A DNA stretch of 21,475 bases from an uncultured virus (IMG/VR IMGVR_UViG_3300046336_000146) (lineage: Duplodnaviria; Heunggongvirae; Uroviricota; Caudoviricetes). The position numbers and the translations under genes were made by a program. The notes below the pieces were generated by a model that ran no database searches, had not been told where the DNA came from, and worked only from the letters and a program-made list of their open reading frames with translations. This document shows, in pieces, positions 1 through 21,475 of the stretch. Numbering within the stretch: the first letter of the stretch is position 1; every line of letters begins with the position of its first letter. The stretch lies in IMG/VR virus record IMGVR_UViG_3300046336_000146; one strand, 5' to 3'.

Positions 1-18
1 TATTTAAAATTAATATTA

Positions 19-26
19 TACATTTG
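19..26 (+). promoter_or_regulatory. Bacteroidota-type -7 promoter element (TAnnTTTG)
   Basis: TACATTTG 14 nt upstream of the ATG at 41; the -33 box would lie outside the window. Confidence 0.55.
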
Positions 27-40
27 TAAAAAAATAAATC

Positions 41-178
41 ATGAAAGCATATAAGTTAATAAGAAAATTAAAAGATGGTACATTGTCCCCTCTGTTTATA
101 AACAAGAAAAGTAGAATACTTTTTGATGTTTGGCTAGAGGCCGAGGCTCATCCAACACAAGGATTGGAAAAGATATGA
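41..178 (+). pseudogene. Short, probably truncated phage hypothetical protein (45 aa)
   Basis: Hand translation MKAYKLIRKLKDGTLSPLFINKKSRILFDVWLEAEAHPTQGLEKI*; follows a promoter; resembles the N-terminus of a longer phage family as I recall it (unverified). Confidence 0.4.
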
Positions 179-405
179 GAATAAGAGTAAAATCAAAAGA
201 CAGTATTTTTTATTTATACCTTTCTAGTTTCGATGCAAAAGATTTAAAAATAGGAGATAGCATAAAATAAACAATAAAATGCGCGTAATATACATAGAAG
301 AAACAGTAAGACTTTTAAGTGAGCAAGGGGCTCAAGTAAAAATAAAGTCGGGGAGTAGTCAAGCAAACAGAAGAAGGGATTAATTATTTAAAGATAGAAG
401 AATAA

Positions 406-437
406 TTTGCACATATAATATATTAGTTGTATATTTG
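406..437 (+). promoter_or_regulatory. Bacteroidota housekeeping-type promoter upstream of the DGR operon
   Basis: TTTG (406-409), 20-nt spacer, TATATTTG (430-437). Confidence 0.8.
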
Positions 438-463
438 TCAAAGAAAATTAAAATAATAAACAT

Positions 464-925
464 ATGAAAACAATAATTCAAATTAACGGTAAAGATGTAG
501 AAATTACACTTACTAAAGAACAAGTAGTGCAGATAAACAAACAAAAAGAATTAGATGCTTCAACTTGCACGTTACAAGACTGTATTGATTACTTAGGAGA
601 AAATGACCAAGAAGTTATTAATTTAAGACAATTAGAAAAAGTAAGTATCTCTGATTATGTTTTAGCTAATCAACAAGCTGTTTGTATCATTAAAGCATTA
701 AATGGGGATTGGACTCCTAATTGGAACAACTCAAATGAATATAAATATTTTATTTGGTGGAATATGCAAAACAAAGATTTCTCGTACTACGACTTCGACC
801 ACCATTGGTTTTCTTGCTCGCTTGTTTCCGCACGCCTCTGTCTAAAAAACTCAAGATTATGCCAAGACATTGGTAAAAATAAAGAATTTGTGAAAATTTT
901 CACAAAATTTATGCTTATAGGTTAA
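464..925 (+). CDS. DGR target protein 1 (153 aa; VR-bearing, probable C-type-lectin-like domain)
   Basis: Contains VR1 (SYYDFDHHWFSCSLVSARLC); paralog of 2028..2444 (shared MKTI..INGK..EITLTKEQ, PxWxNSNxYKY and VSARLC). Confidence 0.9.
   Translation: MKTIIQINGKDVEITLTKEQVVQINKQKELDASTCTLQDCIDYLGENDQEVINLRQLEKVSISDYVLANQQAVCIIKALNGDWTPNWNNSNEYKYFIWWNMQNKDFSYYDFDHHWFSCSLVSARLCLKNSRLCQDIGKNKEFVKIFTKFMLIG
781..841 (+). repeat. DGR variable repeat VR1
   Basis: Aligns to TR 945-1002 with 15 mismatches at TR A, one non-A mismatch (G to C) in the 3' block, and one extra codon. Confidence 0.93.
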
Positions 926-1095
926 TATGTTGAATGTTTTACCCCTCGTACAACAACTACAACAATTGGAATTCTAACTCGAATATTTCCACACACCAGT
1001 GTTCAACAAAATTAAAAAGTATTAACCTTACCAACAGGGTAAAAAACAAATAAAAGCCTCAAAAGGTTGTTAGTAAATAAAATGAAAGCAACCTT
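919..1095 (+). ncRNA. DGR template RNA (TR with structured flanks and spacer)
   Basis: Nested helices 919-927/1020-1028 and 928-935/1001-1008 enclose TR; spacer hairpins at 1028-1042 and 1063-1071/1087-1095. Confidence 0.7.
945..1002 (+). repeat. DGR template repeat TR
   Basis: C TCG TAC AAC AAC TAC AAC AAT TGG AAT TCT AAC TCG AAT ATT TCC ACA CAC CAG TGT; intergenic, immediately upstream of the RT. Confidence 0.95.
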
Positions 1096-1111
1096 CTTTG
1101 AACAGAGAAAG

Positions 1112-2047
1112 ATGAAAAGAATAGGAAACATATTTGATAAAGTAGTCAGCTTAGAGAATTTAAAAATCGCCGATAAAAAAGCTAAAAGAGGAAAAGCAAA
1201 TCAAAAAGAAATAAGAGAGTATTTTAAAAACAGAGAGGCTAATTTAGAAACACTTCATAACAGTTTAATTAATGGAGAATTTAAAACGTCCAACTATTCT
1301 GTTTTTAAAGTATATGAGCCAAAAGAAAGAATAATATCAAAACTACCTTTCTTCCCCGACAGAATAATTCAATGGGGTCTTTATTTACAGTTAGAAAATA
1401 TATTTACATCTACATTTACTGTGGACACTTATAGTGCAATAAAAGGAAGAGGTATTCATAAATTATCAAATAATTTAATTAAGTCTTTAAAAGATTTAAA
1501 TAAAACAACGTATTGTTTAAAGTTAGATATAAAACAATTTTATCCATCTATAGACAATAGTATCCTAAAAAACAAGATAAGGCGTAAAATAAAATGTAAA
1601 AAGACACTATATTTATTAGATAATATTATAGATTCCGCAAAAGGCTTACCTCTTGGTAATTTATTAAGTCAGCTGTTTGCTAATGTTTATCTTAATGAGT
1701 TAGACCATTACATAAAACAAGATTTAAAAGCAAAGTATTATTTTAGGTATTGTGATGACATTTGTATTTTATCAAATAATAAACAGGAGTTACATAGTAC
1801 ATTACATATTTTAAAGAGTAAATTAGCAGATATAAAATTAGAAGTTAAGGGTAACTATCAGATTTTTCCTGTAGAAAAAAGAGGAATTGATATTGTAGGG
1901 TACAAACATTTCCATACACATAAATTGTTAAGAAAATCAATTAAAAAGAATTATATTAAAAACAAGAATAAAAAGACACATTATTCGTGGTTAAAACATT
2001 GTAACTCAAAAAATTTAAGAAAAACTTATGAAAACAATCAAGATTAA
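1112..2047 (+). CDS. DGR reverse transcriptase (about 311 aa)
   Basis: Motifs PKERII, DRIIQ, KLDIKQFYPSI, GLPLGNLLSQLFAN (DGR-type GNxxSQ) and YFRYCDD; no maturase or endonuclease tail. ATG 1112 (MKRIGN) preferred over TTG 1067, which lies inside the spacer hairpin. Confidence 0.95.
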   Translation: MKRIGNIFDKVVSLENLKIADKKAKRGKANQKEIREYFKNREANLETLHNSLINGEFKTSNYSVFKVYEPKERIISKLPFFPDRIIQWGLYLQLENIFTSTFTVDTYSAIKGRGIHKLSNNLIKSLKDLNKTTYCLKLDIKQFYPSIDNSILKNKIRRKIKCKKTLYLLDNIIDSAKGLPLGNLLSQLFANVYLNELDHYIKQDLKAKYYFRYCDDICILSNNKQELHSTLHILKSKLADIKLEVKGNYQIFPVEKRGIDIVGYKHFHTHKLLRKSIKKNYIKNKNKKTHYSWLKHCNSKNLRKTYENNQD

Positions 2048-2444
2048 CATTAATGGTAAAGAAACTGAAATTACTTTAACAAAAGAACAGTTAAAACAAA
2101 TCGAAAATTCAAATCCTATACAAAAAGTTTTTGAATATCATAACACAACAGAAGAACAATTTGATAAACAATACAAAGATGTTTCTGAATTTGCAAAAGC
2201 ACAAGAAATAGAAAGAATGGTTGTCAATTTTTATAACAAAGGGGAGATACCTGATTGGGATAATAGTAATCAATATAAGTATTATCCGTATTTTAAATTA
2301 GGTAAAAACTTCTCGTACTACCGCTACCACGATTGGAATTCTTACTCGAATGTTTCCGCACGCCTCTGCTTTTTAAGAAAAGAAGACTTATTGGAAGCGG
2401 TAGAAATATTTAAAGAACAATACGAAAATTCAAGAAACCAATAG
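2028..2444 (+). CDS. DGR target protein 2 (138 aa)
   Basis: Contains VR2 (SYYRYHDWNSYSNVSARLC); start overlaps the RT 3' end; paralog of target 1. Confidence 0.9.
   Translation: MKTIKININGKETEITLTKEQLKQIENSNPIQKVFEYHNTTEEQFDKQYKDVSEFAKAQEIERMVVNFYNKGEIPDWDNSNQYKYYPYFKLGKNFSYYRYHDWNSYSNVSARLCFLRKEDLLEAVEIFKEQYENSRNQ
2312..2368 (+). repeat. DGR variable repeat VR2
   Basis: Ungapped 57-nt alignment to TR 945-1001 with 10 mismatches at TR A and one G to C in the 3' block. Confidence 0.95.
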
Positions 2445-2481
2445 ACTATGAACAGTAAAGTAAGAAGACAAGATTTAGAAA

Positions 2482-3201
2482 ATGGAACAAAGAGATTTCT
2501 TAAATAAGTTATTAGAGAAAAACAAGTATTACAGAAATGGTGAGATAGAGATATTGTCTGTTTACAAAGGACAAAGAGAATATGTTATTGTAAAAGATTC
2601 TTTAGGTTTATATAATTTTTATCCTAAAAATCTTTTAAGCGGTAAAAGGCCCACATTTAAATCATCTATAACTAAGAGGGAGCATTTTATAAAAATCGTA
2701 GAAAAAGTGCACAATAATTTTTATAATTATGATAAGCTGTATTTAGAAACTAAATCTGACTATGTTGAAGTAGGTTGTCCTATACATGGGTACTTTAAAG
2801 TGAGGGCTGACCACCATGAGAGTGGTGTAAAATGTAGGAATTGTAATCAGGGTAATCCTTTAGGAATTTTTAACAAAGGTAATGCAGAAAACCACAAAGA
2901 GGAATGGTTAAAAATATGTGCATGGTTATATTTTTTAAAAATAATAGCAAATAACGAGACTTTCTTTAAGGTGGGTGTAGTTACAAAGAAAGATATAAAT
3001 AACAGATTAAAAGAGTTTCCAAAACATTATAATATTAAGGTTATTTATTTTGAGAAGGGAAATCTGTATGAACATACAATTTCAGAAAGTAGAATAATAG
3101 AAGATTTTAAAACTTTACAATACACATCAAAAGAAAATTTTAGGGGTAAAAAAGAGTGTTTCTCAGACAATCCATTAGAATATTATTATAACTATAAATA
3201 A
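2482..3201 (+). CDS. Putative free-standing homing endonuclease (Zn-ribbon-like repeat plus GIY-YIG-like C-terminal domain)
   Basis: CPIHG...CRNC motif; WLYFLK-x7-FFKVG, RLKEF, ESRI and GKKECF resemble T5orf172/GIY-YIG-type domains. Confidence 0.6.
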   Translation: MEQRDFLNKLLEKNKYYRNGEIEILSVYKGQREYVIVKDSLGLYNFYPKNLLSGKRPTFKSSITKREHFIKIVEKVHNNFYNYDKLYLETKSDYVEVGCPIHGYFKVRADHHESGVKCRNCNQGNPLGIFNKGNAENHKEEWLKICAWLYFLKIIANNETFFKVGVVTKKDINNRLKEFPKHYNIKVIYFEKGNLYEHTISESRIIEDFKTLQYTSKENFRGKKECFSDNPLEYYYNYK

Positions 3202-3207
3202 ATATTT

Positions 3208-4170
3208 ATGAATCAAACAATTAAAAAAGTAAATCAAGAGAAAATTCTTTTTATGGACATTGAGGACGTAAGAAGGAGTAAAGAGTTAGACATAAATTCA
3301 AGAGAGTTTGAGTTATTTCGTAAAAAAACAAGAAACAAAGAAACAGATGAATATCTAACTAATAATGAAGTTATTGTAGAATACCAAAAGAAAGCAGCAT
3401 TAAAAATGTGTTACACTAAAATTGTATGCATTGGTGTAGGTTTTATTAAAGATGGACAAGTACATATTAAATCTTTAGAAGGTATGGAAGAAGAAGTTAT
3501 TAAACAGTTCTGTACAATAGCTCAGAATTTTGATTACATGTGTTTTTCAAACGGAATTACTTTTGACCTACCTATGGTCATTAACAATGGGTATAGATAT
3601 TTTGAGGTATGTGAAGTACTCCCTGACCGATTTATTACAAGTGGTAAAAAACAGTGGAACTTAGACAGATTAATTGACCTTCAAGAGGTCTTTAAAGGTA
3701 CTCATTACTATGCAAGCTCTTTAGATGAAATGTGCTATCATTTTGATTTATCATCACCAAAATCTGATTTAGATGGAAGTCAAGTTTCAGATGAATATTG
3801 GAACAATGGTATTGAAAAAATAAGTAAATATGTAAAACAGGATGTATTTGCCTGCGTAAATCTATTTAAAAAAATGAGATTTGAACAACCTTTTGAAACA
3901 TTTATAGACAAAAATGAATATACAACAGTTGTTCCTTTTGTAGAAGAATTACCATTATTGAAAAGAATCAATTCTTCAAAAGATATTTCCAATGAAAATA
4001 AAGAAGAATTAATACAGCTTCTAAAAAAGAAAAAATTAGCAAAAAAAGACAATGACAAAGTTTTAGACTTAATTAGCGCTTCTTTAGCAAATATAGATCA
4101 AAATTTTGGAGCGGTAAGAAACCAAAAGCAAATAGATGAAATCATTAACCAATTAAAAGAAGAGATTTGA
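3208..4170 (+). CDS. DnaQ-like (DEDD) 3'-5' exonuclease
   Basis: ExoI FMDIE, ExoII NGITFDLP, ExoIII YVKQDV. Confidence 0.85.
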   Translation: MNQTIKKVNQEKILFMDIEDVRRSKELDINSREFELFRKKTRNKETDEYLTNNEVIVEYQKKAALKMCYTKIVCIGVGFIKDGQVHIKSLEGMEEEVIKQFCTIAQNFDYMCFSNGITFDLPMVINNGYRYFEVCEVLPDRFITSGKKQWNLDRLIDLQEVFKGTHYYASSLDEMCYHFDLSSPKSDLDGSQVSDEYWNNGIEKISKYVKQDVFACVNLFKKMRFEQPFETFIDKNEYTTVVPFVEELPLLKRINSSKDISNENKEELIQLLKKKKLAKKDNDKVLDLISASLANIDQNFGAVRNQKQIDEIINQLKEEI

Positions 4171-4907
4171 AATTAGATAAAATAAACTTACCTCGTAAGT
4201 ATGATTACAAAGAAGGTATTACGAACCCACTGTACAAACCTTTTAATGGGTGGAATAAAGTTTCATATAGTCAGTTAGGCTCTATGAAAGAGTATAAGCT
4301 AGGGTACTTGCAGGATTATATCCTTGATATTGGGACAGGGGAGAGTGGAATTTTCGCTTCGTACGGAAGTGCTGTAGGGATGTATTTTGAGGACGGTACT
4401 GTAAATGAATTATTATCTGAAAACGACATTGAAATAATTAATAGACTTCAAAAACAAGATGATTCTATTTGTGAAGCAGAAATAGTAATTAATTTAGAGC
4501 CATTTGGTCTTGAAAAGACGTGTTTACAGGGATTTTCAGATTATGAACATGTTTTGTATAACAAAAAGTTTATAGAAGATTTAAAAACAGGAAATTCCAC
4601 TAATATGCTAACTAAGTATGGAGATATGAATAAGTACTTCCAAACAAGGCTTTATGCTTACCAAAGAGAAAATGAAGGTTTTGAAATTGGCGGCTGTAGA
4701 GTTAATCATTTAGGACGTAAAGGAAATAACATTATAAAAGGAGATAAAAACTGTTTAAGACTGAGCGGTGATATAGATTATATCCCTACACCTTATAAAA
4801 GAGAAGATGTAGAAAACTATTTAAAAGAAACAGTAGTACCTATTTGTAAAGAAATTTCAGAGTATTATTTAGTTTACAATAAATATTTTTCGCCGAAAAC
4901 AAAGTAA
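4167..4907 (+). CDS. PD-(D/E)XK family exonuclease (RecB/Cas4-like superfamily)
   Basis: SYSQL, GFSDY, IEDLKTG and QTRLY motifs; TTG start overlaps the upstream TGA. Confidence 0.75.
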   Translation: MKLDKINLPRKYDYKEGITNPLYKPFNGWNKVSYSQLGSMKEYKLGYLQDYILDIGTGESGIFASYGSAVGMYFEDGTVNELLSENDIEIINRLQKQDDSICEAEIVINLEPFGLEKTCLQGFSDYEHVLYNKKFIEDLKTGNSTNMLTKYGDMNKYFQTRLYAYQRENEGFEIGGCRVNHLGRKGNNIIKGDKNCLRLSGDIDYIPTPYKREDVENYLKETVVPICKEISEYYLVYNKYFSPKTK

Positions 4908-4937
4908 AGCAAAAAATAAAATAAAACAGCAAATAAA

Positions 4938-4969
4938 TTTGCATAATAAAAATAAAATGCTTATTTTTG
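4938..4969 (+). promoter_or_regulatory. Bacteroidota-type promoter upstream of the secreted protein gene and the RNA island
   Basis: TTTG (4938-4941), 20 nt, TATTTTTG (4962-4969). Confidence 0.75.
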
Positions 4970-4994
4970 TAAAATAAAATTTAAATTAAAAACT

Positions 4995-5399
4995 ATGAAA
5001 AAATTACTATTAGGAGCTCTACTACTATTGAGTACATTGACATTTTCTCAAGCATTAGAAAAGTCAGCTTATTATAAATCAGATTTAACTATATATTCTG
5101 GAGGAAGTAGTCAAGATTATACAATGTATTTCCAAGTAACTTCTAGTGGAGACGTTAAGATGCTTGAAAGCAAATACGGTAGTACATATGCTTTTAAAGC
5201 AAGTAATACTTCATCGAATAATCATACTACAGTATACACTTGGTTAAACAATGGAGGTATATGGTCAGAATCACAAACATTTGTGTTTACTAAAGACGAT
5301 GAAACTGGCAATATAGATTTATTAACAATGAGAGTTGTTAAAAATGAAGGAAAAGGTCCTTGGCAAACATATGGTATAGGTATTGTTGAAAAATTATAA
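4995..5399 (+). CDS. Secreted/periplasmic beta-rich hypothetical protein
   Basis: Sec signal MKKLLLGALLLLSTLTFS followed by Gln. Confidence 0.75.
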   Translation: MKKLLLGALLLLSTLTFSQALEKSAYYKSDLTIYSGGSSQDYTMYFQVTSSGDVKMLESKYGSTYAFKASNTSSNNHTTVYTWLNNGGIWSESQTFVFTKDDETGNIDLLTMRVVKNEGKGPWQTYGIGIVEKL

Positions 5400-5406
5400 A
5401 TAATAT

Positions 5407-5646
5407 TAAAACAACACACAGAAAGACAAACAAATAATAAACAAGGGGAGACACCTGCGAAAACGAAGTTAATTACAAAACTATCAAGAGGTTTTACGTT
5501 TGTTGAGTATAATAGTTATATTGAATGGAAAGCTTTATCATTTATAAATATGAGAGTTTAGCCAGTAGGTCTGTAAAAATAGATTGAGCTTACGAACTTC
5601 TCGCATTTGATATAATTATTCCCATCTTGAGGGGTGTGTTGTTTTA
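5407..5646 (+). ncRNA. Unassigned structured RNA A (about 240 nt)
   Basis: Perfect 13-bp closing helix 5407-5419/5634-5646; 17-bp helix with 3 G-U pairs at 5511-5527/5604-5620; possible pseudoknot 5484-5489/5625-5630. Confidence 0.65.
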
Positions 5647-5650
5647 GCAT

Positions 5651-5757
5651 AAACTACTATAGTGGGTAAGTTAAGACTCTCCTGTAAAAGTGCTGTTCTC
5701 TTAGGATATAAATTACGCTAAGATAAATAAGTAAGTGTGCGAACACTATAGTAGTTT
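5651..5757 (+). ncRNA. Unassigned structured RNA B (about 107 nt)
   Basis: Perfect 14-bp closing helix 5651-5664/5744-5757; internal TCTTAG/CTAAGA hairpin. Confidence 0.5.
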
Positions 5758-5764
5758 TTAAAAT

Positions 5765-5889
5765 GACCAAGTGGCGGAAATGGTAGACGCATAGGTTTTA
5801 AAGGTTCGGTAATCAAGATGAGTGTATAAGCAATAGAAGCTCTGAGAGAAAAAGCCACCTAAATACAGGTTCGAATCCTGTCTTGGTCA
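5765..5889 (+). tRNA. tRNA-Leu(TAA)-like element with a 53-nt insertion in the anticodon loop
   Basis: Acceptor GACCAAG/CTTGGTC plus A discriminator; Leu-type D arm GCG-GAAATGGTAGA-CGC; T arm ACAGG-TTCGAAT-CCTGT; anticodon stem TAGGT (5792-5796)/ACCTA (5857-5861); no long variable arm; no encoded CCA. Confidence 0.65.
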
Positions 5890-7280
5890 CGATGCCAGAC
5901 AATATAATAGTAAGGTTACTGGTTCATGGAGTAGTTGCTAATTTAGTTAATTGTATCTCAAATACATTTCAGACTTTAGGTGACAGCTCAATTAGGTCTT
6001 CTATTACTGTAATCACAGTTGAAAATAGCGTGAGAAACTATAAGTAAACTGTGAACAGTTAAAATAAACAGTACTCCCTAAGTCAAAGCAATGTACATTG
6101 CTGGAAGTCATAGACAAACCAAGACTGTCTGTAAGGGGAAATCAGTAGGTAATCTGATTAAGGCTAAACATTGATCCTTTGTAAATTAAATAGAGACACA
6201 AGTGAGATGAAACGTAGTGGGAGACTAAATAGGCATTTATCCCATCGATGTTAATTTACATAAAGATACTAATCCTGAATTGGCAGGATGTTAATACCTC
6301 TACGAGTGCTTTGGTAGCGCAGTTAAAGAGGTGGGTAAATTTAATGGAGTGATCCTAGTATCTTTCAATGTTTAACTAAACTCAACGTACCTGCGGAGTA
6401 GAACATCAGGTGTAAAAACTCGGAAAACATTGACACGAGTATAAATAATAATATCAATTGTAAGATTGAATGTGTTGTTCCCTTGAGAAAGGAATCCGTA
6501 GCTATCTATCAGTGTAGACAACACAAATGAATCTTAATATATGCCCTATTTATAGGGCATATATTAAATTTCTAATAAAAAAATCATGATAAATGAAGAG
6601 TGGAGAGATGTACCAAACTATGAAGGATTATATTTAATAAGTGATTTAGGGAACATTAAATCTAAATACACAGATAAATTATTAAAGCCATCTCAAGATA
6701 AATTTGGATATGTTAGATTTTCTGCAACTAAAAACAAAAAGCAAAAGACCTTAAGAATTCACAGAATAGTTGCAGAAATATTTATACCAAATCCAAAAAA
6801 TTTACCTCAAGTAAATCATATTGACGGAAACAAATTGAATTGTGCAAAATCAAATCTTGAATGGTCTACTGATTCTGAAAATAAAATACATGCATATACA
6901 AATGGATTAATGATTGGAGGCAATCAATATTCTAAAAAAAGAAAAGATTTACCAAGATATAAGTTGAAATCTACCAACTTTAATTAGAAGATTATAGTAA
7001 TATAATCCACAGATGAAAATGTAAAGAGATAAGTTTCTATAAACTGTGAGAAGTTCTCAGCAAACAGAAAAACCAGTTAGTAATATGAAAAATTATACTT
7101 GAAAGCTGCAATTATCTGTGTGACCCTACTCTTATTGCAGATGCCAAGCAACTAATATAAGACAAGAGGGTGCTCAAAAATATCAAACTTTCGACCCTCT
7201 CCCAACAAAGTGCTACACCCACGGAGTTGAACAGCGAGAGGACGCTACCTGAAAGTGACACAGTGACCTCACATTCGAGG
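5890..7280 (+). ncRNA. Large ornate RNA, ROOL-like (GOLLD not excluded), interrupted by an HNH ORF; ends approximate
   Basis: Lies between two tRNA genes. Ordered motifs GGAGTAG, GACTTTAGG, GTTGAAAATAGCGTGAG, CAAACCAAGACTGTC, GTAGGTAATC, GTGAGAAGTTCTCAG, GCTCAAAA and TGAACAGCGAGAG match my recollection of ROOL. Many helices, including pairings across the ORF. Confidence 0.6.
6586..6987 (+). CDS. NUMOD4-HNH homing endonuclease (133 aa)
   Basis: EEWRDVPNYEGLYLISDLGNIKS (NUMOD4); HRIVAEIF...VNHIDGNKLN..KSNLEW...EN..H (HNH_3 type). Confidence 0.93.
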   Translation: MINEEWRDVPNYEGLYLISDLGNIKSKYTDKLLKPSQDKFGYVRFSATKNKKQKTLRIHRIVAEIFIPNPKNLPQVNHIDGNKLNCAKSNLEWSTDSENKIHAYTNGLMIGGNQYSKKRKDLPRYKLKSTNFN

Positions 7281-7286
7281 TAAACA

Positions 7287-7358
7287 GGTCTCGTAGCTCA
7301 GAAGTAGAGCAAGGCACTCATAATGCCGAGGTCGGGATAGCATAATTCCCCGAGACCA
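7287..7358 (+). tRNA. tRNA with CAT anticodon (elongator Met or lysidine-Ile), non-canonical D and T loops
   Basis: GGTCTCG/CGAGACC acceptor, GCTC/GAGC D stem, GGCA-CTCATAA-TGCC anticodon arm, AGGTC variable loop, GGGA/TCCC T stem with AGCATAA loop; no encoded CCA. Confidence 0.75.
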
Positions 7359-7366
7359 CAAATATC

Positions 7367-7738
7367 AACAATGTGGCTTATTGTTAAATTCTAAGATAAC
7401 GTGCCGTTTAAAACTAGCGAGGGTTTTAATAAAAAGAGACACTTAGAGGGGGGAAGGCTTTTACAAACCAAACAGACAGAGCAGTATGGAAGATATTAAA
7501 GTATGCCTCAATAATACCAAGGCATCTGCTCTGTTTTTAAACCAAAAAGAGTGGGCGCAACAAAACTCATTTGGAAGTAAGTAGAAGTTAAGTTGTATTT
7601 TATGGTGTAACAGTTCAGAGACCATAATCTGAGAGACTGAATTGAGGTAAAGATTCCCTTCCGATAAGAAGAATAGGGATAAATAAGAAACAGAGGGTTG
7701 GTGTATAGAGCATACTGTTTCTTTATTTTTATTGCGCC
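7367..7738 (+). ncRNA. Unassigned pseudoknot-rich RNA D (about 370 nt)
   Basis: At least six helices plus several 6-7 bp loop-to-distal complementarities; no plus-strand ORF in the track. Confidence 0.6.
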
Positions 7739-7768
7739 AAAATAATAAAGAAAAAATAACACTTTTTC

Positions 7769-7800
7769 CTTGAGTAATAAAAATAAAGTCCTTACATTTG
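7769..7800 (+). promoter_or_regulatory. Bacteroidota-type promoter
   Basis: CTTG, 20 nt, TACATTTG. Confidence 0.75.
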
Positions 7801-7821
7801 TAAAATAACATTAGATAAAAT

Positions 7822-8133
7822 ATGAGCAATAAAATTTTCACAAAAAAGAGCAGAATAGAATTGGACAATTCTTGGTACATGGAGTCAGATGGATTTAACG
7901 GAATACAACTAGTTTTTCACGAGACTAGAGAAAGGACAAAAAAAGGTACAGAAGAAAAGGAAGAGTATCTTTTTGAAGATGTGACATATCACACTAGAGT
8001 GGTCCAGGCTTTGAGACACTACTGCGACGCAACTCAAAATTCCGCAAAAAACTTAAAAGAAATTCTAGAAAAAACAGATAAAATTTATAGCCTTTTAGAA
8101 AAACTAGACAAAGAGTTTAGACAATTTGATTAA
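7822..8133 (+). CDS. Phage hypothetical protein
   Basis: 103-aa ORF after a promoter, in the same orientation as its neighbours. Confidence 0.7.
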   Translation: MSNKIFTKKSRIELDNSWYMESDGFNGIQLVFHETRERTKKGTEEKEEYLFEDVTYHTRVVQALRHYCDATQNSAKNLKEILEKTDKIYSLLEKLDKEFRQFD

Positions 8134-8176
8134 GGATATTTTGTGTGTAAAGTAAGTTAACATTCTTAATAAACTA

Positions 8177-8208
8177 TTTGGTAAATAGAGGATGTTTGTT
8201 TATATTTG
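8177..8208 (+). promoter_or_regulatory. Bacteroidota-type promoter upstream of the RNR leader
   Basis: TTTG, 20 nt, TATATTTG. Confidence 0.8.
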
Positions 8209-8291
8209 CATTATAAAATTACATAAAAACCTCGTCCGAGATGAGAGTGTAAAAGCAGTCTTTCTTAAGAGCTTGGTACACAAAATATAAC

Positions 8292-8322
8292 GTCCTTCCA
8301 TTAATTTGGGAGGACTTTTTTT
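8292..8322 (+). terminator. Intrinsic terminator within the nrdB 5' leader
   Basis: GTCCTTCCA-ttaatt-TGGGAGGAC followed by T7. Confidence 0.75.
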
Positions 8323-8357
8323 ACCTTAAAAAATAACAATAATGAAAACAAATTAAA

Positions 8358-9338
8358 ATGAGTATTTTTGAACCAAGAAGGGCTATAAAGCCTTATGAAC
8401 ACCCCCACTTAATTAAGTATGCACATGCAATACATGAGAGTTTTTGGACTCCAGAGCATTTCACTTACGATAGAGATGTAAATGATTTTTTAGTTAAATT
8501 GACAGATGTAGAAAGGGATATTATAAAAAAAGCCATGTTAGCTATTGGAGTTATTGAAAATAAAGTGAAAACTTTTTGGGCCAGAGTTGATATGAGGATG
8601 CCAAAAACAGAAATATCTATAGTTGGACACACTTTTGCAGGCAATGAGGTAATACATCAACTTACCTATGAAAAACTTTTAACTTTACTAGGATTAGAAG
8701 GGGAGTTTGATAAAGTTATTGACATACCTTGTATGCAAGGTCGTTCAGATTATTTAACTAAATATTTGCAAGGAGTTTACTCTAAATCAAATAAAGAATT
8801 TACAAAATCTTTGATACTATTTACTTTACTAGTAGAAAATGCTAGTTTATTTTCTCAATTCTTAATTGTATCTTCTTTTAAAAAACATAAAAATGTTTTA
8901 TCTAATTTTAATTCTGTTATATCTGCTACTGCTAGAGAAGAAAACTTGCATGCAAAATTCGGAGAGGAGTTAATAAAAATTATACGTTCTGAGAATCCGG
9001 ATTGGTTTGACAATGACATGGAATCTAAAATTAGAAGAAATGTAAACAAAGCTTTAACGGCTGAAATAGAGGTGTTAGATTGGATTTTTGAAAAAGGAGA
9101 GTTAGATTTTTTACCTAAAGAAAGTATTGTAGAATACTTAAAAAGTAGATTTAATAAGAGCTTAAATCAAATAGGATACAGCAATGAATTTGAGATAAAA
9201 GAAAGTTTATTAAAACCAACAGAGTTTTTAGAAGTGCAGTTGATGGCATCATCTTCATTCGACTTTTTTAACGAAAAATCAACAGATTACTCACAAAACA
9301 CAGCATTTGACGAAGAAGAATTATGGGACGAAAATTAG
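8358..9338 (+). CDS. nrdB: Class I ribonucleotide reductase beta subunit (class Id-like)
   Basis: Ferritin-like ligands IENKVK, NEVIHQLTY, VENASLFSQF and REENLH; C-terminal DFF...TDY. Confidence 0.93.
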   Translation: MSIFEPRRAIKPYEHPHLIKYAHAIHESFWTPEHFTYDRDVNDFLVKLTDVERDIIKKAMLAIGVIENKVKTFWARVDMRMPKTEISIVGHTFAGNEVIHQLTYEKLLTLLGLEGEFDKVIDIPCMQGRSDYLTKYLQGVYSKSNKEFTKSLILFTLLVENASLFSQFLIVSSFKKHKNVLSNFNSVISATAREENLHAKFGEELIKIIRSENPDWFDNDMESKIRRNVNKALTAEIEVLDWIFEKGELDFLPKESIVEYLKSRFNKSLNQIGYSNEFEIKESLLKPTEFLEVQLMASSSFDFFNEKSTDYSQNTAFDEEELWDEN

Positions 9339-11044
9339 AATTAAACTGGTTAAAACCAGATCAGAGACTTTTTATCGAAAGAGATTATTTACAGAATGGG
9401 CAAACTCCAGAAGACAGGTATCTAGAGATTTGCGACACAATTGAAAAGTATTGTTTAAAAATGGCAACTACTTCTGAATCAGTTTCTTATTGCAGAGGTA
9501 TAGGTAAGAGATTTGAAGAATATATTAGTAAAGGTTGGGTATCTTTTGCTACACCAGTTCTGATAAATTTTGGGAAGTCTGAAAATCTACCAATTTCATG
9601 TAATAAATCAATTTTATCAGACTCTCTAGATGATATATATAAAGGTGTACATGAGTTAGGGATGTTAGCTAAGTATGGAGCAGGTACCTCTCAAAATTTC
9701 TCAAATTTAAGGCCTATAGGTTCAAATATAAATACAGGAGGTACTTCTAATTCAGTTATGGATTGGATTGAACTTTATGCAGATATGATGAGTAAAACTA
9801 ATCAAAATAGAGCCAGAAGAGGTTTTTTAACAGCTTACTTATCGGTAGATCACTCTGAAATAATGGATTTTTTAGATATTGGTACTCATAGAATACCAAC
9901 AGATAGACAGAGATTCTTTCAAACTATAACAACAGCAGTTACCTTACCTATAGGTTGGAGAAAATCCTTAAAAGAAGGAGATAAAGAAAAAAGAAAAATT
10001 TGGGCCAAAATTTTAAAAACAAGAAAAGAAATTGGATTCCCTTACATTTTGGACCTAGAAAATGCAAATAAAGATAGGCCAAAATGGTACACAGATAGAG
10101 ATCTATATATTGAAACTTCTAATATTTGTATTGAGACAAATGAGATTGTTAGTAAAGATAAAACATTTGCCTGTTGTCTTTCTTCAGCTAACTCTTATTA
10201 TTTTGATGAGTGGGAAGGGCACCCTAATTTTATATTTGACATGAATTTGATGTTAGACTGTGTTATTGAAGAATATATTGAAAAAGGGAGTAAATTACCA
10301 GGGTTAGAAAAGGCTGTGAAATTTGCAAAAGAACATCGTTCAATTGGTTTAGGTGTTTTAGCATTTTGCTCGTTTTTGCAAAAGAAGGGTATTGTTTTTG
10401 GAGAGATTGCGAGCTATGCTGTGAACAATAAAATATTCTCTAAATTAAGAGAGGAGTCAGATAGAGCTTCTAGATGGATGGCAGAGCATTTTGGAGAACC
10501 TGAAATGTTGAAAGGGTATGGATATAGAAATACAACAAGATTGGCCCAGGCTCCAACTAAATCTACTTCGTATATTATGGGAGGGGAGGCTTTAAACTTA
10601 TCGGAAGGAATAGAGCCTCATAAAAGTAATTACAGTTCTAAAAAATTAGCAAAAATTCAATCAGAAGTTAAGAATAAAGAGTTAGTAGATTTATTGGAGA
10701 CTAAAGGTAAAAATTCTAAAGGTGTTTGGGACTCTATCTTATTACACAACGGTTCGGTACAACATCTAGAGTTTTTAGATGATAGAGAAAAAGCTGTTTT
10801 TAGAACATTTTCAGAGATTTCCCAAGTAGATGTTTTGAAATTAGCAGGACAAAGAGCTAAATATTTAGATCAAGGGCAGTCTATAAATATAATGATACAC
10901 CCTGATACACCTGCATCTGAAATTAATAGATTGCACATGTTAGCCTTTGATGAAGGTATTAAAGGGTTATACTATCAGTATAGTATTAATGCAGCTCAAG
11001 AGTTTAATAAACAATTACTAACTTGCTCTAGTTGTGAGGCTTAG
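9323..11044 (+). CDS. nrdA: Class I ribonucleotide reductase alpha subunit (compact, no obvious ATP cone)
   Basis: ATPVLIN, PISC, SNICIE, RSIGLGV, APTKSTS, DQGQS, KGLYY and C-terminal CSSC. Confidence 0.95.
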   Translation: MGRKLELNWLKPDQRLFIERDYLQNGQTPEDRYLEICDTIEKYCLKMATTSESVSYCRGIGKRFEEYISKGWVSFATPVLINFGKSENLPISCNKSILSDSLDDIYKGVHELGMLAKYGAGTSQNFSNLRPIGSNINTGGTSNSVMDWIELYADMMSKTNQNRARRGFLTAYLSVDHSEIMDFLDIGTHRIPTDRQRFFQTITTAVTLPIGWRKSLKEGDKEKRKIWAKILKTRKEIGFPYILDLENANKDRPKWYTDRDLYIETSNICIETNEIVSKDKTFACCLSSANSYYFDEWEGHPNFIFDMNLMLDCVIEEYIEKGSKLPGLEKAVKFAKEHRSIGLGVLAFCSFLQKKGIVFGEIASYAVNNKIFSKLREESDRASRWMAEHFGEPEMLKGYGYRNTTRLAQAPTKSTSYIMGGEALNLSEGIEPHKSNYSSKKLAKIQSEVKNKELVDLLETKGKNSKGVWDSILLHNGSVQHLEFLDDREKAVFRTFSEISQVDVLKLAGQRAKYLDQGQSINIMIHPDTPASEINRLHMLAFDEGIKGLYYQYSINAAQEFNKQLLTCSSCEA

Positions 11045-11055
11045 AATAAATAATT

Positions 11056-11286
11056 ATGAGAGAATATATATTTTTTAAAATGCCAAATTGTGGACCTTGT
11101 ACACAATTAAAACCTGTAATGGAGCAGTTTGAAAATACAACTTTTGTAGATGCCTCTGAGGACTTTGAAAAAGCTTTAAAGTATAATATCCGGAAGGCAC
11201 CAACCGTTGTAATTCTTGAAGACAGTCGAGAAGTATTAAGATTTACAGGTTTTAAGACGAAGGAAGAGATTGAAGCTCTTTTATAA
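11056..11286 (+). CDS. Thioredoxin/NrdH-like redoxin
   Basis: CGPC active site and cis-Pro motif (KAPT); directly after nrdA. Confidence 0.88.
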   Translation: MREYIFFKMPNCGPCTQLKPVMEQFENTTFVDASEDFEKALKYNIRKAPTVVILEDSREVLRFTGFKTKEEIEALL

Positions 11287-11308
11287 ACTATTTAAACTGA
11301 TTATAAAT

Positions 11309-11340
11309 AAAAGCCTAGGATAAATTTTCTAGGCTTTTTT
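11309..11340 (+). terminator. Intrinsic terminator, possibly bidirectional
   Basis: AAAAGCCTAGGA...TTCTAGGCTTTTTT. Confidence 0.85.
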
Positions 11341-11372
11341 CTTGTTTAATAGTTTTAAAACTTCTATATTTG
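11341..11372 (+). promoter_or_regulatory. Bacteroidota-type promoter
   Basis: CTTG, 20 nt, TATATTTG. Confidence 0.75.
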
Positions 11373-11430
11373 TACTATAAATTTTTAATTCTGAAAATGT
11401 CGCCATAAATTTAACTAAAAACACACGGAT

Positions 11431-11934
11431 ATGTTAAAACAAACCTTTTTATTAACTGCTTGCGTTGTATTATGTAGCGGTTACGGTCAAATTAAGTTTA
11501 AAGATATAGAAACTTTTAATATATCAGTTGTGATAGACCCTAAAGTTACTATAGAGGAAAAAATACCAAATATAGGTGTTGAAATAGAGTATTCTGGCCC
11601 TATGTATGCAAGAGCGTCAATTACTACATTTCCTGCCTTAAAAGGAGGGTATATTGATGGAACAGGTGCTTTTGGGTTTACTATGTCTACTGGAACATTT
11701 GACAGAACAAATTTATACTCAGGTTTAAGAATAGGATTAATAAAAAGAGATACTTTTACTTATCCTACGTATGGATTTGAAGCAGGAATAAATTATAATC
11801 TAACAGAAAATCTGTTATTAGGAATAAGGAGTACTTTTGATTATAGAAATGACCTTGTATTTACTGGTGGAAATCCTTCATTTAAATATAGCGGATTTGT
11901 CAAGATTGGATATACGTGGAATTATAAAAATTAA
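11431..11934 (+). CDS. Putative small outer-membrane beta-barrel protein
   Basis: Signal peptide ending GYG-Q; amphipathic Gly/aromatic strands (YGFEAGINYNL, GFVKIGYTW). Confidence 0.65.
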   Translation: MLKQTFLLTACVVLCSGYGQIKFKDIETFNISVVIDPKVTIEEKIPNIGVEIEYSGPMYARASITTFPALKGGYIDGTGAFGFTMSTGTFDRTNLYSGLRIGLIKRDTFTYPTYGFEAGINYNLTENLLLGIRSTFDYRNDLVFTGGNPSFKYSGFVKIGYTWNYKN

Positions 11935-11943
11935 CAAAAAACT

Positions 11944-12435
11944 ATGAAAAAATTATTATTAATTGCACTACTATCTAGTGGGGCATACTCTCAGACAAAT
12001 TTCCATTTTTACTATGGTTTTAATGAATCACTAGGAGCAGAGTTATTGATAAATGGTAAGTATGGCTTCGGTTTTTCGGGAACAACAGAAAAAACAAAAG
12101 CATTAGGAGATTTTTCTCCAGGAGCTATTAATGATTACGATAGAAAAAACATTGTATCTACTGTTACCCAAAAATGGTTTGCTTTATACTCTACCGTTGG
12201 AGCAGTTTACGTGAAAGACTTTCAAATCAGTTTAGATGTGGGTGGAGCATTATACGGTAGGCACGCTAATTTCTTAGACCCTAATCGTAATCAATATTAT
12301 CACAAAAAAGACAAAGTTAATATCAAAGGAATGATAGGTATTAATGCTACATATCCAATTACAAAAGATATTGGTTGGCAAGTAGGAATTGATACTTTTA
12401 GCGGAGTTAATACTGGATTTGTAGTTTACTTTTAA
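11944..12435 (+). CDS. Putative small outer-membrane beta-barrel protein
   Basis: Signal peptide ending AYS-Q; alternating strands; C-terminal Phe (TGFVVYF) resembling a beta-signal. Confidence 0.7.
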   Translation: MKKLLLIALLSSGAYSQTNFHFYYGFNESLGAELLINGKYGFGFSGTTEKTKALGDFSPGAINDYDRKNIVSTVTQKWFALYSTVGAVYVKDFQISLDVGGALYGRHANFLDPNRNQYYHKKDKVNIKGMIGINATYPITKDIGWQVGIDTFSGVNTGFVVYF

Positions 12436-12446
12436 ATTTAAAAATT

Positions 12447-12839
12447 ATGGAAAATGAATTTTTACCTCCCACACAGTCCTTAGAGTTAAAAGAATTAGGG
12501 TTTAATGGTCCTTGTTTGGCCTGGCACAATGGAAAAATGCTATTTTTGGATAAATATGGAGTTACCAACAATCAAATAGAGCTTGATTATTGTTGTACTT
12601 TGCCATTATATCAACAAACTTTTAAATTTTTTAGAGATAAATACAAATTAGAAGCAAGTATTCAAAGAATGCCTCCTGAAGTATATGGAAAAGGTAAAGG
12701 AGATATAAAAAACTACTTAGTATATATCTGGGCAGAAAATTTAAATCCAAGAGGTCAAACTACTTTACATTTTGATACTTACGAAGAGGCCGAACTTGAA
12801 TGTCTTAAAAAATTAATAGAAATAGTTAAAAATAAATAA
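12447..12839 (+). CDS. Phage hypothetical protein
   Basis: 130-aa ORF with LELKELGF and TYEEAELECLKKLIE segments. Confidence 0.75.
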   Translation: MENEFLPPTQSLELKELGFNGPCLAWHNGKMLFLDKYGVTNNQIELDYCCTLPLYQQTFKFFRDKYKLEASIQRMPPEVYGKGKGDIKNYLVYIWAENLNPRGQTTLHFDTYEEAELECLKKLIEIVKNK

Positions 12840-12844
12840 AAAAG

Positions 12845-13213
12845 ATGAAGTTAATAATTAAAGAAGGAAGTACTAACTATGCTTGTAGTGTAGTAGAAAT
12901 TAAAGACTTGTTTCCTATAGAAGGGGCAGATAATGTTTTAAGAGTAGTTGTGAATGGAAATAATGTTGTTGTACCTAAATCGACAGAAATAGGCAGTAAA
13001 ATGTTGTATTTCCCTTCAGGTTGTAAGCTTAGTGAAGATTACTGTAAAAATAATAGTCTCTACGATAAAGAAGAATATAATTTAGACAACACAAAGAAAG
13101 GGTTTATATCTTTTAAAAACAGGAGAATAAAATGTTTAAGGCTCAGAGGAGTCGTCTCTGATGGAATGTTGATGCCTATAGAAAGTTTAAATTATATAGA
13201 AAATGATAAGTAG
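12845..13213 (+). CDS. RNA ligase, N-terminal fragment (DRB0094-family N-domain)
   Basis: PIEGADN...RIKCLRLRGVVSDGMLMP resembles the OB/tRNA-binding-like N-terminus of DRB0094-type ligases; no ligase catalytic motifs. Confidence 0.75.
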   Translation: MKLIIKEGSTNYACSVVEIKDLFPIEGADNVLRVVVNGNNVVVPKSTEIGSKMLYFPSGCKLSEDYCKNNSLYDKEEYNLDNTKKGFISFKNRRIKCLRLRGVVSDGMLMPIESLNYIENDK

Positions 13214-14159
13214 TATAGGAAAACACTATCTTTACCGTCATATTAGACTTGATACAAAAGAGCCTTTTTACATAGGAATAGGGACAAAAAGAAATTGTAA
13301 GAACTTTAAGCCTGTGTATGAAAGAGCTTTTGAAGTCAAACGAAGAGGTTCTTTTTGGAAAAATGTAGTGAGCAAAACAGATTATGAAGTTGAAATTCTA
13401 TTAGAATCAGACGATTATGAGTTTATTAAACAAAAAGAAATTGAATTTATTGCTTTATATAAAAGAAAAGATAACTGTAACGGAACACTTGTAAATCTAA
13501 CTGACGGTGGAGACGGGTTTTTAGGACGTCACACGAATGAAACAAAACAAAAAATGATAAAGACTAAGGCTTTAAAAAAGGACACAGTTATTTTATCTAT
13601 TACAGATAAGGTTATATCATTATACTCCAAAGGTGTGATTATAACAGAAATTTCCAAAATAGTAAAAGCAAATAAAGATATAATAAAATCAATATTAAAA
13701 AAGGAGGGCGTGTTAAAAAACTCTTCAGATTATAAAAAGGTATGTTTTTATGTGTATAATTTTAAAAATGGAAGTGTAACTTACTATTATTGTAAATATA
13801 ACGAACTATCTAAAATATTTAAAATTAATGAAGGGTGTATAAGAAATCATTGCTACAAGAAAAATAATATTACTGATTGTGGTTATCTTATTTTACAAAA
13901 AGAAGTGCCTTTTGAAGAAGCTAAGTTAGAGTACAATAATAGAGTTCTTAATAAGTGTAAAGTAGAAAAAGAACAAAGAAAAACTTATCAAAAGTACAAT
14001 AAAATTGTTCAAAAAGACCTAAATGGTGAAGTTATTAAGATTTGGGACAGGATGCAGGATATTATTAACGAGCTTGGATTAAAAAATAGTACACCAATAC
14101 TAAGAGTTATAAAAAATCAAAGAAAACATTTTAGAAAATTTATATGGGAAAGATTATAG
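13203..14159 (+). CDS. GIY-YIG homing endonuclease with a NUMOD1-like C-terminus
   Basis: YLYRHIRLDTKEPFYIGIG, KEIEFI and LVNLTDGGDG; C-terminal IVQKDLNGEVIKIW...FIWE. Confidence 0.85.
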   Translation: MISSIGKHYLYRHIRLDTKEPFYIGIGTKRNCKNFKPVYERAFEVKRRGSFWKNVVSKTDYEVEILLESDDYEFIKQKEIEFIALYKRKDNCNGTLVNLTDGGDGFLGRHTNETKQKMIKTKALKKDTVILSITDKVISLYSKGVIITEISKIVKANKDIIKSILKKEGVLKNSSDYKKVCFYVYNFKNGSVTYYYCKYNELSKIFKINEGCIRNHCYKKNNITDCGYLILQKEVPFEEAKLEYNNRVLNKCKVEKEQRKTYQKYNKIVQKDLNGEVIKIWDRMQDIINELGLKNSTPILRVIKNQRKHFRKFIWERL

Positions 14160-15067
14160 AAAAATTAAAAGTAGGAGACGGGTTTACAGATATAGAGATA
14201 AATGGAAGGTTATATCCTATTTGTGAAAAATATATTGTACCTGTTAAAAAAAACAGTCAGGGTGGAGTAAAAGCTTCAAAAACTAATAAATTAAAAGATT
14301 TAATTTTAGATAACCAATTCAGGTTTCATCACGAAACAGAACATTTTGCTAGACATTTAGATAAGTTTACACAAGATACAGAAGTGATTATCACTCGTAA
14401 ACTTCACGGAAGTAGTTTAATTTTATCGAACGTTTTACTAAGAAAGCAATTATCTTTAAAAGAGAAAGCTTTTAAATTTTTGGGAGCGGAAATCCCAACA
14501 ACTGAATATGGTGTTATTTGGTCATCAGGTAAACCTAGGGGAAAGCTTCCAAAAGGGGTTGAATCAAAGACAAATAAATGGGAAACACCTAATCCAAGTT
14601 ATTATTCTTTAGATATTTGGGAAAGAGCTTATAAAGAAATAGGAAATAAGGTTGAAAAAGGAATTTCATTATACGCTGAAATTATAGGGAAAGGTATTCA
14701 GGGAGATCAGTTTACTTATAACCAAGATTATGGGATTTATGTATACAGAATTACTCAAACTTCAATAGAAGGGAATTTGGTGGAATTTTCTTGGGAACAA
14801 ATTAAAAAATATTGTGAAAAATATGGATTAAACTGTGTAGAGGAATATTTTGTAGGTAAAATTAAGGAACTAACTACTGTAGAAGGAGAATTACTACCTT
14901 TCTTACAACAAAAGTATTTAAATAAATCATACCCAGATTGTAGAATTGATGAAGGAGTTTGTATTAGAATTAGAGAAACTGATGAAATATTCAAATTAAA
15001 ATCTCCTAATTTTATTAAAATGGAGAGTGATAATCAAGAAAAAGGAGCAGAAGAACAAGAGAGTTAG
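14144..15067 (+). CDS. RNA ligase, catalytic nucleotidyltransferase fragment (Rnl2/DRB0094-like)
   Basis: Motif I TRKLHGS, III YAEIIG, IV DEGVCIR, V FKLKS. Confidence 0.85.
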   Translation: MGKIIEKLKVGDGFTDIEINGRLYPICEKYIVPVKKNSQGGVKASKTNKLKDLILDNQFRFHHETEHFARHLDKFTQDTEVIITRKLHGSSLILSNVLLRKQLSLKEKAFKFLGAEIPTTEYGVIWSSGKPRGKLPKGVESKTNKWETPNPSYYSLDIWERAYKEIGNKVEKGISLYAEIIGKGIQGDQFTYNQDYGIYVYRITQTSIEGNLVEFSWEQIKKYCEKYGLNCVEEYFVGKIKELTTVEGELLPFLQQKYLNKSYPDCRIDEGVCIRIRETDEIFKLKSPNFIKMESDNQEKGAEEQES

Positions 15068-15106
15068 AGTGCCTTAAAAAATTAATAGAAATTATTAAAG
15101 ATAAAA

Positions 15107-15253
15107 ATGAGCGAGAATAAGAAACTGTATACAGAAAAGGATTTATTAGACCTTCTCATATTCACAGAGTGTCCTAATAGTTTGTCGCACTTAAAAGAAA
15201 TAAAATCAGTATTAAAAATGTGGTTAAAAAAGAAAAACAGTAGAAATGAGTAA
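15107..15253 (+). CDS. Small hypothetical protein (48 aa)
   Basis: Hand-translated MSENKKLYTEKDLL...; fills the gap and overlaps the thyX start. Confidence 0.5.
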   Translation: MSENKKLYTEKDLLDLLIFTECPNSLSHLKEIKSVLKMWLKKKNSRNE

Positions 15254-15926
15254 AGTAGATTTAATTAGTAAAACAGTTGGTGTAGGTAACTACAGAGAGT
15301 TAGATAACAATCAAATTATTGCCGCAATAGCACGACACGGAACAATAAAAGAAGATGGAGGAAAGTTAGTCAAGTATTTAATGGATAATGCTCACTGGAG
15401 TCCTTTACAGCACATTTCTTTTGGATTTAAGGTTGAAACTAGAAGAAGTATTTCTGCTCAAATCTTTAGGCATAGAAGTTTAAATGGTCAAGAATGGAGT
15501 TTAAGATATGCGGAGCCACTAGGTTTTGAAGAAATCGAATTAAGACGTGAACATCCAACTAATAGACAAAGTAGTACTGATATTTTCAATCCAGTATTAG
15601 AAGATGTTTGGGAAGGAGTTGAAGGAAAAGTTACAGCTAAAGATAAAATAGATAAATTATTATTTGACATTAGTAATTTATACGAAGAGTTAACTCAAGC
15701 TGGTGTAGCAAAAGAATGTGCAAGAGATATTCTCCCATTGTGTACTAAAACTACAATCCATGTTACAGGAACACTAAGAGATTTATTAGGTTTTTTGAAT
15801 GTGAGGTGTGATGGGCATTCACAGAAAGAAGTGAGAGATATTGCCACAAGAATTGGAGAAGAGTTAGAAAAAGAACTTCCTGAAATTATGGGCACAATTG
15901 ATTGGAGAAACGGAATGTTCATGTAA
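15246..15926 (+). CDS. thyX: Flavin-dependent thymidylate synthase
   Basis: HWSPL, RHR-x7-SLRY signature, KECARDILP, HSQKEVR. Confidence 0.95.
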   Translation: MSKVDLISKTVGVGNYRELDNNQIIAAIARHGTIKEDGGKLVKYLMDNAHWSPLQHISFGFKVETRRSISAQIFRHRSLNGQEWSLRYAEPLGFEEIELRREHPTNRQSSTDIFNPVLEDVWEGVEGKVTAKDKIDKLLFDISNLYEELTQAGVAKECARDILPLCTKTTIHVTGTLRDLLGFLNVRCDGHSQKEVRDIATRIGEELEKELPEIMGTIDWRNGMFM

Positions 15927-15969
15927 TAGCGGCGATTATCACCGTTAAAAATTAAAAAGATAAATAATT

Positions 15970-16140
15970 ATGTCAAACTCAGAAATAAAATACTACCAAG
16001 AAGATTATACAGAAATAAAAATAGAAGAAATAGAAAATTTAAGTGAAGACGCGTTAAACATTATTCAATTGTTTAGATTATTGTCTTCTGATGATAAGGT
16101 GGCAGTCAAAAAAGCGATAAGACAAGAATATATTTTTTAA
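15970..16140 (+). CDS. Small hypothetical protein (56 aa)
   Basis: Hand-translated MSNSEIKYYQED...QEYIF*; A-rich upstream context. Confidence 0.55.
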   Translation: MSNSEIKYYQEDYTEIKIEEIENLSEDALNIIQLFRLLSSDDKVAVKKAIRQEYIF

Positions 16141-16146
16141 ATCTTT

Positions 16147-16178
16147 CTTGTGAGGAATAAAAATTAAATGTATATTTG
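16147..16178 (+). promoter_or_regulatory. Bacteroidota-type promoter
   Basis: CTTG, 20 nt, TATATTTG. Confidence 0.78.
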
Positions 16179-16206
16179 CAGAGTAAAAATTTAAAAACGA
16201 AAACCT

Positions 16207-16683
16207 ATGAGCAGTTTAAAAGATTTAGAAGTATTAGAAAAGTATTTATCTGAAGATGAATTAAAAAGTGTAGCTAAAGAAGTAGCTTACAACCATTTTG
16301 CAAAATCATTACAGGAACATAATCCTTACGCAAAATCTAATTTAGAGTTTTATATAGCTCAAGGTGCTTTTCAAGCTGTTCTTCAGCACGGAGAAAAATT
16401 AGATTTTGATTTTCACGCAAAAGAATTAAAAGAGAAGACCTCAAAACTTATAAAAGGACTACAATCTTATGAATTACCTAACTCTTACACTACAATAGCA
16501 GAAGAAACTGTTGAAGAGCACAGAGAAGAAATACAAAACAGAATGAAAGAAAAGATAACTTCTTTTGTTAATGGAGGAGATTATCCAAGCCTGTACAGTA
16601 CTTTTGAACAAAAAGTTGGAGAAACAATGGCAGACTTACTTTATAATCTTTTAGAGGAAAAATTTAAAAATAGTAAAGAGTAA
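16207..16683 (+). CDS. Hypothetical helical protein
   Basis: 158-aa ORF after a promoter. Confidence 0.7.
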   Translation: MSSLKDLEVLEKYLSEDELKSVAKEVAYNHFAKSLQEHNPYAKSNLEFYIAQGAFQAVLQHGEKLDFDFHAKELKEKTSKLIKGLQSYELPNSYTTIAEETVEEHREEIQNRMKEKITSFVNGGDYPSLYSTFEQKVGETMADLLYNLLEEKFKNSKE

Positions 16684-16907
16684 TGGAAAGAGAAGTAGTA
16701 TCAATATATGACATAGGTGGTAGTATAAGTGTTGTTTTTAATGACGGAGAATCTTGTGTTTTTTCCAAATTTGGGAAAACTATATACACGCAAACTTCTC
16801 CAGGAGTCTTGAAAAAAACACTTGTTCTTTTAAAACAAGATGTAAAAGATACAAATTTTAATGTAGAAGAGCTAAAAAATTTATGGGTACAAAAGAAAAA
16901 GAATTAG
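16683..16907 (+). CDS. Hypothetical protein
   Basis: TAATG stop/start overlap with the upstream gene. Confidence 0.65.
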   Translation: MEREVVSIYDIGGSISVVFNDGESCVFSKFGKTIYTQTSPGVLKKTLVLLKQDVKDTNFNVEELKNLWVQKKKN

Positions 16908-17044
16908 AAGAGTTTAAAAAAGACTTAAGAGATTTGGTAGTGTACACATTACCTAAAAAAGTAAGAGAAGATAAAGATATTGTCGATAATTATTTTGACA
17001 GTTTCTTATTTGCGTGCGAAGAGTATAAAAGAGTAGTTAAATAA
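16883..17044 (+). CDS. Small hypothetical protein (53 aa)
   Basis: Hand-translated MGTKEKELEEF...KRVVK*; fills the gap between its neighbours. Confidence 0.55.
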   Translation: MGTKEKELEEFKKDLRDLVVYTLPKKVREDKDIVDNYFDSFLFACEEYKRVVK

Positions 17045-17046
17045 AA

Positions 17047-17235
17047 ATGAAACAAAAAATAGCAACAGTCTTCGAAATAGAAGAAAAAGAAGTAAGAGAA
17101 GCTTTACATGACTATTTCGTAAAAAAGTTAAAAGGAAGAAACTTAAATTGTGTGTTTAGTCCAAACGATATAGATATATTTAGTTATGGAAATGGAGCAT
17201 CAATCATAATAAATGAAAATAAAGAAATAGAATAA
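17047..17235 (+). CDS. Hypothetical protein
   Basis: 62-aa ORF, tightly packed. Confidence 0.6.
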   Translation: MKQKIATVFEIEEKEVREALHDYFVKKLKGRNLNCVFSPNDIDIFSYGNGASIIINENKEIE

Positions 17236-17238
17236 ATT

Positions 17239-17658
17239 ATGCAAAAACAAATAGAACAACTTATAGCTTTTCAAAAAGCTTTTAAAAGTTTAGTAAATAC
17301 ACAACCTACATTACTGACAGAAGAACAATGGAATCTTAGATTAGCACTAAGTCAAGAAGAATTAGACGAGTATAAAGAAGGTTGTGAAAATGAAGATATT
17401 GTAGAAATTTTTGATTCTATTTTAGACCGTTTATTTTTAGCTTTTGGAGACGCAGTTTCTCATGGATTGCAAGATTATTTAGTGGCAGGTTTTGAAGAAG
17501 TTTTAGCTTCCAATATGTCAAAATTAGATGATAATGGTCAGCCTATTATTAATGGTGAGAATGGATATTTAGATACTTCAAGACCACTCGGTAAAATCCT
17601 GAAGTCAGAAAAATTCTTCCACCCTAGGTTGGATTTAATTTTGGCGAATAAAAAATAA
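17239..17658 (+). CDS. MazG-like / all-alpha NTP pyrophosphohydrolase
   Basis: EELDE...EIFDSILD, SNMSK and GKILK motifs. Confidence 0.85.
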   Translation: MQKQIEQLIAFQKAFKSLVNTQPTLLTEEQWNLRLALSQEELDEYKEGCENEDIVEIFDSILDRLFLAFGDAVSHGLQDYLVAGFEEVLASNMSKLDDNGQPIINGENGYLDTSRPLGKILKSEKFFHPRLDLILANKK

Positions 17659-17663
17659 AAAAT

Positions 17664-17963
17664 ATGGAAAAATTAGTATGGACACATTGGATACAAGACT
17701 TAAGTTACGACTTACCTAACTCTGGTAAGTTTACTGTAGAAGAATTAGAAAGAGTAGTTAGAATATTAAAGTCAAATAAACTCTCGTATGTAGAATTTGA
17801 TGAAGATGGAGGTATAGATTTTTACAAGGTAGAAGAAGAGACAGACGAAGAGTTTGAAAAAAGAATCCAAGAAAAAGAGGGTACTTTAGAGTTTATAGAA
17901 AAACTTGATTATCATAAAGCTTTAGAAACTGTTGAAAGATTAAAACATAAATTTGAAAAATAA
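17664..17963 (+). CDS. Hypothetical protein
   Basis: 99-aa acidic ORF containing ETDEEFEKR. Confidence 0.65.
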   Translation: MEKLVWTHWIQDLSYDLPNSGKFTVEELERVVRILKSNKLSYVEFDEDGGIDFYKVEEETDEEFEKRIQEKEGTLEFIEKLDYHKALETVERLKHKFEK

Positions 17964-17968
17964 AAGAT

Positions 17969-18544
17969 ATGTATATAAATATTCAGCTTTTTAAGAAGAA
18001 TAATTTAGAGCCTCAAGACTTGTATTTTCTTTTATCGATAAAACAAACTGAGAAAGAAGTCTTAAAAGACATACCTATTGACGTAATACAGAGGTTTAAA
18101 GACTTGGGAATACTTACTACTATAAAAGGTACTAAAAGCGAACCAGAAAGCCTTAAAATACGTTTAAATGACAAGGGGAAGAAGTTGTTAGAAAATTTAT
18201 CTATTGCGGAAGTTGAAGAGGATAGCTTAAAAATTTTTGATTGGATTTCTGAAATATACAGAAGGAGTGGGAAAGAGATAGGGAATCAAAAAAAGACAAA
18301 ACAATTTATTGCTCAATTTTCAAAAGAAAGTGGTATTAAAAAAAATTCATTGGCGTTTTTGATTCAATCTTTTGTTAACGATGAATCTCAATTTGAATGG
18401 TCAAAAGTTTTACAATATTTATTTTTTAAAGGAGATTCTGTTTTTAATGTGAGATTTGATTTATATAGTAGTAAACTGTATCAATATTATCAAAAAAATG
18501 AAAATTATTTTAGCGGACAGTTTAAAAAATGGGAAGAACAATAA
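17969..18544 (+). CDS. Hypothetical protein, possibly a replication initiator or helicase partner
   Basis: Directly upstream of the helicase; winged-helix-like segment (FKDLGIL...RLNDKGK). Function is inference only. Confidence 0.55.
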   Translation: MYINIQLFKKNNLEPQDLYFLLSIKQTEKEVLKDIPIDVIQRFKDLGILTTIKGTKSEPESLKIRLNDKGKKLLENLSIAEVEEDSLKIFDWISEIYRRSGKEIGNQKKTKQFIAQFSKESGIKKNSLAFLIQSFVNDESQFEWSKVLQYLFFKGDSVFNVRFDLYSSKLYQYYQKNENYFSGQFKKWEEQ

Positions 18545-18553
18545 TAAATTAAA

Positions 18554-19747
18554 ATGACAAAAGAAGAAATAGATTTAATTTTAACAGGAAAAAATAGAGA
18601 AGCTGTAACAGCACATACAGATATTGTAAACTTACAGAAAAAATCTACTACTATTCTAAAAACAGGTATTGACCACCTTGACAATTTTCTAATTGCTGGA
18701 CTTACTAACAAAATGGTATTTATAGGTTCACGACCATCTATGGGCAAGACGACAAGTGCTGAAAAAATATTAACAAACCTTTTAACTCCTGAGGTAAATC
18801 CTGACCAAAATATATCTATTTTAAAGATGAATTTAGAAATGGGCATGCAGTCTTTATTACTTAGAGATTATAAAAAAGCTCTTAATAGAGATATGAGAGA
18901 TATATTAGAAAGACCTTTTAATGAATCTGAAATTCCAATTATACAAAAAGTAGTAGCTAAACATAATGATAGCCGAATTATAAACTTTAGTAAGACTGTT
19001 AACGGAGATGATTTGAGATATTTATTAAAACAGTTTATTTCTATTTCTGAAAGTAAAGGTTTAAAACAGAAAGTCTGTATTGTTGACCACTTACACATCT
19101 ACCCGACAAAAAAAGAAATTGACGAAGTTTTATTTATATGTAATGAAGCTAAAATGTCAGACCCTTATTTAAGTTTTATTTTCTACTTTCAGTTCGGAAG
19201 GACGCTCGAAGATATTTGGCGAGATACAAAAGATAAAAAAGCCAACCCTAAAACTTTCTTACCAAACTCAAGCCATATTTACAATACAGACAGTTTAATG
19301 CAATATGGTTCTGTTGTCATGGGACAAGTTATACCCCAAGTTGTTGATATGGAAGAGTACGCATCTATTTACAAAGATAGAAATACTCATTTACAAGAAC
19401 ATTTTTTAGAAGATAATGCGGATAATAAGACTGTAAGGTTAAAAGGTAGAAATAGGATATATTATAATTATATTAAGATTAGGGATTTAGATGATTTAGA
19501 TACACCTCGTTTATATTGTGATGTATTAAATCCTGAATATGAGGAGAAAGCTAATAAAATTATGATGGAGAATAGAAACCCTTTTGCCTCAAACAATATA
19601 TCACCTCCCTCCTTTAACACTACTCCTGTATTTGAAAACGTATTTGAAAAAGAAAAATCAGTAGATGAGATAATAGAGCCTGTTAGTTTTGCTAATATTT
19701 CAGATGCTTTTGATAGTCCAGATTTAGGAGAAGAACCTCCTTTTTAG
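18554..19747 (+). CDS. DnaB-like (SF4) replicative helicase
   Basis: Walker A GSRPSMGKT, NLEM, Walker B IVDHLH; acidic C-terminal tail ending EEPPF. Confidence 0.85.
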   Translation: MTKEEIDLILTGKNREAVTAHTDIVNLQKKSTTILKTGIDHLDNFLIAGLTNKMVFIGSRPSMGKTTSAEKILTNLLTPEVNPDQNISILKMNLEMGMQSLLLRDYKKALNRDMRDILERPFNESEIPIIQKVVAKHNDSRIINFSKTVNGDDLRYLLKQFISISESKGLKQKVCIVDHLHIYPTKKEIDEVLFICNEAKMSDPYLSFIFYFQFGRTLEDIWRDTKDKKANPKTFLPNSSHIYNTDSLMQYGSVVMGQVIPQVVDMEEYASIYKDRNTHLQEHFLEDNADNKTVRLKGRNRIYYNYIKIRDLDDLDTPRLYCDVLNPEYEEKANKIMMENRNPFASNNISPPSFNTTPVFENVFEKEKSVDEIIEPVSFANISDAFDSPDLGEEPPF

Positions 19748-19766
19748 TATTATTTAGAATTGTTTT

Positions 19767-19806
19767 AAATAAAAACAGCAGAAGTAAATTTTTGCTGTTT
19801 TTATTT
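19767..19806 (+). terminator. Intrinsic terminator, possibly bidirectional
   Basis: AAATAAAAACAGCAGAA / TTTTGCTGTTTTTATTT inverted repeat. Confidence 0.8.
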
Positions 19807-19815
19807 TTTATGTCG

Positions 19816-19847
19816 AAAATTAAATGTATATTTGCAGAGTAAAAATT
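19816..19847 (+). promoter_or_regulatory. Promoter core, exact 32-bp copy of 16160-16191
   Basis: AAAATTAAATGTATATTTGCAGAGTAAAAATT containing TATATTTG. Confidence 0.7.
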
Positions 19848-19860
19848 AACAAATACAATT

Positions 19861-20244
19861 ATGAGCAAAGATTTTTATTACAGTTGGTCTTGTCCAAAGA
19901 TAGACGAGAACATAGGTAAATTTAAACTGGGGTTAAGTGACCATATTGATAATTTAGTAAGAGAACTTAATCCTATGTTTTATGATACTTCTCCTAGAAG
20001 ATATATAGATGACTGGGTAGATTCTATATTTGACTCCGCGGAAGATATTTTTGAAAATGTTAGAGAGTGCAACTCAGATATGAGAGAGGAAGCCGATAGA
20101 GTAGTAAAAGAGCTTATAGAGGAGCGCGACGAATATAAAAGGCAAGCAGAACTTTGGGAAGACGAGGCAGATGAAAAAGACAAGCAAATACAAGACTTAC
20201 AAGAAGAAATAGAAGAATTAAAACAAACTTTAAACGACAGATAA
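19861..20244 (+). CDS. Hypothetical protein with a C-terminal coiled coil
   Basis: SCPKID N-terminus; heptad-rich acidic tail. Confidence 0.7.
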   Translation: MSKDFYYSWSCPKIDENIGKFKLGLSDHIDNLVRELNPMFYDTSPRRYIDDWVDSIFDSAEDIFENVRECNSDMREEADRVVKELIEERDEYKRQAELWEDEADEKDKQIQDLQEEIEELKQTLNDR

Positions 20245-20245
20245 A

Positions 20246-20821
20246 ATGGAAAAAGTTTTCAAAAATAAAAGGACAGGAGAAATTGCTTATTATAGAGACG
20301 GGATATTAAAAGTAGGTAACTGTGCGGTTGAAATTGGACACGAACCTAGTTTAGAGTTTTGGAATTTGGTTGAACAAGATGAAGTCATAGGTAAAGATTT
20401 CTATGGCAATGATATATTTAAACACACTAAAGTTTATGCTACATTAGATGATAATGAAATTGTAGTGTTTGTTTCAAAAGATTTAGCAGAAAGATATAAA
20501 AAAGAAAGAGAAGAAATAGTTCTAACAACAAACGATGGAGTTAATTTAAAGTTTGGAGATAAGTATTTTGTAGCAGATGTTTCAAGATTTATTATTTTTG
20601 AAGCTTCTGCGGGTATCACTTTCACAAGTGATATGTGGGAAAAATATAGATTTTCTACTAGAGAGTTAGCAGAGGAATGGATTTTAATGAACAAGCCTTT
20701 ACTTTCTTTGGAGGATTTATTAAGTATTTGGGGATATGAAGAAGAGAAAGAATTTTACAGTAAATCGCCGTTATTTTATAATATTAAACATTTGGCGAAA
20801 AAAAGACTAAAAAATGAGTAA
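20246..20821 (+). CDS. Phage hypothetical protein
   Basis: 191-aa ORF with two loosely repeated segments (FVSKDLAERY / FSTRELAEEW). Confidence 0.7.
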   Translation: MEKVFKNKRTGEIAYYRDGILKVGNCAVEIGHEPSLEFWNLVEQDEVIGKDFYGNDIFKHTKVYATLDDNEIVVFVSKDLAERYKKEREEIVLTTNDGVNLKFGDKYFVADVSRFIIFEASAGITFTSDMWEKYRFSTRELAEEWILMNKPLLSLEDLLSIWGYEEEKEFYSKSPLFYNIKHLAKKRLKNE

Positions 20822-21113
20822 CATAGTAACATTAGAGAATATAGTAAAATTTCAAGATGCTCTAATAGAAGTATTAGAGGTTTCTAAAGATGGTGATTTA
20901 AAAGCTAAATTGTTTATAGATTCTTATAAAAGTCAAATAGAGTCTTTGAAAGATGAGTTAGGAAGTCAAAACCAGAAAGTAAGTAGAGTAGAAATAATAT
21001 CCAAGAAAAATGGAAGAGAAAAAGTAGTAAAGGAGGAAGATATTGAACTCTCTTTTCAAGATAATAATCAAACTTTAAAAATATTTTATGGGTACAATAA
21101 AACAAATGTTTAG
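20814..21113 (+). CDS. Hypothetical protein
   Basis: 99-aa ORF overlapping both neighbours by 8 nt. Confidence 0.65.
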   Translation: MSNIVTLENIVKFQDALIEVLEVSKDGDLKAKLFIDSYKSQIESLKDELGSQNQKVSRVEIISKKNGREKVVKEEDIELSFQDNNQTLKIFYGYNKTNV

Positions 21114-21475
21114 AAATTTTAAACAAGGTATTAAAAACCTTTGGTATTGGGGGCCAATTATTTGGCAAGATAGAAATTGGGACTATCATTATATTTTTGA
21201 AATATTAAAGCATAAGCTCAAGGCTCAATCAAACTATATAGGAAGTAGGAATTTTCATACAAGAGCTAAAACAGATGCTAGAAATATGATGATTTGTGTA
21301 AATCTAATTCAAAAAATACAAGACGATTTTTATGAACTAGAGTATTTTGACCATCATAAAGAAACCCATTGGTGGATTCCTTCAGAGGACCGTCCTAGAA
21401 ACTCTTATTTAGAAACAAAGGAAGTTTGGGAAAAGTTTGATGAGTATTTTAAAAGATACCCTTTAATACATCAAA
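21106..21475 (+). CDS. Phage hypothetical protein, 3'-partial
   Basis: Open frame MFRNFKQGIKNLWYWGPIIWQDRNWDYHYIFEILKHKL... running off the window. Confidence 0.7.
   Translation, partial: MFRNFKQGIKNLWYWGPIIWQDRNWDYHYIFEILKHKLKAQSNYIGSRNFHTRAKTDARNMMICVNLIQKIQDDFYELEYFDHHKETHWWIPSEDRPRNSYLETKEVWEKFDEYFKRYPLIHQ

Follow-up and report, generated by a model that had tools for sequence, protein, structure and literature searches.

The window, a stretch of 21,475 nucleotides from an uncultured virus, contains a genuine compact two-target DGR, which is a member of an already catalogued class. The explanation that we favor, and regard on balance as rather probable, is that this Avd-less DGR makes an early cytoplasmic paired binder of a strain-variable host protein.

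Organization of the cassette and related DGRs

The cassette runs from a promoter match through the first target gene (T1), the template repeat (TR) and the reverse transcriptase (RT) to the second target gene (T2). The features identified were:

406..437, plus strand: promoter match of the Bacteroidota housekeeping type (-33 at 406-409, -7 at 430-437), predicted from the consensus; ends 26 nt upstream of the T1 start
464..925, plus strand: T1 target gene, 153 aa, a PC_00007-type small soluble protein with a weak match to PHROG 11581 (unknown function)
781..840, plus strand: VR1 (781-836, with a derived 3-nt insertion) and the shared 3' block (823-840, IMH-like), from the TR/VR alignment
920..928, plus strand: 5' arm of a long-range RNA clamp helix, overlapping the final T1 codons, a position that corresponds to the avd end in BPP-1
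945..1002, plus strand: TR with seven AAY codons; A-specific homology at 945-997 and an IMH*-like tail to about 1002
1019..1109, plus strand: spacer RNA, RT-17-like; clamp 3' arm at 1019-1027, short hairpin at 1028-1042, then adenines and a second hairpin
1112..2047, plus strand: DGR RT, 311 aa, uninterrupted, with YCDD at 1748 and a 20-nt overlap with the T2 start
2028..2444, plus strand: T2 target gene, 138 aa, a T1 paralogue by sequence comparison
2312..2368, plus strand: VR2 (2312-2364) and the shared 3' block (2351-2368), from the TR/VR alignment

The ATG of the RT at 1112 agrees with the starts in its relatives, and the frame is open from 1067. The RT matched RVT_1 with an E value of 3e-19, and its best named matches were DGR RTs including the brt of BPP-1. 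T1 and T2 were 38% identical over 130 aa. No avd is present in the cassette, where the 187 nt between the T1 stop and the RT start leave no room for it, and avd (PF22296) was absent from all three complete relatives (G001-G003). A third VR was not found in the window (no remote match above 16/20), and G001 and G003 had no remote VR above 15/20.

Using the Bacteroidota -33/-7 promoter consensus (PMC6847099), three sites were detected in the window against a shuffle mean of 0.9. A sigma-70 promoter for the cassette was rejected, the window scan being at chance level (21 sites found vs 17.5 expected), and a terminator scan of the window gave chance level only. The neighboring genes in the window encode an endonuclease, a 3'-5' exonuclease, RNR, thioredoxin, RNA ligase, ThyX and DnaB. 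An earlier reading made from the letters alone (the sequence-only reading) had described a two-target DGR of about 2 kb in a replication module, with a host-type promoter ahead of the targets and nuclease and nucleotide genes as neighbors. The anatomy and the location in the early/replication arm agree with this description, the endonuclease, exonuclease, RNR, ThyX and DnaB genes were all found, and the promoter is borne out as the match at 406-437, with an activity that is predicted.

In the accessible part of Roux et al. (2021; PMC8144416), PC_00007 ('Phage_other') is placed in DGR clade 1, with an RT cluster named after FP929032.1, and comprises at least 1,694 target rows. It is called non-structural/unknown there, PhANNs rating 1.6% as structural, and the same text states that such targets could be unrecognized structural proteins; no fold, oligomer or function is given for PC_00007 in that part of the paper. 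All six IMG genomes of the loci L081, L082, L083, L102, L107 and L120 from our scans are among its accessible entries as PC_00007, viral, FCB and clade 1. The T1/T2 profile matched the targets of these loci and, judging from genome ids and matching RT lengths, the window targets appear homologous to PC_00007 members. The window RT was 53-57% identical to the RTs of the PC_00007-listed loci and, by this identity, the promoter and the nearest phage, would belong to the PC_00007/clade 1 lineage, viral and with a Bacteroidota host. The class and the window share adjacent primary and secondary targets and a VR placed at about 0.65-0.8 along the length, while the window differs in having its RT between the two targets and in its large Lightbulbvirus-like carrier. 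The novelty of the class that the sequence-only reading had implied is not upheld, since the accessible part of PMC8144416 catalogues the class and that of PMC8008677 already proposes that one non-structural phage DGR target acts in conflict.

The latter proposal concerns Quimbyvirus, for whose non-structural DGR target Benler et al. (2021), as far as the accessible text goes, proposed a role in phage-host conflict. Likened by description, this second target is also non-structural, lies away from the virion module and is near nuclease, methyltransferase and ligase genes. In contrast, one TR of Quimbyvirus also serves a tail gene and both of its targets are called C-type lectins, whereas the window targets are adjacent and non-tail.

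The cassette further resembles lineage 3, architecture A1, category f4 of Wu 2018 (PMC5758913) in having no avd and two small targets. Entries 120 (Galbibacter) and 121 (Pedobacter) in Table S1 of that study have the order TG-TG-TR-RT, targets of about 123-156 aa and a TR of about 70 nt with 17-18 A, and they were likened to the window by description. These entries were filed as CLec3 though they align poorly to other CLec3, whereas the window models give no CLec match. Remote small second targets were recorded for gut Bacteroidota tail-fibre DGRs in the same study. With BPP-1 (mtd-avd-TR-brt) the window shares an RT that is 36% identical and the A-specific TR/VR relation; it differs in being without Avd, in a TR less than half as long and in targets that are not tail fibres. 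A literature search, with subscription papers and bioRxiv supplements outside its scope, returned no study of the ligand, function, fold or oligomer of the family.

Variation from the template repeat and the RNA around it

VR2 (2312-2364) aligned to the TR (945-997, 53 nt with 20 A) without gaps, and all nine of its mismatches (9/53) were opposite TR adenines, six of them within 945-984; the chance of this is 3.8e-5. VR1 (781-836) displayed 13-14 mismatches, all opposite A and 10-11 of them within 945-984, once it was gapped. The A-only pattern of VR1 needs a gap of 3 nt (one codon) in the AAC run, with a chance of about 1e-7, and the ungapped alignment had four non-A mismatches if anchored 3' and 15 if anchored 5'. 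The extra codon is derived and peculiar to this copy, because T1 has 153 aa here but 151-152 aa in its 13 closest homologues. The sequence-only reading had reported a 58-nt TR, two VRs flanking the RT, and 11 (VR1) and 6 (VR2) mismatches that were all at A. Both VRs were recovered with the RT between them, while the A-specific homology spans 53 nt and fades by about 1002; the VR2 mismatches hold as described, and those of VR1 do so only after a 3-nt gap that had gone unmentioned.

An 18-nt 3' block is common to both VRs (823-840 and 2351-2368) and has a non-A mismatch to the TR at 999. VR and TR 3' blocks that differ at non-A bases are the usual IMH/IMH* pattern of DGRs, and the shared block, as judged from the alignment, would represent this pattern. 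The count of 16 adenines in TR 945-984 made earlier was right, 4^16 being a ceiling at the DNA level, and codons 1-13 permit about 1.1e10 proteins per target.

Among close T2 homologues (16 sequences, 78-88% identity), 248/256 VR residues could be reached from the TR of the window by A-only change. The corresponding count for T1 was 186/192 in 12 of 13 homologues, the remaining one being left out for its different register, so that together 434/448 VR residues of relatives were reachable. Each of the seven AAY codons showed 6-10 residues among the 16 T2 homologues and the flanks were nearly invariant. The VR codons were rich in Tyr, Asp and Gly and poor in Pro. Thus, A-specific diversification has taken place across close species. 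Within the strain, contigs of four independent runs were compared, which drop rare variants, and no consensus change was seen at VR1 (2/4 runs, X2 and X3) or at VR2 (4/4 runs, X2-X5). At these sites the contigs are identical to the window in every letter, which suggests that VRs in this population turn over slowly or that selection acts against their change. The check for A-restricted variation suggested earlier therefore had a positive outcome among relatives, but not as a consensus change in the four runs of the strain. A total of 2,503 A vs 53 non-A mismatches over 181 VRs is inflated by the detection filter and was not used as evidence.

Alignment of 40 loci revealed a 12-pair helix between the spacer and the sequence immediately past the last upstream target, followed by a short hairpin and adenines. 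Compensatory changes were found in 10 of the 12 pairs, 98% of cells were paired, and 0/500 shuffles scored as high; no shuffle or slide of the alignment came near the real one. The 40 loci were picked by eye as typical from 89 with a TR call, and the window is not among them. In the window, 920-928 pairs with 1019-1027. The upstream-spacer duplex, short hairpin and adenines resemble the cPRT Stop element of BPP-1, the conservation survey of which covered Avd-containing DGRs in the accessible part of the source (10.1101/2023.10.23.563531). The covariation and this analogy support the proposal of a BPP-1-like stop helix that clamps the TR, and it is new here. Cross-pairing of the TR flanks was partly specific (32/89 loci in the best 5%) and the TR RNA, folded by itself as a single sequence, gave no significant result (z -1.44), and hence the clamp result rests on the alignment test.

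The TR-RT spacer matched Rfam RT-17 (RF03020) in 6/6 relatives, with 29.7-40.7 bits. In contrast, the window spacer scored 22.8 bits, below the gathering score of 40.4, and the Rfam model has no long-range clamp helix. In the accessible part of PMC5737381, some RT motifs were guessed to serve DGRs. A search for a GC-rich hairpin after the VRs gave only weak hairpins of about -4 kcal/mol.

Target family, carrier phage and gene context

Scans of viral contigs identified at least 159 loci of the family. Among the matches listed, and with the window included, 148 loci have an RT and 138 of these carry the target family. Clustering of these RTs at 90% yielded 94 clusters, of which 80 have two or three targets. 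The order T-T-TR-RT was the commonest (58 clusters), followed by three-target (15) and one-target arrangements (13), the order T-TR-RT-T of the window (seven) and one cut cluster. The one-target clusters have a single upstream target, some being cut by contig ends. The median target length in these matches was 148 aa. In a profile search the family comprised 3,023 clusters at 50% identity. No member was found in an annotated phage collection with three queries and no locus in metagenome-contig scans with T2 and T1, and a genome-contig scan gave one locus, which was cut.

Among the matches listed, 60 of 65 two-target loci place the longer target first. One clade (SH-aLRT 99) takes 58/67 last-position but 3/66 first-position targets, according to a quick tree of 157 of the 189 targets listed with the VR removed. 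Tandem two-domain proteins made up 16 of the best 150 profile matches, and two loci (L135 and L158) encode two VRs within a single ORF. The family therefore keeps long and short pairs as well as natural tandem fusions, which is new here and hints, independently of the structure models, at a unit of two domains. The T2 of the window branched outside the short-type clade and scored slightly higher on the long-type profile; for both reasons, the pairing argument drawn from the whole family holds only loosely for T2.

The carrier is a large, Lightbulbvirus-like phage from freshwater, and its hosts are Flavobacteria-like. T2 was recorded on a contig of 145,475 bases, and the eight runs that contain at least half of the cassette come from freshwater metagenomes, one of them possibly the source. 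Among named phages, Cellulophaga phi4:1 and phi17:2 (145 kb) are nearest, with an exonuclease 35% identical. No DGR is located at the syntenic site of phi4:1, which holds small hypothetical genes. The complete large relatives G001-G003 display the same layout as the window with two family genes each, the RT being split in G002 (L003). G004 (141 kb, 96% complete) and G005 encode a lone T2 orthologue and no RT. Thus, the cassette is lost or broken in three of the five large relatives (G002, G004, G005). In G001, the terminase, portal and virion genes are on the opposite strand, at least 35 kb from the cassette.

Neighbor annotation covered recurrent families and genes of at least 200 aa, and among the matches listed 75 of the 94 clusters had an annotated neighbor within 2.5 kb and 19 had none. 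A co-oriented neighbor for replication, recombination, regulation or methylation was found in 66 of these clusters, a co-oriented head or packaging neighbor in eight, and no cluster had a co-oriented tail gene in this range; two had a tail gene on the opposite strand. In 18 Mu-like loci among the same matches, the cassette follows the transposase genes in the same orientation, with the virion genes on the opposite strand. A crude scan of the 189 targets listed found a hydrophobic 19-mer in one and a hydrophobic N-terminus in none, and a crude hydropathy scan of T1 and T2 detected no hydrophobic N-terminus or membrane stretch, in line with the earlier statement that targets of 138-153 aa (here 153 and 138 aa) lack signal peptides. 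The view that T1 and T2 would be early cytoplasmic, non-virion products is well supported, because of the co-oriented early genes, the distant and opposite virion arm and the absence of hydrophobic N-termini.

Among known defence families, PADLOC returned one of 59 rows, at an E value of 0.006, and the targets had no Pfam match. The sequence-only reading had proposed intracellular anti-defence or takeover binders. Small, soluble targets in the early arm are consistent with this part of the proposal, but kinship to such proteins was not found in PADLOC, Pfam or the PDB.

Predicted dimer, proposed mechanism and alternative explanations

The AlphaFold2 models of the two targets had a pLDDT of 93 and 89. 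In these models an N-terminal hairpin is followed by three helices, a two-stranded sheet and two further helices, and the VR would sit on the second sheet strand and the following loop. For both models, Foldseek against the PDB returned no match at E <= 0.001 and VIA-align against 48,161 chains returned none at Z >= 5; the best VIA-align matches of the pLDDT 93 and 89 models (Z 3.5, rmsd 5.3, 57 aligned, and Z 3.6, rmsd 4.5, 58 aligned) were unrelated chains. A PDB sequence search returned chance matches only. The matches in BFVD were uncharacterized phage proteins, several of them from crAss-like phages, and those in the ESM Atlas were unnamed clusters. The sequence-only reading had expected a CLec fold, which the two confident models did not recover. 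Tail-fibre ends of the CLec3 type, taken from loci with related RTs, aligned weakly and with the last 22 VR columns only (probability 48.9). Since no solved look-alike was found and only these 22 columns align with CLec3, the CLec expectation is unconfirmed though possible. The absence of a solved look-alike does not show that the modeled scaffold is a new fold.

Complex prediction for T1 and T2 gave an ipSAE of 0.75, whereas the best of three controls with unrelated proteins gave 0.00. The 0.75 mark was reached by 116/157 solved complexes and by 2/215 mismatched pairs, and it is a rough mark since own alignments were used. The complex runs share at least 96% of contacts, with a partner pLDDT of at least 82. 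In the predicted interface, T1 96-103 would face T2 105-112 and T2 86-93 would face T1 116-124. The arrangement is predicted to be pseudo-symmetric, the 3' half of each VR packing on the strand of the partner, which would make the two VRs neighbors. Variable positions in the interface are 98, 101, 106, 108 and 109 of T2 and 109, 112, 114, 116, 118, 120 and 121 of T1. T1 and T2 are thus predicted to dimerize with both VRs at the interface, which is new here, and the models suggest VR segments side by side, somewhat like two antibody chains. An obligate heterodimer is doubtful, because the interface is pseudo-symmetric, lone T2 genes persist and the window T2 lies outside the short-type clade. 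We only tentatively raise a two-chain antibody-like intracellular binder, in which DGR-diversified paralogues on a non-lectin scaffold, also as single-chain fusions, might form a combinatorial VR surface and retarget proteins of host defence or takeover from one strain to the next.

In the mechanism that we propose, a single host-type promoter, as read in the sequence, would head T1-TR-RT-T2. By covariation and analogy to BPP-1, the T1 end would pair with the spacer, clamp the TR and fix the stop of cDNA synthesis. Following the established DGR mechanism, the RT would misincorporate at adenines while copying the TR, and the resulting cDNA would home to both VRs via the shared 3' block, by which about 10 codons per protein would be rewritten. 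T1 and T2 would be made early and in the cytoplasm, as the gene context supports, and not as tail parts. They are predicted to form a pseudo-symmetric dimer with one composite variable surface, on a scaffold without a solved look-alike. This surface may bind a host protein that differs between strains, most likely a defence or takeover target, and in that case the DGR would retune the intracellular side of host range.

Phage DGRs are usually taken as tail-fibre diversifiers. T1 and T2 could be virion accessories, such as small decoration or tail-tip adaptors that are Mtd-like in adsorption and encoded off the structural module, a reading that we consider quite unlikely. Phage DGR targets are mostly tail proteins in the accessible part of PMC8144416, the nearest named RTs (crAss-like, 44-51% identity) adjoin tail genes, and the weak CLec3 alignment and the eight clusters adjoining head or packaging genes fit as well. 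However, co-oriented tail genes were lacking near all 94 clusters, the virion arm of G001 is distant and opposite, PhANNs calls few PC_00007 members structural, and the targets, short as they are, had no fibre or anchoring domain among the matches listed. The same anatomy as in our preferred explanation would also suit a phage-vs-phage sensor or blocker, the variable surface of which would act inside the cell on proteins of phages that compete or superinfect. Temperate or Mu-like prophages are numerous among the carriers, and such cargo would protect the lysogen there, but the position of the Mu-like cassettes downstream of co-oriented transposase genes points to a lytic early operon and away from a lysogen-expressed moron. 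The targets have neither a fused nor a linked effector domain, and no neighbor family occurred in more than 24 of the 94 clusters among the matches listed, which makes this role unlikely.

Diversification might instead tune the choice of dimer partner, the VRs being a pairing code that distinguishes the own paralogue from that of a co-infecting relative and not a surface for an outside ligand. The variable T1 and T2 positions in the predicted interface would agree with this, but the closest contacts are in an antiparallel strand register (T1 97-101 with T2 105-108), probably backbone-driven, a single position takes as many as 10 different residues among close relatives, and lone targets persist; we see a very slim chance for such a code. 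That the cassette is a mostly neutral portable retroelement, whose targets matter little and which may be dormant in this strain, is improbable. Four runs without consensus VR change, the loss or breakage in large relatives and the missing element in phi4:1 are compatible with neutrality, whereas the scaffold is strongly conserved while the VR codons vary, and two subtypes are kept in order across many phage types. To our knowledge, DGRs also have no self-copying step.

If the dimer model of the preferred explanation is true, programmed hypermutation would act in an intracellular phage-host conflict via a paired non-lectin scaffold. A 2-kb, Avd-free, two-target DGR together with a cytoplasmic binder scaffold of 130-150 aa would then be at hand for directed evolution. 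The predicted dimer, the long and short pairing and the RNA clamp translate into concrete constructs and make a standing question on the class testable. The window copy itself is an ordinary member of this large catalogued class.

Cassette variants in related loci

Among the related DGR loci from viral-contig scans (coordinates are each locus's own), L082 carried a single template repeat (TR) for three scattered family genes (2355-2774, 5978-6505 and 15117-15644), two of which were located away from the cassette, at 3.6 and 8 kb. The cassette order was altered in L094 (3644-5870) to target, reverse transcriptase (RT), target and, last and downstream, the TR. Two ORFs made up a broken RT in L003 (4356-5301), a locus of the complete large relative G002, and the pairs of TR and variable repeat (VR) were clean and synteny was otherwise kept. 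One target of L006 ended in an additional tandem VR, a second copy (3559-3746), and a stray VR fragment was located downstream (3') of the RT in L027 (5360-5436).

Seemingly interrupted RNA ligase and largely non-coding stretch

The RNA ligase of the window (12845-15067) was seemingly present in separate pieces:

12845-13213, N-terminal part of the RNA ligase, OB-fold
13203-14159, homing endonuclease ORF between the ligase pieces
14144-15067, ligase domain of the RNA ligase

These ORFs overlapped one another with shifted frames, and an intron or translational bypass is possible at this site.

Positions 5400-7800 were for the most part non-coding with raised GC, and included:

6586-6987, NUMOD4/HNH ORF with long non-coding sequence on both sides

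Two Rfam tRNA matches were detected in this stretch (5765-5889, exceeding tRNA length by about 54 nt, and 7287-7358), neither of which was called in the window by ARAGORN. The stretch may contain a group I intron and additional structured RNAs.

Likely repeated promoter and small ORFs

A 38-nt direct repeat (95%; 16160-16197 and 19816-19853) contained a Bacteroidota -7 promoter motif and is likely a phage promoter present in repeat copies. Three small ORFs displayed signal-peptide-like starts:

4995-5399, small ORF
11431-11934, small ORF
11944-12435, small ORF

No family matches were obtained for these three ORFs, which are possibly exported or outer-membrane proteins. Two of them had a 48-nt start region in common (repeat D4).

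Follow-up and report, generated by a model that had tools for sequence, protein, structure and literature searches.

The 21,475-nt stretch of DNA analysed here (the window) lies at the end of IMGVR_UViG_3300046336_000146, a virus record that is complete at 145,475 nt. The record is present in freshwater metagenomes, with eight runs containing at least 0.8 of its words and three of these being possible sources; runs with a small share were left out of this habitat reading. A relative in Cellulophaga phage phi14:2 suggests a Bacteroidota host.

The stretch flagged in a preliminary description, 5890-7280, lies between two Rfam tRNA matches (Table 1), neither of which was called as a tRNA by ARAGORN, and contains a single ORF, encoding a NUMOD4-HNH protein. 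The description proposed that an HNH gene interrupts a structured non-coding RNA next to tRNA genes. Both points are borne out: tRNA matches occur on both flanks, and a profile of ORF-less alleles of the RNA matches on both sides of the ORF (E 9e-26 and 3e-12). The 1.4-kb interval is a row of separate RNA modules, of which the central one, 6161-7176, is the interrupted RNA.

Table 1. Features of the interval and its flanks, in window coordinates
Feature	Position	Strand	Basis
tRNA-like element, anticodon arm enlarged by a 54-nt insert	5765-5889	+	Rfam tRNA, 48.8 bits
Upstream module outside the core family, with the first motif copy	5903-6065	+	Fold z -0.3
Separate small conserved module	6069-6160	+	Homologs L050, L126 and L140, E 1e-16 to 5e-19
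First canonical 5' part of the family RNA	6161-6358	+	Blocks in 54 aligned alleles; pair counts
Putative trace of an earlier invasion	6359-6469	+	Layout as seen after antisense HNH genes
Canonical core helix with inner hairpin	6470-6530	+	Upstream pseudoknot partner AUG, 6527-6529
Strong terminator-like hairpin opening the cassette	6529-6572	+	21-nt arms, 90% complementary; z -8; terminator scan
NUMOD4 + HNH endonuclease, 133 aa	6586-6987	+	Pfam NUMOD4 and HNH_3; PDB 1U3E chain M
Putative substitute 5' half	6961-7051	+	Covariation in 29 sequences; triplet counts
Native 3' half of the family RNA	7052-7176	+	Conserved strand, optional variable helix, terminal helix 7120-7133/7160-7174
Separate small conserved module	7191-7280	+	Pattern matched by 19 viral loci, most with the same layout
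tRNA, CAU anticodon, unusual T arm	7287-7358	+	Rfam tRNA, 46.2 bits

The insert of the tRNA-like element has other letters in a near-identical relative, and similar elements with yet other inserts occur in L055, L128, L149, L163 and L195; such variable inserts could possibly be processing signals or decoys. A CAU-anticodon tRNA with a non-standard T loop recurs in another phage (L077, 601-675). Upstream of the tRNA-like element, 5403-5670 belongs to another, larger conserved non-coding family with nine distinct matches and relatives in L159, L077, L131, L078 and L053. Farther away, the region 464-2444 holds a reverse transcriptase gene (1067-2047, Pfam RVT_1) flanked by two similar small ORFs. 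The ORFs at 2482-3201 and 13203-14159 have no Pfam match and by eye resemble further free-standing nucleases; the latter splits 12845-13213 from 14144-15067, which may be halves of one gene.

The outer modules are distinct from the core. Neither a search of 425 loci nor an 18-base scan found a match to 5903-6065, and in one run's contig 5999-6065 sits 1.6 kb from the core. The 6069-6160 module and its three homologs form covarying hairpins. The 7191-7280 module, which has no Rfam family, is often found in viral loci (L451-L468) right after the family RNA and before a tRNA or the 5' end of a tmRNA, and its variable stem carries the second copy of a motif that the preliminary description had noticed at 6018 and 7226. 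This repeat is real, as the whole genome holds two copies and none of 1000 shuffles yields one, but both copies lie outside the conserved core; the motif occurs in none of the 98 family elements, nor in the ROOL control locus. A motif-based viral scan returned 35 loci, none of them homologous.

Cross-ORF pairings and known RNA classes

The interval had been described as one giant ROOL-like RNA, running from 5890 to 7280 and held together by four complementary pairs. The named pairs are exact in the sequence, but such pairs are not above chance: between 5890-6585 and 6988-7286 there are 48 exact complements of at least six bases, 17 of at least seven and 2 of at least eight, against means of 47.7, 12.7 and 3.3 in 500 shuffles each. 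Three of the four pairs use 5918-5939, upstream of the conserved start of the family at 6161, and one named arm, 7126-7131, falls within a strand (7120-7133) that pairs locally with 7160-7174. The proposed bracket around the ORF (6570-6576/6983-6989) has a 5' arm that other cassettes do not retain. Of the long helices spanning the ORF, the best one (5999-6014/6990-7005) was set aside because 6990-7007 forms a local hairpin with compensatory changes.

The ROOL covariance model (RF03087, cut-off 99.1 bits) gave no match in the genome or in any of five records with ORF-less alleles of the RNA, and the same genome search scored the ROOL of L. salivarius at 130 bits. Since cmscan reported no ROOL match on this very control locus (L469), its negatives for large RNAs weigh little and the genome search was preferred. 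GOLLD (RF02032, cut-off 150 bits) was likewise absent from the genome in a search that had no positive control over the cut-off, and in the five records produced only two 5-bit matches, both away from the locus. Like ROOL and GOLLD, the core is a multi-junction, pseudoknotted phage RNA near tRNA genes. It differs from both in its size (200-550 nt), its own conserved blocks and the lack of pairing between its two ends. ROOL is about 581 nt long with six multistem junctions plus three pseudoknots according to the available part of its description (PMC5737381), whereas empty alleles of the present family span 251-557 nt, its substitute type 185-301 nt, and one pseudoknot has covariation support. 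A single giant RNA thus appears extremely improbable: its tRNA-adjacent context fits, and an ORF-less relative has an RNA-library contig extending from 5903 to roughly 7136, which makes co-transcription plausible, yet the modules occur separately, the pairings that would join them are at chance level, and no model matches in a search whose ROOL control passed.

HNH genes are often carried by group I introns (PMC2988022, in the part available), and the cassette, or the whole RNA, might be a self-splicing intron. The Intron_gpI model matched only elsewhere in the five records and not at the family locus, with 2 of 14 controls over the cut-off; the flanks of the family RNA are variable, with no conserved exons, and non-coding sequence in the cassette amounts to only about 150 bases. 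Contigs from RNA libraries of close relatives are without the cassette and join 5903-6188 (3 differences) to an ORF-less core, although a contig is no proof of a single transcript and these libraries have no silent-DNA control. Four further DNA runs yielded short pieces without an informative joint. The joints carry other letters, so they represent empty alleles rather than splice products, and we consider an intron highly improbable. RNase P RNA (RF00010) was absent from the five records (8 of 14 controls over the cut-off). A GibS match (33 of 115 bits) proved to be merely an AT-rich hairpin, and a resemblance between the 3' junction and the SAM-I riboswitch came to nothing, as no Rfam match was obtained and the pairs equivalent to the riboswitch's first helix show free variation.

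A phage RNA family with mostly ORF-less alleles

Judged by shared blocks and helices, the core is a member of a phage RNA family without an Rfam match. The family was reached from a short match to phi14:2, through shared blocks, to pattern scans. These gave 190 loci, from which a script extracted 61 elements, the element-finding patterns favouring the canonical type. The preliminary description had called for ORF-less alleles, and they are the rule: 54 of the 61 elements, 251-557 nt long, have no sense ORF. Across 54 aligned alleles the layout runs from a 5' hairpin through a GNRA hairpin and a helix around an inner hairpin to a conserved strand, after which come an optional helix and the terminal helix; the stretches in between vary. 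Several helices show two-sided changes; the most conserved ones are invariant. The inner hairpin loop could also form a second pseudoknot with the conserved strand, but no two-sided change is seen there. An 18-base family pattern found 22 stretches in genome contigs, seven of which are family members; all seven lie in MAG contigs of unrelated taxa and are probably mis-binned phage DNA.

In phi14:2, an ORF-less member lies in the g004-g005 junction, on the strand reported to be transcribed. The available part of a preprint on this phage describes a rightward long non-coding RNA from that junction, above most genes in level, abundant from the earliest time point and persistent, and gives it no name, structure, family or function (bioRxiv 10.1101/2020.03.07.982082). 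In the literature covered, which is incomplete, we found no account of how the family is structured, nor of an RNA gene containing a cassette of this kind, and four family motifs were absent from six supplement files of PMC10690425. Cellulophaga phage phi4:1 gave a weak match (E 4) that was not confirmed.

In the window, the canonical 5' part starts with a hairpin carrying the pseudoknot triplet CAU (6169-6171), followed by a second helix and an expanded third helix. In the next stretch, 6359-6469, 16 nt match the end of L082's antisense HNH gene; behind them lie another 5' hairpin (6419-6439, with its triplet at 6428-6430) and, at 6454-6469, a GNRA hairpin. Within this stretch, 6415-6469 matches L146 (E 0.02), and 6366-6374 can alternatively pair with the loop of the second hairpin. 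The conserved bases expected after 6527-6529 are altered.

The HNH nuclease at its insertion point

The protein resembles I-HmuI in its NUMOD4 and HNH domains over residues 5-109 (PDB 1U3E, E 4.6e-15). With 133 rather than 174 residues it lacks the C-terminal third of I-HmuI, and unlike I-HmuI it does not sit in a group I intron. H78 and N99, the active His and the last Asn, align with I-HmuI positions 75 and 96, which we take to be catalytic. A cysteine (C86) replaces the middle Asn, and an Asn replaces the Asp before the active His; this cysteine is common to the window, L227 and L264 only.

Phages commonly carry NUMOD4-HNH genes (583 related stretches). Among 80 HNH relatives, the best four lie at the family RNA and the other 76 do not. 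The proteins inside the RNA fall into two clades of nine and three rows (SH-aLRT 99 and 100, in a quick tree without bootstrap). Pairwise dN/dS values of 0.12-0.49, from 15 pairs of six intact clade-A ORFs, indicate that the HNH ORFs are under purifying selection. A third HNH type, antisense and further upstream, is intact in L043, L082 and L146, in each case followed by a second 5' hairpin, and relics of it occur in L255 and L276, two loci that the script had merged; the window's 6359-6469 has this layout without the ORF, and would be the trace of such an earlier invasion.

These features bear on the idea that the HNH genes are passengers, trapped by tandem duplication or recombination and without site-specific homing. 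Such genes are common enough in phages, and tandem copies without a full ORF do exist (L046). Against this, two HNH clades occupy the same point and are confined to the family RNA, the genes are under purifying selection, and a changed triplet (see below) always accompanies the HNH gene, so that we regard mere passengers as quite unlikely. Homing as the reason for the interruption, which the preliminary description had offered as one of two options, is likely.

The other option was that RNA and nuclease act together, as a ribonucleoprotein akin to HEARO or OMEGA RNAs with IsrB or IscB. The ORF overlaps structured RNA, its last codons overlapping the substitute 5' hairpin, and the loop of the 5' hairpin is conserved and open. 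But most alleles have no ORF, many ORFs have decayed, and the HNH proteins are of three unrelated types, one of them antisense. The protein itself is I-HmuI-like, and Pfam returned only NUMOD4/HNH_3 or HNH, with no constant partner of the IscB/IsrB type. The HEARO model matched in none of the five records, in a search without a positive control over the cut-off. We see very little room for this reading.

For expression of the ORF, a promoter scan restricted to the sigma-70 type gave no signal above shuffles, and no RNA contig covered the window's own ORF. Hairpins equivalent to that at 6529-6572 occur in other cassettes.

A variable pseudoknot in a probable substitute 5' half

The HNH ORF is probably not just looped out but comes in together with a replacement for the 5' half of the RNA. 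The insert starts after 6530, at a fixed insertion site, and the 90 bases behind the ORF are conserved whether the ORF is present or absent. A scan for the 3' junction of the cassette gave 119 loci, 32 of them with a family match. In an alignment of 29 substitute halves, in which the pseudoknot columns are misaligned between subtypes, 92.3% of cells are paired, compared with 26-49% in slid controls; 16 of the 27 pairs change on both sides and the first hairpin is invariant. The module repeats the order of parts of the canonical 5' half. In the window it consists of a hairpin with the triplet UCU (6970-6972), a GNRA hairpin (6990-7007) and a helix (7008-7012/7044-7048) enclosing an inner hairpin, with the partner triplet AGA at 7049-7051. 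A 156-nt RNA-library contig covers 6974-7129 without differences, in a library that has no silent-DNA control.

In both types of half, the triplet in the first loop complements the three bases just before the conserved strand, and the 3' strand of this pseudoknot ends at the insertion site. Among 98 elements, 90 could be assigned; the triplet is fully paired in 84 of these and mismatched in six (in this set L270 is malformed). The types are CAU/AUG (62), UCU/AGA (12, including the window's cassette), CCC/GGG (9) and GUU/AAC (1, and also L302), with UCC/GGA seen by eye in L298 and L084. Only one of the 120 permutations of the five triplet types pairs as well. The upstream and downstream 3' triplets differ in all 12 loci with both halves. 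No 3' triplet of a clade-A cassette ends in G, whereas those of the alleles entered do. L302 holds a CCC/GGG half, a clade-A HNH gene and a GUU/AAC half in tandem. Its upstream half is preceded by the tail of another ORF (760-880), which suggests a fourth invader.

A covariance model of the substitute half gives canonical 5' halves only 17-27 bits (E 0.01-0.7), about 18-20 of which come from a shared tail, and intermediates score 31 (L084), 46 (L096) and 53 bits (L302). Homology between the two halves is weak by model score and would rest on the layout, the triplet and these intermediates.

Decaying cassettes and a looped-out alternative

The 22 cassette-type alleles comprise eight with intact ORFs, three with broken ORFs, four with short relics and seven with none (alleles with at least 600 nt upstream; L243, L321, L332 and L467 were left out). 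The site thus shows both empty and occupied alleles, the latter decaying, as in a homing-type allele series. Three of the seven ORF-less cassette alleles (L068, L281 and L288) also lack the canonical 5' blocks upstream, and L227, L238, L318 and L323 have a truncated upstream half. The stand-alone alleles are indirect support that the hybrid RNA may be expressed and functional.

An alternative is a tolerated loop insertion: the RNA would fold from the upstream canonical part and the 3' half, with the whole cassette pushed out as a domain that its own helices close off. Such a looped-out fold would suit the 6 of 11 cassette alleles that retain most of the conserved strand upstream, and non-coding hairpins stand at the same point in L040, L046 and L063. 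It accounts less readily for the matched triplet that the 3' module of the cassette carries, for the occurrence of this module without a canonical half (L068, L281, L288), or for the truncated upstream halves and the altered upstream strand of the window. We therefore view a tolerated loop insertion as unlikely.

Discussion

We consider it likely, from comparison of the alleles, that the locus holds a homing cassette that recodes its own target and supplies a substitute 5' half to mend the RNA. The HNH protein would nick the empty allele at the conserved site, and repair would copy in the hairpin, the ORF and the substitute half. The 216 bases 6961-7176 would then fold as a complete RNA, with no splicing needed, and the changed triplet would make the occupied allele resistant to the nuclease. 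The cassette would have to bring both strands, because the 5' hairpin that contains the triplet's partner is far upstream. The working RNA may be cut out of a long transcript of the tRNA cluster, and the hairpin 6529-6572 may limit expression of the ORF by attenuation. The upstream half would become dispensable and the ORF would decay, leaving a new RNA subtype open to invasion by another nuclease. More tentatively, and as a reading less likely than not, we propose that a three-base lock-and-key pseudoknot of a widespread phage RNA has been serially recoded by homing endonucleases, each bringing a new 5' half with its own triplet pair and gaining immunity, then decaying and leaving a subtype behind.

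The closest likeness is to the hybrids of mobile endonuclease (mORF) genes with fungal mitochondrial genes, described, in the part of the source available (PMC3630166), for atp6 of Allomyces macrogynus and for atp6, atp9, cox2 and nad3 of Glomus. There, too, a mobile endonuclease gene brings a divergent duplicate of part of its host gene, and the displaced native part can drop out of use. The fungal hybrids concern protein genes, with a C-terminus placed before an ORF of the LAGLIDADG type; here the host is a non-coding phage RNA, a 5' half follows an HNH ORF, and both strands of a pseudoknot are recoded. The fungal hybrids have been shown to be mobile (same source), whereas mobility here is predicted from sequence. 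Free-standing enzymes of T4, such as SegB in the tRNA cluster, offer a parallel for homing without an intron (PMC2988022, PMC2330249) and for hairpin control upstream of the ORF (PMC2988022). Going by the accessible portions of these sources, the T4 enzymes are intergenic and cleave far from the point where they are inserted (PMC2988022), whereas the present HNH gene lies inside an RNA gene. What is new here is a NUMOD4-HNH ORF accompanied by a covarying, predicted substitute 5' half that joins the native 3' half. If true, endonuclease-driven gene repair extends from mitochondrial protein genes to structured non-coding RNA, and a selfish gene drives compensatory change in a tertiary contact.

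ROOL and GOLLD form an RNA-only multimeric cage (bioRxiv 10.1101/2024.12.08.627333, in the part available), and several of their predicted pseudoknots proved to be intermolecular contacts. By analogy, the triplet may be such a contact, in which case recoding would also decide which RNA copies assemble in mixed infections. As to function, the weakest step of this reading, one speculative and rather improbable guess is that the family RNA is an abundant, stable and compact decoy or scaffold acting on host translation or defence proteins, and that it would do so alongside the phage's tRNA and tmRNA genes.

The phage seems to need this RNA, since repeated invasions would restore it each time. In the substitute-type alleles the RNA is reduced to about 200 nt, and compensatory variants of it occur naturally; together with the cultured phage phi14:2, this minimal form would make the function of an abundant, unexplained RNA testable.
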